Assembly (NCBI GenBank): GCA_050950825.1
Contig: JBMNIH010000007.1
Span: forward strand, 96,001 to 160,000
DNA length: 64,000 nt
Origin: Clostridia bacterium
GTDB lineage: Bacteria > Bacillota > Clostridia > JAAYHZ01
Direction of reading: 5' to 3'
In this document: positions 1-64,000 of the stretch, one piece after another
How the letters are laid out: each line of letters begins with the position of its first letter
How positions within the stretch are numbered: the first letter of the stretch is position 1
Notes under the pieces: generated by a model
What the model was told of the DNA's origin: nothing
Seen by the model: the letters and a program-made list of their open reading frames with translations, nothing else
Database searches by the model: none
Position numbers and translations under genes: made by a program

Positions 1-663
1 GCCGTCCCATACGTTAATATTGCGGGCGCTATCGTCGCATACTTTTTTAATGTCGCTGCCGTCAAGAGAAGCGCTGTAAAGCTTTTCATTGTCGTACCGG
101 TCGATAAAATACATTCGATCTTCCGTTACGGCAAGCCCCCAGCTGGATTTTTCCACGATCTTTTTGAGATTTTTTCCGTCCAAATTCATGCAATAAATAT
201 AGGAGTTGTCACCGTCATGGGTGAAATAGATGGTGTCGTTGATAATATTGATATCGTAAGCAGGAACCTCCGCTATCAATTTTTTCTCTTCCCCTATTTG
301 ATTGACCGAGTAGATATAGCCCTTGTCGGAATAATTCATATAATACAACGTGCCTTTATAGTAATTTAAATACCTGGCCGTATCCGACACGATTACTTTT
401 TGTTCCCCGTTCAGCTTGTTGATGGAAACAATGGATCCTCCTTTGTATAAATCCACGTAGTAGATGTAATTGTCTCCCTCGGCTACCAAACCGCTGTTGG
501 CAATATTCCCGGAGATGTTTCCTACATCCTCCGGCAAGCCGTATCCGATATTCGGAACCGGATGCTTAAGGGGTTGGAGCTCCATTTCCTTTTTACAACC
601 GGTCATCGATATGATCATAAGGAGCGCGATTGCTACAATCGCAATTCGTTTCATTTTCTTCAT
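1..663 (-). CDS. DUF5050-type beta-propeller lipoprotein (3' end runs off the window)
   Basis: Manual translation MKKMKRIAIVAIALLMIISMTGC.. gives a lipobox, followed by GNISGNIANSGL and repeated IYY/LY.MNLDG blades. It is absent from the ORF track because it is partial. Confidence 0.75.
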   Translation of the reverse strand, partial: MKKMKRIAIVAIALLMIISMTGCKKEMELQPLKHPVPNIGYGLPEDVGNISGNIANSGLVAEGDNYIYYVDLYKGGSIVSINKLNGEQKVIVSDTARYLNYYKGTLYYMNYSDKGYIYSVNQIGEEKKLIAEVPAYDINIINDTIYFTHDGDNSYIYCMNLDGKNLKKIVEKSSWGLAVTEDRMYFIDRYDNEKLYSASLDGSDIKKVCDDSARNINVWDG

Positions 664-814
664 CTTTATATTAAGCAAAGATCTTTCGGCCGGTGCCGAA
701 AGCCTTCGATTGCTTTCCTCCGTTTCATTTAACGTACTTAACCCGTTTTTGCTCTTTTTATTATACCATACCATGGCGATGACACAAACACGAAATTTTG
801 CCAAAGGGATGGAC

Positions 815-1750
815 TCAGACGTTGAGGACCTTTTGAAGAACCCGCATAAAGTTCTTGCCTGCAATCATTTCCACTTGTTGTTCCGTATAGTTTAAAGAAT
901 ACAGTTTTTCCGCCAGACGAGGCAAGCATTGAACTCCTTCGAGCCCTTTCGGTGTTCTAGCGATGCCGTCGAAATCGGATCCGAATCCGATATGCTCGAT
1001 GCCGATCAATCCGGCTATGTATTCAATGTGTTTTATAACATCGTTTATATCGGCTTGTTCGCTGTCGCATAAAAAAGCGGGGCAAAAGTTGATGCCTACA
1101 ACACCGCCGTTCTCCTTTAAGGCATATAGCTGCCGGTCGTCCAAGTTCCTTCGATGTCCGCAAAGGGCTTGGGCATTGGAATGAGAGGCAATGATCGGAT
1201 GTTCGCTTTGTTCGATAACGTCCCAAAAGCCTTTTTTGTTAAGATGGGATACATCAATCACCATTCCCAACCGATTCATTTCGGACACAACGGATTTGCC
1301 GAAAGGAGTCAGTCCTCCGCCGGTATCGTCGAAAACACCGTCGGCAAGCGGGTTTCTGTAGTTCCAAGTAAGCCCCATGGCTCGGACTCCCAACCGATGG
1401 AGCATACGCAGTACCCCCAAATCGCGGGATAAAGCCTCTCCGCCTTCGATTGATAGAATGGCCGCCGCTTTGCCTTCCGAAAGGATACGCTCAATGTCTT
1501 CGGTGTTATAGGCGACTTCTAAGTACCGGGAATATTCTTTTTCCGCTTGGTATAGAATGTCGATTTGCTTTAGAGCGTTGGCCAAGGTGTAAGCTTCGTT
1601 TCCCGGCTTTACGAATACGGCAAAAAACTGTACGCTTTTTTTGTTTTCATACAGCCTCTTAATATCCAAATGGCCTTCGTTTTGAAAAATATCGATTTTT
1701 TTCTCCAAGACCTCCGACAGCGTGTCGCAGTGGGCATCTACAATGAGCAT
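815..1750 (-). CDS. Membrane dipeptidase (peptidase M19)
   Basis: DAHCD, SIEG, DVSH, ASHSN and GSDFDG motifs. Confidence 0.92.
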   Translation of the reverse strand: MLIVDAHCDTLSEVLEKKIDIFQNEGHLDIKRLYENKKSVQFFAVFVKPGNEAYTLANALKQIDILYQAEKEYSRYLEVAYNTEDIERILSEGKAAAILSIEGGEALSRDLGVLRMLHRLGVRAMGLTWNYRNPLADGVFDDTGGGLTPFGKSVVSEMNRLGMVIDVSHLNKKGFWDVIEQSEHPIIASHSNAQALCGHRRNLDDRQLYALKENGGVVGINFCPAFLCDSEQADINDVIKHIEYIAGLIGIEHIGFGSDFDGIARTPKGLEGVQCLPRLAEKLYSLNYTEQQVEMIAGKNFMRVLQKVLNV

Positions 1751-1865
1751 AAAAACCTCCGCTATGAAAAAACCCTTTTGTTTTCTTATATTCTACCATT
1801 CTATTACACCCGGTAGGGAAATTAAACCGTAACACTCAAATATATTTAATGCTTTATATATATAA

Positions 1866-1902
1866 AAAACCTACCGTTCCTGATGACAAAACGGTAGGTT
1901 TT
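1866..1902 (-). terminator. Intrinsic terminator
   Basis: AAAACCTACCGTT..AACGGTAGGTTTT inverted repeat just past the antiporter stop. Confidence 0.7.
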
Positions 1903-1909
1903 AAAAAAT

Positions 1910-3076
1910 CTAATCTTGTATTTCTCCCGCCTTCTTCAGCCCCATTTTCGTGATGACGGGCCCCGTGAGTTCATAAATTAACGTAGCGCACAGGATAACG
2001 GCCCGAATGCTTTGCCCGTATTGGGGTAAGGTGTTGGAGGCGATTAACGATAAACCGATGGCAACACCGGCTTGCGGTACCAAAGTAAACCCGATGTATT
2101 TTCTCACGGTGTCCGGAGTCTTCATTATGTAAGCTCCCAACCATGCACCCAAAACCTTTCCGACCACACGGATAATAAGGTACAGGATTCCGATAACCCC
2201 GATTTTGGGTATGACGGTTATGTCCAGTTCGGCACCGGAAACTACGAAAAACATAAGGAATATGGGGGGAGTAACGCTGTCTACGATACCAAAAATCTCT
2301 TTCCCCGAAGCGCTTGTGTTAACGAGGGCCATCCCCATGCTCATGCATAAAAGCAAAGCGGACAGATTCAGATACGAAGCAACGGCGACGCCTAAAAATA
2401 CGAATCCGCAGGTTATGATGAGTCTGTTGGACTGCTTTTTAAAATAGCGCAGGGGAAAGTTGAATAACAAACCGAGAATCAAACCCAAGGCGATGGACCC
2501 GAAGATCTCTATAAGAGGAGACAAGGCCGTAGCCCAAGCCGAGCTTTGGCCGGGATTCAGCATGGAATTGACTGTCGCCATGGCAAAACCGAATGCCATT
2601 ATGGCTACGGCGTCGTCCAAGGCTACCACGCTGAGCATGGTATTTGTTACGGGACCTTTTGCATTGTATTGTTTTACCACCATAATCGTGGCGGCCGGTG
2701 CCGTTGCCGCCGCAATGGCACCTAAAAGAAGCGAAATCTTCGTATCGAAGCCGCAAATAATCAAGACTCCGGATACCAAAACGGAGGCTAAGAGGGCTTC
2801 GAACAAAGCGATCACAATGGGGGTTGCTCCCGCTTTTTTCAAATAAGATAATTTGAATTCGGAACCGATGGAAAAGGCGATAAAGGCAAGAGCCATCTCG
2901 GAAATAAAATTCAGATTTTCAACGGTTTCCGAAGGAATCAGCTTCATAATATGAGGACCGATTAAAAGTCCTGCTATTAAGTAGCCCGTTACATTCGGTA
3001 ATTTTATCTGTTTTACAATACGACCAAAAAGAAGGCCGGAAAATAAAATCAAAGCCAAATAAAAAAAGGTGCTCAT
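1910..3076 (-). CDS. Cation:proton antiporter (CPA family)
   Basis: Many TM helices; TAPA, LDD and PQAGVAIG motifs. Confidence 0.9.
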   Translation of the reverse strand: MSTFFYLALILFSGLLFGRIVKQIKLPNVTGYLIAGLLIGPHIMKLIPSETVENLNFISEMALAFIAFSIGSEFKLSYLKKAGATPIVIALFEALLASVLVSGVLIICGFDTKISLLLGAIAAATAPAATIMVVKQYNAKGPVTNTMLSVVALDDAVAIMAFGFAMATVNSMLNPGQSSAWATALSPLIEIFGSIALGLILGLLFNFPLRYFKKQSNRLIITCGFVFLGVAVASYLNLSALLLCMSMGMALVNTSASGKEIFGIVDSVTPPIFLMFFVVSGAELDITVIPKIGVIGILYLIIRVVGKVLGAWLGAYIMKTPDTVRKYIGFTLVPQAGVAIGLSLIASNTLPQYGQSIRAVILCATLIYELTGPVITKMGLKKAGEIQD

Positions 3077-3078
3077 AC

Positions 3079-3426
3079 TTAGATATCAATCCCTTCTACC
3101 GACAATATCGGCAGCGTAAACATAACCGCGGTGTTCGGCTGTGATAAGTCGCCGATAACATTACGTACAATCTTTTTAACGGATTCCACTTGTTCGTCTT
3201 TTAATGCCATAAAAATCGTTATATTCTCCTCTCGATCAAAATCCACTAAAAATCGTAGCGAGCCGAATATGGGGTAATTCTCCATATGCTTTGCCATCTT
3301 GGAGATCATGCCGGTGCTGTTTATGATCGTCGCACCGGAATAACCTTCTTCCAATAAGGTCTCCAGCAAATCATCCAGCTTCTCAACTTTGTTCAATACG
3401 ATTAATAGAAGTTGCAATGACATCAC
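3079..3426 (-). CDS. P-II-like regulatory protein
   Basis: GATIINSTGM and IGDL.QPNTAVMFTLP; coupled to the antiporter gene. Confidence 0.7.
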   Translation of the reverse strand: MMSLQLLLIVLNKVEKLDDLLETLLEEGYSGATIINSTGMISKMAKHMENYPIFGSLRFLVDFDREENITIFMALKDEQVESVKKIVRNVIGDLSQPNTAVMFTLPILSVEGIDI

Positions 3427-3584
3427 TCCTAATCCATAAATAATGTATACATTATAGCACTATGAGAAGAAGATTCACAGCTTCATGAAGGGCTTCTATC
3501 CTTAATAAAGGGGCATCGACAGAATCGGTTCGTAACCGGTATGATAAATAAAAAAAAATAAAATCGATACGGGAGGCAAATTCC

Positions 3585-4136
3585 TTGTATTATTCTACCG
3601 AGTATAAATCCCCTATAGGAATTCTTACCCCGGCTTGCGATAAGAGCTGCGAATGTCTTATCGGCCTGTGGGTGAAGGGGCAAAAGTATTACGGAGGCAC
3701 AATAAAAGAAGAATTCATCCGCAATGACGAAATTCCTTTGTTTCATAAAACAAAGGATTGGCTTGACCGCTATTTTAAAGGCGAAAGGCCCGACCCTTCC
3801 GAAATTCCTTTGGCTCCCGAAGGAAGTAAGTTTCGACAAGAGGTATGGAAATTGTTGCGCGAAATTCCCTACGGCAGCGTGACGACATACGGAGATATTG
3901 CAAAAAAAGTGGCGACGAATATGGGCAGAAAAAGCATGTCCGGCCAAGCGATAGGCGGTGCCGTGGGGCACAACCCTATATCAATTATCATTCCCTGTCA
4001 CCGCGTAGTAGGCTCCGACGGGTCTTTGACCGGCTTTGCCTCGGGAATCGAGAATAAAATAAAGCTGCTGAAGCTCGAAGGTGTGGACACCTCTTTGTTT
4101 TTTATTCGGAAAAAGGGCAGTGCGAAAGGGGAATAA
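3585..4136 (+). CDS. ogt: Methylated-DNA-protein-cysteine methyltransferase
   Basis: IPYG and the IIPCHRV active site. Confidence 0.93.
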   Translation: MYYSTEYKSPIGILTPACDKSCECLIGLWVKGQKYYGGTIKEEFIRNDEIPLFHKTKDWLDRYFKGERPDPSEIPLAPEGSKFRQEVWKLLREIPYGSVTTYGDIAKKVATNMGRKSMSGQAIGGAVGHNPISIIIPCHRVVGSDGSLTGFASGIENKIKLLKLEGVDTSLFFIRKKGSAKGE

Positions 4137-4140
4137 AAAC

Positions 4141-5715
4141 ATGATCTACGCGGTCCTATCGGATATCCACGGCAATTATCCCGCTTTTAAGGCGGCGGTT
4201 GACGATGCCAAAGCAAAAGGGGCAAAAGCCTTTCTTCTCCTCGGCGACTATATCCGCGATACGCCGACATTAAACGAGGTTGTGGATACGATGCGAAGCT
4301 TACCGAACCTGACGGCCATATTGGGAAACGGTGATTCGGGTGTTTTGGCTTTTGATAAAACAAGACCCGAGTTTTGCGAGTATGAGCAGATGTTGCCGAG
4401 CTTTTGGACGTTCAAAAACCTATCCGAGGAGAATCTCGAATATTTAAAGTCTCTTCCGAAAACGGCAACGCTTACCCTTTCCTGCGGCAAAAGCCTGCAT
4501 ATGTCCCACAGCATTTCTCTTATCGATCACAGCCCGAGGCTTTCTTGTTTTCGTTCCGGAGATTATGCAAGAAGGATGGAAAAAGCGCCTTTCACATGGG
4601 AAGAAGGTATGAAAGCTATGCAAAAAGCGGCTGAAGAATACGCTCATGAGATTTCAGAATACCCGGGTGATATTTGCCTTTTTGGACATAACCATCTGCC
4701 GTTTTTCGGCAAGGTAGGAGAGAAGCTCCTTCTTAACCCCGGAAGCTGCGGAATGCCTGCCGATTACGATACCCGTGCACCTTATGCCTTGATAGAAGAT
4801 ACGCAAGATTCCGTGGAACTTCGGCTTTGCCGTGCGGAGTATGACGTAGAAGAAGCCTTTCGTGCCGTTCTTGCATTCGACGGCTTTCCCTGCGCTTCGT
4901 TTTGGGGAAAATTACGTGCGGCCATCCTTAAAACGGGGTCCGATATTCCGATGAGCCGTTTTTTGCAGCACGTAAAAAATATCGGCGGCGATGTATTTCC
5001 CTTGGAAAACGACACATGGCGAAAAGCAATCGCCACCTTTGATTTTGACTATACGTGGAATACGGAGGATTGGAGAAGGTTCGGCGAAAGGATGGACCTT
5101 ATGCAACACTACAACGCTCTTGTTGATGAAAACAACGATCCTGCGCGAGATCCCGAGCCTGTTAAGGAATATATGAGCAAATGGGACGGAGAAGCTTTTT
5201 TAGAAGCGATGAATCTTGATGAAAGCAAATCCGTGCTTGAGATCGGTGTAGGGACGGGAAGGCTTGCCCTTCGCGTTATAAGCCGGTGCCGATCTTTTAC
5301 CGGTATTGACATTTCATCGAAAACCGTCGAAAGGGCGAAAGAAAACCTCTCAGGCTTTTCAAATGTCCGTCTACTGTGCGGCGATTATTTAACCTACCCG
5401 TTCTCCGAAACGTTTGATGTTGTGTATTCTTCTCTTACTTTTATGCATATCGAAGATAAAAAATTCGCCGTGGAAAAGACCTATGAATTGTTAAACCTCG
5501 GCGGACGGTTCTTGCTTTCCATTGATAAAAACCGGCAAACGGAGATTGATTTCGGCACCCGTCGTATTCGTGTGTATCCGGATATTCCCGAAACAACGGA
5601 AGCGCTGCTTGCGGATGCCGGGTTTGAGATTGAAAGCCGATGGGAAACGGAATTTGCCTTCATTTTTTCCGCCGCGAAAAAAATCAAGATCAATAAGTCA
5701 AAAAACCCCCTATAA
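4141..5715 (+). CDS. Metallophosphoesterase fused to a class I SAM methyltransferase
   Basis: SDIHGN, LGD, GN, GHNH and NPGS in the N-terminal half; VLEIGVGTG in the C-terminal half. Start moved to ATG 4141. Confidence 0.85.
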   Translation: MIYAVLSDIHGNYPAFKAAVDDAKAKGAKAFLLLGDYIRDTPTLNEVVDTMRSLPNLTAILGNGDSGVLAFDKTRPEFCEYEQMLPSFWTFKNLSEENLEYLKSLPKTATLTLSCGKSLHMSHSISLIDHSPRLSCFRSGDYARRMEKAPFTWEEGMKAMQKAAEEYAHEISEYPGDICLFGHNHLPFFGKVGEKLLLNPGSCGMPADYDTRAPYALIEDTQDSVELRLCRAEYDVEEAFRAVLAFDGFPCASFWGKLRAAILKTGSDIPMSRFLQHVKNIGGDVFPLENDTWRKAIATFDFDYTWNTEDWRRFGERMDLMQHYNALVDENNDPARDPEPVKEYMSKWDGEAFLEAMNLDESKSVLEIGVGTGRLALRVISRCRSFTGIDISSKTVERAKENLSGFSNVRLLCGDYLTYPFSETFDVVYSSLTFMHIEDKKFAVEKTYELLNLGGRFLLSIDKNRQTEIDFGTRRIRVYPDIPETTEALLADAGFEIESRWETEFAFIFSAAKKIKINKSKNPL

Positions 5716-5794
5716 ACGGACATAAATCTCCATTGTTTATGATATGGCGGTGCTTTAAACTGTAAGAAAAAGGATTTTTAGGACGGATGAAATC

Positions 5795-7648
5795 ATGACC
5801 GAGATGCAATATCAAACCTATTTTTCGAAGCTTTTAGGCTGCTATATCGGCAAAACCATCGGCGGTACGCTGGGCATGCCTTATGAAGGTAACACAAATG
5901 TAAATAATATTACTTATTATGATCCGATCCCTACTTCCGTAGTGGGGAACGATGATGTGGACCTGCAGGTGGTGTGGGTGGAATGCTTGAGAAGACACGG
6001 TCTTCCCGTAAATCGGAAGCATTTGGCGGATGCATGGAGGCATGTTCGTTTTGCTCCGGATGAGTACGGTATTATGCTGAATAATACATTTCAAAACGGA
6101 TTATCCGCTCCCTTATGCGGTTTTTACAACAACAAGTTCTACGCGGGAATGGGAGCCGCGATTCGCAGTGAGTTGTGGGCTTCATTGGCTCCGGGCGATC
6201 CGAAGCTTGCCGTTTCACTTGCAAGAGAAGATGCTTGTACGGACCATTACGGAGACGGAATGGATGCTTGCTTGTTTTTAACCGCTATCGAAAGCGCCGC
6301 TTATGTTGAAGATGATTTTGATAAACTGATTCAAATCGGCTTATCCTTTCTTCCGGCGCAATCTCGCTTTGCCCGAAGCATTATGGATACGCTTCGTTGG
6401 TGGAAGGAGGAAGGGGATTGCTATGCCGTTCGAGATAAGATTTTGGAGAAATACGGTGTAGATAATTGGACGGATGTTTGCATCAACGTAAGCTTCACCG
6501 TGCTGGCTTGGGCGGCAGGCAGCGGAGACTTCGGCAAATCCGTGTGCTTGGCTGTAAATATGGGGTACGACGCCGACTGTACCGCAGCTACTTTAGGTTC
6601 CATCTTAGGAATTATCAATCCCGACGGTATCGATGAAAAGTGGACAAAGCCCATCGGCAACCGGCTGATTTTGTCGCCGAATATCGTGGGAATGCATACG
6701 GTAAAAACCGTAGCGGAATTTTGTGACCAAATCACCGCATTGGCGGTAGAGGTGCAAGAATACTACAATTCGTCGATAAGAATTATAGGTTGCCCTCCCT
6801 TGGAAAACGCACGAAAGAACATGGCAAAGCCTTGGATGAATAAACCGGAGCTTGTAGGATTAAAGGAAGGATACGACAACCGAGAAAGCTTGTTATCGCT
6901 TTCACCCCTTCTAATCAATTTACGGTATCCCGAATCCGTGGCACTTCTTCCGAATCTATGGAACGCCTTTGAAGCGGAAATTACCAATCCTTCCGATGTT
7001 TTAACCAAAGTACATCTGCACCTTTGCGTGCCGGACGGATTTCACCTTTCGGAGGACCGGTTTTCCATGGAATTGCATCCCTCGGAGAAGAAGAAAATTC
7101 GGTTTGATATCCGCTACGACAGCGGAAATGAAAAGAAAAGCTTTAACTCCTTGGATTTTCGAATGCAAGTGAACGGCCTTATCTTTAACGTAACCGCAGG
7201 ACTGCCTACGGCGTATCCGTGGATTCGTAAAAAAGGCAAATATTCATCGAAATTATGTCCCGCATTGGACCTAAAGGAGGATTTTGAATTTGCTCCGTCA
7301 AATGCCTTCTTCCAAACGGTACCTCCCGGAGAATACATTTATGCTATCGATGTAAAAGCCGATGTGACTCGGAATGCGGTTATTGTATGCCAAGGTACTC
7401 GTGAAATGAAGATTTGGATGAACGGGGAGTTCCTTTATACATTCGACGGAACGGAATATGTTCCTGCGGTTCACCGATCGAAGGTACATCGCACCGTACT
7501 TCCGAATCGGTGGAACCGTATTATCATTAAGGTAACGGGCTATGAAGAACCGGGCGAACTGTTTTTCGGCATTGCAGATCCTTCTACTTGGCGGTGGTCG
7601 GAAGGATTGGAATGGCGCAATCCGTTTTGGAATGAAGAATATATGTAG
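5795..7648 (+). CDS. ADP-ribosylglycohydrolase family protein with C-terminal beta-rich extension
   Basis: GKTIGGTLGMPYEG, NDDVDLQ, GMGAAIRSE and DADCT motifs. Confidence 0.85.
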   Translation: MTEMQYQTYFSKLLGCYIGKTIGGTLGMPYEGNTNVNNITYYDPIPTSVVGNDDVDLQVVWVECLRRHGLPVNRKHLADAWRHVRFAPDEYGIMLNNTFQNGLSAPLCGFYNNKFYAGMGAAIRSELWASLAPGDPKLAVSLAREDACTDHYGDGMDACLFLTAIESAAYVEDDFDKLIQIGLSFLPAQSRFARSIMDTLRWWKEEGDCYAVRDKILEKYGVDNWTDVCINVSFTVLAWAAGSGDFGKSVCLAVNMGYDADCTAATLGSILGIINPDGIDEKWTKPIGNRLILSPNIVGMHTVKTVAEFCDQITALAVEVQEYYNSSIRIIGCPPLENARKNMAKPWMNKPELVGLKEGYDNRESLLSLSPLLINLRYPESVALLPNLWNAFEAEITNPSDVLTKVHLHLCVPDGFHLSEDRFSMELHPSEKKKIRFDIRYDSGNEKKSFNSLDFRMQVNGLIFNVTAGLPTAYPWIRKKGKYSSKLCPALDLKEDFEFAPSNAFFQTVPPGEYIYAIDVKADVTRNAVIVCQGTREMKIWMNGEFLYTFDGTEYVPAVHRSKVHRTVLPNRWNRIIIKVTGYEEPGELFFGIADPSTWRWSEGLEWRNPFWNEEYM

Positions 7649-7777
7649 GCAGAGTATTCACATAAACAAGTACGAGGTATACGGTTTGACAGCCTAAACA
7701 TTGTGATAGCGTTCTTCCCGGCGGGCCGGAGCTTACCCGAAAGGCAAAGCTCTCTACAATATGCGTTGTCACAATGA

Positions 7778-8347
7778 ATTGTCGTCACCGCACCAACCTG
7801 TGGAAGCAGCGGAGTTGTTGCTTCGGTGTTGTACTATATGCGACACGACAGAGGCTACGACGAGGATGAAATAATCGATGCACTTGCAGTCGCCGGCCCT
7901 ATAGGCAATATTATCCGTACAAATGCCGGCGTTTCGGGTGCACAATGCGGCTGCCAAGATGAAATAGGCAGTGCTTGTTCAATGGCAGCAGCAGGGCTTG
8001 CCTCTCTTCAAGGATTATCAATTGACGAAATTGAATACTCTGCCGAAGTTGCCATGGAGCATCATTTAGGACTCACCTGTGATCCGGTTAACGGCCTTGT
8101 TCAAATTCCCTGTATTGAGCGAAATACAGTTGCGGCTATGAGAGCGGTTAACGCCGTGAATCTTTCCCGATTTTTATCCAAAACAAGACGAATTTCTTTT
8201 GACGAAGTAATCGCCACAATGTACGAAACCGGAATTGATATGAACGAAAAATACAAAGAAACAGCCCATGGTGGACTTGCTCAGATATATAACAGCTATC
8301 AAAGATCCGGCGCAGAGTTTTGCGAAGGTTTCTACATAAAAGAGTAA
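7778..8347 (+). pseudogene. sdaA: C-terminal fragment of Fe-S L-serine dehydratase
   Basis: IVVTAPTCGSSG, SGAQCGCQ, LGLTCDPV..VQIPCIERN and ETAHGGLA. Preceded by an in-frame TGA at 7775, and the N-terminal half is absent. Confidence 0.85.
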
Positions 8348-8491
8348 AAGTAGGGTTTTCATGCTTCTATTCCGCCTTCGATATACGCTTAAATATATCG
8401 CTCGAGCGTAGGTGCCGAGACGGTTCCTTAACTGTACTACTTCCCTTTTATGATCCTGTCGCACGTTCAATAGGACATTTTTTTGTAATGA

Positions 8492-9331
8492 TTACACCGG
8501 ATTGGGAGATGCCGGTTTTTTGTGGATTTTTCGGAATTGACCGGGAGTCATGCCCGAGTACTCTCGAAACAAGGCATAGAATTGCTTTTGGTCGTTGATG
8601 CCGACTTGGTTACAAATGGAGGCAACCGTTTCCTCTGTTGAAAGAAGGAGGTCTACGGCGGTTTTTATCCGTCTGTCTTTGATGTATTTTGAAAAACTTA
8701 TGCCAACGTTTTTCTTAAACAACCTGCTGAAATACGAGGGGTTGAAATTAAAATGATTGGCTGTTTCATATAGGGTGGTATCCATGCTCGTCTCCTCCAA
8801 ATAATTAAGAATTGCAGCGGTCATGGATGAAGAAGATGACTTGAATTCATTGTATGTGAAACGAAACAGAAGCGTTATTAAAATAGCGATATAACTCTTT
8901 AAGACGGATCGATAGCCCGGTTTCTTTTCTTGGTGTTCCTTTTCTATTTTAAATAAAATATCTTCGGCTTCCAATATTGCTCGTCCTGAAAGATGGATCA
9001 ATTTCGGGAGCTGCGGTTCTTCCGGGCGAATATCTTCGAAACCTTCGATTATTTGGGGCAGGAAAACACAGTTTAAAATCTCGAGATGATCGATGGAATG
9101 AATGGAATGACTGTCTCCGATATTGAGAAACAAGACATCCCCGCGTTTTACAAAGTAATCTTTCCCATTAATATTCTGTTTTCCTGTTCCGGATATAATA
9201 TATTCGATTTCGATAAATTGATGGGTGTGGAGAGGCTCGGTACACCAGCCGTCTCGCACCACGATAACCGAATCCATGGGGTCGGCTGACGTCGAATAAG
9301 CTCGTACCATCTCAATATCCCAAACGTGCAT
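8492..9331 (-). CDS. AraC family regulator (cupin + HTH)
   Basis: HTHQFIEI cupin; SYFSRLFKK..G and GMTP.QFRK. Confidence 0.92.
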   Translation of the reverse strand: MHVWDIEMVRAYSTSADPMDSVIVVRDGWCTEPLHTHQFIEIEYIISGTGKQNINGKDYFVKRGDVLFLNIGDSHSIHSIDHLEILNCVFLPQIIEGFEDIRPEEPQLPKLIHLSGRAILEAEDILFKIEKEHQEKKPGYRSVLKSYIAILITLLFRFTYNEFKSSSSSMTAAILNYLEETSMDTTLYETANHFNFNPSYFSRLFKKNVGISFSKYIKDRRIKTAVDLLLSTEETVASICNQVGINDQKQFYALFREYSGMTPGQFRKIHKKPASPNPV

Positions 9332-9362
9332 AGAAATCCTCCTTTTTTACATCCGATTTTTT

Positions 9363-11273
9363 TTAATTTTCTATGACAAGCTTTCGGTTTTTTATGTATG
9401 CACAGGGCCCGTCTTCGATCAATTCCGCTTCTCCTTTTCGGTTATATTTTACGGTTTTAGGAGAAATAAATTTATCGATTCTTCCTATTACGCCGCTGCC
9501 GTTTATTAAGGGAACGATGATATAAAGCTTAAAATCATCGTTGTCGGCAAGTCGTACCTCTATACTTTCACCGGATTTTATAATCCTTACTTCTTTGCTG
9601 AAATGTTCGTATACGGCAAACTCATCCCCCTCCAAGCCGACTACGTCGGTTTTAGATATGCTTCCTTCCACAGGTTTGTTTTCTTCGCTCAAGTTGAAAG
9701 CGGCAACAATTCCGCAGTTGTTGCACATATTTTGAAGCTTGAAAATCCGACCGGAGGTCAAAGGATCCACTGTTAAACAATCCTTTGCGGGAACGGCAAG
9801 CCGGTCGCAGCGCAAGATTCTTCCGTCTTCGAATACCAAGGGCCTTAAAATATCCGCATTGCTTCGATTCAAGGCGTCGCTAATGTAGATAGGCCCTCCG
9901 CTTATTGCTCGCAATACGCTGTTTTTTAGCGCTTGGCTGTCATCCGTCCACCACATATCCCAGTCGCAGTAATAAAATTGGCCTTGTATGAGGGTGTTAT
10001 AGGCGCATTGCAGAATATGCTTGGAAAACCATTCGCGATTTTCCGGCTGAAAATCATCGCTACAACGTGAAATCGGGCTGATGTTTCGGTTCCACATGTC
10101 CTCGCTTGCCATACCCATGCAGTTTATCATCCGGTTGTCGAAATGACGGCCTACGGATGCTTCGATTGCATTATGGTACTGCCTCGCTGCTTTACCTACG
10201 GGAGCAAGGCCTTTATAAAATCTTCGAGTCATGCTTTGGTTGTCTATCTTTACAAATTCCGCTCCGCAGCTTTGCAAATAATCGTGGAATGCGCTGTAAA
10301 AGAGGTACGCTTTCCCTTCTTCATACGTGGGAATAAACGTACCTTGCGGGGTTTGAATCAGCAAATCCTTGTAGTCGCGATAGATTTCCCCGTCGGGAGA
10401 TACTCCCGCCCAATATCCGGTGGCGGGATGCCACATGCCGACCTTTATACCGAATTCATTAACCTTTTCGATACATGCTTTTAATCCGTTAGGGAAACGT
10501 TTCGGATCCGCCTTAAACGAATACAGCTTCGAAGAGTGCATCAAGCGGAACATTTCCGACCGATTTCGGTAAGTCATGTTATAAAAGTCCCGGACTTCCG
10601 CCCACATGTCGTCTAAAATGATCCATTTGACCGGGATACCCTTCTTTCGAAATTCTCTGCACTTTTCGATAATGCCGGTTTCATCGACTCGAATTTCAAA
10701 TGCATCCCAGCTGCACCAGCCAAGGTATTCGAAAATTTCAGGATATCGGCGTTCTTTTCGGAGTCTGCATCCGTTATTAAGCAGCTTCAAACAGACTTCG
10801 GCGCATTTTTCAATTAACTCGTACGGGTTAGCCCCTTCCGCCCAAGCAAAGGCAAGTCCTTTGCAGGTATTCATTTTTTCAAACCAACTGAAAAGCTTGG
10901 CTTGTACAAATCCTTCCGAACAACCGGAAAGCACGCATTTGTACTGTTCGGAAACAACCGGAAGCACCGCACCGTAAGTACCGTCATTTTTTTCGTAAAC
11001 GAGACCTTGTGTTTCATTCGGTATATCCTTAAAATCCGTACCGAACTCCGGACGGCACCAATATTCGGAATGTCTGAAATCCGCCATCCAAGACTTAACG
11101 TCCTCTATTGTAAATTCAATTGCCGCTCCAAGGTCACTGTCTAAGGGCCGGTTAGAAAATCCGTCAATGTAAACCGCACATACGTCGTTTATCCGTTCTT
11201 CATAAACTCGGACATGATAATCCTGCTTGGTTTGGTCAACGGTGTTTAAATAAACGTTTAACAGCTTTACCAT
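9363..11273 (-). CDS. Sip1/raffinose-synthase-like alpha-galactosidase (GH36)
   Basis: GWCSWDAF, ILDDMW, VKIDNQ, RCSDDF and SGGPIYISD. Confidence 0.9.
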   Translation of the reverse strand: MVKLLNVYLNTVDQTKQDYHVRVYEERINDVCAVYIDGFSNRPLDSDLGAAIEFTIEDVKSWMADFRHSEYWCRPEFGTDFKDIPNETQGLVYEKNDGTYGAVLPVVSEQYKCVLSGCSEGFVQAKLFSWFEKMNTCKGLAFAWAEGANPYELIEKCAEVCLKLLNNGCRLRKERRYPEIFEYLGWCSWDAFEIRVDETGIIEKCREFRKKGIPVKWIILDDMWAEVRDFYNMTYRNRSEMFRLMHSSKLYSFKADPKRFPNGLKACIEKVNEFGIKVGMWHPATGYWAGVSPDGEIYRDYKDLLIQTPQGTFIPTYEEGKAYLFYSAFHDYLQSCGAEFVKIDNQSMTRRFYKGLAPVGKAARQYHNAIEASVGRHFDNRMINCMGMASEDMWNRNISPISRCSDDFQPENREWFSKHILQCAYNTLIQGQFYYCDWDMWWTDDSQALKNSVLRAISGGPIYISDALNRSNADILRPLVFEDGRILRCDRLAVPAKDCLTVDPLTSGRIFKLQNMCNNCGIVAAFNLSEENKPVEGSISKTDVVGLEGDEFAVYEHFSKEVRIIKSGESIEVRLADNDDFKLYIIVPLINGSGVIGRIDKFISPKTVKYNRKGEAELIEDGPCAYIKNRKLVIEN

Positions 11274-11458
11274 AGAAACATCCCTTTTTTTAAAATATGC
11301 CGGACGACTTTATTCCCATTTACAATATAACATAATGTATCATCGATTAACGGGATAAAGAACAATTTTAAATATTGGTACTTCTCTTTTCTCATTTTAT
11401 TATTAAGTATAGAATGTATGTAGCATTTGAATGAATCCTATCAAAGGGGGATGAAGAA

Positions 11459-13768
11459 ATGAGCTTTGAAACGGTTGTGGCGCTAAACGGAGATTATAAG
11501 CTGTATTATCTTCATGACAAGCGCTTGAAAAGTAGCGATCCTTATACAATTGCCGAATTATTGGAATCGGCGGAAAACGTAATCCCGGCTACGGTTCCGG
11601 GAAACGTGGAAATCGATATGATGAAGGAGGGGATAATCCCCGACCCTTATATCGGGCTCAATCTTTTGGATATGGAAATGTACGAATATTATCATTTCGT
11701 GTACGTCAAAGAGTTTGAATATCCGGAAAATCCGACGGGTGACGAGCTTTTCCGATTTGAGGGTGTAGATACCTTTGCAAGCTATTATCTTAACGGAGAA
11801 CGGATTGCAAGCACGGACAATATGCTTATCGAGCATGTATTTCCCGCTAAGGGGCTCAGGAAGGGAAAAAATACGTTAATTGTGCATATTGAGCCCACGG
11901 TATTGCGGGCAAGAGAGAATGAATATACCCTTTTGAATATTGCCCATAAATACAATTACGATTTGCTGTTCGTCAGGAAAACGGCATCCATGTACGGATG
12001 GGACATTTTTCCCCGATTGGTTTCGGCGGGAATTTGGCGTCCGGTGAGCATTATTCGAAGGCCGGCGATTCGGTTTACCCAAGTCTATTTATATACCCGC
12101 AGTGTAAATGAAACCGCAGCGCATCTTACTCTATTCTATGAAGTTGAGCTTCAAAGAGAACAAGCCGATGAATTCAAAGTCGACGTAATCGGAGAATGCG
12201 AAGGGCATACCTTCAGCGCCCAATCTCGCGTTTGGGGAAAATGCTGCAGAATCGATTTTACCGTCGATAACCCCAAGCTTTGGTGGCCCAAAGGATACGG
12301 AGAACAGAGCCTGTATGATGTGACCGTTTCATTAAAGCAAAACGATATTGTCCTAGATACGGAACGCTTTCAAACCGGAATCCGTACGGTGACGCTGGAT
12401 AGAACATCGACGGTAAATCCGGACGGTACCGGCGGGAAATTCGTCTTCATTATCAATAACAAGCCGATTTTCATATTGGGAACAAACTGGGTACCGCCCG
12501 ACGCCATTCCTTCTTTAGGAGACAAACGAGCGGCGGAAATCTTGGAGCTTACGGACGATATCGGCTGCAATGCCATTCGTATCTGGGGCGGAGGCCGGTA
12601 TGAAAAGGACGAGTTTTACGATTTGTGCGATAAAAAGGGTATTCTCGTATGGCATGATTTTATGATGGCCTGCGGAAATTACCCCCAGACGGAAGAATTC
12701 CAAAAGGCCTTTGCTGCAGAGGCAAAGCAAATCGTTCGAAAGCTGAGGCACCACCCCTCCATTATGCTTTGGGCGGGAGATAACGAGTGCGACCCTCCCT
12801 ATAGACGCATGATCAATTTCACAAATCCCAATGACAATATCGTGACTCGAAAAACGCTTTATTATCTGCTACTGAACGAAGATTTTACGAGGCCTTATCT
12901 GCCTTCATCCCCGTATTTCGACGAAGAATGCTACAAAAGGGGCATTGAGCTTGCCAGTGAAAATCACCTTTGGGGACCGAGAAGATATTATAAAGGCGAT
13001 TTCTATAAAAAAGCACCGGCGGTTTTCGCCAGCGAGATCGGTTACCACGGATGTCCGTCTTACGAATCCATAAAGAAATTTATTACAGAGGAAGCTTTAT
13101 GGCCCTTTGATAATAACAAGGAATGGATTCTCCACGCTTCTTCGCCGGATCCTACCCTTGGCGAGCCCTATTCCTATCGAATTGCTCTGATGGCAAACCA
13201 AGTGAAGGAGATGTTCGGCGAATTGCCGGATAATCTTTATGAATTTGCGTTGGTCAGCCAGTTCGTGCAGGCGGAAGCGAAAAAGTATTTTGTGGAACGC
13301 TTCCGATTCAAAAAACCGCAACGAAGCGGTGTCATATGGTGGAATATCTGCGACGGATGGCCTCAATTCTCGGATGCGGTTGTGGATTATTACTACACGA
13401 AAAAATTGGCTTACAGCTATATCAAGCGCTCGCAGCAGCCTTTATGCCTTATGGTCGATGACGAAGGCGATGAGCTCGTCTTAGTCGGTGTCAACGATAC
13501 ATTAAAGGATACGGAAGTAGAATTTACGGTAAAAAGCGCCGAAGACGGAAGAATGATCACATATGGAAAAGGGACCGTCGGAACCGAAAAGGCGATACCT
13601 CTTGCCAAGATACCGGCGCCGGACAAACAGGATATGTTCATCATCGAATGGAGCTCCGGAGAGCAAAAAGGTATGAATACGTATCTGTACGGGCAACCCA
13701 CCTTCGATTACAGGAAATACAAAGAATGGATTGAAAAGCATCATCTTTTGGAAGTATACGGATTTTAA
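11459..13768 (+). CDS. GH2 beta-mannosidase-like glycosidase
   Basis: YGWD, NWVP, RIWGGG, WAGDNE and ASEIG motifs. Confidence 0.9.
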   Translation: MSFETVVALNGDYKLYYLHDKRLKSSDPYTIAELLESAENVIPATVPGNVEIDMMKEGIIPDPYIGLNLLDMEMYEYYHFVYVKEFEYPENPTGDELFRFEGVDTFASYYLNGERIASTDNMLIEHVFPAKGLRKGKNTLIVHIEPTVLRARENEYTLLNIAHKYNYDLLFVRKTASMYGWDIFPRLVSAGIWRPVSIIRRPAIRFTQVYLYTRSVNETAAHLTLFYEVELQREQADEFKVDVIGECEGHTFSAQSRVWGKCCRIDFTVDNPKLWWPKGYGEQSLYDVTVSLKQNDIVLDTERFQTGIRTVTLDRTSTVNPDGTGGKFVFIINNKPIFILGTNWVPPDAIPSLGDKRAAEILELTDDIGCNAIRIWGGGRYEKDEFYDLCDKKGILVWHDFMMACGNYPQTEEFQKAFAAEAKQIVRKLRHHPSIMLWAGDNECDPPYRRMINFTNPNDNIVTRKTLYYLLLNEDFTRPYLPSSPYFDEECYKRGIELASENHLWGPRRYYKGDFYKKAPAVFASEIGYHGCPSYESIKKFITEEALWPFDNNKEWILHASSPDPTLGEPYSYRIALMANQVKEMFGELPDNLYEFALVSQFVQAEAKKYFVERFRFKKPQRSGVIWWNICDGWPQFSDAVVDYYYTKKLAYSYIKRSQQPLCLMVDDEGDELVLVGVNDTLKDTEVEFTVKSAEDGRMITYGKGTVGTEKAIPLAKIPAPDKQDMFIIEWSSGEQKGMNTYLYGQPTFDYRKYKEWIEKHHLLEVYGF

Positions 13769-13779
13769 TTATGAATGAC

Positions 13780-13819
13780 ATATCCGGCCTCTATATCAAG
13801 GGATAAGGAGGCCGGATAT
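13780..13819. terminator. Hairpin between convergent genes
   Basis: ATATCCGGCCTC..GAGGCCGGATAT. Confidence 0.65.
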
Positions 13820-13850
13820 ATAAGCGGCAAGAGAATTTCGCAAAAAACCA

Positions 13851-14573
13851 TTAATTCAACCGGAGCAATCTTGCAATGTTTTTCCCCATTACATATTCCG
13901 TTTCTTCTTTTGTTAAGTCCAAAACCTCGATTTTTTTCATTTCCGTCCGAGGATCAAGCAATATGCCGTCGGAGCCGAAGAGCACTTTTTCCGGACCGAG
14001 AATTCTGACGGCGTCTTTTATTTTCCAATAGGTAGGGACATATGCCGTATCCAGATACACATTTTTGTTTTTGCGAGCCAACTCGATGAATTGGTCGATC
14101 AAAAGAACGTTTCCGCTTGGAGCTCCGAGATGAGCCAATATTAATAAAAGGTCGGGATATGCTTTTACAATACTTTCGATAGCGGCATAATCGTTTCCCG
14201 AATCGATAAGACAGGGGACGCCGTATTCGATTGCCGTCTCGAGAACCGGACCGATAACCTCTGCGTGAAGAAGAGTCTCTCCTCGATGTATTTTTATGCC
14301 TTTCATGCCCCGTTCTTCGATTGCATACCTTATATCCTCCGTAACCTTTCTGTTATAACAAGGTCGGGCGTATGTAAAACCGATGAGCCTGTCCGGAAAT
14401 TTTTGAACTTCCTTGAAAACCATTTCCGTCGCATCCCGAGTCGATATGCACATGGCAAACACAACGGCTTTATCAATTCCGCACTTATCCATTACGGCTA
14501 CGATTTCTTCCGCCTTCGATTCTTGTCTATAAATATCTCCGTTCTTAACATGCATGTGGCAATCGATGATCAT
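13851..14573 (-). CDS. Amidohydrolase (TIM-barrel metallohydrolase)
   Basis: IDCHMH, AHLG and LFGSD. Confidence 0.88.
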   Translation of the reverse strand: MIIDCHMHVKNGDIYRQESKAEEIVAVMDKCGIDKAVVFAMCISTRDATEMVFKEVQKFPDRLIGFTYARPCYNRKVTEDIRYAIEERGMKGIKIHRGETLLHAEVIGPVLETAIEYGVPCLIDSGNDYAAIESIVKAYPDLLLILAHLGAPSGNVLLIDQFIELARKNKNVYLDTAYVPTYWKIKDAVRILGPEKVLFGSDGILLDPRTEMKKIEVLDLTKEETEYVMGKNIARLLRLN

Positions 14574-14668
14574 AGGGCATTCATCCCCCTCTCATATTTT
14601 AAAAAGTACCTGCATTCAATGTCCGCACCTTATAAATATTTTAAAGTAAATTTGCCAAAAAGAGAACT

Positions 14669-16075
14669 TTAATTTAACGATTTATTATTTTTCGGCAATA
14701 ACACTTCGAAACGGCTACCGCTATTTACTCGACTCTCAACGGATATTCTTCCGCCATGGGCTTCCACGATGGACTTTGCTATGGCAAGGCCGAGTCCCGA
14801 TCCGCCGGTATTTCGATTGCGGGATTTATCCGCACGATAAAACCGTTCAAAAATGAAGGGAAGCTCGCTTTCAGGAATGCCGATCCCGGTATCGGCAATG
14901 CTAAATCCCACGGAATTTTTTGTCTCAAAAATATTTACGGATATCCGACCGCCTTCTTTTGAATATTTCACGGCATTGGATACAAGATTGATGGCCGTTT
15001 GGCTTATTCTGTCGGCATCGGCAAGTATATTCGAGCTATTGCCACTAATTGAAACGGTTAACTTTTTTTCTTTAATCGCAACATCAAAGCTTTTTACGGC
15101 CTTTTGTACAATTTCGGCAAGATCGATTTCAGACTTGTTTAACCTTAAATTTGCACTGTCCAACTTGTGAAGATTTTCAAGATCATAAACCAAGCTTCCG
15201 ATTCTTTTTATCTCATCGTTACAGCTTTGAAGCCGCTCTGCGGTAGGCTCCCAGACGCCGTCTATCATGGCTTCCACATGGGATTGCAGTATGGCGATAG
15301 GTGTTCGAAGCTCATGGGAAACATCTTCCGTCAGCTGCTTACGCAGATTCTCTTGCTTTTCCAGTGAAAAAGCCAATTGATTAATAGACCGGATCAGCAG
15401 ATCAATTTCTTTGGTTTTGGTTTTTTCCTCAATACGGTCTTTATAGCTTCCGGCGGCAATCCTTTTTGTTATTTGAACCGTTTTAAAAATGGGCCGGCTG
15501 ATCCTTTTTGCAAGAAGCACCCCGATGAGCACGGACAAGAGTACGGAAAAAATACCGATGGATAGAAGGACGACATTGAGAGCATCGAGAAATTGAAAAT
15601 CGTTTTCATTTAAAAAATAGGGGCCGAAGTAACTGATATTCACATAGCCCAATTTTTCACCGTCTCTTGTAAGGTCAAACGTTTTCGAGATGAACTCACC
15701 GTTTATTGAGGGGTATTTTTCCTCCATCCTTTTCGTAATTTCTTCGATCACTTGGAAGCACAAACTCATATCATGCTTTTGGGCATCCCAAACAAGATTG
15801 TTTTCGGTATCATAGAGTTTAATGATATACCCTTCATAAAGTGCGGACATACCGATGGAATGAACCGTTTCCGGGTTCCATGTATCGGTATTTTTATCGT
15901 ATTGGCGGCTTAGAGAAGACACGAGTTCGCTTTTTTTAAGGTCTTGTTGTCGTATGATGTAGTTGTTAAATTGCCCGGCAATGAATACATTGGCTAAAAA
16001 ACTGATGAGAACCACCGTTACTAAAACCACCGCAATAATGGCCAAGGATAGCTTGGTTTTTAAGCTGTACATCAT
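14669..16075 (-). CDS. HAMP sensor histidine kinase (BaeS-like)
   Basis: SHELRTP, NAVKY, FERFYR and GSGLGL. True start is MMYSLK after the GGAGG RBS. Confidence 0.92.
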   Translation of the reverse strand: MMYSLKTKLSLAIIAVVLVTVVLISFLANVFIAGQFNNYIIRQQDLKKSELVSSLSRQYDKNTDTWNPETVHSIGMSALYEGYIIKLYDTENNLVWDAQKHDMSLCFQVIEEITKRMEEKYPSINGEFISKTFDLTRDGEKLGYVNISYFGPYFLNENDFQFLDALNVVLLSIGIFSVLLSVLIGVLLAKRISRPIFKTVQITKRIAAGSYKDRIEEKTKTKEIDLLIRSINQLAFSLEKQENLRKQLTEDVSHELRTPIAILQSHVEAMIDGVWEPTAERLQSCNDEIKRIGSLVYDLENLHKLDSANLRLNKSEIDLAEIVQKAVKSFDVAIKEKKLTVSISGNSSNILADADRISQTAINLVSNAVKYSKEGGRISVNIFETKNSVGFSIADTGIGIPESELPFIFERFYRADKSRNRNTGGSGLGLAIAKSIVEAHGGRISVESRVNSGSRFEVLLPKNNKSLN

Positions 16076-16288
16076 GTTATTCGCCTCCGAATTTATAGCC
16101 GACTCCGTGAACGGTCCGTAAATATTCCGGGTTTTTCGGATCCTTCTCGATTTTCCGGCGAATATTCTTGATATGGCTATCAATGGCCCGATCGTATCCT
16201 TCGAAATCATCTCCTAAAGCGATTTTGATTAGCTCTTCCCGCGTAAATACTTTCTGCGGGTATTTCTATATAATGGTGTAAAAAGGAG

Positions 16289-16317
16289 TTGAGCCAAAGC
16301 TCATACCTCGGTAAAAT
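16289..16317 (+). promoter_or_regulatory. SigA promoter of the IS256 transposase
   Basis: TTGAGC-17 nt-TAAAAT upstream of the GAGGAGG RBS. Confidence 0.6.
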
Positions 16318-16356
16318 ATAGTTGCTAAACAAATACCAAACCGAGGAGGATGAACC

Positions 16357-17565
16357 ATGGCTCAGTTTAATATTACTATAACCGAAGAACTTTTGCACGG
16401 ATTATTTTTATCAAATGGTAGGGATGAAGCATTCTCCAAATTGTTGGAGGAAATCTTCAACCAGATACTTTTAGCTCAATCTACAGAGCAAATAGGTGCT
16501 GAACCCTATGAGCGCACTGAAGAAAGAGCCGCATACCGCAATGGGTTTCGAGATAGACAAATGACTACGCGAGTTGGCACACTCACATTACGGGTTCCCA
16601 GGCATCGCAATGGACAGTTCTCTACAGAGCTTTTTGCCCGATACCAGCGCAGTGAACAAGCGTTGGTGCTGGCTATGATGGAGATGGTCATCAATGGTGT
16701 TTCCACTCGAAAGGTTGAGCTAATTACTGAAGAGCTATGTGGAAAAAAGTTTTCAAAATCGACCATCTCAGAACTTTGTAAGAACTTAGATCCAATAGTA
16801 GAAGCATTCCGTACAAGGCCTCTGCAAAGCCATTATCCCTTTCTCATGGTGGATGCCATCTATGTAAAGGTGCGGGAAAATGGACGTGTACAGTCAAGAG
16901 GTATGCTGATCGCCATTGCCGTTAACGAAGATGGCTATCGTGAAATCATCGGGTTTCAATTAGCCAACAGCGAATCAGAAAGCAGTTGGGGTGAGTTCTT
17001 TTCTTCACTCAAGGATCGTGGGCTAAAGGATGTTCGCCTGGTTACCTCTGATGACCATAAAGGGCTGGTTAATGCTGTTAGAAAGCATTTTCAAGGTGCT
17101 AGCTGGCAGCGTTGTCAAACCCATTTTTCCAGGAACATACTGGATCATACGCCTAAAGCATTACAGACGGAAATTAAGGAAGAGCTGCGCCAGCTTTATG
17201 AGGCTGTTGACCTTGAGAGTGCTCGTAAAATCAGAGACCACATTATCCAAACATATGAAGTCAAAGCACCAAAAGCCACAGCTCTCCTGGATGAAGCATT
17301 TGATGATATTACTGCTGTTCTTGCGTTGCCCCTGAAGTATCGGAAACGGCTTCGTACTACAAACGGTGTGGAAAGGTTGAATGAGGAAATTCGTCGTCGA
17401 GAGCGAGTCATTAGAATCTTTCCCAATGCTGCATCCGTCATCCGGCTCATGGGGGCTCTATTAATAGAGCAGCATGAGAAATGGCAGACCGGTCGTAAAT
17501 ACCTTGATATGCAGCTGTACTATCAAGTGCAGGATAAGGAATCAAAGTCTGGCACTGCTGCATAG
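16357..17565 (+). CDS. IS256 (Mutator) transposase
   Basis: RNG..R, GVSTR, DAIY, SDDH.GL, QRCQTH and RTTNGVERLNEEIRRR. Confidence 0.96.
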   Translation: MAQFNITITEELLHGLFLSNGRDEAFSKLLEEIFNQILLAQSTEQIGAEPYERTEERAAYRNGFRDRQMTTRVGTLTLRVPRHRNGQFSTELFARYQRSEQALVLAMMEMVINGVSTRKVELITEELCGKKFSKSTISELCKNLDPIVEAFRTRPLQSHYPFLMVDAIYVKVRENGRVQSRGMLIAIAVNEDGYREIIGFQLANSESESSWGEFFSSLKDRGLKDVRLVTSDDHKGLVNAVRKHFQGASWQRCQTHFSRNILDHTPKALQTEIKEELRQLYEAVDLESARKIRDHIIQTYEVKAPKATALLDEAFDDITAVLALPLKYRKRLRTTNGVERLNEEIRRRERVIRIFPNAASVIRLMGALLIEQHEKWQTGRKYLDMQLYYQVQDKESKSGTAA

Positions 17566-17570
17566 AAGAC

Positions 17571-17737
17571 GCATTTATTCCACGGTCTGTTGACAATGAG
17601 CCTCCCATGGCATGTTTTCAGGCATCAGGGCCATCCCCCTTATCTTTGAGGAGAAGTCTTGCGCTAGTATGGTGATGCCCGGCCAACAGCCTAACATGCC
17701 ATGTACTCATCGTCAACAGCTTTCGCGGCATAAACGC
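17571..17737. repeat. Long nested inverted repeat (possible structured RNA) inside the IS256 right end
   Basis: Stems 17571-85/17723-37, 17587-600/17706-19 (13/14), 17606-16/17693-703 (11/11) and 17621-27/17673-79 (7/7). Confidence 0.75.
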
Positions 17738-18409
17738 TTAGGCTATTGTCTCATTAGCTACCGTTTGATGACCGAGGTAATTTACACACTAATTTGGATG
17801 ATAAGAGCGGTCAGTATTTTAAACTCGTTAGGAGTAAGTTTTGCATCGTTCTTGTTTTTCATCACAATGCGACTTTCAAAATCGATTTCAAGATCTCCGT
17901 TGTTGAAGGAGCATTTGTTAAACAGGGGCGATAAATCATTGCATGATCTTCTTAAAACGGCTTCCATTCGGGCGACTAATGTTCTTAAGCTAAAGGGCTT
18001 TGTTATATAATCATCCGCGCCGATACCAAGCCCCTCCGGCATATCGGCTTCCTCCGCTTTGGCGGTAAGCATGATTATGGGAACCCTCGATTTTTTACGG
18101 ATTGTTTTGCAAATCTCTTCTCCCGGAATCTCGGGAAGCATTAAATCAAGCAAAATCAAAGCGACGGATTCGTTGTTGAGTATTTCGAAGGCTTGTTTCG
18201 CATGTTCCGCCGTAAAGACGATATACCCTTTGCTTTCCAGAAACGCCTTGACCACTTCAAGTATTTTCACTTCATCGTCCACAACCAGTATTTTCTTTGC
18301 TTGATCGTTCATGACTACCACCTGTAAAAAACCTACCCGGTTTATGCGAAATATATTATTCCAATTATATCTTCATTTTTCGCCCCGGCAATAGAAATCG
18401 GTATTGCTT

Positions 18410-18913
18410 TTAACTTTTCCAATTTGCAAAAATGATTTTTGCTTTCGCCAAAAATTCTTTGGAAATCGTAATGCTTGTGTCGGTTACCGTTTTAAACTCC
18501 TCCGTAATTGGAACCGGATTGCAGCCCCCTCTCGTTACCTCCACCTCATCCCTTTTGAAGCGATTTCCGCAATTTTGGCAAACGAGAACATCGCCTTCCT
18601 GAATGTAGTATCCTCTGCCTGAGCCGTAACATACTTGGCATGTGTTAAATGCCGTTCGAACGGTATTGTCCGATGCCCGAACCGCAAGAACCTCCAATCG
18701 AGTTCCCTTGATTTCCACAGGATAAAACGAGGCCTTTTCGGAGACTTCACTTATTTGTATCACAAGATCCCGGTCCTTGACCACGGTACCCGAAGCGCCT
18801 TTGGCATTTCCAAAAATCAATACGACGATAAATAGAAGGACGGCCAATGCAAAAAACGATACGGTTGCAATTTCTCCGAAATCGAGCTTTTGCTCCTTTT
18901 GTAATTGAGACAT
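18410..18913 (-). CDS. DUF2318 membrane-anchored Fe-S/Rieske-like protein
   Basis: AFNTCQVC, VCQNCGN and GGCNPVP; RBS AAGGAG before MSQLQ. Confidence 0.88.
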   Translation of the reverse strand: MSQLQKEQKLDFGEIATVSFFALAVLLFIVVLIFGNAKGASGTVVKDRDLVIQISEVSEKASFYPVEIKGTRLEVLAVRASDNTVRTAFNTCQVCYGSGRGYYIQEGDVLVCQNCGNRFKRDEVEVTRGGCNPVPITEEFKTVTDTSITISKEFLAKAKIIFANWKS

Positions 18914-19040
18914 GCTTTCTTCTCCTTTTTTTATTATTTTAATGGCAAGACGGTAGTCCGCTGTCACCGATATATTCCACAAGGGGCGGTATAAAACGGC
19001 TTATTTCGACTGATTATAGCGATTTCGTTTATGCCGCTTC

Positions 19041-20582
19041 TCATGTTGATTTGCGCGTTATATGTAGGAAAGAGCAGGATTTTGTAGCAATAACGGCAGG
19101 TGTGAATCGATCGGCAACCATGTCGATGGAAACGGTTTGCTTACCGTCTATAATTTGGGCTACGGCAATGGAATCAATCGGAATTTTGTAATCCGATTTC
19201 TTTTCGGCCGGGTCTTCTTCAGAAGCTTCACGGTTGTTAAAATCATCAACCACCGTGATCTTGCTTCGAATCATACCCATCCAGCAGCTATAGGCGAAGG
19301 TTCCGCTTTCCGTCGGAGTAAATTCAATGATGTTGTCGCCGATTTCAAGCCTTTTTACGATATTAAATTTGGGAATCACGATTTCGTTGTTGCATCCGTT
19401 CATATCTTTTTTCTCCGCCTTAATGATCCATTTGACCGGAATTCCTTTTTGAACCGTAATCGGTTCATAGGAACCGGACGAAAGCTTTGTCGTAACGATT
19501 TGCACATTATCCGAAATGTTTGCCACATTCATATTTCGTGCGCTTGTATTTATCTCGGCTGCAAAGGCCGAGAAAGATATGCCGGACAAGCTTATGCCGC
19601 CGGCGAACATGGACACGCCTAATACGATAACCAAAACCGTACTTACGGTCATGATTTTGCGAGTAAACTTTTTGCTTAAAAAGGAGCTTAAGGCTCCTAA
19701 CCCGAACATTAGGGGAACGGTACCCAAACTGAAAAGAAGCATGGATACGGCGCCTTTGATCGGCGAGCCTGTAGAAAGTGCATAAAGCTGCATTGCTTGG
19801 AGAGGGCCGCAGGGCATCAATCCGTTCAGTAGCCCCACATAAAGAGGGCTTTTGCTTTTTTTCCGTTCGTTTATTTTCTTGGCGAAAATTTTCGGCATTC
19901 GAGGGTTGAACTTCCGCAGCCACGGGAATATGTTTAGCATATTAAGACCCATAATGACCATAAAGACGCCTGCAGCAATTTGAACAACACCTTTTAAAGC
20001 TCCGGAGAAACCCGCGACGGAACCGACCGCTCCGACGATCCCGCCTATGATTGTATAGGATAAAACTCTTCCGAGATTGTATAAGAAGCTTGGTGTAAGG
20101 ACGGCAATCTTGCTTAGGGTATTGCTTTTTTGCGTATCTTGCAATACGCATTGGGAAAGATTGATACCGCCGCACATGGCGACGCAATGGAGAGAAGTTA
20201 AAAGACCGATGATAAACAGCATTCCGTAACCGGTTGTTTCTTCCGCCTGAGGGAACGCATTAAAAACGTTAAAAACGCCGAACCGAGATATTATCATATA
20301 CAAAGAAAGCAAAATTATTGCAATTCCTAACGCTTTGGTTAGGCTTGCCCTTTGATTTGCTTTTTCTTTCGTTTCTTTTACTACTTTGTAACCCTGCCCG
20401 TCAATAATTTCGATTATGTTCTCGATACCGATTAAATTTTCATCGTAAGTAATTTCGGCGGTTCCGGATGAATAGCTGACGACAGTATCGATAATCCCTT
20501 TTGTGTTTTTCAGCATTTTTTCGATCCTGTTCTCGCAGTTCACGCATGTCATACCGTCAATTTTCAATATTATCGACTGCAT
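19041..20582 (-). CDS. HMA + DsbD_2/TauE-SafE + cupredoxin heavy-metal protein, apparently C-terminally truncated
   Basis: GMTCVNC, HCVAMCGG, MPCGPLQ and YSCWMGM. A second cupredoxin repeat breaks off after FTPAVI. Confidence 0.88.
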   Translation of the reverse strand: MQSIILKIDGMTCVNCENRIEKMLKNTKGIIDTVVSYSSGTAEITYDENLIGIENIIEIIDGQGYKVVKETKEKANQRASLTKALGIAIILLSLYMIISRFGVFNVFNAFPQAEETTGYGMLFIIGLLTSLHCVAMCGGINLSQCVLQDTQKSNTLSKIAVLTPSFLYNLGRVLSYTIIGGIVGAVGSVAGFSGALKGVVQIAAGVFMVIMGLNMLNIFPWLRKFNPRMPKIFAKKINERKKSKSPLYVGLLNGLMPCGPLQAMQLYALSTGSPIKGAVSMLLFSLGTVPLMFGLGALSSFLSKKFTRKIMTVSTVLVIVLGVSMFAGGISLSGISFSAFAAEINTSARNMNVANISDNVQIVTTKLSSGSYEPITVQKGIPVKWIIKAEKKDMNGCNNEIVIPKFNIVKRLEIGDNIIEFTPTESGTFAYSCWMGMIRSKITVVDDFNNREASEEDPAEKKSDYKIPIDSIAVAQIIDGKQTVSIDMVADRFTPAVIATKSCSFLHITRKST

Positions 20583-20636
20583 AGCTTCCCTTCCTTGCTA
20601 AGATTCCTATGAATACGCATGAATGTTAACAATTAA

Positions 20637-20657
20637 ATGTGGAGATTTTATGGAGAA
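20637..20657 (-). promoter_or_regulatory. Direct repeat, candidate OmpR-type binding site
   Basis: ATGTGGAGAT / TTATGGAGAA at an 11-bp period upstream of the metal operon. Confidence 0.5.
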
Positions 20658-20715
20658 AATGTTGGACGATATAGGAATTTTCAGAGGAAAGAAAGCAAAA
20701 GGACCCGTATGCGGA

Positions 20716-23151
20716 TTACTTTTTCTTTCTTATAATTTGCTTTAAGCCTTTAAAGAACCGGCCGTTGATCATGGTTAGCAAGCCTTCCAATTGATTTTTA
20801 TCGATTATACCGCCCGACATTGTCGCAATATTCCGAAAGGGCAGGCTTAATAAAAACATCACGTTGTCGGCGGCAATCTTTTTTCCTAAAAGCTTTAAAA
20901 TTTTATGAGAAAATATAAGAAGTCCGTAGAGCATCTTCCCGAACAGGCCGTAATATCGAGCTTGTTCTATTAAATCATCGGCGTCCAATTGCTTCCCTTT
21001 TTCCGGCAGGGAAGAGGGGAGTTTTTCACCGAGGAGCCTTTCAAAATCTTCGGTTGTCAAACCTGCCAAGGATTTCCCGGTTACGTAGGGAGTATTCTCC
21101 AACCCCTCGTATGGGTTTTCAACGGTTTCTCCTTTAACGGTAACGACGGTTTTAAGGCGAATATCCCGGGAAGAAGCGCCGACGCCGATTTCATATTTTC
21201 CCGATTCGGTAACAAAGCGCCCGAGCTTGACATGGTAGTAGGAAAAAGCATATTCGTCCAAGAAAATGTCCACCTGTTTTGCTTCACCGGGAAGAAGGGC
21301 GACTTTGGCAAAGCCCTTTAAAGCTTTTTTCTCACGAAATACCTTCGGTTGGAGGGAAGATACATACAGCTGTACGATTTCTTCTCCGAAACAAGGACCG
21401 GTATTTCGAAGGGTAACCGTTACCTTATTGCCGTTAACGGACAAATTTTCATACCGGAAAGTCGTATAAGACAAACCGTGTCCGAAAGGAAACAGTACTT
21501 CCTTTTCCTCATAATCGTATTGGCGATAACCGACGAATATACTTTCCCTATGCTCGGAGGTTAAAATCTCCCCGGGAAAATAAGGGGAAGAGGCCACATC
21601 GGAGTAACGCAACGGATAGGTTTCCGCCAATTTGCCGGAAGGATTGTTTTCTCCCGTTATGGTTCGAGCAAGAGCTTCGCCGCCTCCTTGTCCCGAAAGA
21701 TACCCGTGCAAAATGACGGGCACCTTGGACGCAAATGGCATTTCCACCGGAGCACCGCATGCCAATACAACCACAACTTGACGATGGAAGGAGGTGAGGG
21801 CCTCCGCCAAAGCCAATTGGTTGTCGGAAAGTCTCATATTTTTTCGATCCCAACCTTCCGATTCACTGTTTTCGTCCAAGCCCGGATACAATATGACGAT
21901 GTCCGCCTTTCTCGCAAGATCCAGCGCCTTTTTCATTAGGCGCTTGCTTTTGCCGCCAAATCGTTTGTATCCTTTCTCGTAGCCGATCACATTTAAGTCC
22001 GTGTTTTTCACGGCATCAAGGAAGCTTACAAGCCTTGTAGGGCGTACCAAAGAGCTTCCCGCTCCTTGGTAGCGAGGAGTTTCGGCAAAATCCCCAATAA
22101 TCGCAACTTTTTTATTCCGGTCGGTAATGGGAAGAAGATTCCCGTCATTTTTTAGAAGCACCAAGGATTTGCAAGCCGCTTTAACGGCTATCTTGTGATT
22201 TTCTTCATGAAGAGTCGATTTATCCGGAACGAGTTCTCTTTTAGGAGACGATCCGAATCCTTGGTAACCCGTTTTTTCGATTAGCGTTAACAGTTTGTCT
22301 ACCTGCTCATCCAAAATCGATTCATCGATAAGCCCCTTTGCAACCGCTTCCTCGATTTCCTTATCCGTCATTCCTCCGGCGGAAGGCATCTCCAGCGTAC
22401 TGCCTGCCGTCAATGCCGCAACTCGGTCATGGTTTCCTCCCCAGTCCGAAATCACCGTACCTGAAAATCCCCATTCGCCTATAAGGATATCCTTTAACAG
22501 CCGGGTATTCTCGTTAGCATACTCTCCGTTCACTTTATTGTATGCCGTCATAATGGTCAAAGGCTTCGCTTCCTGAACGACGCGGCGGAATCCTTCCAAG
22601 TAGATTTCCCTCAGTGCCCGCTCATCCACCCGTTCGTCCACCTGCATTCTTCTTGTTTCTTGGCTGTTGACCGCATAGTGTTTGGGGCATGCGGCTACTC
22701 CTTCTTTTTGAATTCCTCTTGTCAAAGCGGCGGCTAATTTTCCGGTTAAATAGGGATCTTCCGAAAAATACTCGAAATTCCTTCCGGCTAAAGGATTGCG
22801 TTTAATGTTAAGTCCGGGCCCTAGAAGAACGCTGACCTTCTCCGCATACGCTTCTTTTCCTAAGCATCTTCCAACATCTTCCAGAAGGCTTGTATCCCAG
22901 CTGTTAGCCAAAGCGGCCGCCGTAGGGAAGCAGGTAGCCGGAATACTCTTGTTAAGTCCCAAATGATCTTCTTTCCCTCCTTGCTTTCGCAGGCCGTGGG
23001 GGCCGTCCGTAAGCATAATGGAAGGAATGCCGAGCCGGTCTACGGACTTTGTGTTCCAAAAGTTCGCACCGGACATTAAAGACGCTTTTTCCGATAAGGT
23101 CATTTGGCGAATGATCTTTTCAAATTTTAACGGAATCTTTTTTTCACCCAT
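20716..23151 (-). CDS. GH3 beta-glucosidase
   Basis: TDGPHG, GRNFEYFSEDP, KHY, SDWG and FPFGHGLSY. Confidence 0.93.
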   Translation of the reverse strand: MGEKKIPLKFEKIIRQMTLSEKASLMSGANFWNTKSVDRLGIPSIMLTDGPHGLRKQGGKEDHLGLNKSIPATCFPTAAALANSWDTSLLEDVGRCLGKEAYAEKVSVLLGPGLNIKRNPLAGRNFEYFSEDPYLTGKLAAALTRGIQKEGVAACPKHYAVNSQETRRMQVDERVDERALREIYLEGFRRVVQEAKPLTIMTAYNKVNGEYANENTRLLKDILIGEWGFSGTVISDWGGNHDRVAALTAGSTLEMPSAGGMTDKEIEEAVAKGLIDESILDEQVDKLLTLIEKTGYQGFGSSPKRELVPDKSTLHEENHKIAVKAACKSLVLLKNDGNLLPITDRNKKVAIIGDFAETPRYQGAGSSLVRPTRLVSFLDAVKNTDLNVIGYEKGYKRFGGKSKRLMKKALDLARKADIVILYPGLDENSESEGWDRKNMRLSDNQLALAEALTSFHRQVVVVLACGAPVEMPFASKVPVILHGYLSGQGGGEALARTITGENNPSGKLAETYPLRYSDVASSPYFPGEILTSEHRESIFVGYRQYDYEEKEVLFPFGHGLSYTTFRYENLSVNGNKVTVTLRNTGPCFGEEIVQLYVSSLQPKVFREKKALKGFAKVALLPGEAKQVDIFLDEYAFSYYHVKLGRFVTESGKYEIGVGASSRDIRLKTVVTVKGETVENPYEGLENTPYVTGKSLAGLTTEDFERLLGEKLPSSLPEKGKQLDADDLIEQARYYGLFGKMLYGLLIFSHKILKLLGKKIAADNVMFLLSLPFRNIATMSGGIIDKNQLEGLLTMINGRFFKGLKQIIRKKK

Positions 23152-23213
23152 TAAACATCACCCGGATCATTATACTTCTGCTTTTACATTACCATATTTT
23201 TTACCCTATGAAC

Positions 23214-23460
23214 CTACTTTTTCGAAATAGGGACCCACAGCTCATCCTTGACTTTGTGTCCGTGTCCTAAAAAATGCGCAATGCAAGGCAGACGAGAAAG
23301 CTCATAGCCGGATAAAAAAGAGCCATTCCGAACATATCCTTTTCCAAGCCTCGGTAACATTGGAAAATCCGGCATAGGTAAAGGGCGGAATGATCCGCTC
23401 ATACCGTTGGGCACATCGAGATCGTATCGCGCCTCCATAAAGTAATCGAATTCTTCATCC
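23214..23460 (-). pseudogene. GyrI-like effector-binding domain remnant
   Basis: DEEFDYFM..VPNGM and SGYE..LPCI..ELWVPISKK. Confidence 0.55.
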
Positions 23461-23479
23461 GAAACGGCCTCCCTGTTCC

Positions 23480-23702
23480 CGCAAGCTATGCCAAGCTAAT
23501 GGGTTATGACGTGACGGCTGCGGCTGACCTTAACAAGTTCAGCGATGCCGACCAAATCAGCGGTTATGCAAGACATGGCATGGGCGAACACCAAGGGCTT
23601 GATTAACGGCAGGGGCAATGGCATCCTTGATCCGCAGGGTAAGGCTACCCGTGCAGAGACTGTGGGATCTTGCATCGCTTCTGCGAGAATGTCGTAAAAT
23701 AA
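23480..23702 (+). pseudogene. Frameshifted C-terminal SLH-domain fragment
   Basis: YAKLMGYDV..FSDADQISGYA / MAWANTKGLINGRGNGILDPQGKATRAE / ILHRFCENVVK*, read across different frames. Confidence 0.8.
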
Positions 23703-23796
23703 CAATTACCGCTATAATATGCCATAAAGAAAGCATCCCGTTTCAATTAAAAGGGAGAATAGCAAAATAAGATGAAACGAAGAAAAACCAAAAAAA

Positions 23797-23836
23797 TAAA
23801 AGCCTTAAAATCACAACACTTTTAAGGCTTTTATTT
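23797..23836 (-). terminator. Hairpin immediately 3' of tRNA-Ala
   Basis: AAAAGCCTTAAAA..TTTTAAGGCTTTT. Confidence 0.6.
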
Positions 23837-23912
<76 letters not shown>

Positions 23913-24047
23913 ATGAAATTGCACACGACATATTGTAAACAAAAATCGCCGACAAGTCAATATATTTTTCGGGAATATTTCTGTTTGCCGGTTAAACCCA
24001 TGGTATAATAGGGCGAGAAAAGGACGTTTCGAAAAGAGGTATTTTCC

Positions 24048-25859
24048 ATGAACATCATATATATTCACACCCATGACTTAGGGATATACAACCAAGCATA
24101 CGGATACAACGTTCCTACGCCCAATATATACGACTTTGCAAAGGAAGGCACGTTGTTTCGACGCAATTATTGCGTGAACCCTACATGCTCCGCCAGCAGA
24201 GCGGCCATGCTGACGGGGGAGACGCCCCACCAATGCGGGATGACCGGCTTGGCACATCGAGGGTTTTCTTTAAACAATCCCAAAAAGCATTTGGCAAACT
24301 TCTTAAAGGAGCACGGCTACGAAACGGTTTTGTGCGGCGTTCAGCATGAGATTGCGCAAAAGGGAAGGTATTGGGAAACACTAGGATACGAACATTTCTT
24401 GCAGGGAAAAGAAGAAGCAAAGCCTTTCAACGGTTTTGTGAATCAAGATATGAAAAACGCGGAAGCGGTTGTGGAATACATTGAAAACAGAAAGAAAGAC
24501 AAGCCTTTGTTCTTGTCCTTCGGTATGGCCGGAACTCACCGAAAATATATCGAAGCGGATATGGGAATCGATCCGAACTATATTTCCGTTCCTTATCCCC
24601 TTTACGATACGGAGGATACAAGAAAAGACTTTGCTCAATTTATGGCCTCTGCAATGGTGATGGACTATTGTGCAGGCCTTGTGTTTGACGCATTAAAGAG
24701 AAACGGTTACCAAGAGGATTCCTTTATCTTCTTTACAACGGATCATGGAATCGCTTTTCCTCGAATGAAATGCAATCTTTACGACAGCGGCATTCATGTT
24801 TCCCTCATTATTCAATGTCCCGATAACCGGCTAAAAGGAAAAGCGGTTGATTCCTTAACGTCCCATTTGGATATCTTTCCTACCGTATGCGATTACGCCG
24901 GGCTTGAAAAACCGGATCGATTGGTAGGAAAATCTTTAATGCCTCTTCTTCAAAACCAAAGGGATAAGGTTCGAGAAGAAATTTTTGCGGAAATAAACTA
25001 CCATGCCGCTTACGAACCCGTAAGGTGTATTCGGACCGAACGCTTTAAATATATTAAATACTACGGTACCTACGAAAAAATCGTAGCTCCGAATTGCGAT
25101 AACGGTCTTACCAAACGATTCATGGTAAACAACGGTTGGCTGAAGGAAGACCATTTGAGAGAAGGGCTTTTTGATTTGTATCTGAACCCGGGAGAACGGG
25201 TGAATCTTATAGATCGGCCGGAATATGCGGAAATATTGCAGGATTTGAAGAATAGATTAAATGAATATATGATATCAACGGAGGATCCCTTGCTGAAGGG
25301 AGATATTCCTTTCCCCGAAGGCGGAAAAACGGATAAAATTTATAAAATCGGACCGGATTACAGGCCGAAGGTATCCTTGATTGCGGCCATGTCTAAAAAT
25401 TACGTTATCGGAATGGATGAAAAGATACCTTGGAGAATTCCCGGAGAGCAAAAAAGGTTTAAGGAGCTTACCATGGGTAAGACCATTATATTAGGGCGTA
25501 AGACCCACGAATCCATCGGGCGGCCTCTTCCCGGCAGAAAAACCATCGTAATATCAAGAAGCAAAAACTTCGACGGTCCTAACTGCATCACCGTAGAATC
25601 GTTGTACGATGCCTTGCTTCTGGCAAAGGACGAAGAGGAGGTCTTCATCGCCGGCGGAGGAAGGGTGTATGAAGAAGCCTTGCCGTTCGCCGACTGCATT
25701 TATTTAACGGTTATCGATCGAGAATACGACGGCAATGTGTTTTTCCCGAAATTTAACATGGAACTTTTTGAAAAAACCTATGAAGAAAGAATGGAAGGTG
25801 AAATACCTTATACTTACTATACTTTGAATCGTAAAAACGATAGGATTTCTTGCGTTTAA
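24048..25859 (+). CDS. Sulfatase fused to dihydrofolate reductase
   Basis: CSASR..LTG and TTDHG (sulfatase); SLIAAMSKNYVIG..IPW..GRKT..PLPGR..AGGG (DHFR). Confidence 0.9.
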   Translation: MNIIYIHTHDLGIYNQAYGYNVPTPNIYDFAKEGTLFRRNYCVNPTCSASRAAMLTGETPHQCGMTGLAHRGFSLNNPKKHLANFLKEHGYETVLCGVQHEIAQKGRYWETLGYEHFLQGKEEAKPFNGFVNQDMKNAEAVVEYIENRKKDKPLFLSFGMAGTHRKYIEADMGIDPNYISVPYPLYDTEDTRKDFAQFMASAMVMDYCAGLVFDALKRNGYQEDSFIFFTTDHGIAFPRMKCNLYDSGIHVSLIIQCPDNRLKGKAVDSLTSHLDIFPTVCDYAGLEKPDRLVGKSLMPLLQNQRDKVREEIFAEINYHAAYEPVRCIRTERFKYIKYYGTYEKIVAPNCDNGLTKRFMVNNGWLKEDHLREGLFDLYLNPGERVNLIDRPEYAEILQDLKNRLNEYMISTEDPLLKGDIPFPEGGKTDKIYKIGPDYRPKVSLIAAMSKNYVIGMDEKIPWRIPGEQKRFKELTMGKTIILGRKTHESIGRPLPGRKTIVISRSKNFDGPNCITVESLYDALLLAKDEEEVFIAGGGRVYEEALPFADCIYLTVIDREYDGNVFFPKFNMELFEKTYEERMEGEIPYTYYTLNRKNDRISCV

Positions 25860-25890
25860 GGCTTAAAAAGACTTTTTCACGGTGTTTTTC

Positions 25891-25920
25891 GCATAAAAAA
25901 AAAGAAAGGAACAAATACTA
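25891..25920 (+). promoter_or_regulatory. SigG-type forespore promoter
   Basis: GCATA-18 nt-AATACTA upstream of the coat genes. Confidence 0.55.
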
Positions 25921-25954
25921 ATGGTTGAAAAACACTATGAAAGGAGTCGTTTAA

Positions 25955-26140
25955 ATGACACAATTAAATGAACTCGAACTGCAGAATCTAAGACACCTCA
26001 TCGGTACCCACGAGACGGCTTATCAAAAACTGAATGCCTATGCCAATCAGTGTACCGACCCTCAGATAAAGGCGATGTTTGCAAAAGCCGCGCAAGACGC
26101 TTTACAAAGCAAGCAAAAACTAATGTCGTTTTTAGGATAA
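25955..26140 (+). CDS. Small spore-associated protein (ferritin-like helix pair)
   Basis: Strong RBS; ELQNLRHLI..YANQCTDPQIK pattern. Confidence 0.7.
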   Translation: MTQLNELELQNLRHLIGTHETAYQKLNAYANQCTDPQIKAMFAKAAQDALQSKQKLMSFLG

Positions 26141-26158
26141 AGAAAGGATGGTAAGAAT

Positions 26159-26404
26159 ATGACGGAAAAAGATATGGTCAATGACGTGTTGACACAGTTA
26201 AAAAGCAGTTTAACGGGATATCAGAACGTTATCTCCGAAGCATGCAATCAGCAATTTCGTCAAGAAATCAAGACAATGAGAGATAACTGCGAGAAGTTCC
26301 ATTATGATTTATACAATATTGCGGAACAAAAGGGGTATTATCAACCTGCAGGACCGGCAAACCAAAGCGAAGTACAAAGGATTAAAAATTCGTTTGTTTC
26401 TTAA
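26159..26404 (+). CDS. Spore coat protein (Coat F domain)
   Basis: MTEKDMVND..ISE..N..R..QKGYY. Confidence 0.8.
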   Translation: MTEKDMVNDVLTQLKSSLTGYQNVISEACNQQFRQEIKTMRDNCEKFHYDLYNIAEQKGYYQPAGPANQSEVQRIKNSFVS

Positions 26405-26436
26405 GAGACATCAAATGTTTCTTTCATAAGATATTT

Positions 26437-26472
26437 AAAAAACAAAGCGGCTAATAAGTCGCTTTGTTTTTT
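26437..26472 (+). terminator. Intrinsic terminator
   Basis: AAACAAAGCG..CGCTTTGTTTTTT. Confidence 0.75.
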
Positions 26473-26679
26473 GATATATTGCTATAGCTTTTTTCTCATA
26501 AAAATACACCAATATTGGTAGGCGGGTTTCATATCATGCATAATATCGACTTCTTAACAAAAAGTGTTTGGAATTTACCATCCGCTATGGTAACATATAA
26601 CTGTGACAGTTATATTTAAATGTAGGTATTATCAATTCTTTTTATTGCAATCATTACATCATTCTATTGGAGGTCGCTT

Positions 26680-27612
26680 ATGCAAATTCGGGGAAAATTG
26701 GAAGAAGTGGTCAAAAATGTGGAGAAAGTGATTATCGGCAAGAAGGATGCCATTGAATTGTTGCTGATATCCTTGCTGTGTGAAGGACATGTGCTTATCG
26801 AAGATGTGCCCGGAGTCGGAAAGACGTCTTTAGTGTCTGCACTGGCAAGATCGTTAGATTTGGAATTCGGCCGTATACAGTTCACACCGGATATATTGCC
26901 TTCGGATATTACGGGGATCAATATTTACAATCGTAAAACCGGTGAATTCGAATTTCGTCCGGGAGCCGCTATGTCCAATATCCTATTGGCGGATGAAATC
27001 AACCGAACCACCCCGAAAACCCAGTCCAGCTTGCTGGAAATCATGGAAGAAAGGCAAGCAACGGTAGACGGAGTAACGTACAAAATGAAAACGCCTTTTA
27101 TGGTTCTCGCCACACAAAACCCCATCGATTATTTAGGTACATACCCGCTTCCCGAAGCCCAATTGGACCGATTCTTCATGAAAATCAAGATCGGATATCC
27201 CGGAATGGACGAGGAGGTCAAGATCATTAAAAGATTCCAAAGAGAAAATCCCTTGGCTTCTTTAGAGCCGGTGGTGAATAAATCGGAGGTTTTGGAAATG
27301 CAGAAAGCCTTAACCGACGTTATTATTAAGGATGAAATTGAGGAGTATATCGCAAAAATCATAAGAGAAACTCGTGCAAATTCCGACATCCAGTTAGGTG
27401 TAAGTCCCCGAGGCGGAATCAGCTTGGCAAAAGCATCCAAGGCCAAAGCCTTGTATGAAGGCAGAAATTACGTAATTCCGGACGATGTGAAAAAGATGGT
27501 CGTACCGGTATTAGCCCATAGAATCATCGTAAAACCTCAAAGCAGCTTGAAAGGCTTGACGGTAAACGGAATACTCGGAAATATTCTTGAGACGGTTCCT
27601 GTTCCTCGATAA
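26680..27612 (+). CDS. MoxR-family AAA+ ATPase
   Basis: EDVPGVGKT, RIQFTPD, DEINR, ATQNP and PEAQLDRF. Confidence 0.95.
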   Translation: MQIRGKLEEVVKNVEKVIIGKKDAIELLLISLLCEGHVLIEDVPGVGKTSLVSALARSLDLEFGRIQFTPDILPSDITGINIYNRKTGEFEFRPGAAMSNILLADEINRTTPKTQSSLLEIMEERQATVDGVTYKMKTPFMVLATQNPIDYLGTYPLPEAQLDRFFMKIKIGYPGMDEEVKIIKRFQRENPLASLEPVVNKSEVLEMQKALTDVIIKDEIEEYIAKIIRETRANSDIQLGVSPRGGISLAKASKAKALYEGRNYVIPDDVKKMVVPVLAHRIIVKPQSSLKGLTVNGILGNILETVPVPR

Positions 27613-27634
27613 TTCTTCGAAAGGGAGTGGCACC

Positions 27635-28834
27635 GTGATTAAAAAAATATTATATGTTTTAATTTTTCTGATCGTTCTGTTTTGTGCATTTTATACGAAC
27701 AGCGACGAGCTGTACATGTGGATGTATATCCTTCTCGGTGTTCCCTTGTTATCCTTTGCTCTTTTAGGTATCGCATCTCTAAGGCTGAAGTATACCGAAA
27801 GCATTGACAACAAAACCGTAACGCGAGGAGATAACGTAAATTATCGACTGAAAATCCATAATGAAGATTTCTTCATGTATCCCTTTGTACAAACCCACTT
27901 TTACGTGGACCATTATATCAGCCGTGAGCTGTTTCAAACCGGATACTACTTTCTCTTTCCTCGTAAGGAGTACGTGATCGAAAAGGGAATTCCCTGCAGT
28001 CATATCGGACAATTTAATATCGGAATCAAGGAATTTCGATTGACGGACTATTTCGGGTTCTTTACTTTAAAAACCGCGGAAAAAACCTCCGTGAAAAGCA
28101 TCCGTGTGCTGCCAAAGATCCATTATATCCCTCGATTTTCGTCGGTACAGGGAAACGTGGAAGAAAAGGTTTCCATATCCGGTGAAAAAGGAGTTCTGGA
28201 GGACTACACCGAAATCGAAGCCATCGACGAATACAAGCCCGGTGTTCCTTTTAAAAAGGTCCACTGGAAGGTTTCTGCGGCAAAAGACAAGTTGATGGTA
28301 AAGGAATTTGCCCATCCTAACGATTTATCCGTCAGTATGTTTGTGGACATCGACACCGGGAATTACAAGGAAGAGGATAAGCTGATCGCAAGCGATATTG
28401 TATTGGAATCGGCTCTTTCCATTGCTCATTACTTCGTTAATAACAACATTACCTGCAAAATCATGATGAACGATATGGATATGACGGACCGCACCGTCGC
28501 CGACAAGAAAGATTTTGAAGGCTATTACGATTTCATGTCGATTCTGAACATGGACCAATGGCTGTCCTTTGAAGATATTATGCGCAACTACTATACGCGC
28601 TACTTTGCTTCAAGAGACGCCATTATCGTATCCGGTCGATTGTCCGAGGACTTGATGGACTTGATCGTCGAGTTAAAAATGGCGGGAATCAATGTGGTGC
28701 TCATTACTCCGGTTTTAGGCTCGCCCGAGGAGAAAAGAAAGACCTTAACCAGTATCAGCATTCTACGAGATAAGAAAATAACCGTGTTTGATTTGTCCTC
28801 GGCCGACGATATTGGTTCGGTTTTGCATTCATAA
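27635..28834 (+). CDS. DUF58 domain protein
   Basis: EYKPG..KKVHWK.SA..LMVKEF; follows MoxR; GTG start after the RBS. Confidence 0.85.
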   Translation: MIKKILYVLIFLIVLFCAFYTNSDELYMWMYILLGVPLLSFALLGIASLRLKYTESIDNKTVTRGDNVNYRLKIHNEDFFMYPFVQTHFYVDHYISRELFQTGYYFLFPRKEYVIEKGIPCSHIGQFNIGIKEFRLTDYFGFFTLKTAEKTSVKSIRVLPKIHYIPRFSSVQGNVEEKVSISGEKGVLEDYTEIEAIDEYKPGVPFKKVHWKVSAAKDKLMVKEFAHPNDLSVSMFVDIDTGNYKEEDKLIASDIVLESALSIAHYFVNNNITCKIMMNDMDMTDRTVADKKDFEGYYDFMSILNMDQWLSFEDIMRNYYTRYFASRDAIIVSGRLSEDLMDLIVELKMAGINVVLITPVLGSPEEKRKTLTSISILRDKKITVFDLSSADDIGSVLHS

Positions 28835-28844
28835 GGAGGAAAGT

Positions 28845-31235
28845 ATGGAGAACGAAAATAAAACGAATCGAATTTTTGTCATATTTCTTGCTTTCCTGTA
28901 TGCGGTAATTACCACAGGCGTATTGTCCCTTGTATTGCTGATACCTTTCGATTACCAAACCTGTGCCGTTGTCTGCTTCGTTACGATTTTCCTGCTTTCG
29001 GTGATGTCCATAAACAAAAAATTCTTCCGGATCACCTTCTCATTGATCATCGTAGCGGTGATTGCTTTTGTAGTCGTCGTCAACAAGGGCGGCCGATTGT
29101 ACATTGTTCAGCAAACCATCTATGATTACGGAAAATGGATTTGGCAAGCTTTGACCTCCTTGCGGAGAGATACGGAACCTTTTTTGAACTTATCGGTCAT
29201 TTTAATCTCCGTCGGCGTTTCCTTGGTTTGCTACATCCTTATTATCCGAAAAATCCGACTGCTTTTATTGGTCCTCTTCTCGCTGCCTGTATATGTCATT
29301 TCTTTTCTTAACATGCAGCCTGTTGGTTTCGGACCGATGATGCTTGTCGGCGTAATCCTCATGATTTTGTTTGCGATAACCGTATTTCGTGAACAAGGAA
29401 AGTCCTTTGCGAAAACCGAGGATCGGTGGCTGGAATTTAAATATATTGCCTTTGTGATTCCCATGGTGCTTCTTTTGGTATTGGGATCCTACGGCCTTTC
29501 GAAAACCTATCGACAGGACCGTTCCTCCCAAATGAACCGAATCGTTCAAAAAACGGAAGACAAGCTGGAAGAATGGAATATTATACGAGAAAAAAAGTTT
29601 GAATTCGGAGGCGAATTCAATTTGCAGTCCACCGGTTTCCGACCGGGGGGAGAGCTAGGCGGCAATGTAAAGGAAAGCAACAGCTTAGCCATGATCGTGG
29701 AAAGCAGCATCCCTCTTTATTTAAAAGGGTCCATCACGGATATCTACACGGGAAGGTCTTGGAAGCCGAGCTTGAGAGTCGCTACCACCTTAAGAAGTAC
29801 GAATATTACCAATTATGTGACCGACGCCACCTTCTCGGAAAGGCATGTTTTTGAAGCGGCGATGAGGGCTCTTAATTATCGTTTGGATCGTGCGGATTAC
29901 GATACCTTCTTTCAAGAAGGCGAAGTGGAAATTGCTCACTACGGTTTAAAAACAAACACATTATTCTACCCGCAGAACCTGATTCAGGTGGAGCTGGCCA
30001 AGCAGAACGATCGAAAAATTCGCATCAACAGCAACAACGAATTGTATTTCCCCTTTAATGTGGTGGAGAATACCAACTACACCGTTAAATACCGATACTT
30101 TGTAATCGGGCATCCGGCGGCGGAGTATTTGCTACGTCAGTTGGGCCGAGGACTTTTGGACGAATATTTAAGCTTGGACAGAAACAAAAAGCTTAAGGAA
30201 AAATACGACTATATTTATGAAAGGTATACGGAAACGGAAGCGGTTCCGGAAAGCGTAAAGGATTTGGCTCAGAGAATCGTGGAACAGGCCGGTGCCGATA
30301 ACCGATACGATATGGCCAAAGCCATCGAATCGTATCTTAGGGAAAACTATATCTACACCTTAAGCCCCGGACCCGTACCTGCCGGAAGAGATTTTACGGA
30401 GTATTTCCTGTTCACCGGAAAAGGAGGCTACTGCACCTATTATGCAACGGCCATGACCGTCATGCTCCGCTCTTTGGGTATTCCGGCAAGATACGTGGAA
30501 GGCTTTATAACCAAAGAAGAAAACAAGATCGGTAAAATATATTCCGTTCTTTCGAAGAACAGCCATGCGTGGGTGGAAGTTTTCTTCGAAGGCGTAGGCT
30601 GGATCACTTTTGAACCGACATCTTCCATAGAAGGGGTGGTAATCCCCGGTGAAGGTACCGGTACGGGAGAAGGAGTCGGCGAATACCAACAGGAAGACGA
30701 TATTTGGGACTGGGCAGGCGGTTTGCCGGAAGAGTACTTTGAACTGCCGGATACGGATGTGATAGAAGATGAATGGTACGGTGATTACGATTGGCTCGGA
30801 AAGGGTAAAATAAAGTGGGAGACAATTCTTCTTTACATTCTCGCCGGAATACTGGTTTTGTTCTATCCCGTCAAAATTCTTCTGATAAAATTACGGCTTT
30901 TAGCGGATAGAAAAAAATCGCCGACTCGAGCCATTATACTGTATTACAACAGGCTTCTTAAGCTCTTGGATATTGCCGGCTTAGGACTTCAAACGGGAGA
31001 AACGCTGTTTGAGATGACCGACAGAAAGCATATCGTGGTTCGATCGGTACGACGGGAATTGAAGATGGCTACCGAAGCCTTCTGCTCCATCCGCTTTGCC
31101 GATATGGAGCGCGATAAAAAGGACTTTAACAACGTATACTACGTTTACAAAAAAATGCATGACAACATTAAATTCTACTTAGGATGGCGGAGGTTCTTCG
31201 TTCGAAGGTACATAAAAGGATTTAAAATATGGTAA
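28845..31235 (+). CDS. Membrane transglutaminase-like protein
   Basis: N-terminal TMs; GYCTYYAT, GIPARYVEGF, HAWVE and FEPT. Confidence 0.9.
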   Translation: MENENKTNRIFVIFLAFLYAVITTGVLSLVLLIPFDYQTCAVVCFVTIFLLSVMSINKKFFRITFSLIIVAVIAFVVVVNKGGRLYIVQQTIYDYGKWIWQALTSLRRDTEPFLNLSVILISVGVSLVCYILIIRKIRLLLLVLFSLPVYVISFLNMQPVGFGPMMLVGVILMILFAITVFREQGKSFAKTEDRWLEFKYIAFVIPMVLLLVLGSYGLSKTYRQDRSSQMNRIVQKTEDKLEEWNIIREKKFEFGGEFNLQSTGFRPGGELGGNVKESNSLAMIVESSIPLYLKGSITDIYTGRSWKPSLRVATTLRSTNITNYVTDATFSERHVFEAAMRALNYRLDRADYDTFFQEGEVEIAHYGLKTNTLFYPQNLIQVELAKQNDRKIRINSNNELYFPFNVVENTNYTVKYRYFVIGHPAAEYLLRQLGRGLLDEYLSLDRNKKLKEKYDYIYERYTETEAVPESVKDLAQRIVEQAGADNRYDMAKAIESYLRENYIYTLSPGPVPAGRDFTEYFLFTGKGGYCTYYATAMTVMLRSLGIPARYVEGFITKEENKIGKIYSVLSKNSHAWVEVFFEGVGWITFEPTSSIEGVVIPGEGTGTGEGVGEYQQEDDIWDWAGGLPEEYFELPDTDVIEDEWYGDYDWLGKGKIKWETILLYILAGILVLFYPVKILLIKLRLLADRKKSPTRAIILYYNRLLKLLDIAGLGLQTGETLFEMTDRKHIVVRSVRRELKMATEAFCSIRFADMERDKKDFNNVYYVYKKMHDNIKFYLGWRRFFVRRYIKGFKIW

Positions 31236-31315
31236 TCTATCCGGAAGTTTTTTGAGGATATGATATAATAGGCGAATAGATGAAACGAGATACGAAATAG
31301 GAGAGAGAACGAATA

Positions 31316-33289
31316 ATGACAAAAGGTACTTTTTATATCACAACCCCGATATATTATCCTAGCGACAAGCTGCATATCGGCCATTCGTATACGACGGTGG
31401 CCGCGGATGCGATGGCCAGATACAAAAGATTGAAAGGCTATGACGTCATGTTCTTAACCGGAACCGACGAACACGGCCAAAAGATTCAACGGATTGCCAA
31501 CGAAAAAGGCGTAACTCCGCAAGAATACGTGGATCACATTGTCAGCGGCATTAAAGAGCTTTGGAAGCTGATGAAAATCAGCAACGATAAATTCATTCGG
31601 ACGACGGACGATTACCATGTAAAGGCGGTACAGAAGATCTTTAAAAAGCTGTATGACCAAGGAGACATCTACAAGAGCGAATACGAAGGATGGTATTGTA
31701 CCCCTTGCGAGTCCTTCTGGACCGAAACCCAATTGGGTGATGACAAAAAATGTCCGGACTGTGGACGTCCGGTGGAATTGACAAAGGAGGAAAGCTATTT
31801 CTTCCGTCTGTCCAAATACCGGGACGATTTGATCCGCTATATCGAAGAACACCCCGAATTCATTCAACCGGAATCTCGTAGAAACGAGATGATGAATAAT
31901 TTCCTTAAAAAAGGTCTGGAGGACTTGTGCGTATCAAGAACCACCTTCGATTGGGGTATTCCGGTCGAGTTTGACAAGGGTCACGTGGTGTATGTTTGGA
32001 TCGACGCTTTGTCCAATTACATTACCGCTTTAGGATATCTTTCGGAAGACGAATCCTTGTTTGAAAAGTTTTGGCCGGCGGATGTACATCTTGTAGGGAA
32101 AGAAATCGTAAGGTTCCATACCATTATATGGCCGGCGATGCTGATGGCTTTAGACTTGCCGATACCGAAGCAGGTCTTCGGGCACGGATGGCTTGTGTTA
32201 TCCGGCGGGAAGATGTCCAAATCCAAAGGAAACGTGGTGGACCCGGTTGTTTTGGTGAATAAATACGGCTTGGACGCCATTCGCTACTTTTTGTTAAGAG
32301 AAATGCCCTTCGGTGCCGACGGCTTGTTTTCCAACGAAGCGTTAATCGGCAGAATCAACGCGGATTTGGCAAACGACTTGGGAAATTTGGTGAGCCGTAC
32401 CGTGGCCATGATCGACAAATATTTCGACGGTGCCATTCCGGAGGAACGTACGGGAGGCGATTTTGACAAAGAGCTGATTGATACGGTGTTGGCGGTACCG
32501 CCGAAAGTAGACGAAAAAATGGAGCAATTGGAATTCTCGTTGGCTTTGACGGAGATTTGGAAGGCGATCGCAAAAACAAACAAATATATTGACGAGACGA
32601 CGCCTTGGCTTTTGGCGAAGGACGAGAAGCAAAAGCCTCGCTTGGCGCAGGTGATGTACAACCTTGCGGAGAGTATAAGAATCGTTTCCATTTTGATACA
32701 GCCCTTCTTGGTGGAAACACCTCCTCTCATTTGGGAGCAGCTGGGCATCAAGGATCCGAAGGAAACGGAATGGGACAGCGTCTACCGTTGGGGCGGATAC
32801 AAAATCGGAAACAAGGTGCAAAAGGGCAAGGTCATATTCCCGCGCATCGATTTGGATCAAGAGCTGAAGGAATTGGACAATCTTTTAAGCGGGAAAGCTT
32901 CTTCCGAACAAAAGAAGGAAGAGAAGAAGGAAGACAAGAAAGCGGAGCAAAAGCAAGAAGAGCCCGATATCATTACCATCGATGACTTTGCCAAAATTGA
33001 CTTTCGGACCGTTACGGTGTTGGAAGCCGAAAGAGTGGAAGGTGCGGAAAAGCTGTTAAAGCTAAAGGTTCGCATGGGAGACGAAATCCGCCAAGTGGTT
33101 TCCGGCATTGCGAAATATTACGAACCGGAGGAGTTAATCGGTAAGAATATGATCCTGGTAGCCAATCTGAAGCCGGTAAAGATTCGAGGAATCGAATCCC
33201 AAGGAATGATATTAGCCGCTTCCGACGACAAGGATTTGAGCGTCGTCACCTTGGATAAACCGATGCCTTCGGGATCGAAGGTACGTTAA
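31316..33289 (+). CDS. metG: Methionyl-tRNA synthetase
   Basis: HIGH, KMSKS and a C-terminal tRNA-binding domain. Confidence 0.98.
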   Translation: MTKGTFYITTPIYYPSDKLHIGHSYTTVAADAMARYKRLKGYDVMFLTGTDEHGQKIQRIANEKGVTPQEYVDHIVSGIKELWKLMKISNDKFIRTTDDYHVKAVQKIFKKLYDQGDIYKSEYEGWYCTPCESFWTETQLGDDKKCPDCGRPVELTKEESYFFRLSKYRDDLIRYIEEHPEFIQPESRRNEMMNNFLKKGLEDLCVSRTTFDWGIPVEFDKGHVVYVWIDALSNYITALGYLSEDESLFEKFWPADVHLVGKEIVRFHTIIWPAMLMALDLPIPKQVFGHGWLVLSGGKMSKSKGNVVDPVVLVNKYGLDAIRYFLLREMPFGADGLFSNEALIGRINADLANDLGNLVSRTVAMIDKYFDGAIPEERTGGDFDKELIDTVLAVPPKVDEKMEQLEFSLALTEIWKAIAKTNKYIDETTPWLLAKDEKQKPRLAQVMYNLAESIRIVSILIQPFLVETPPLIWEQLGIKDPKETEWDSVYRWGGYKIGNKVQKGKVIFPRIDLDQELKELDNLLSGKASSEQKKEEKKEDKKAEQKQEEPDIITIDDFAKIDFRTVTVLEAERVEGAEKLLKLKVRMGDEIRQVVSGIAKYYEPEELIGKNMILVANLKPVKIRGIESQGMILAASDDKDLSVVTLDKPMPSGSKVR

Positions 33290-33324
33290 ACAGGTGAAGG
33301 GATAGAAAAAAAGGAAGAATATAA

Positions 33325-33352
33325 AAAATCGGCAGAGTCTTCTGCCGATTTT
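33325..33352. terminator. Bidirectional terminator
   Basis: AAAATCGGCAGA..TCTGCCGATTTT. Confidence 0.8.
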
Positions 33353-33364
33353 ATTGTCTTCCGT

Positions 33365-34621
33365 CTATTTTTGCAAACGTTCATAGTTTTCTTGAAAGCA
33401 TTTTCGTATCGTTTCATCAATGCCTTTTTTAAAGGGACCCTTGAAACCGCTTAAAAGAGGCGCTTCCTTTCCTTCGTAGCCGCCCTCTTCGATAATTTTA
33501 TCGGAAGGGATATACGTCAGGGCTTCATGATAGCCTAAGAAGAACAGGTCTTTTCCTTCAAACACCTCTTGAACGATTTGCTTGACCTCGTAACAGATTT
33601 CTCCTCCCATATACGCAAAGTACAGATCGTCGGTCATCTTGACGATTCCGGCATGGATGTTAGCGGTTTCGGATAAGGTGTCATAGTTTTCCACCGTCCT
33701 TTTGTAGGCCTTTCGGGTTTCGGCCATTTGCTCGAAAAATTCCTTCGGTAAAGGATCGATGACTGCAGGAATCACAAAGGATACGGCATCGAAGACAGGG
33801 TCGATCTTTTTGTATTCGGCCCGTTCAATCACATTCTTGATGGCCATAAATATGGATACGGCCATTTGATCGACCTCGTCGAAGCTGCAGGATGAAAACT
33901 TGCTTCCTTTTGCGCTGATCAAGGGGCGCATATTCCCGGCGGAGCCTTGAAGAAAACCGGATACGCAGCCGTAGTAAGCGGCGTCTAACAATTGGTTGAT
34001 TCGACCCGGAAACTCGGAGGAAATGTACATGGTAGCTCCGAGGGTTACCGCATGGCATGAATAGTTGTAGAAAATACCCCGTATCTTTCCGGCATTGTCC
34101 TTGAGAATTAATATCCACAGCTCCCTATCCTTGATATCCTCGTAGTTGGGGGCCATAACCGTGTTGCCGTTGACTTTTTTTCTACGATTCACGTTCCAAT
34201 CTCCGGTCGTTTTGGCGTAATAGGCGTCTCCTTGGAAAAGGTTCAAAAACATTTTGTCGATACAGCAGCGGGTCCTTTCAAAAAGGAAATTCTCAAGCTC
34301 CGTATATTCGTTTTCCGGATCTTCGTGATAATGCTTGATTGCAGGACCTGCATGGGTATGGGAATAGGAGATGAGGACTTCTTCCTTTTTTACGCCGTAT
34401 CGGTCGCAAAGGTAGTCTTGGATCCTTTTGTTCAGGCAGTAATTGAAGTGGATGATATCATAGCTGATAATTACAATTTGCTTGTCCTCGTTTTTTAAGA
34501 GACAGGATCGAACATACAAATCGTCGTGGATACCTTCGAAGGGTTCGGTTCGAGCGGCATAGCCTCCCATCTTCATTAATACGTGGGGCGTTACCATTTC
34601 TTTTGCTGTTCCGATAATCAT
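33365..34621 (-). CDS. Neutral-ceramidase-like amidohydrolase
   Basis: HDDLYVR, SHTHAGP, NRR, NYSCH and GGYE. Confidence 0.75.
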   Translation of the reverse strand: MIIGTAKEMVTPHVLMKMGGYAARTEPFEGIHDDLYVRSCLLKNEDKQIVIISYDIIHFNYCLNKRIQDYLCDRYGVKKEEVLISYSHTHAGPAIKHYHEDPENEYTELENFLFERTRCCIDKMFLNLFQGDAYYAKTTGDWNVNRRKKVNGNTVMAPNYEDIKDRELWILILKDNAGKIRGIFYNYSCHAVTLGATMYISSEFPGRINQLLDAAYYGCVSGFLQGSAGNMRPLISAKGSKFSSCSFDEVDQMAVSIFMAIKNVIERAEYKKIDPVFDAVSFVIPAVIDPLPKEFFEQMAETRKAYKRTVENYDTLSETANIHAGIVKMTDDLYFAYMGGEICYEVKQIVQEVFEGKDLFFLGYHEALTYIPSDKIIEEGGYEGKEAPLLSGFKGPFKKGIDETIRKCFQENYERLQK

Positions 34622-34671
34622 TTTTACCTCCAAATAAAAAGGGACGTATCGGTCCCTTAAATTTTAAAAGT

Positions 34672-35793
34672 TTATGCCAGGCTCTTAAAGAAAGCGGCCC
34701 TTGTTTTGTTCGGAATGGATTCGAAATATTTCCACTGTCCTCTCACATCAAAGTTCTTGACCAATTGGGGATTTAAATCCACCGTCCGAATTCCCAGCTT
34801 GTTGCACATTTCCACCATTTCGCACAAGAGAATGGCATTAATTCCTTTTCGCTTGTAGTCCGGTCTTACGGCGATTAAAATCAATTCCAACCGAGAGGGA
34901 TTCTTTAACGTCCGGTAAATATCGAACAATCCTAAAGGCAGAAGCTTGCCGTTGTGCTTTTGCAGGACCTTCGTTAAAGAGGGGAAGCCTAACCCGAATG
35001 CAATAGGCTCTCCTTCCGGATCTTGTATGATACGTACGTATTTCGGATCAATTACGGAAAAGTACATGTCGACGTAATGGTCGATTTGCTTTTCCGTCAA
35101 CTCCACCACGCCGTAGAGGTCTTTGTAGCAAATGTTGATCAAATCGAAAATTTTGGGCGCAATTTTCTTAATCTCGCTTTTCGATTCGAATTTCATTAAC
35201 GAAACGCCGTAACGAGATTTGGCATATTCGGCGATGTTTTTAATGGATTCCGGAACCGTTTCCGGAATTTTTAGCTCGTATTCCACCCATTCGGCGTCTT
35301 CCACGTATCCTAAGCGTTTTAAATATTCGGGGTAATAGGGATAGTTGTATATAGTGGTAAATGTGCCCGTAAATTCAAAGCCGGAGGTCAACATTCCTTC
35401 GGGGTCTAAATCGCAAAATCCGAGAGGACCGTGAATACCTTCCATTCCTTGTTCTTTTAAATAGTTTTCCGCAGCCTCAAAAAGCTTTGACGCCACTTCA
35501 AAATCTTCAATGAAGTCAACGAAACCGAATCGACCGTATTTCTTATTGTACTTCTTGGTGAATAAGTCATTGATGATTACGGCGATTCTTCCTGCGACCT
35601 TATTGTCCTTATACGCCAAAAACATCTTGATTCTGCAGTGTTCGAAAGCCGGATTCTTTTTCTCTTTCAGCGTTTGGTATTCATCCACGCGAAGGCTCGG
35701 AACAAAATTGGGATGATCTTCGTACAGCCGATATGTAAAATTAACAAATTGTCGCAATTGCTTTCTCGTTGTAACTTCTTTTATTACCACCAT
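34672..35793 (-). CDS. Tandem-GNAT acetyltransferase (YghO-like)
   Basis: GRIA, GP.GF..EGML..GF, YNYPYY and VRPDYKRKG. Confidence 0.8.
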   Translation of the reverse strand: MVVIKEVTTRKQLRQFVNFTYRLYEDHPNFVPSLRVDEYQTLKEKKNPAFEHCRIKMFLAYKDNKVAGRIAVIINDLFTKKYNKKYGRFGFVDFIEDFEVASKLFEAAENYLKEQGMEGIHGPLGFCDLDPEGMLTSGFEFTGTFTTIYNYPYYPEYLKRLGYVEDAEWVEYELKIPETVPESIKNIAEYAKSRYGVSLMKFESKSEIKKIAPKIFDLINICYKDLYGVVELTEKQIDHYVDMYFSVIDPKYVRIIQDPEGEPIAFGLGFPSLTKVLQKHNGKLLPLGLFDIYRTLKNPSRLELILIAVRPDYKRKGINAILLCEMVEMCNKLGIRTVDLNPQLVKNFDVRGQWKYFESIPNKTRAAFFKSLA

Positions 35794-36039
35794 TTTATCA
35801 CACCCGTTTTCTATTTTTGCTCATTATAGCATAAAGATACGGTGTTGAGAATACGCATTCTCAATATCCATATATTGTGGAAAATCGACTAATTCCATTC
35901 TAATCATTTTTTTAAATTCAATTTTCAACTTTTTTACCGAAATTGTATCGTCTTTCGTACATATGATATAATGAGTATGCATTCGTAACCGGGTTTATGA
36001 AGGATTTTTCTCTTTTTGGGAAGGGAGGATCACGATAAC

Positions 36040-36456
36040 GTGAAAGGCTTTACGAAAAAGGTTTTAATCGGTCTTGCGGTGGTTGCCGCCTTGTTCGCCG
36101 TATTGGTTCTTCCCGAGCTGTTAAGGGATAAAACGCCGGAAAAGATGCCCGGGGACGAGGGTACATATCGAGTGGTAACTTTGTATGATTCCACGTTTTC
36201 CGACGGAAGAAGGATCGTTGAGGAAATGAAGGACCTTGCGACAAGCTATGAGGGGGTACCGTCCTTCGTATACGTGGATACTTCCGAGGAAGATGCGGAA
36301 ACGGGAAATTTACGTTTAATGGCCGGAAGAAGCTACACCGTCTATTTCTTGGGTAAAAACAGCGAAATCATTACGCTCTGGTATGAATTGAATTTCGATA
36401 AAGATACCTTTATCGGTGCTATTGAACAGTGTTTCGGCGTAAAACCGAAGGACTAA
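36040..36456 (+). CDS. Membrane-anchored protein, possible thioredoxin-like fold
   Basis: GGGAGG RBS with GTG start, one TM helix; paralog of the next gene. Confidence 0.65.
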   Translation: MKGFTKKVLIGLAVVAALFAVLVLPELLRDKTPEKMPGDEGTYRVVTLYDSTFSDGRRIVEEMKDLATSYEGVPSFVYVDTSEEDAETGNLRLMAGRSYTVYFLGKNSEIITLWYELNFDKDTFIGAIEQCFGVKPKD

Positions 36457-36479
36457 TATTTGGTAAGGGGGTGGTTGAT

Positions 36480-36905
36480 ATGTTGGTGACCCGATTGAAC
36501 AATCGTATGGAATTTGTGGTTGCGCTGTTTGCCCTTTTGGTTGTCCTGTTCGTCGTATTCAATATCCGGGATTGGATCTTACCGGATGAAATTACACCCG
36601 ATTCGATACCGGGGGACCAAGGCATGAAAAGAGTGGTAACCATCTATAATCGTGATCGATACGAAGGACTCACGGTGAAAGAAAATATGGAACGAATCAG
36701 CAACTCCGGTAAGCATCCGAATATACAATTCATATTTGTCGATGCGGTCGAAGACCAAACCGCCCACGGGCGACTGCCTTTCTCTTGGGATGTGGATTAC
36801 ACCGTCTATTTTCTGGACGAATCGGGAGATGTAGTGTGGTACATTAACAACGGCTTTACCAATACCGTCATAATATATGCTTTGGATAATTACTTAAAAG
36901 ACTGA
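36480..36905 (+). CDS. Membrane-anchored protein, paralog of the upstream gene
   Basis: Shares TP...PGD.G..RVVT.Y, F..VD and YTVYFL with the upstream gene. Confidence 0.65.
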   Translation: MLVTRLNNRMEFVVALFALLVVLFVVFNIRDWILPDEITPDSIPGDQGMKRVVTIYNRDRYEGLTVKENMERISNSGKHPNIQFIFVDAVEDQTAHGRLPFSWDVDYTVYFLDESGDVVWYINNGFTNTVIIYALDNYLKD

Positions 36906-36933
36906 TTTGAGAGCCGTGTCCGATGGTTGTTTA

Positions 36934-36959
36934 AAAAAGCCGGCAGATGCCGGCTTTTT
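36934..36959. terminator. Bidirectional terminator
   Basis: AAAAAGCCGGCA..TGCCGGCTTTTT. Confidence 0.8.
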
Positions 36960-36962
36960 GCA

Positions 36963-38246
36963 CTATAGATTTTTTAATAAAGAAATTAAAGCCTCGGTCA
37001 TACGGTATCCGGATTCCGGTCCGGCACAGGTATATGAGGTCAAGGAAGGCTCGTACCCGCCTTGTTCAAAGGCTTCTCTTACCGGTATGTATCCGAAAGA
37101 ACCGTTTGTCAGCTCCGCCGCCACGGTTACTTTAAAAGGAGAGTGTTTTTTCACTTCCAAACCGAATTCGACGAAAATTTCGCCCGGGAATCCGGCAATA
37201 GCCCAATCTCCTACGGACAGAACCTGCAGCTCCGCATCCAAGTATTCCTTCGGATTCTCATAATAGCGTACCAATTCCAATTCAATGAAGCGTTTTCCTT
37301 CCGGATCGTTTTTCAATACTTCGTAAGCTTTTTTAACCGCTTCCGGATCCGGCTTGCGGGTATCCAAGCGAAGGGTTGTGGACGCGTAATTTACGCAGGC
37401 TTGGTCACTCGTTATGATTTTTTCTCTTGTTTTTATAATCTCGTATGCCAATACTCGCCCCATATAATCGCTGTAGGGTCTGCCTTTTGAAGAGGGAATT
37501 CCTTTTTTCTGTTCGAAGTTAATATGATTGATGTTCCCGCAGGTTCCGGTATAGAAGATACTGATGACGCTGTCTCCTAGCACCTTCGATACGGTTCGCG
37601 CAATGGCTCCCGGATAATCGGCGCTGTATTCGGTGCCCCCCACAACATCCAGATGGCACGCATAGCTCGATAAAACGGCAAGAGGACGGTCGTTTTCGTC
37701 GTCAATACGAACAACGGCTACTTGGGGGTCCGTAGGACCTAAGGGGCGGTCCAAATCCGGACTCATCACGGGAGGATTGGTTCGGAATGTACCGTCTTTC
37801 ATGCGGTAACGTCTGTTAAAGCCGATGGTATCGTCATATCCGTATGCAGCCCCGATTTTCACGTTTCGAAGATTTTGGTCCGCCATAAAAACGGCATGGG
37901 CCGCTCTTTGGGACAAAAATTCCAAATAGGCGGGGTCTTTTTTGCTTTTATAAAGGTCTCCTACCGGTCCTCCGGTATGCGTATGGGTTGCGGAAACCAT
38001 GATGGCCGCAGGGTCTATGCCGCAAAGCTTGGATGCTTTTTCGCGAATATTCTGTACGGTTTCCGTACCGATAATAATGGCATCCAAAACTACGGAAGCG
38101 ATTCTTTTATTGCCGTCGTCGAAAACAACGGCTTTCGCATAAAGGGGATCTTTGACACCGCTGGAAATACGGTTGTAGGTTTGTCCGGGGATATCGGAGC
38201 CAAGATACGGGGTAATGTCCGTTTGTGCAACGCCGCATTTTATCAT
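36963..38246 (-). CDS. Neutral-ceramidase-like amidohydrolase
   Basis: DITP, DPLYAKA, ATHTHTG, FNRR, YACH, SADYPG and GGYE. Confidence 0.8.
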   Translation of the reverse strand: MIKCGVAQTDITPYLGSDIPGQTYNRISSGVKDPLYAKAVVFDDGNKRIASVVLDAIIIGTETVQNIREKASKLCGIDPAAIMVSATHTHTGGPVGDLYKSKKDPAYLEFLSQRAAHAVFMADQNLRNVKIGAAYGYDDTIGFNRRYRMKDGTFRTNPPVMSPDLDRPLGPTDPQVAVVRIDDENDRPLAVLSSYACHLDVVGGTEYSADYPGAIARTVSKVLGDSVISIFYTGTCGNINHINFEQKKGIPSSKGRPYSDYMGRVLAYEIIKTREKIITSDQACVNYASTTLRLDTRKPDPEAVKKAYEVLKNDPEGKRFIELELVRYYENPKEYLDAELQVLSVGDWAIAGFPGEIFVEFGLEVKKHSPFKVTVAAELTNGSFGYIPVREAFEQGGYEPSLTSYTCAGPESGYRMTEALISLLKNL

Positions 38247-38445
38247 ATTTCGCCTCGGTTAAAAACCGAGCCTTCACCACCTTTCTTCATTGTCATGCGT
38301 ATCGCGGATCGTTTCCCTCATTATAGCATACTCGGCTGTCGAGAAATCGGAAAATCGGGGGAATAAAGGGGTAAAAATTGTTGGATAAAGAGGAGAACCA
38401 ATGTGGTATAATTTACTGTGTTTATTTAAGGGAGGTGTCGAATTC

Positions 38446-39159
38446 GTGTTAAAAAAAGTTCTGCTGATAAGCTTGACAATCCTTTTTATTTTTGTTTTTG
38501 TATCATGCGGGAAATCGAAAACATTCCAAACCGATCCTCCGAAGCCCGGTGAGCAGATCGCCATTATCCATACCTCCATGGGGGACATCACGGTGAAGTT
38601 TTTTCCAAAGTCTGCACCCAAAGCCGTTGAAAATTTTATAACCCACGCGAAGAACGGCTATTTTGACGGCATGATTTTTCACCGCGTTTATGAAAACTTT
38701 ATGATCCAAAGCGGCTGTCCCAACGGTGACGGAACGGGCGGCGAAAGCATCTGGGGCGGATACTTTGAAGATGAATTCGATAAAAATTTGCACCACTTCT
38801 CAGGCGCCCTTTCCATGGCCAATCACGGACCGGATACCAACGGCAGCCAATTCTTTATCGTACAAAGCGGCCCGGAGGTCATGACGGAAGACATACGAAA
38901 AAGAATGGAGAATTGGGGCATGAAAAAGGACTTGATTGATCGATATATGGAATTAGGCGGCGCTCCTCATTTGGATCATGAATACGCTCCTTCGGGGCAA
39001 GGCCATGTCATTTTCGGTCAAGTGGTGGAGGGCATGGACGTGGTGGAGGCCATCGGTAAAGTCCGCGTCATTTACAACGAGGTTTACCAAGAACGAAGCA
39101 AGCCGAAGGATGATGTTGTCATTTTATCGGTGGAGATTACGACCTACAAAGGTGAATAA
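38446..39159 (+). CDS. Cyclophilin peptidyl-prolyl isomerase, lipoprotein
   Basis: FVSC lipobox, FHRV..FMIQ and NGSQFFI. Confidence 0.93.
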
Positions 39160-39193
39160 AGTCCTATCATTTATATAACCGGGGGTATCGATT

Positions 39194-41758
39194 ATGTACA
39201 AGAGCGTTTTTTATTCGGACCAAGTATTGGCCGCCATTCGAAAGAACGGCGATACCATACAAGGGTGCGGAAAGCTTAGGGAGGACTCCGTTAAAAATGC
39301 GGAATATTGGATGAATTTAAGCTATGACGAGCTTTGGGGCCTTGTGTTTGACCCGAAGCTGGAACGGTCTTGGATGGTGCAGTCCGGCGGGATTTGCCCC
39401 TCCTGCAAAGACAAAGTCATCATGTACAATTGGATTATCGACGCGAAAAACAAACCGTGGAAGCTTCAATGCCCGAAATGCGGCGAATATTTCCCGAAAA
39501 ACGATTTTGAAGCTTACTACAAATCCGGATTGACTAAAACCGGAAAGTTCAGCTACGGTATGGCGGATCCTAGTCTGCTGTATAACGCGGAAACCGGGGA
39601 TCCGAACGATAAGTTCGGGGTGGATGCCGGATTCGGCTACATCGAAGACGGTATCAATTGGCGGTTTATCCCCACCTACCTTGTTTACGGACAGTGGAAG
39701 CAATTGATTTTAGGAGGTATCCGTGCCTTATCCGATGCTTACATCTACACCGGAGAAAAAGAATACGCAAGACGGGCTTTGATTCTTTTGGACCGGCTGG
39801 CGGACTTTTGGCCGGAATACGACTACAACAACCAAGGCTGGATGTACGAACGCTTCAACCTCAGTACGGGGTACATATCCTACAGCATTGACGGAGCCTT
39901 TGAGGTTTGCTGTTTAGCCACCGCTTACGATTCCGTGGCGAAGGTATTGTATGAGGATCCTTTCATAACGGAATACCTTACCTCCAAGCCTTCCATATCG
40001 CAGCAAATAAATGTAAAGAAAAGCACGGAAGACATTCGCCGAAACATTGAGGACCGAATCATTAAAGACTATATCGCTCATCCGGTGAAAATACACAGCA
40101 ACTACCCCTATACCGAAAGAGCCATTGTGGTAGGCAAAGCGATTCTGTATTGGTGGGAAAATCCGGAGCCCATTTTGGAGGAATTGGCGGAAATCGTAAG
40201 AGTCGCCACGTTATACGACGGCTTGACGGGAGAAAGCAGCCCCGGCGGGTATGCTACCATGGGCAAGCATGCCGTCGCTTCTTTGTTAAGCTTCTTCCTG
40301 CAAATGGACCCCGATATTGTAGCGAAAATTTACCGCAAGGTTCCCTCTTTGTACGATGCCTATCGCTTCCATATCGATATCCACTGTCTTGATCGATATT
40401 ATCCCACCTTAGGGGACGACGGCTACTTTACCATGCCTCGTGAAAAATACCCCAACAACGAAGGGGTGGAAAACCTCGTGATGTATAAGCTGTATGAAAT
40501 CACGAAGGATGCGGACCTTTTAAAGGTGCTTGTTCGAGACAACAAGGGATCCGCAAGCCGCTTGTTCGACCGGTTCATGTTTTTGGATAACATCGAGGAA
40601 TTGGAACGGAAGGTCATAGAGGTTGTAGAAAAAGAAGGAACGGAAATCCGATTAGGCAGCATCAAGAAGGATACTTGGGAAATTGCCGTATTAAGAAGCG
40701 GAGAAGGTCCGAATAAACGGGCGGTTTGGTTTAATTTCGGCGCCAATAAAACCCACCATAGGCACGGAGACGCCATGACCATCGGGATGTACTACAAGGG
40801 AGCCGATGTGATGGCGGACTTAGGATATCCCAATGTGGGATTCGGAGGAGGCTGGTGGTCAAAGGAAGCCGCTTGGACCATGGGAACCATATCCCACAAC
40901 GTGGTTACAAGAAATCGACGGGACCAGGGACGTCAAAAAGGAACCATGACCCTGTGGCATCCTGACGATTTTATTCAAATCGCAAGATCCAACGCCCCCG
41001 GGATTATTCGGGATTCGGAAAAATACGAAAGAACGCTGGCCTGGATCGATGTTTCCGAAGAGGATTCCTACTTAATCGACGTATTTCGAGTGACGGGTAA
41101 AAACGGTCTTTATGAAAAGTTTACCCGCGCCAACGTAGGAACCTTGTCCGTAAACGGATTAAGACTGGAAAAGGCGGGCTTGGAGTATCCGGACAACGTT
41201 TTCATGAAGGATTTTCAAAAAGCATCGCCTACGGAGGAAGGATGGTTTTTGGATCTTGCCATCGACGACGTTTTAAACGTATTTTCCACCCGTGAGAAGA
41301 TTCATTGGAAATACAAGAGCTTCACGGAAGGAGAAACCTTGTATATCGCAAGCAGCTGGGTTCCGCCTTCCATGGAGATGTTAGCAAAAGGACACCAAGG
41401 CTTTTGGATGCCGGCGATTATCGACGCAAAAGAATTGGAAACCGACGGAACGGTGACCTTTGTATCGGTGATGGAGCCCTACACGGAAAAATCGAATATC
41501 GCAAGCTGTTCGCGAATCGGTACCGGATGCGATCGAAACGTGGTGCTGACGACCGAGCTGTCCGACGGAAGGACTGATGTTGTCCTTCTTTTGGATCCGG
41601 ACGGACCGCAAAAGGAAGCATCCATCCGTGTAAAGGATCGTAATATTACCTGTAATGCCCAATGGGCGATTCTTCGCTTGTCGCAAGACGGGTCCGTAGC
41701 GGATTATCGTAAGGATGAAAGAGGGATTCTCTCCGTAGACGGAAAAGACCTCGTATAA
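39194..41758 (+). CDS. Heparinase II/III-like lyase family protein
   Basis: Alpha-rich N-terminal half; VLRSG, HHRHGD, D.GYP, W..GTISHNVV. Confidence 0.75.
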   Translation: MYKSVFYSDQVLAAIRKNGDTIQGCGKLREDSVKNAEYWMNLSYDELWGLVFDPKLERSWMVQSGGICPSCKDKVIMYNWIIDAKNKPWKLQCPKCGEYFPKNDFEAYYKSGLTKTGKFSYGMADPSLLYNAETGDPNDKFGVDAGFGYIEDGINWRFIPTYLVYGQWKQLILGGIRALSDAYIYTGEKEYARRALILLDRLADFWPEYDYNNQGWMYERFNLSTGYISYSIDGAFEVCCLATAYDSVAKVLYEDPFITEYLTSKPSISQQINVKKSTEDIRRNIEDRIIKDYIAHPVKIHSNYPYTERAIVVGKAILYWWENPEPILEELAEIVRVATLYDGLTGESSPGGYATMGKHAVASLLSFFLQMDPDIVAKIYRKVPSLYDAYRFHIDIHCLDRYYPTLGDDGYFTMPREKYPNNEGVENLVMYKLYEITKDADLLKVLVRDNKGSASRLFDRFMFLDNIEELERKVIEVVEKEGTEIRLGSIKKDTWEIAVLRSGEGPNKRAVWFNFGANKTHHRHGDAMTIGMYYKGADVMADLGYPNVGFGGGWWSKEAAWTMGTISHNVVTRNRRDQGRQKGTMTLWHPDDFIQIARSNAPGIIRDSEKYERTLAWIDVSEEDSYLIDVFRVTGKNGLYEKFTRANVGTLSVNGLRLEKAGLEYPDNVFMKDFQKASPTEEGWFLDLAIDDVLNVFSTREKIHWKYKSFTEGETLYIASSWVPPSMEMLAKGHQGFWMPAIIDAKELETDGTVTFVSVMEPYTEKSNIASCSRIGTGCDRNVVLTTELSDGRTDVVLLLDPDGPQKEASIRVKDRNITCNAQWAILRLSQDGSVADYRKDERGILSVDGKDLV

Positions 41759-41788
41759 CGGAGCACCCGAAGAAAGGAGAGTTCAGAA

Positions 41789-42742
41789 ATGGTGAAAATC
41801 ACGGGCACGGATCTGGTCGTTTCTCCTTTGTGCTTGGGTTGCGCCGTCATCGGCAGTTCCTTTGACAAAAAGGAATCCTTTGATTTGCTGGACTTGTTTA
41901 CGGGTATGGGCGGTAACTTTTTGGATACCGCCCTTAATTATGCCGATTGGGCATATCCCGAAAAAAGCATAAGCGAGAAAACCATCGGTTTGTGGATGAA
42001 AGAAAGAAAAAATCGAGATCGTGTCACGATAGGGACAAAGGTGGCCCAAATCGATTTTAACACCGGGTATGTGCGAATCCGGAAGGAGGAAATAACGGAA
42101 GATGTGATGACCTGCCTTAAAAATCTGCAAACGGACTACATCGATTTGTTGTACCTTCATCGTGACCTTGAAGATGTACCGGCGGAGGAAATCACGGAGA
42201 CGTTACGGAAGTTAAAAAAAGAAGGCTTGATCCGCTATTACGGATTTTCCAATTGGAGCACGGACCGTCTGAAAAAGGTGCGGGAGTTGGTAGGAGACAC
42301 CGGAGGCTTCGCCGCCAACCAACCCATGTGGAGCTGTGCTCGAATCAATAAAGAGAGCTTAAGCGATCAAACCTTACGAATCATGGACGACGAAATGTTT
42401 CTTTTCCATAAGGAAACAAAGCTTACGGCGGTGCCTTTTACCTCCCAAGCGAGAGGATATTTTGCGAAGCTGGAGGAAGGAAGGGTATCTTCATCGCTGA
42501 AAAAAATCTATGACAACGAAGAAAATCGAAAGCGCTTTGAAAGGCTTAAAAAATGCTCGGAAGAAACCGGACTTTCCGTAAACGACTTGAGCTTGGCATA
42601 TCTTAAGTCCATGCCCTTCCCGACGGTACCCATCATCGGGTTTAAGGATAAAGAGCAGCTTTTACAAAATTTAAAAAACATGGACATAACGTTGCCGGAA
42701 AAAACGGTTATGTATATCAGGGGGGAAAGCAACCTGTTTTAA
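41789..42742 (+). CDS. Aldo/keto reductase
   Basis: GNFLDTA..Y, TK, LQTDYIDL.YLH and GFSNW. Confidence 0.92.
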   Translation: MVKITGTDLVVSPLCLGCAVIGSSFDKKESFDLLDLFTGMGGNFLDTALNYADWAYPEKSISEKTIGLWMKERKNRDRVTIGTKVAQIDFNTGYVRIRKEEITEDVMTCLKNLQTDYIDLLYLHRDLEDVPAEEITETLRKLKKEGLIRYYGFSNWSTDRLKKVRELVGDTGGFAANQPMWSCARINKESLSDQTLRIMDDEMFLFHKETKLTAVPFTSQARGYFAKLEEGRVSSSLKKIYDNEENRKRFERLKKCSEETGLSVNDLSLAYLKSMPFPTVPIIGFKDKEQLLQNLKNMDITLPEKTVMYIRGESNLF

Positions 42743-42783
42743 TATCTATTGACCCTAAAAATCGTATCTTGTATAATGATATA

Positions 42784-42795
42784 GAATAAATGTTC
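42784..42795 (+). promoter_or_regulatory. LexA (Cheo)-like SOS box
   Basis: GAAT-AAAT-GTTC (one mismatch to GAAC-N4-GTTC), just after a TTGACC..TATAAT promoter. Confidence 0.6.
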
Positions 42796-42805
42796 GAAGG
42801 CGGTA

Positions 42806-45103
42806 TTGTTAGCAATGAATATGGTTCAAATATTGGATTCACTGAAGAACAACCAAAGGTTCGGTGAAAACATTACAAAATGGGTGGAGATTCCGGAAAG
42901 AGAAGCCGTCTATTGCGACTTTCCTTCTTCCATGGACCAAAGAATCAAGGATGCATTGATGAAACGAGGCATCAAACAACTGTATTCTCACCAAAAAAGC
43001 GCCTTTGAAAAAGCCGTATCCGGAAAGGACATCGTGGTGGTTACTCCGACGGCTTCCGGTAAAACCTTGTGCTTTCATTTGCCGGTATTGGATGCCGTAT
43101 TAAAGGATCCCGATTCCCGAGCCTTGTTTTTGTTTCCCACCAAGGCTTTGGCCCAAGACCAAATGCTGGAGCTTCACGATGTGATCACGGAAATGGGCGT
43201 GGACGTGAAAACCTACACCTACGACGGCGATACGCCCCAATCGGCTCGAAAAGCGGTACGACAAGCGGGCCATATCGTGGTTACCAATCCGGACATGCTT
43301 CATTCCGGTATTCTTCCGCACCATACCAAATGGACCAAATTGTTTGAAAACTTAAAATACGTGGTTATTGACGAGATTCACCACTACCGAGGGGTATTCG
43401 GAAGCCATTTGGCCAACGTGATACGAAGGCTTCATCGCATATGCAGGTTTTACGGATCCGATCCCGTATTTATCTGCTGCTCCGCTACCATCGCCAACCC
43501 GAAAGAGCTGTCCTCTAAAATCATAGGAAGAGAGACGGAGGTGGTGGACAACAACGGGGCTCCTTCCGGAAAGAAGTATCTTTTGTTCTACAATCCCCCT
43601 ACGGTCAATAAGGAATTGGGCATACGAAAAAGCAGCATCAAGGAAGCCTATTATTTGGCGGAGCAATTCATTAAAAACGATATTCAAACCATCATATTCG
43701 CCCAAAGCCGAGTTCGGGTGGAGCTTTTGGCCACTTATTTAAAAAGCATTTTCTTCGGACGCCTGCAGCAGGAGCAGAAAATCCGAGCCTACCGCGGAGG
43801 CTATTTGCCTTTGCTAAGAAGAGAAATCGAACGAGGACTTCGAAGCGGAGAGATACGGGGCGTGGTATCCACCAATGCCTTGGAGCTGGGGATCGATATC
43901 GGCGCCTTGGAGGCCTGTATCATATGCGGATACCCGGGTTCGGTGGCCAGCACTTGGCAGCAGGCCGGCCGCGCCGGAAGAAGAAACGGCGTTTCCGTGG
44001 CCATTCTCGTAGCGGACAGCAGTCCTTTAAACCAATACATCATATCCAATCCGGACTATTTTTTACAAAGCAAATCGGAAAACGCCATGATCAATCCGGA
44101 CAACTTGACCATCCTATACAGCCACATTATGTGTGCCGCTTTTGAGCTGCCCTTTGAGGACGGGGAGGTTTTCGGGCCGAATACCTTGCCGGAGCTGCTA
44201 AAATACATGGAAGAGGCCAAGCTACTTCGCCACGTGCAGAACCGATGGTACTGGATGAGCGAGCAGTTTCCCGCCAACGCCATCAGCCTTCGGACCTCCA
44301 CCAATGAAAACTTTGTCATTATCGATATATCCGATCCGAAGCACAGCGTCATAGGGGAAACCGATTGGTTCAGCGCTCCTATGCTGCTTCATGAAGAGGC
44401 CATCTATATCCACGAAGGGAACCAATACCAAGTGGAAAAATTGGATTACACCGAAAAAAAGGCGTATGTGAGAAGAGTGGACGTCGACTACTATACCGAC
44501 GCCAACCTTGCGGTGGATCTGAAGGTTTTGGAGGTGTTCAAGGAGGACGAAAGCCAAACGATCGGACGGTATTGGGGAGACGTGATGATCTCTGCTTTGG
44601 TTACCATGTTTAAGAAGATCAAGCTTCTTACCCACGAAAACATCGGCGCGGGACATGTGAACCTACCCGAAACCGAAATGCATACGACGGCCTATTGGAT
44701 CACCTTTCCCGAGGAGCTGGAGCGGGAATTGGGAAAAGAAAAGCTGGAAGACGCTCTTCTGGGCTTATCCAACGTGTTGGGCAACTGCGCTCCCTTTTAT
44801 TTGATGTGCGATGTAAAGGACATCCGCGTGGTGTACCATGTAAAATCGGTCTTTACGCAAAAACCCACCATCTATATTTACGACAATGTTCCGGGCGGCG
44901 TAGGCTTCAGTGAAAAACTGTTTACTCTCCATAAAAATCTTTACCAAATGGCGAAGGACCTGATACAAAAATGCGGATGTACAAACGGATGCCCTTCCTG
45001 TATCGGTGCCTATACGGAATTTTCAGGAAGTGAAAATTTGAAGGATGCCATTCTTGCTTTGATTAACATTATTCTTGCCGAAGAAACAAAGACGGTGGAA
45101 TGA
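42806..45103 (+). CDS. mrfA: DEAD/DEAH helicase with DUF1998 (MrfA/YprA-like)
   Basis: TPTASGKT, DEIH, SAT, QAGRAGR, and C-terminal CGC..GCPSC. Confidence 0.9.
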   Translation: MLAMNMVQILDSLKNNQRFGENITKWVEIPEREAVYCDFPSSMDQRIKDALMKRGIKQLYSHQKSAFEKAVSGKDIVVVTPTASGKTLCFHLPVLDAVLKDPDSRALFLFPTKALAQDQMLELHDVITEMGVDVKTYTYDGDTPQSARKAVRQAGHIVVTNPDMLHSGILPHHTKWTKLFENLKYVVIDEIHHYRGVFGSHLANVIRRLHRICRFYGSDPVFICCSATIANPKELSSKIIGRETEVVDNNGAPSGKKYLLFYNPPTVNKELGIRKSSIKEAYYLAEQFIKNDIQTIIFAQSRVRVELLATYLKSIFFGRLQQEQKIRAYRGGYLPLLRREIERGLRSGEIRGVVSTNALELGIDIGALEACIICGYPGSVASTWQQAGRAGRRNGVSVAILVADSSPLNQYIISNPDYFLQSKSENAMINPDNLTILYSHIMCAAFELPFEDGEVFGPNTLPELLKYMEEAKLLRHVQNRWYWMSEQFPANAISLRTSTNENFVIIDISDPKHSVIGETDWFSAPMLLHEEAIYIHEGNQYQVEKLDYTEKKAYVRRVDVDYYTDANLAVDLKVLEVFKEDESQTIGRYWGDVMISALVTMFKKIKLLTHENIGAGHVNLPETEMHTTAYWITFPEELERELGKEKLEDALLGLSNVLGNCAPFYLMCDVKDIRVVYHVKSVFTQKPTIYIYDNVPGGVGFSEKLFTLHKNLYQMAKDLIQKCGCTNGCPSCIGAYTEFSGSENLKDAILALINIILAEETKTVE

Positions 45104-45104
45104 G

Positions 45105-46328
45105 ATGGATATCAAAAAACTGTTGGATAAGTACCAAATACGTCCTCAGGTGAAAAAAGAAGATACGGAAAATACGGTTTTAGATCGTGAAATTGACAAG
45201 CTTGTTCCCGGAAAGGTCGTGAACAACGAACACGGCAGCTATTTCATGACGGAGAACAGGTACCCTTTAACCTACCTTTACGGCGGTGTGCCTTTAGGCG
45301 ATCTTTTGGACATCGACGATGTTTCTTTCGAATGTTTGGCGGGAAATCCGTATTTGGATCCGAGGAGGATGCTTTTTTTGGATACGGAAACCACCGGACT
45401 TTCCTCCGGTACGGGAACCGTCGCTTTTTTAGTGGGAGTCGGTTTTTTGGAAGAAGATTGCTTTGTCCTCCGCCAATATTTCATGAGGGATTATCATGAA
45501 GAAGCCTCCTTGCTGTATGATTTGGGTGCGATACTGAAAAACGCCCAAAGCGTGGTGACCTACAACGGCAAATCCTTTGATTTGCCGTTATTAAACGCTC
45601 GTTTTATCGCCAATCGTTTTCGGCCGGGATTCGGCAATCCGGAGCATTTGGACCTTCTGCATATATCCAGGCTGTTTTGGAAGGGCGTTTACGAAAACTG
45701 CAGGCTGTGTACCATCGAAAGAGAAGTTTTAGGGGAAATACGGATCGAAGATATTCCCGGTGAGCAGATTCCTTTGGAGTACTTCCGTTATCTGGATACC
45801 AAAGATGCCACCGTCATGAAAAAGGTTCTTTCCCATAACGAATCGGATATTTTGACTTTAGCCGCTCTTTTGGTGCGTTTTTCCCGCATGGTGAAAAACC
45901 GCTTTTTCTCGGAAGAGGTTGTAGAGCTTACGGGCTTGAGCAAGCTGTATGAAAAAAGAGAGAATTACGACAGTATGACGGAATGCTTGGAAAGAAGATT
46001 TAATTTGGTTCCGGACGCTTGGGACTTTGATTCCCTCCGTCGAATTTCCGTCATATACAAAAGGACAGGAAGATACGACAAGGCTCTTTCTTTGTGGCGC
46101 TACTATTTCGAAAAAGAAGATCTTGACACGGCCATCGGATTAAAGGTCTATGCCGGAACGGAAATCGCAAAGTATTTGGAGCACAAAGAAAGGGATTACC
46201 TGTCCGCTCTGAAAACGGTGAACGAGTTGATTGTATTTTTAAAAAGCAAGCGTATTTTCGGACAAAAATACCTGCCCGAGCTGGATAAAAGAAAAAGCAG
46301 GCTGGAAAAATTGGTAAAACGGCGGTAA
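45105..46328 (+). CDS. mrfB: RNase H-like exonuclease with TPR (MrfB/YprB-like)
   Basis: LDTETTG, YNGKSFD, HLDL and HNESD; adjacent to mrfA. Confidence 0.88.
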   Translation: MDIKKLLDKYQIRPQVKKEDTENTVLDREIDKLVPGKVVNNEHGSYFMTENRYPLTYLYGGVPLGDLLDIDDVSFECLAGNPYLDPRRMLFLDTETTGLSSGTGTVAFLVGVGFLEEDCFVLRQYFMRDYHEEASLLYDLGAILKNAQSVVTYNGKSFDLPLLNARFIANRFRPGFGNPEHLDLLHISRLFWKGVYENCRLCTIEREVLGEIRIEDIPGEQIPLEYFRYLDTKDATVMKKVLSHNESDILTLAALLVRFSRMVKNRFFSEEVVELTGLSKLYEKRENYDSMTECLERRFNLVPDAWDFDSLRRISVIYKRTGRYDKALSLWRYYFEKEDLDTAIGLKVYAGTEIAKYLEHKERDYLSALKTVNELIVFLKSKRIFGQKYLPELDKRKSRLEKLVKRR

Positions 46329-46359
46329 AACCCGGTATACTAAAGGCATATCGGAAGGG

Positions 46360-47556
46360 ATGGATATGAAAGAAACCGACTTATACAAACCGGTAAAAGA
46401 ATTATTCGAAAAAATGGGATATACGGTCAACGGAGAAGTAAAGGACATGGATGTTACGGCGGTAAGAGGAGACGAATTGGTTGTCGTGGAATTGAAAACC
46501 GCTTTTAACATTACGCTGCTTCAGCAAGCGGTGAAAAGACAAAAGATAACGGAGCAAGTTTATGTGGCCATACCGAGGCCGGACTACAAAAAAAGATTCT
46601 CTCAAGATTTTAAGGATAAGGAATATCTTTTACGAAGGCTTTCCTTAGGTTTGATTTTGGTGGCCATGGACAGCCCGGTGCCTTACGCCTCCATTGCGTT
46701 AGAGCCGAAGCCCTATAAAGAGCGGACTTCATCAAAAAGCCAAATGAAGAAGGAAAAAGCTCTTCGAGAAATCGAGGAACGTCACGGAGATCATAATATC
46801 GGGGGAAGCAATCGCGTCCAAATCGTTACCGCTTACAGGGAATGCGTCCTTCGTATTGCGGGACTGATGGAGCTTTCGGCGCCTGTTACGGCGAAGGAAT
46901 TAAAGGATGCCGGATGCGGTCCGAAAACCTACTACATTTTAAAAAACAACTACTACGGCTGGTTCCGAAAAGATTCGGAAGGAAAATACCGACTGACGGA
47001 AAAAGCCTATCAAGAGATGGAACGGTATCGCGATCTTATCAATCTTCTGATTTTTGACTACCTTACAAAAGACGACCGAATGATAACTCTAAGAAAAGCC
47101 AAAATAGGAGAAGCAAAGCTTTTGTCCGAAATTGTAAAAGAATCCGTAAAAAACACGGAATACCCCGACGAAGAAGCAAAGGCTTATGAAAAAAAACATT
47201 CCGTAAGCCGAGAATACATTCGGGATTCTTTGGTTTACATAGCGGAAATCGGCGGAGAAATTGCGGGATTTTGGTCCCTGGTTGAAAGGACGGAAGACCT
47301 TTGGGAAGATGAAATCCTAAAGCAAAAAGGGTTCTGGCTGGACCGATTCTTTGTAAAACCGAAGTACAGGAATATGGGGGTAGGAAAAAGGATGTTTCAA
47401 TCGATAAAGGCCTACGGGGAAGAGAATAATATACGTCGTATATTCGGTTTGACGGATCCTCATACGGAGGGATTTTTCGATAAAATGGGAGTGCAATTGT
47501 CGGAAACGGTAGGATCCGATTTAAAGAATAGCAAGCTGATGGAGATTATCATATAA
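46360..47556 (+). CDS. DUF2161 putative PD-(D/E)XK protein fused to a GNAT domain
   Basis: ETDLY.PVK, EV..MD, VELK, TAYR and NYYGWF; C-terminal FVKPKYRNMGVG. Confidence 0.8.
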   Translation: MDMKETDLYKPVKELFEKMGYTVNGEVKDMDVTAVRGDELVVVELKTAFNITLLQQAVKRQKITEQVYVAIPRPDYKKRFSQDFKDKEYLLRRLSLGLILVAMDSPVPYASIALEPKPYKERTSSKSQMKKEKALREIEERHGDHNIGGSNRVQIVTAYRECVLRIAGLMELSAPVTAKELKDAGCGPKTYYILKNNYYGWFRKDSEGKYRLTEKAYQEMERYRDLINLLIFDYLTKDDRMITLRKAKIGEAKLLSEIVKESVKNTEYPDEEAKAYEKKHSVSREYIRDSLVYIAEIGGEIAGFWSLVERTEDLWEDEILKQKGFWLDRFFVKPKYRNMGVGKRMFQSIKAYGEENNIRRIFGLTDPHTEGFFDKMGVQLSETVGSDLKNSKLMEIII

Positions 47557-47578
47557 AGAAAGGCGAGGTGTTCTGAAG

Positions 47579-49270
47579 ATGAAAGATCGAAAAACCATCA
47601 CCGTTTACGTAGAAGGGAAAAAGGTGACCAACGTAAAAGAAGGTCTTACGGCGGGAGATTTGGCTCCGTTATTCGGAGGAAACCATATTGCTCCGATTAT
47701 AGCCGCGAAGATTAACAACCGAATCGTTCAATTAAGCGAGCCCTTAATCGATCAATGCAAGGTGGACTTTATCGATATGGATTCCGGGGACGGCGTCCGG
47801 ATTTACAAAAGAAGTCTTCAATTCTTGTTGGCTTTTGCCATGCATAAAATGATGCCTCATTGCAAATTAAAGATCAGTCATTCGGTCAGCAACGGGGTTT
47901 ACTGTACCGTGGAAGGCGTAAAAGCGGATGAGGAATTGGCTTCAAAGCTGGAAGCGGAAATGAAGAGGCTGGTATCTTTAGAGCTGCCCATCGAAGAGGT
48001 GATTGTGAATAAAAAGGAAGCCGTTAAGATATTGGAAAAGCAGGGCAGAGAGGACAGCATTATGGTGCTGGACTATCTGGACGAGGATAAGGTGACCTTT
48101 TACAAATGCCAAGACTACTACGATTCTTTTTTCAGCAGCATTGTAGCCAATACCCGCTATTTAAAGGTCTTCTCCATTCGCTACCATGAAGACGGTTTGG
48201 TCATCGTGCATCCCGTTCGATACGACAGCTCTCATGTTGCGGTATACAATCCTTCGGAAAAGCTGTTCCGCGTTTTTACGGAAAACAAGGAATGGGGTAA
48301 AATATTGGAGCTGGATACGGTAGGGCAATTGAACAAGATGGCTAAAAACGGTGAAATCCACGAAATGATTTTGGTAAGCGAAGCGCTGCAGTCGAAGAAA
48401 ATCAATGAAATTGCCGACGAGATCACAAGATTAGGAAGAAAGCTGGTGCTGATTTCGGGACCTTCTTCTTCCGGAAAAACCACCTTTTCAAGAAGATTGG
48501 CCATTGCTCTGCGGGTGAACGGTATTAAATCTACAACCATATCGCTGGACAATTACTACCGAGACCAAAGCGAGGCTCCCATCGGAGAGGACGGCCAAAT
48601 CGATCTTGAGCACATCGATACCTTGGATTTGAAGCTTTTGAACGACCAGCTTTCCGATATACTTCAATACAAAGAGGTGGAGGTCCCCATATTCAATTTC
48701 AATACGAAAAAAAGAGAACCGAAGGGCAGAATGTTTAGGGCGGAGAAAAACGGTGTTATCATTATGGAAGGAATACACGCTCTGAATAAGGATTTGACCA
48801 AAAAAATTCCCGATCATATGAAATACAAAGTGTATGTGAGCGCTTTAGCGACCATCAATATCGATGATCACGTTCGGATTTCCACCACCGACAACCGCTT
48901 GATCCGAAGAATGGTTCGGGATAAACAGTACAGAAACACGGAAGCGGAAGAAACGCTGATGAGATGGCCCAGTGTACGAGCGGGAGAAAAAAGGTGGATC
49001 TTCCCTTACCAAGAGGAAGCGGACATCATGTTTAATTCCGCTCTGTATTACGAGCTTAGCGTTTTGAAAAATATGGCGGAACCGCTGCTTTTGCAAATCG
49101 GGCCCGACAGTCCTCAATATCCCATTGCAAGGCGTTTATTGGATCTTTTGGATTATTTCCATCCCGTAAAACCCGATTATATCCCCAACAATTCCATTTT
49201 AAGGGAGTTTATCGGAGGAAGCTGCTTCCACGATGTTCATGAGGGCTTTAACACGGTGGTAGAGGTGTAA
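47579..49270 (+). CDS. Nucleoside (uridine) kinase with a TGS/ThrRS-like N-terminus
   Basis: GPSSSGKT, EGIHALN and RRMVRD. Confidence 0.88.
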   Translation: MKDRKTITVYVEGKKVTNVKEGLTAGDLAPLFGGNHIAPIIAAKINNRIVQLSEPLIDQCKVDFIDMDSGDGVRIYKRSLQFLLAFAMHKMMPHCKLKISHSVSNGVYCTVEGVKADEELASKLEAEMKRLVSLELPIEEVIVNKKEAVKILEKQGREDSIMVLDYLDEDKVTFYKCQDYYDSFFSSIVANTRYLKVFSIRYHEDGLVIVHPVRYDSSHVAVYNPSEKLFRVFTENKEWGKILELDTVGQLNKMAKNGEIHEMILVSEALQSKKINEIADEITRLGRKLVLISGPSSSGKTTFSRRLAIALRVNGIKSTTISLDNYYRDQSEAPIGEDGQIDLEHIDTLDLKLLNDQLSDILQYKEVEVPIFNFNTKKREPKGRMFRAEKNGVIIMEGIHALNKDLTKKIPDHMKYKVYVSALATINIDDHVRISTTDNRLIRRMVRDKQYRNTEAEETLMRWPSVRAGEKRWIFPYQEEADIMFNSALYYELSVLKNMAEPLLLQIGPDSPQYPIARRLLDLLDYFHPVKPDYIPNNSILREFIGGSCFHDVHEGFNTVVEV

Positions 49271-49285
49271 TAGGAATTTTAAAGA

Positions 49286-50944
49286 CTATTCAATCGTAAA
49301 AGGGATATCCATTTCTTCGGATATCTTTTTTAGTTTCTTGAATTTTTCCGTATCGACGACATTTTTATCTTTGTCATAGAGAAACTTAAGCTTTACGTTT
49401 TTGCCCAATCGGCTGCATAAAACCTTTTTAATGGTATTAATGTATTCTTCGCGTGCCAGCTGCATTTGGATATAGCTGTTTTCTTGGATATTGCAAATAT
49501 GGACGCAATCGTCCTTTGCATAGGCCTTTGTATTTTGCAGGCAGAAGTATAAAGGCTTGGTCTCTTCGAAAATGTCGTTTAAGCAAGCCTCCCATACGGT
49601 CAGGTCCTTTGCGTTTTTTAAATCGTCGGCTTGCGATTCTTCTTCGATTTCCCCGTTTTTTGCCGCAAAAAGAGCTCGGACAACATGGTCTTCTTCCGTT
49701 TTGTCTTCCGTAGGAGCTTGTACTTCGATGACTTTTTGTGTAGGAGCGCTCGCTTCGGGAAGAGGCTTTTGGAACGTATTGAGCACGCTTAAATGATCGA
49801 CTTTAACCTCCAGATTTTTAAGCCTGTTTTCCAAGGTTTCGTCGGAAAGGGTAACGGGCCGGCCAAAGCAGATGCCGGTTAACCCGGCTTCAAGCATTAC
49901 TTTCGGCAGGGATACCCATTTGATTTGATTTTCCAATTTGGATAGCTCGGAGATAATAAAAATCGTACGATCCGGAGTCAATTCCTTGCTCAATTCTTGT
50001 AAAGAAGCAATCGTCTCTTTTGTAAGCTCTAAGGTATTTTCCGGATTGCTCGTCATCATGATGACCAAAATATTTCGGAAAAAGACTATCAAATCCTCTA
50101 AAAGAACGGATACCTTCTTTCCGTCGGAGACGATTTTATCGATAAGCTCGAACAAGGGACCGATTTCATAGCGGATGATATGGCGGCATAAAAGGAGCAT
50201 ATCGCTTTCATTTACCGTACCCAACATCTCGATCACATCGTCCCCGTCGATTTTATCCATACCCGAAGACATGCATTGGTCCAAAAGGCTCAACGCGTCT
50301 CGAAGAGCACCGTCGGCTTTCCTTGCGATAATACGAAGAGCTTCCTCCGTAATATTACCCTTTTTCGATTGAACCACGGATTGAAGGCGCTGCATAATAC
50401 CTGCCAATGATATTTGCCTGAAATCAAAACGCTGGCACCTGGAAAGAATGGTAGCGGGAAGCTTATGAGGCTCCGTTGTCGCTAATATGAATATGACATG
50501 AGCCGGCGGTTCCTCCAATGTCTTTAAAAGAGCGTTGAAAGCGCCGGTGGATAGCATATGGACTTCGTCGATGATATATACTTTGTATTTGGCTGAAACC
50601 GGTAGATATCGAACCTCTTCACGAAGCTCTCGAATGTTGTTGACGCTGTTGTTGGATGCGGCGTCGATTTCCAAAACATCGCTGACGGCTCCGCTTAGAA
50701 TCTCCGTGCAGGATTTGCATTTATTGCAGGGATTTCCGTCTTGAGGATTTAAACAATTGACCGCTCTAGCCAAAATTAAGGCGCAGCTGGTTTTACCGGT
50801 GCCTCTGGTGCCGCAAAACAAATAGGCATGGGCAATTTGACCGGTCGAAACCGCATTTTTTAATGTTCGAACAACGTGTTTTTGTTCCACGATGTCGTCA
50901 AATGTCAAAGGCCGCCATTCTCTGTATAAAGCTTTATACGTCAT
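49286..50944 (-). CDS. dnaX: DNA polymerase III gamma/tau
   Basis: ALYR.WRP, GTRGTGKT, EIDAAS, DEVHML and SRC. Confidence 0.97.
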   Translation of the reverse strand: MTYKALYREWRPLTFDDIVEQKHVVRTLKNAVSTGQIAHAYLFCGTRGTGKTSCALILARAVNCLNPQDGNPCNKCKSCTEILSGAVSDVLEIDAASNNSVNNIRELREEVRYLPVSAKYKVYIIDEVHMLSTGAFNALLKTLEEPPAHVIFILATTEPHKLPATILSRCQRFDFRQISLAGIMQRLQSVVQSKKGNITEEALRIIARKADGALRDALSLLDQCMSSGMDKIDGDDVIEMLGTVNESDMLLLCRHIIRYEIGPLFELIDKIVSDGKKVSVLLEDLIVFFRNILVIMMTSNPENTLELTKETIASLQELSKELTPDRTIFIISELSKLENQIKWVSLPKVMLEAGLTGICFGRPVTLSDETLENRLKNLEVKVDHLSVLNTFQKPLPEASAPTQKVIEVQAPTEDKTEEDHVVRALFAAKNGEIEEESQADDLKNAKDLTVWEACLNDIFEETKPLYFCLQNTKAYAKDDCVHICNIQENSYIQMQLAREEYINTIKKVLCSRLGKNVKLKFLYDKDKNVVDTEKFKKLKKISEEMDIPFTIE

Positions 50945-50973
50945 TGTTTATCACATCCGCCGGATAATAAAAA

Positions 50974-51246
50974 GATCGTGCACCAGCCTCCGATCCGTAG
51001 AATGTACGCATGTAATGCTCCGAACTCAAACCGGGTTGCCTTACGGCACATATCGGACATTGCTTACCGCTGCTTCCTTCCGGACCTGACGGGGTTCACA
51101 AGCCTCTATTGCGCAAGGGCCGGTTCTCAACGTCCGGCTGCATACAGCAAGACCACACTCTCCCAAAAACCTCGGGCATGGAATTCAACCCTGCTATAGC
51201 GGATTGCAGGTTACAGGACACCGCTAACTTCCCGTCTAGCACGATC
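50974..51246 (-). ncRNA. ffs: Signal recognition particle RNA, large (Alu-containing) type
   Basis: Minus strand contains TCAGGTCCGGAAGGAAGCAGC and a 5' Alu-like GTGCTAGACGGG..; ends pair; lies upstream of dnaX. Confidence 0.93.
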
Positions 51247-51331
51247 ATGTACATTATACAGGAAGACGGATGACTTTGCAACAGAAATACGGGAAAAGGG
51301 AATGTCAATAACAGGAAAAAGAAAAAAGAGC

Positions 51332-51469
51332 AAAAAAATTTGCACTCTTTGGATATAAACGAATGAATGATTCCTGATTGGTCGAGTGCAAATGTCAAAT
51401 CAATTATTCCATATAATTTACATTATAATAAGGAGGAATAAAAATGAAAATAGTATTATTGGTTGTGAC
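51332..51469 (-). ncRNA. Candidate sRNA copy A with anti-SD motif
   Basis: Own promoter (TTGCAT-16-TATAAT, TG-extended), TTTTCATTTTTATTCCTCCTT motif, and a TGCACTC..GAGTGCA hairpin followed by a T-tract. Confidence 0.55.
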
Positions 51470-51581
51470 AGTTATATTATAGCACGCTCTCTTTGAAATG
51501 CAAGTACTTTTTCATTAAATTTTTAACAATGTTGTTTCAATTTGTTTAAAAATATGTAAAATAAAATTCTGCAAAAAGAGT

Positions 51582-51717
51582 AAAAAAAATTGCACTCATT
51601 TTATAATCGAATGAATAATTCCTGATAGTTTGAGTGCATTGATTTAAGATCACTAACTCTACTAATAGTAATACTAAAAGGAGGAACAAAAATGAAAATA
51701 GTATTATTAATTGTGAC
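51582..51717 (-). ncRNA. Candidate sRNA copy B with anti-SD motif
   Basis: TTGCTT-16-TATAAT (TG-extended); same motif and terminator, offset ~250 bp from copy A. Confidence 0.55.
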
Positions 51718-51911
51718 AATACAATTATATCAAGTATCAACAAAAAAGCAATACTTTTACGGAAAATTAAGAAATTTTTCTCATGGAATTCATAGGAAAA
51801 CAAAAGCTTATTCCACGAATTTCCATGGATCTCCAATTGTGCAGAATGAATGTTTACAGACTTTGTAAAACCGGTATAATATAATTGACTAACAGAAAGG
51901 AAGAATCGGAC

Positions 51912-52784
51912 ATGAGTGTAAAAAAAGCAATTATCCCGGCTGCCGGGATGGGAACTCGATTTTTACCGGCAACAAAAGCTCAGCCTAAAGAAATGTTACC
52001 CATTGTAGATAAACCGACAATTCAATACATCATCCAAGAAGCGGTGGAGTCGGGTATAGAAGATATCATCATCATTACGGGTCGTGGAAAACGCGCCATA
52101 GAAGACCATTTTGACAAATCCTACGAGTTGGAAGACATGCTTCGTAAGAAAAACGATATGGAAAAATTAGAGCTCATCGAAGCCATATCCAATTTGGGGA
52201 ACATCCACTACATCCGCCAAAAGGAACCGAAGGGCTTAGGCCATGCCATTTATTGCGCCCGATCCTTTATAGGGAACGAGCCTTTTGCCGTCTTGTTAGG
52301 GGACGACATCGTACGGTCGGACTATCCTTGCTTAAAGCAGTTGATTGATGTGTACGACCGATACAAAACATCCATTGTAGGAGTACAGCACGTGGACCGC
52401 GAAAGCGTAAGCAAATACGGAATTGTTTCCTGTACTCCCATCGAAGAGCGGGTGTTCAAGGTAAACGATATGGTGGAAAAACCCTCCGTAAAATCGGCGC
52501 CTTCGGATATCGCCATATTAGGCCGATATATTCTTTCTCCGGAAATTTTTAAAGAATTGGAACACCTTCCTCCCGGAAAGAACGGCGAGATTCAACTGAC
52601 GGATGCCATGCTGTCATTGTTGAAAAAAGAAATTATTTACGCTTACGAGTTTGAAGGAAAGCGCTACGACGTAGGCGATAAATTGGGCTTTTTGAAGGCC
52701 ACCGTCGATTTTGCTTTGGAAATGGATGATATCAAGAAGGATTTTTTAGATTACTTAAAAGCCGTTGTGGAAAAAACACAATAA
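51912..52784 (+). CDS. galU: UTP-glucose-1-phosphate uridylyltransferase
   Basis: PAAGMGTRFLPATKAQPKEMLP and GEIQLTDA. Confidence 0.97.
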   Translation: MSVKKAIIPAAGMGTRFLPATKAQPKEMLPIVDKPTIQYIIQEAVESGIEDIIIITGRGKRAIEDHFDKSYELEDMLRKKNDMEKLELIEAISNLGNIHYIRQKEPKGLGHAIYCARSFIGNEPFAVLLGDDIVRSDYPCLKQLIDVYDRYKTSIVGVQHVDRESVSKYGIVSCTPIEERVFKVNDMVEKPSVKSAPSDIAILGRYILSPEIFKELEHLPPGKNGEIQLTDAMLSLLKKEIIYAYEFEGKRYDVGDKLGFLKATVDFALEMDDIKKDFLDYLKAVVEKTQ

Positions 52785-52819
52785 AGCCGTAAACCGGGTA
52801 AAAGCTTTGGAATTCATAA

Positions 52820-52845
52820 AACCCCCGCAAAACTTTGCGGGGGTT
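52820..52845. terminator. Terminator hairpin between convergent genes
   Basis: AACCCCCGCAAA..TTTGCGGGGGTT. Confidence 0.75.
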
Positions 52846-52880
52846 AACCTTTAAAATGCGCTTTCTTTTATGTTCCTCAA

Positions 52881-53564
52881 TTATTCCGACAAAATATATT
52901 CGGATAAATCCATAGGATCCAAAACTTTTCCGTCTTTGTAAACGCGCATGTTGCCGGATGAAATCTCGTCGATTAACAAGACGTTGCCCGAATCGTCTAC
53001 ACCGTATTCCAGTTTAATATCGTACAGCTCCAAGCCTTTCTTTTGCAGATAATCTTTGATAAGAGCCGTGATGTTCCGCGTCATGGATTTGATTTCCTCA
53101 AATTGAGCGGCGGTCATGATGCCTAAAGCCTCCAACCCTTCTACCGTCACCAAGGGATCTCCTCTATGATCGTCCTTTAAGGTAGCCTCCACGTAGGCGT
53201 CCAATTTTTCTCCTTCGTTAATGTAGGCGCCATAGCGACGGATGAAGCTTCCTACCGCCCTGTAGCGACAAATGACCTCCAAGCCTTTTCCGAAGGGCTT
53301 CGCCTTTTTTACATCCATAGTGCCGTTTTCTACGTCGGCACGGATATAATGGGTGACGATTCCCGCTTTCTTCAGCATTTCGAAAAATTTGACCGATACC
53401 GCCAGGTTCTTTTTGCCGATTCCTTCTATGGAAAGACCTACGGTGTTGGCTCCGGGGTCAAAAACGCCGTTTTCTCCCGTGACGTCGTCCTTGAATTTTA
53501 AACGGTAATTGCCGTCATCCAACGCGTAGACGTCTTTTGTTTTACCTTCGTATACTTTTTTCAT
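52881..53564 (-). CDS. purC: SAICAR synthase
   Basis: [20 protein letters not shown] and LIDEI. Confidence 0.92.
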
Positions 53565-53604
53565 AATGTTTCCTCTATCCCTTCAACCTATAATTAATAT
53601 CCAT

Positions 53605-54480
53605 CTAAACCAATTCACGAATGAGTTGATCCGTATCACCGTATAGAAAATCAATGGGCGGAATTTGGATCATGGTGTAGCATCCCGGTTTTTGCTTGGT
53701 AACGGCGCGAGCCGACGAAACCAAGATTTGTCCCGTTAAAGCCGGATTATTGATGCTCATGTTGAATTCTACTCGTTGATTGCCGGTAACGCCGGATACG
53801 CCCTTTCGGAATAAATGGACACCGTGTCCAACGTCCTTCAGCTTATCAACGCTTTCGACTTGCATTACATGGGTTTCATCGTGTACAAAATAATCGTCTT
53901 CACGGATGGCCTTGGAAACGGTATTAAAATCGGCTCCTTCCTCCAATTCCACATATACCATTCGTCTGTGAACACCGGATCCGGTAGGGATGGTCATGGA
54001 AAGTGCATCCTTGATGCCCGGAATGGCTTTTACGGCGACGGTATGGCCCATGCTCATACCGGGTCCGAAGTTGGTATACGTAATTCCTTTCGGAAGCATG
54101 GCCGTCATCAGCGCTCTTACAACGGAGTCGCTTCCGGGATCCCATCCGGCTGCAATAATGGCGGCGCAGCGATGCTCCTTTGCGACGGCATCCAATTGCA
54201 AACGTACGTCGGCAATATTCGTATGGATGTCGTAGCTGTCGACCGTTGAAATCCCTTTTGCCAACAAAGATGCGGCAATACCGGGAACGGCACGGCTGGG
54301 AGAGCACAGAATCGCTACATCTACGTCCTTTAATTCCGATATATCTTTTAATAAAGGCACACCTATGGAGAGATTTTTTGATGTTACCACGTATTTTAAC
54401 CGTATGTCTTTGCTTTCCAACATCGCTTCATGGACCGCTTTTCCGATGTTTCCGTATCCTACGATTGCTGCGTTGATCAT
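53605..54480 (-). CDS. ddh: meso-diaminopimelate dehydrogenase
   Basis: GYGNIG, VDSYDIH, GWDPG, FGPGMSMGH and NPALT. Confidence 0.94.
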   Translation of the reverse strand: MINAAIVGYGNIGKAVHEAMLESKDIRLKYVVTSKNLSIGVPLLKDISELKDVDVAILCSPSRAVPGIAASLLAKGISTVDSYDIHTNIADVRLQLDAVAKEHRCAAIIAAGWDPGSDSVVRALMTAMLPKGITYTNFGPGMSMGHTVAVKAIPGIKDALSMTIPTGSGVHRRMVYVELEEGADFNTVSKAIREDDYFVHDETHVMQVESVDKLKDVGHGVHLFRKGVSGVTGNQRVEFNMSINNPALTGQILVSSARAVTKQKPGCYTMIQIPPIDFLYGDTDQLIRELV

Positions 54481-54733
54481 AGTTTTTCTTCCTTTTCCCA
54501 ATAGAGTTAGAAAAAATCATCGCTTTTTCTATGTCCATTAATATATATGAATCGGGATTTAATCGTCAAGGTGTTTCAAGTAATTTACAAGAATAAAAGG
54601 GCTAAAATCAAAGGAAAGGTATGAATAGGCCCCGTAAACCCGAAGAAACATCCCGGTTTCGACCTGTTGACGCATTATCAAAGTTATGGTATTATACCAA
54701 AAGTCCGGTGGAAAACCGTAAAAAATGAATCGT

Positions 54734-54810
54734 CGGAGTGTGGCGCAGCTTGGTAGCGCGCTTGCTTTGGGAGCAAGATGTCGGGGGTTCAAATCCCTTC
54801 ACTCCGACCA
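54734..54810 (+). tRNA. tRNA-Pro(TGG)
   Basis: CGGAGTG acceptor stem, TT-TGG-GA loop, GTTCAAA and CCA. Confidence 0.96.
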
Positions 54811-54814
54811 TTTA

Positions 54815-54846
54815 AAAAGGATTTCAGTATTTTCTGAAATCCTTTT
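54815..54846. terminator. Bidirectional terminator
   Basis: AAAAGGATTTCAG..CTGAAATCCTTTT. Confidence 0.8.
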
Positions 54847-54861
54847 GCATATTTTATGCCT

Positions 54862-55587
54862 TTATCGGCTCCATAGGTCCGATCTTTGGATGGCGCCGAA
54901 TATGTTGGACTTGATATCCGGATTGACCTTTGCCATTTGAGCGAGCATTTCTTTAATCTCTTGGCGCTTGCTCTTTCCTGCGTGAGGGCAGGGGTTTTTC
55001 AAAACGGGAATTTGGTTTTGCTTAACGTACCTCAAAATGTCCCCTTCGCGGCAGTAGAGGAAAGGCCGAATAAGATAGACATTTTTGCGTTCCATATGGG
55101 TTACAGGAGAAAAGGTGTGAAGCCTTCCCTCGTAAATCATACTCATCATAAACGTTTCGATGCAATCGTCCCAATTGTGGGCTAAGGCAAGCTTGTTGCA
55201 GCCGTGAGCCAACGCCGCGTTGTTCAATGCCCCTCTTCGCATGTTGGCGCATAAAGAGCAAGGGTTTTTCTCCTGCCTGATTTCAAACACCAGTTTGCCG
55301 ATATAGGTTTCTTCGATGATATAGGGAATACCCAGTCCTTCGATAAAGGTACGAAGGGGGGCAGGGTCAAAATCATTCAAGCCGGACATGATCGTTATGG
55401 CACATAACTCGAATTTGACGGGAAAGAACTTCTGAAGAAGACTCAGTGCATACAGGAGACCCATGCTGTCTTTTCCTCCCGATACACCAACGGCGATTCG
55501 ATCGTTTTCTTGAATCATGTCGTAATCATGAATGGCTTTTCTTGTCTGCCCCAAAATCCTTTTATTTAATAATTTTTCTGCATCCAT
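54862..55587 (-). CDS. ttcA: tRNA 2-thiocytidine biosynthesis TtcA family protein
   Basis: SGGKDS PP-loop, CSLC..RRG and IRP; start placed at MDAEKLL. Confidence 0.85.
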   Translation of the reverse strand: MDAEKLLNKRILGQTRKAIHDYDMIQENDRIAVGVSGGKDSMGLLYALSLLQKFFPVKFELCAITIMSGLNDFDPAPLRTFIEGLGIPYIIEETYIGKLVFEIRQEKNPCSLCANMRRGALNNAALAHGCNKLALAHNWDDCIETFMMSMIYEGRLHTFSPVTHMERKNVYLIRPFLYCREGDILRYVKQNQIPVLKNPCPHAGKSKRQEIKEMLAQMAKVNPDIKSNIFGAIQRSDLWSR

Positions 55588-55595
55588 ATACGGGT

Positions 55596-57527
55596 TTAGA
55601 TATATCCTTTCAAAGCATAGTCGAGTACGATAATGTCGTTGCGAGCGTGTAAGAAGATGTGTTCGCGATCCACAATCACTCTGCAGCTCGGTACTTCTTC
55701 GGCTAAGGTTGTTATCTTTCTTTTTTCGGAGAGGTTCCAAAGCTCCAGATTGTCGTTATTGACGACGACATAAAGTCCGGGCTTCTTGACGGGAACCGTT
55801 GCGGTGATTTTACCTTGTATGAATTCGGAGATATTTAAGGTTTCGAAGGTATCGTTCACATAATCCCAAACGTTGGTCGAATCCTTGTGGCTTACCAAGG
55901 CCTTGCCGTTTCCTAAAAGACCCAAAACCCGGGCATGGTACGTATCCTTCGCCGCTTGGGTTTTCTTTATCACCGTAAGCGTAACCGGATCGATAACGGA
56001 AAAATAGCTTTCGATCACTTCGGGGATATAGGAGCCGCAGTCGCCTTCCGGAGTGGATCCGCCTACCAAAACCTTCGCTTCGGGATCGTAAAACATCGAC
56101 CGTATCTGCTGTCCCGGTAAAACATCCTTTCTGTACTCGGATCGATTGGTTTTTGTATTGTATTTTACAAGCATGCAGCCGGGCATACCGTATTCGTTGT
56201 CGCAAGTATAGTAGAGGCTTTCGGAATCGGTTGCTCCCGCTACGGGACGCATGGCCGGCTTCGGCGGATGTACCACAACGTAAGGATTCTCCGGATAGAA
56301 CAAAGGAAGCTTCGGATCGTATTTTGCCAATTCGCCGGATGTATAGCTGGCCATATATACGATGCCGTCCATGTTCCAGGTTAAATTCACTTGGCCTGCT
56401 GCGGATACCATTCTGCCGCAGTCCGTACCTTCCCCGGTTTCCAAATCCACCTTCCAGAAGCGTTGGGTGATGAACGGCGTTCCCATGAGGGTTTTATCAT
56501 CGATTCGCATAATGCAGTCGGTATGGCCGCACTCGTCGGTATCCAACCGGCTGCAGACATCCATGCACTTTTCTCGAAGATTGATGCGATAAAAGTATCC
56601 GTAAAGGTTGACGGCAACGGCGGTAAAGTCCTTCGTAAAGGTGATTCCGTACGGATAGCAATTCTTGATCGTATATATTTTCGTAACCTTCCCCGAGGCC
56701 GTGTCCCATTTGACCAAGGTACTGTCGGAGGCTTGGCTCATGGCTCCGTAAATGACTCCCTCGGCGGGATCGTATAGATGCCATACGGCTTCTTCGTCCG
56801 GCTTGATGCCGTCCGTAAATTCGTTTTTCAAAGGATCGTACCATCCTTTTTCCGGGACGTAATACCGGTTGTCTACAAGAAGATAACTGTCTCCCACATT
56901 ATGGCCGTGATTCGGAGGAAAGCTTTGCATCAGAGTGATTTCGCAAGACACGGGATCCCAGCGGTAAAAGCCGACTCCCGGCGTGTTGATTAAAACGGTG
57001 TATGTACCGTCTCCGTTAGGAAAACTGTTGCCTAAGTATTTGTGAAACCACCGGTCTTTGTAGAACGTCACGACTTCTTTGGTTTTCGTGTCGAATACCA
57101 TTCCTTGCGTGCTAGGAGGCGTGGATACGGCGACGAAGACACGACCGGTTTTCGGATCATAGGGCATTCCGTTGAAAACCAATCCCCGGGCTCCTCCGGT
57201 GTTATAGCAGTGAAACTCTTCCGTATCCGGCTTGTAGCTGCAAACCTTGTCCATAAATCCGCACAGCCATAAGGTGTTGTCCTCCGTATAGACGGCGCTG
57301 TAAAAGCCGTTATAGGGAAGGCCGAACTTTTTAATCTTCGCATTTCCCCATTCGTCCACCAAAACGCCCGTACAGCCTGCATTTGCGTTATATGACGTGA
57401 TCCAGAACCTTTCGAGACCGGAAATAGGGTCCGTTCCTGCAGGGATAAGGCGTGTATTGATAAAAGGATCTCTGCTTTTCGGAACCTTGACCCGGTACAT
57501 TTTCCCTGAGTACTTCATAATGAGCAC
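55596..57527 (-). CDS. Hypothetical beta-propeller-like protein
   Basis: Long ORF with recurrent YDP/WDP/WD blade-like motifs; no family recognised. Confidence 0.6.
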   Translation of the reverse strand: MLIMKYSGKMYRVKVPKSRDPFINTRLIPAGTDPISGLERFWITSYNANAGCTGVLVDEWGNAKIKKFGLPYNGFYSAVYTEDNTLWLCGFMDKVCSYKPDTEEFHCYNTGGARGLVFNGMPYDPKTGRVFVAVSTPPSTQGMVFDTKTKEVVTFYKDRWFHKYLGNSFPNGDGTYTVLINTPGVGFYRWDPVSCEITLMQSFPPNHGHNVGDSYLLVDNRYYVPEKGWYDPLKNEFTDGIKPDEEAVWHLYDPAEGVIYGAMSQASDSTLVKWDTASGKVTKIYTIKNCYPYGITFTKDFTAVAVNLYGYFYRINLREKCMDVCSRLDTDECGHTDCIMRIDDKTLMGTPFITQRFWKVDLETGEGTDCGRMVSAAGQVNLTWNMDGIVYMASYTSGELAKYDPKLPLFYPENPYVVVHPPKPAMRPVAGATDSESLYYTCDNEYGMPGCMLVKYNTKTNRSEYRKDVLPGQQIRSMFYDPEAKVLVGGSTPEGDCGSYIPEVIESYFSVIDPVTLTVIKKTQAAKDTYHARVLGLLGNGKALVSHKDSTNVWDYVNDTFETLNISEFIQGKITATVPVKKPGLYVVVNNDNLELWNLSEKRKITTLAEEVPSCRVIVDREHIFLHARNDIIVLDYALKGYI

Positions 57528-57706
57528 CTCGATTCTACGATACTTTTAATTATCATATTTTTTCCTTTTTGTACTGTCAATACAATCCTTTGTTTAATCT
57601 GATAAATCTTATACGAATACTTGCCTTTCACCCGGGCTTTTGTGATATAATACAGAACTAATATTAAAAAAGTTGAATCGAAAAAAGAATATATACGATA
57701 GATTAG

Positions 57707-58999
57707 GTGGGAAATATGGAAAGGGTAAATATCGCTTTTTTGGGTTTCGGTACGGTCGGAACCGGTGCGTATAAGATCATTTGCAATAACGGAGATACCA
57801 TATTAAACAGCGACGGCATCCGTTTGAATGTGGTTAAGGTTTTGGTGGGCAATATTCATAAAAAAAGATCGATATGCTTGCCGGAGGGAGTGTTGACGGA
57901 CCGTTTTGAAGATATTATCGAAGACGACAGCATCCGCATTGTGGCGGAATTTATCGGGGGCGAATATCCTGCGAAAAATTACATCGAGCAATGCTTGCGC
58001 AAAGGTAAAACCGTAGTGACGGCAAACAAGGAGGTCATTGCAAAGCACGGCCTTTATTTAACCAAGCTTGCCAAAGAACATGGCTGCGGTTTGCTTTTTG
58101 AAGCGAGCTCCGTCGGTGCCGTTCCCGTCATACGGATTATACGGGAATCATTGCAGGCCAATAAGATCTCCAAAATTATGGGCATCATCAACGGAACCAC
58201 AAACTATATCCTGACCAAAATGGCCGAAGAAGACCTTTCTTTTGAAACCGCTCTGCAGCAAGCCCAAGATTTAGGGTATGCGGAACCGGACCCGACGGCG
58301 GACGTGGAGGGCTATGATGCTTTGTATAAATTGTCCATCTTGTCTTCCTTGGCTTTTCAGACCCAAGTACGAGTCGAAGATATTTATCGGGAAGGGATTA
58401 CGAAAATTAGCAAAGAAGATATCCAATACGCCAAAGAGTTAGGGTATGCAGTCAAGCTGGCGGCTATTGCCAAAAAGACGGAGGACGGAATTGAAGCTCG
58501 AGTTCATCCTACATTCATTCCGGAAAAGCATCCGTTAGCATCCGTTCGTGACAGCTTTAATGCCGTATTTATCAACGGCGACGCCATCGGAGAAATGATG
58601 TTTTACGGACAGGGAGCGGGGGATATGCCCACGGGAAGCGCCATTGTTTCGGACATTCTTCATGCCTGCCAAAATCCCTGCGGCGGAAACTTTTTGGATG
58701 TGGTAAAATCCAATTCCATCCGTGTAACCGACAACTGGAAAACGGCCTTTTTCATTCGGATGACCGTTATGGATAAACCGGCGGTGCTTCACGCCATATC
58801 GGGATGCTTTGCAAGGCACAATGTCAGCCTGTGGACGGTTGTGCAAAAGGGAAGCGGCGACGGACACAGCAAAAAAACCGTACCCTTGATTTTCATAACC
58901 CACGAAGCGGAAGAAAGAGAAATGAGAGCGGCGCTAGAGGATATTGCGAATGTAAAAGAAGTGACCGAAATCAATTGTTGTATTCGAGTGGAAAAGTAA
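57707..58999 (+). CDS. hom: Homoserine dehydrogenase with ACT domain
   Basis: GFGTVG, TANK, NGTTNYIL and GYAEPDPTADVEG. Confidence 0.96.
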   Translation: MGNMERVNIAFLGFGTVGTGAYKIICNNGDTILNSDGIRLNVVKVLVGNIHKKRSICLPEGVLTDRFEDIIEDDSIRIVAEFIGGEYPAKNYIEQCLRKGKTVVTANKEVIAKHGLYLTKLAKEHGCGLLFEASSVGAVPVIRIIRESLQANKISKIMGIINGTTNYILTKMAEEDLSFETALQQAQDLGYAEPDPTADVEGYDALYKLSILSSLAFQTQVRVEDIYREGITKISKEDIQYAKELGYAVKLAAIAKKTEDGIEARVHPTFIPEKHPLASVRDSFNAVFINGDAIGEMMFYGQGAGDMPTGSAIVSDILHACQNPCGGNFLDVVKSNSIRVTDNWKTAFFIRMTVMDKPAVLHAISGCFARHNVSLWTVVQKGSGDGHSKKTVPLIFITHEAEEREMRAALEDIANVKEVTEINCCIRVEK

Positions 59000-59039
59000 T
59001 GCCAAATGGAACGGAAGAAAGAATGATGTAAAAATAATA

Positions 59040-59075
59040 AAAGCCTTTTTGCGATGGCTAGCAAAAAGGCTTTAT
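59040..59075. terminator. Bidirectional terminator
   Basis: AAAGCCTTTTTGC..GCAAAAAGGCTTT. Confidence 0.8.
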
Positions 59076-59087
59076 CATCTTTTTTCG

Positions 59088-59858
59088 TTATTTCTTATTC
59101 CAAGGCTCGTCTTCTTGCAGAGTCATAATCAGGGGACCTTCTTCGGTTATGGCGATGGTATGTTCGTATTGGCAGCTTAAGCCTCCGTCTAAGGTGCGAG
59201 CCGTCCATCCGTTATCGTCGATTTTGCACATCCAAGTGCCGGTATTGATCATCGGTTCGATGGTAAATACCATTCCCGGTACAATTCGCGGCCCTCTTCC
59301 GGGTTTTCCGAAATGAGGAATCGCCAGCCCGTCGTGCATAACGCGTCCGATACCGTGTCCGGTAAAATCGCGAACAACCGAATACCCTTTCCCTTCCGCA
59401 TAGGTTTGTATGACGTGGGAAATATCCCCGATGCGATTGCCGGGCACCGCCTGTTCGATTCCCAAGTACAAACACTTGAGGGTGGTTTCCATTAATTTTT
59501 TGACCTTGCCGGAAACTTCTCCTACGGCATATGACCAAGCGGAATCTCCTAACCAGCCCTCCAAATTGACCACCGTGTCGATGGTGATCAGATCACCGGA
59601 TTTCAATTTGTACTTTCCGGGAAATCCGTGACAAATTTCGTCGTTAACGGAGGTACAGGTAGCGTAAGGGTAGCCCATATATCCGATCTGCTCCGGTATT
59701 CCTCCTTGGTCGCGGATGAATTTTTCGGCAATATCGTTAAGCTCCATGGTAGTGATACCGGGCTGAACAAAAGGCTTTATGTGCTTGTGGCATTTGGCCA
59801 CAACTTTACATGCTTCATGAATTTTTTCGATTTCTTTCATTGAACGTATCGAAGTCAT
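59088..59858 (-). CDS. map: Methionine aminopeptidase type I
   Basis: SVNDEICHG, GHGIG, TIEPM and EHT. Confidence 0.96.
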   Translation of the reverse strand: MTSIRSMKEIEKIHEACKVVAKCHKHIKPFVQPGITTMELNDIAEKFIRDQGGIPEQIGYMGYPYATCTSVNDEICHGFPGKYKLKSGDLITIDTVVNLEGWLGDSAWSYAVGEVSGKVKKLMETTLKCLYLGIEQAVPGNRIGDISHVIQTYAEGKGYSVVRDFTGHGIGRVMHDGLAIPHFGKPGRGPRIVPGMVFTIEPMINTGTWMCKIDDNGWTARTLDGGLSCQYEHTIAITEEGPLIMTLQEDEPWNKK

Positions 59859-59953
59859 TGGTTATCTCCAAATATATATTTATCCTTTAAACAGTGTATC
59901 GAAAAAACACCGAAACGTCAAATAAACAAAAAAGCCCTGCAAATACAGAGCTC

Positions 59954-60029
59954 TGGTGGGTCATCGGAGACTCGAACTCCGGACACCTTGATTAAAAGTC
60001 AAGTGCTCTACCGCCTGAGCTAATGACCC
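59954..60029 (-). tRNA. tRNA-Lys(TTT)
   Basis: Cloverleaf, CT-TTT-AA loop and CCA; TTGACA-17-TATTAT promoter upstream. Confidence 0.96.
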
Positions 60030-60409
60030 GCAACACACAGTAACATATAATAAAGCATTCGATTGGGATTGTCAATCTTTTTGAGAAATTTTTATTGATG
60101 TGAATTGCAAATGTGAATTGCAAAATTAAATTCTACCCTTAGTGCCACAATTATAGAACTTAAACCTGCAAATCTACATGTAGAAATTAACCTTACAAAT
60201 ATCATTTTATCATGTCCTCGGATTTATTGCCTGATTTATCGATAGACATAAGGTTGGATAGCTTTACTGACATTCTCCATAAGACAAACACTTTTTATAT
60301 TCCACAGATCTTCATTTCTGTACTTACATCTTGTGAATTCAACAGTATAATTTTATTTATGTGGTGTTATTGTTTCTCGGCAAGCCGGTGTTTGAAAGGA
60401 GCGCTAGTC

Positions 60410-61738
60410 ATGCCAAATAACAAACATTTAACCCTTGACGACCGTAATTTCATACATACCGGTTTGAATAACGGGCTTTCTTTTCGTCAGATAGCCCTCC
60501 ATCTGGACAAGGATCCTTCCACAATTTCCAAAGAAATACGTAAAAATCGGGTTCCGATATTTACGGGTTCCGGCGGACGTACCCCTAATAGATGCATTCA
60601 TAGATTCTCTTGCACTACCTTTGGCTTATGCGACGACATGTCTTGCAGCAAATCATTTTGCAGACTCTGCAAAAAGTGCAACAGGTTATGTTCCAACTTC
60701 CAAGAAGAACATTGTCCGAAGCTTTCCAAGCCGCCTTATGTCTGCAACGGATGCAATCAAAAGGATATATGTGTATTGTCCAAATATTTCTATCGTGCTA
60801 TCCCCGCCAACGACAGCTATCGGCAGAATTTGGTCGACAGCCGAACGGGTATTTCTTTTTCGGAAGACGAGCTTGCGTATATGGATGAACTTCTCGCCCC
60901 TTTGGTGAAAAAGAAGCAATCCATCCATCATATTTGTGTATCTCAAGCCAATAAAATCCTGTGCAGTGAACGAACGATTTACAAACTGATCGACCAAGGC
61001 GTTCTGTCCATTCGTAATATTGATATGCCTCGAAAGGTAAGATATCGACCCCGACGCCGCGAATTGACTTTCAAAGTAGACAAACGTTGTCGTATCGGAC
61101 GTACCTATCAGGACTTTCAAAAGTATATGGAAGAACATCCTGATATTCCGGTAGTACAGATGGACACGGTCGAAGGAAAGAAAGGTGGAAAAGTTCTATT
61201 GACGATATTCTTTACTCGGTCGGACTTGATGTTGATTTTCCTGAGAGATCACAATACTTCGCAATCGGTCATCGATATTTTTAATTACTTGGACCGGTTG
61301 CTCGGCAGAGAGGATTTTATGAGATTGTTTCCGGTCATACTCAGTGATAACGGATCTGAGTTCACCAATCCGACAGCCATCGAGTATGATTCTTTTGGCA
61401 ACTTGCGAACAAGAATATTTTACTGTGAAAAATCTTCTCCGCATCAAAAAGCGGAAATCGAACGAAATCACGAATACATCCGCATGATTCTACCTAGAGG
61501 AACATCCTTTGATGGTTTATCTCAAAGCTCTGTTGATCTTTTGGCCAATCATATCAATTCACTGATAAGAAAAAAGCTGAATGACAAGCCCCCTATTGCT
61601 GTATTCAGCTTCTTTTATGGAGAAATGGTTCTCCAAAAATTAGGTCTTAAGGAAATTCCGGCGGATGAGGTTACGCTCACTCCGGCTTTGCTTAAGTCAT
61701 CGAAAGAGGTGTCTGATGATGAAAAAGATTTATCATGA
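60410..61738 (+). CDS. IS30-family transposase with Cys-rich insert
   Basis: HTH PSTISKEIRKN; DDE motifs QMDTV, SDNGSEF and QK..IERNH; RBS AAAGGAG. Confidence 0.93.
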   Translation: MPNNKHLTLDDRNFIHTGLNNGLSFRQIALHLDKDPSTISKEIRKNRVPIFTGSGGRTPNRCIHRFSCTTFGLCDDMSCSKSFCRLCKKCNRLCSNFQEEHCPKLSKPPYVCNGCNQKDICVLSKYFYRAIPANDSYRQNLVDSRTGISFSEDELAYMDELLAPLVKKKQSIHHICVSQANKILCSERTIYKLIDQGVLSIRNIDMPRKVRYRPRRRELTFKVDKRCRIGRTYQDFQKYMEEHPDIPVVQMDTVEGKKGGKVLLTIFFTRSDLMLIFLRDHNTSQSVIDIFNYLDRLLGREDFMRLFPVILSDNGSEFTNPTAIEYDSFGNLRTRIFYCEKSSPHQKAEIERNHEYIRMILPRGTSFDGLSQSSVDLLANHINSLIRKKLNDKPPIAVFSFFYGEMVLQKLGLKEIPADEVTLTPALLKSSKEVSDDEKDLS

Positions 61739-61907
61739 TGTTCTCTTTGATGAATACGGTAACTCAATACCTCTTTCAGCCGATGAATACATTGAATACC
61801 TATTGGAAAGCATCTACCGGCTCCGTGAAGAGCGGGATTTGCTGAAGAACCAATTAGCCGAAATCCAATCAATTCTCAATCCAACGGATTCGGCGATTGA
61901 TTACTAA
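61716..61907 (+). CDS. Small passenger ORF (63 aa) with predicted coiled coil
   Basis: GAGGTG RBS, overlaps the transposase end, heptad-like LREERDLLKNQLAEI. Confidence 0.55.
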   Translation: MMKKIYHDVLFDEYGNSIPLSADEYIEYLLESIYRLREERDLLKNQLAEIQSILNPTDSAIDY

Positions 61908-62376
61908 AAAACAGTAACACCGAATGCTTGCCGAGATACAACATCATCTAATCACCTCATCCTAGAGGGGTAGAATTTAGTATTGCGAAAAACTGCGACT
62001 TCATTCTACCTTATGTTTGCTATACCCAACTTTAGCCTATATACCTAACTTCCCCTTAATTTTACCACTATTTAAGCACTAAAAACATAACTGCATTGTA
62101 TTTTTTAACTTTTCTACAGAACTTACTTCTGCAAACTAGATTTTACTTTTGCAATTGAGCAAATTTTTATTGATTTACAAAAGCACAAAAGTATAAAAGA
62201 GCGGATTTGCCGTAAAACAGGAGTATTGTTCAATTGCATAGTTTTATTATAACCTTAAGAGAAACCGGTAGAATAGAAATGGCATCCGATTGATAGACTT
62301 AAGGTTTAATCGATATTCAAATCAAAGGAATTACATTGACAATGACATCTTTGGCATGGTATAAATAGATGTTATA

Positions 62377-62394
62377 TTGTTATCAATTTAACAA
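62377..62394 (+). promoter_or_regulatory. Rex operator
   Basis: TTGTTATCAATTTAACAA matches TTGTTA-N6-TAACAA; lies between the promoter and the nfnA RBS. Confidence 0.75.
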
Positions 62395-62416
62395 AAATTT
62401 GTTTAGGAGGTTCCAT

Positions 62417-63253
62417 ATGTATACAATTCGAAAAAAGAAAGCGTTAAATGACCAAGTTACCCTTATGGTTATCGACGCTCCTTTGGTAGCAAGAAAAGCG
62501 GAACCCGGACAGTTTATCATATTAAGAATCGATGAGCAGGGAGAGCGTATACCGCTGACCATTGCCGATTTTAACAGAGAAGAGGGAACTGTGACCATCA
62601 TATTCCAAAAAGTTGGAAAAACGACGAAGCAGTTGGATACCTTAAACGAAGGAGATCATCTGTTGGATTTCGTGGGGCCTTTAGGTATGGCCACGGAATA
62701 TGATCCGGACATCAAAAGAGCCGCCGTTATCGGCGGAGGACTTGGTACCGCTATTGCTTATCCCCAAATTAAGAAATTGGCTTCGTTAGGCGTTGAAACC
62801 GATGCGATTATCGGTTTTCGAAACAAGGATCTGGTTATTTTAGAAGACGAAATCAAGCCCTTTGCAAAAAGGTTGATCGTTGCAACGGATGACGGCTCAT
62901 ACGGAGTAAAGGGATTTGTCACCGATGTATTGAAAACACGGATTGAAGAAGGAGCCGGCTATGATTTGGTAGTCGCCATCGGCCCCTTGCCCATGATGAA
63001 GTTTGTTTCCTTGCTGACAAAGCAATACGGTATTAAAACCATCGTCAGCATGAACCCGGTTATGGTAGACGGAACCGGAATGTGCGGAGGTTGCCGTGTT
63101 ACCGTAGGCGGAAAAACCAAGTTTGCTTGTGTCGACGGCCCCGACTTTGACGGGCACTTGGTGGATTTTGACGAGGCGATCCGAAGAGCCGCTATGTATA
63201 AAGATAAAGAAAGAGAATCCGAGCATCACTGCAGATTGGAGGGTATGAGATAA
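62417..63253 (+). CDS. nfnA: Electron-bifurcating transhydrogenase small subunit (NfnA/SudB)
   Basis: ERIPLTIAD, GPLG, DGTGMCGGCR and ACVDGP. Confidence 0.9.
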   Translation: MYTIRKKKALNDQVTLMVIDAPLVARKAEPGQFIILRIDEQGERIPLTIADFNREEGTVTIIFQKVGKTTKQLDTLNEGDHLLDFVGPLGMATEYDPDIKRAAVIGGGLGTAIAYPQIKKLASLGVETDAIIGFRNKDLVILEDEIKPFAKRLIVATDDGSYGVKGFVTDVLKTRIEEGAGYDLVVAIGPLPMMKFVSLLTKQYGIKTIVSMNPVMVDGTGMCGGCRVTVGGKTKFACVDGPDFDGHLVDFDEAIRRAAMYKDKERESEHHCRLEGMR

Positions 63254-64000
63254 TGCGGAATATGTCCAATACGAAGGTTCCCATGCCGGAACAAGACCCT
63301 CGCGAAAGAAACAAAAACTTCCAAGAAGTCGCTTTAGGATATACCGAAGAAATGGCAAAGGAAGAAGCCCAAAGATGCTTGAATTGCAAGCATAAGCCTT
63401 GCGTAAAGGGATGTCCCGTTAATGTTCAAATCCCCGAGTTTATCATGAAGGTTGCACAGGGAGATTTTGAAGGCGCCTACAACAAGATAAAGGAAACCAA
63501 CAGTCTGCCTGCGATCTGCGGCAGAGTTTGCCCCCAAGAAACCCAATGCGAGCAAGAATGCGTACGAGGAATCAAAGGAGAGCCGGTGGGGATCGGGCGC
63601 TTGGAAAGATTTTGTGCCGATTGGGCGATGAAAAACGGGAAAGTGCAAAATCCGAAGCCCGAAAAGAAAAAGAACAAGAAGGTCGCCGTTATCGGGGCGG
63701 GCCCTGCAGGCTTGACCTGTGCCGGTGATTTGGCCAAGATGGGGTACGACGTGACGATTTTCGAAGCCTTCCATAAGCCCGGAGGCGTTTTGGTATACGG
63801 AATCCCGGAATTCAGATTGCCGAAGGATTTGGTCCAAGCGGAGATCGACATTGTGAAGGATTTGGGAGTGGAAATCAAAACCAATATCGTTATCGGAAAA
63901 ACGTTGGATTTCAACGACCTAAGAGAACAAGGATATGAAGCCTTCTTTATCGGAACCGGAGCGGGGCTTCCCGGCTTTTTGGGAATCGAAGGAGAGAACC
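63253..64000 (+). CDS. nfnB: NfnB / GltD-like large subunit (partial, runs off the window)
   Basis: Manual translation: EAQRCLNCKHKPCVKGCPV, ICGRVCPQETQCE, GAGPAG and YGIPEFRLP. Confidence 0.9.
   Translation, partial: MRNMSNTKVPMPEQDPRERNKNFQEVALGYTEEMAKEEAQRCLNCKHKPCVKGCPVNVQIPEFIMKVAQGDFEGAYNKIKETNSLPAICGRVCPQETQCEQECVRGIKGEPVGIGRLERFCADWAMKNGKVQNPKPEKKKNKKVAVIGAGPAGLTCAGDLAKMGYDVTIFEAFHKPGGVLVYGIPEFRLPKDLVQAEIDIVKDLGVEIKTNIVIGKTLDFNDLREQGYEAFFIGTGAGLPGFLGIEGEN

Follow-up and report, generated by a model that had tools for sequence, protein, structure and literature searches.

Between galU and the gene of the large bacterial SRP RNA, a Clostridia bacterium carries two similar stretches of DNA, each of which contains the complement of a complete translation initiation region. 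This locus raises the question whether the two stretches, here called units A and B, are genes of small RNAs and, if so, on which messages or other partners their transcripts might act. The window, i.e. the whole stretch of 64,000 nt that was analysed (positions 96,001 to 160,000 of contig JBMNIH010000007.1), belongs to a genome of 3.55 Mb in 11 contigs, in which units A and B are the only two copies. Positions within the window are compiled in Table 1.

Table 1. Positions of the features of both units, of their neighbours and of the contigs from RNA libraries within the window.
Feature	Position	Strand	Remarks
Unit A, sRNA gene, type A paralogue	51582-51717	minus	136 nt; covariance model R1 score 137.7 bits
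Unit A promoter	51724-51751	minus	-35 TTGCTT 51751-51746; spacer 16 nt; extended -10 TG-a-TATAAT 51732-51724
Unit A conserved 5' G	51717	minus	read from sequence
Unit A anti-SD/anti-AUG block	51678-51708	minus	complement of AAGGAGGAAC-AAAA-AUG-AAAAUAGUAUUAUU; invariant across three species
Unit A intrinsic terminator	51582-51638	minus	8-bp stem UGCACUCA/UGAGUGCA; long A/U-rich loop with CAGGAAU; 8 U
Unit A terminator stem and U-tract	51638-51631 / 51598-51591; U-tract 51589-51582	minus	
Unit B, sRNA gene, type B paralogue	51332-51469	minus	138 nt; covariance model R1 score 135.3 bits
Unit B promoter	51476-51503	minus	-35 TTGCAT 51503-51498; spacer 16 nt; extended -10 TG-c-TATAAT 51484-51476
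Unit B conserved 5' G	51469	minus	read from sequence
Unit B anti-SD/anti-AUG block	51430-51460	minus	read from sequence; conserved
Unit B intrinsic terminator	51332-51390	minus	stem UGCACUC/GAGUGCA, extendable to 10 bp; long loop with CAGGAAU; 7 U
Unit B terminator stem and U-tract	51390-51384 / 51347-51341; U-tract 51338-51332	minus	
Large bacterial SRP RNA gene	50976-51244	minus	Rfam RF01854, 170.4 bits; neighbour downstream of the sRNA units
Promoter of the SRP RNA gene	51281-51253	minus	TTGCAA-17-TATAAT, from promoter scan
galU	ORF listed from 51885	plus	divergent from the units; bounds the region together with the SRP RNA gene
Contig of run X15	51381-51701		depth 10
Contig of run X16	51357-51521		depth 3
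Contig of run X16	51466-51701		depth 5.9
Contig of run X17	51376-51646		depth 4.8
Contig of run X19	51343-51555		depth 6.2
Contig of run X19	51526-51664		depth 10

Anatomy, strand and conservation of units A and B

The 5' ends of the two units are 248 nt apart, and the units share a mean column identity of 83% in their alignment, with only 3 differing positions within the 5' 40 nt. The original prediction had described two tandem paralogous minus-strand units of ~137 nt, each with its own promoter of the type TTGC(A/T)T-16-extended TATAAT, a terminator of stem and U-tract and a block that is the exact complement of an ideal RBS followed by AUG-AAA, and it had suggested that the units are under selection. 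All of these elements are found again in both units, with predicted lengths of 136 and 138 nt, and the comparisons given below agree with the proposed selection and additionally predict the block to be accessible. It should be noted that promoters and terminators were assigned by direct reading and conservation. A simple promoter/terminator scan did not list those of either unit among its sites, because the -35 boxes match at only 4 of 6 positions and the loops are longer than 8 nt.

The strand could be addressed from an alignment of 41 copies from 38 loci (A4), in which, as in the other alignments behind the counts given here, the sequences were fitted to the covariance model. TGnTAnAnT is located 5-8 nt ahead of the conserved 5' G in 39 of the 41 copies, while the hairpin GCAC..GUGC with its U-tract is retained in 40. 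At two loci, L070 and L072, neither the extended -10 nor the complete block is present, yet both are included in alignments A3 and A4 as well as in model R2. Over 13 sequences, 98.9% of the positions in the terminator helix form pairs, and at 3 pairs both partners have changed (variants GCACUC/GAGUGC, GCACUU/AAGUGC and GCACC/GGUGC). The covariation score of this helix exceeds those of 500 out of 500 shuffles and of all slid controls. G-U and U-G wobbles occupy 5 cells of this helix as compared to 1 non-pair, and wobbles are also present in helix 1 of the A type. Since these wobbles would be C-A mismatches on the plus strand, they constitute evidence for the minus strand. The reading of both units as minus-strand small-RNA genes with own promoters and terminators is well supported, and we regard it as highly likely.

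The plus strand could in principle be the functional one, in which case the block would be the true RBS and start of a small hydrophobic peptide (MKIVLL...), either as a type I toxin whose antitoxin would be the minus-strand RNA, or within a SAM-III-like leader that sequesters its SD sequence. A perfect SD, spacer and ATG are indeed present on this strand, the first 9-10 codons encode a hydrophobic peptide in families f1, f4 and f68, and a SAM-III match below threshold was obtained there (19.1 bits, E = 0.17). However, the ORF starting at the complementary ATG stops after 3 codons in 22 of 40 copies; in the others it extends over 11-58 aa, in a frame that varies with the length of a U/A run. 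In family f1 its lengths are 12, 12, 12, 17, 52 and 58 aa, and the stop lies inside the minus-strand -10 box. An ORF of such variable frame and length, so often of only 3 codons, is therefore not a gene. Furthermore, synonymous changes are absent from it, no conserved plus-strand promoter was found, and the wobble pairs of the helices turn into mismatches. A type I toxin-antitoxin pair was rejected on account of this lack of conservation of the opposite-strand hydrophobic ORF. The SAM-III (SMK box) riboswitch was rejected as well, with a score far under the gathering score of 45 bits and a plus-strand order of unit B, unit A and galU; the SAM-III family normally precedes metK. The plus-strand reading is hence largely refuted, and its two forms are, even taken jointly, very improbable.

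The minus-strand genes are also conserved in a manner that differs from region to region. The order of the window is represented by three species genomes in the searched collection, the own genome and two MAGs (uncultured Clostridia and uncultured Clostridiaceae), and both paralogues are kept in all three, with orthologues of unit A in G001 and G002 and orthologues of unit B at loci L058 and L057. The layout is the same in the other two species, running from galU over unit A, unit B and the SRP RNA to dnaX on the opposite strand. In the alignment of the six units (A2), A and B form distinct orthologue groups, and the duplication therefore predates these species. Between the three species, nucleotides 1-40 of the RNA are 100% identical (92% between A and B), as compared to 69-84% for the remainder of the RNA, 57-76% for the promoter regions and 38-66% for the spacers that flank and separate the units. 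As judged by sequence comparison, this region-specific pattern of conservation shows selection. A neutral duplication of an A/T-rich intergenic stretch, resembling promoters and terminators by chance, would profit from a G+C content of 0.23-0.32, at which TATAAT-like and U-rich motifs are common, and from the scan result of 6 promoter-like sites against 3.5 expected. It is refuted by the regional conservation across species, the covariation of the terminator and the full-length covariance-model matches in over 100 genomes from several families, next to a conserved synteny, and its remaining probability appears negligible.

Weak signals of possible expression were obtained from metatranscriptomes. 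Six runs contain 37-48% of the sampled words of 50950-51950, and contigs from four of four libraries, belonging to four studies, fall on 51343-51701 at depths of 3-10. The contigs from two of the studies end at 51701, 16 nt within the predicted 5' end of unit A, which gives a weak hint to this end. The libraries are unstranded, their contigs possibly derive from DNA, and they bridge terminator A into unit B, so that they show, as weak evidence, the presence of the units in RNA libraries and not a defined transcript. As a side observation, no listed RNA contig lies on 51256-51342 or, upstream of unit A, on 51732-51901; this gap was not counted as evidence.

Distribution of the family and linkage to the SRP RNA gene

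The original prediction had regarded the units as a local pair of siblings and had suggested to look for further copies with a covariance model. A model built from the six units (R1) gave full-length matches in other Clostridia families, and a second model built from 13 sequences (R2) was used for the counts in order, class and phylum. With these searches the local view had to be abandoned: the sRNA is widespread in Clostridia, mostly present as a single copy, and its gene is linked to that of the SRP RNA. In the order centred on G124, R2 matches 104 of 149 genomes, 97 of them with E <= 1e-6, and the share differs between families (f25 32/38, f55 33/38, f68 9/9, f72 5/5, f79 4/4, f50 0/22). 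An even sample of the class yielded matches in 14 of 151 genomes, distributed over families f1, f4, f22, f24, f25, f41 and f55, while no credible copy was found in 150 other genomes of the phylum, where one weak 77-nt match (L160) was judged to be probably false; it was found after alignments A3 and A4 had been built. Another candidate, L073, covering a gene start and a terminator, was likewise judged a false copy and never aligned. Carriers usually contain one copy, none of the second copies listed in the G124-centred order is tandem, and the tandem duplication was encountered solely in the small order of the window itself. By these matches, units A and B belong to a sequence family which spans several Clostridia lineages.

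Linkage to the SRP RNA gene is found throughout this range. Of the 41 aligned copies, 36 have the SRP RNA gene as their immediate co-oriented neighbour, at most a few hundred bases downstream; 28 of these were recognised by motif search and 8 by Rfam (L068, L090, L077, L082, L097, L099, L100 and L101). For the two copies of L057, the 5' end of the SRP RNA can be recognised by eye where the locus breaks off, L069 is cut by a contig end, and L070 and L072 are without an SRP RNA gene in the flanking DNA examined. SRP-linked copies occur in families f1, f4, f24, f25, f55, f68 and f71. These positions show a genetic linkage of the two genes, with the sRNA gene normally co-oriented with and immediately upstream of that of the SRP RNA. 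A further copy of family f24 (L142) is also SRP-linked; the weak matches of family f22 (L141, L143-L145) are not.

This position suggests a further reading, in which the unit acts in cis on the level of SRP RNA by read-through, promoter occlusion or processing of a co-transcript, and the likeness of the block to an anti-RBS is incidental. Such a role would be in line with the location upstream of ffs on the same strand, kept in seven families, with RNA contigs bridging terminator A into unit B, so that read-through is possible, and with the SRP transcript of C. acetobutylicum, which the part consulted of Chen et al. 2011 (PMC3025663) gives as ~400 nt by Northern blot, longer than predicted. 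However, the SRP RNA gene possesses its own consensus-like promoter after the sRNA terminator, both in the window and at L066, and no listed RNA contig connects unit B with the SRP RNA. Some copies are additionally found away from the SRP RNA gene (L072, the f22 matches and second copies elsewhere in the genome), and a cis role alone leaves the invariant block unexplained. We therefore consider control of SRP RNA in cis to be improbable as the main function of the units.

With 104 of 149 genomes of one Clostridia order, further lineages and a fixed address beside the SRP RNA gene, the family becomes a candidate core sRNA, for which the covariance model is ready to be used in annotation. To our knowledge, conservation above genus level is rare among the base-pairing sRNAs of Gram-positive bacteria, and the sRNAs catalogued for clostridia are mostly restricted to single species. 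The linkage raises the question why an anti-initiation RNA should be kept beside ffs.

The anti-SD/anti-AUG block, its candidate targets and other possible functions

Common to all lineages are the promoter, the block UUUUCAUUUU(U)(G/A)UUCCUCCUU(U), the core of which is kept in 38 of 41 copies, and the terminator hairpin with invariant GCAC/GUGC and an A/U-rich loop that often contains GGAAU. The exact complement of the block reads AAGGAGGAA, then an A-rich spacer of 5 nt, AUG and a second codon rich in A, and the putative seed thereby mirrors a whole ideal translation initiation region. Ahead of it, the 5' leader G(U/C)CACA(G/A)CCAAUAAUACUA is common to families f1, f4, f55 and f68 and absent from f25. 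In partition-function folding of 39 copies, the block is unpaired with a mean probability of 0.77 and its CCUCC with one of 0.85, as compared to 0.57 and 0.47 for the flanks, and a value of 0.90 was predicted for the block of unit A. The predicted accessibility of the block is thus as expected of a seed. Part of the block would be sequestered in helix 1 of the first model, but this helix is paired to only 78%, and a comparison of structures across families gave no 5' helix common to all of them. The 5' pairing differs by family instead, with CAGCCA/UGGCUG in f55, a local 5' hairpin in f25 and other pairings in f1. Folds of single sequences are not significantly stable (z between -1.3 and -2.3).

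Since an exposed stretch complementary to RBS and start codon is present, the family probably blocks translation of some messages. We propose a model in which each unit would be transcribed from a housekeeping-type promoter with extended -10 TGnTATAAT and weak -35, and in which the transcript would end at its own intrinsic terminator. The near-invariant and largely unpaired stretch UUUUCAUUUU(U)(G/A)UUCCUCCUU would serve as functional core and pair with mRNA initiation regions that come close to this ideal order of strong SD, A-rich 5-nt spacer, AUG and A-rich codon. Typical candidate targets would be messages whose products begin with MKK or MKI, for example lipoproteins and ABC-transporter solute-binding proteins. 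Pairing would occlude 30S binding and consequently repress translation, possibly with the participation of Hfq, the gene of which is present in the own genome. The A and B copies, with their 3 differences among the 5' 40 nt, may differ in target preference. Such masking of translation initiation is a plausible mechanism from the folding and complementarity, and the full statement, that units A and B are sRNA genes of this family which act in trans by masking initiation regions, appears rather probable to us. The CCUCC/CAU block would accordingly offer a testable handle on post-transcriptional control in solvent-producing, cellulolytic and digester Clostridia.

Target searches based on a 22-nt complement of the block were carried out in several genomes. 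A perfect match outside the sRNA genes is found neither in the 38 genomes of family f55 nor in 3 genomes of f1. In the 38 f55 genomes, 14 sites lie within 2 mismatches of the complement, and real ORFs begin at 12 of them. Seven of these ORFs encode ABC solute-binding proteins and three encode other lipoproteins; the remaining two specify a secreted DUF5667 protein and a GH3 enzyme. When SD and ATGAAAAA were retained in a control pattern and the 8 nt between them were left free, solute-binding proteins accounted for 5 of 23 ORFs, so that the enrichment is marginal (7/12 vs 5/23, Fisher two-sided p = 0.059). The mRNAs of solute-binding lipoproteins can hence be taken as a weak lead. Outside the sRNA genes, a pattern search allowing up to 3 mismatches returned 5 sites in the order of the window, 1 in the own genome (G000), 1 in G001 and 3 in G002.

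Within G000, duplex energies were calculated against 3234 crudely defined start regions, and the top values were no better than those of shuffled seeds (minima of -33.6 and -31.7 for the real seeds against -28.9 to -35.8 for the shuffled ones). The best target candidate of this genome, a PcsB-like M23 peptidase behind ftsX (C3:394887-396014, Pfam), was discarded, as shuffled seeds equal its energy and as its start region is only partially complementary in G001 and G002, where it is not conserved as a target. When the first 48 nt of the RNA were taken as reverse complement and searched by BLAST in the own genome, the best matches spanned only 16-20 nt. The start regions of ffh, ftsY, secA and secY rank 658th or lower among the 3234, i.e. 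these SRP-pathway genes are not complementary to the block. Genes with a lipobox-like start take 12 of the first 100 ranks and 22-26 of the first 200, as compared to 148 of 3234 genome-wide, while 12 shuffled seeds gave 2-10 and 8-17, respectively. This roughly twofold enrichment in the top 100-200 over the shuffles is to be read as a hint only, with a lipobox expression that is leaky and admits false positives such as Rossmann-fold starts. The G000 genome possesses only 4 SBP_bac_1 genes. As far as these comparisons can tell, the block resembles a generic start region of MKK-type messages for secreted proteins and lipoproteins.

The invariant 24 to 40 nt exceed the need of a typical seed, which leaves room for another function. 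The real partner of the RNA could be a protein or the ribosome, not mRNAs. The RNA could, for instance, mimic the CCUCCUUU tail of 16S rRNA or a U-rich ligand and sequester a factor in the way of 6S RNA or CsrB-type RNAs. In addition to the excess of invariant residues, which includes GCAC/GUGC beyond the needs of a plain terminator, the missing conserved perfect target, the constitutive-looking promoter, the place of the gene among housekeeping RNA genes and the recurrence of a GGAAU-type motif in the terminator loop are in agreement with such a partner. However, no partner is known, the one or two GGA motifs differ from the situation in CsrA sponges, and a protein ligand would not require an exact complement of SD, spacer and AUG, which is furthermore predicted to be single-stranded like a seed. 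Binding of a protein or the ribosome is therefore considered unlikely, if slightly less so than a role in cis.

A more specific version of pairing in trans would connect the block with the genomic neighbourhood of the units. The block is the antisense of a consensus signal-peptide start, comprising a strong SD, AUG, AAA and U-centred hydrophobic codons, and the RNA could therefore be a housekeeping riboregulator, coupled to SRP RNA, that throttles initiation on mRNAs of secreted proteins, lipoproteins and solute-binding proteins in step with SRP or secretion capacity. If this were true, it would parallel, at the level of initiation, the arrest of elongation that the SRP Alu domain brings about, and the near-universal ffs synteny in carriers would reflect this coupling. 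We put this version forward as a speculative one with a low probability.

Relation to known small RNAs

A scan with Rfam 15 matched no family to the units (51200-51950, E <= 10) or to four diverse carriers (E <= 1). Rfam 15 contains models for LhrC, RoxS/RsaE and AbcR, and neither these nor the csRNAs are among the six matches listed at E <= 10 over 51200-51950, nor do they occur in the other carriers. The proposal of an undescribed family is thus consistent with Rfam 15, and the likeness to csRNAs and LhrC that had been put forward along with it holds as an analogy, not as homology, given the absence of an Rfam match. In the parts covered of PMC3025663, PMC3879012, PMC3649979, PMC6429828 and of the 2020 bioRxiv and 2023 EMBO J papers on C. 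difficile, no sRNA upstream of the SRP RNA in Clostridia was found; their supplementary tables, outside this scope, could list it by locus name. The family apparently represents a small-RNA gene undescribed so far.

Several known systems share individual features with the units. Streptococcal csRNAs carry sequences that match SD and AUG as their complement, and several mRNAs, among them those of transporters, are translationally repressed by these RNAs; the csRNA genes depend on CiaR and are clustered near ruvB. These Cia-dependent RNAs are described in the section consulted of PMC4211561 as sibling sRNAs of similar size, some of them encoded in tandem. They therein resemble units A and B, but stem from Streptococcus and not from Clostridia, and the promoters read in the units are of a plain -35/extended -10 type, with the SRP RNA gene as the conserved neighbour. 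The same source reports, in the part consulted, AbcR1 and AbcR2 of Rhizobiales, homologous (>65% identical) tandem sRNAs of Agrobacterium and Sinorhizobium, which control mRNAs of periplasmic binding proteins of ABC transporters (PMC4211561). Tandem architecture and target class, here a weak predicted lead, are common to both systems. AbcR1 and AbcR2, however, belong to Alphaproteobacteria and show no relationship in sequence or Rfam, and the Clostridia family is mostly single-copy and ffs-linked, with targets that are predicted only.

The Sib/Ibs type I repeats are intergenic units of ~140 nt as well, in which an sRNA lies opposite a short hydrophobic ORF with a strong RBS; the repeated ~140-nt arrangement is similar, while the opposite ORF is not conserved in our family, where it ends after 3 codons in more than half of the copies (22 of 40). 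LhrC1-5 of Listeria and RoxS/RsaE of Bacillales, the latter being among the few Firmicutes sRNAs conserved above genus level, are Gram-positive sRNAs in which C/U-rich single-stranded motifs pair with SD regions. Their seeds are short CCC or UCCC motifs presented in loops, whereas the RNA described here carries one long linear block which extends over SD, spacer, AUG and second codon.

RNA-library contigs and strain variants at the sRNA locus

Contigs from four metatranscriptome runs of four studies (X15, X16, X17 and X19), which are unstranded and may derive from DNA, differed from the window at two positions of the sRNA locus. A T>C exchange was carried by the covering contig in three of the four runs, X17 having no cover at that position, and the U-tract of unit A was one base shorter in all four; both are strain variants of the locus. 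In three of the four runs (X15, X16 and X19), RNA-library contigs of 845–1168 nt additionally linked the 3' part of the SRP RNA with the start of dnaX, which is compatible with co-transcription of ffs and dnaX.

Coordinates of the features discussed in this part
Feature	Sequence	Position	Strand
T>C exchange	window	51660
Shortened U-tract, unit A	window	51582
SRP RNA 3' part to dnaX start	window	50950-51244	minus
tRNA gene	genome G046, locus L068	2751-2823	same as sRNA-SRP RNA pair
~404-aa ORF copies	G000	C6:113885, C6:140702, C8:55172, C11:2735
~404-aa ORF, also	G000	C4:566040, C8:161407, C8:165265

Upstream surroundings in other genomes

In family f55 (L066, L074–L095 and further loci), TTAATAT is conserved at about −39 to −33 relative to the sRNA 5' end, with TAG(C/A)AAAT located closer to the −10 element. 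A canonical −35 element at this location would be 4 nt off, and the two motifs may serve as an UP-like element or be bound by a regulator. The sRNA-SRP RNA pair of G046 is preceded on its own strand by a tRNA gene, which matches the tRNA...dnaX setting given for the C. acetobutylicum SRP locus in PMC3025663.

Outlying matches

The terminator is retained in the five f22 loci L070, L141, L143, L144 and L145 as well as in L072 (f41), as are motifs resembling UUCCUCCUU and GGAAUUAUU. A search for an SRP RNA neighbour at these six loci found none. L070 and L072, the two examined for promoter and block, also lack the UUUUCAU part or the extended −10 element. These matches may represent a related yet distinct sRNA group.

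Four genomes of genus g26 (G178, G181, G183 and G185) contain a second, far weaker match (39–42 bits) to R2, the covariance model of the family, on the same contig as the SRP-linked copy and 45–65 kb away from it, a distance that is similar across several species. This match may be a diverged paralogue without SRP RNA linkage.

A repeated reading frame in G000

An ORF of ~404 aa, beginning with MTQFNITI or MAQFNITI, is present in G000, the genome of the window, in several identical copies with identical start regions, and looks like a multi-copy insertion-sequence transposase.
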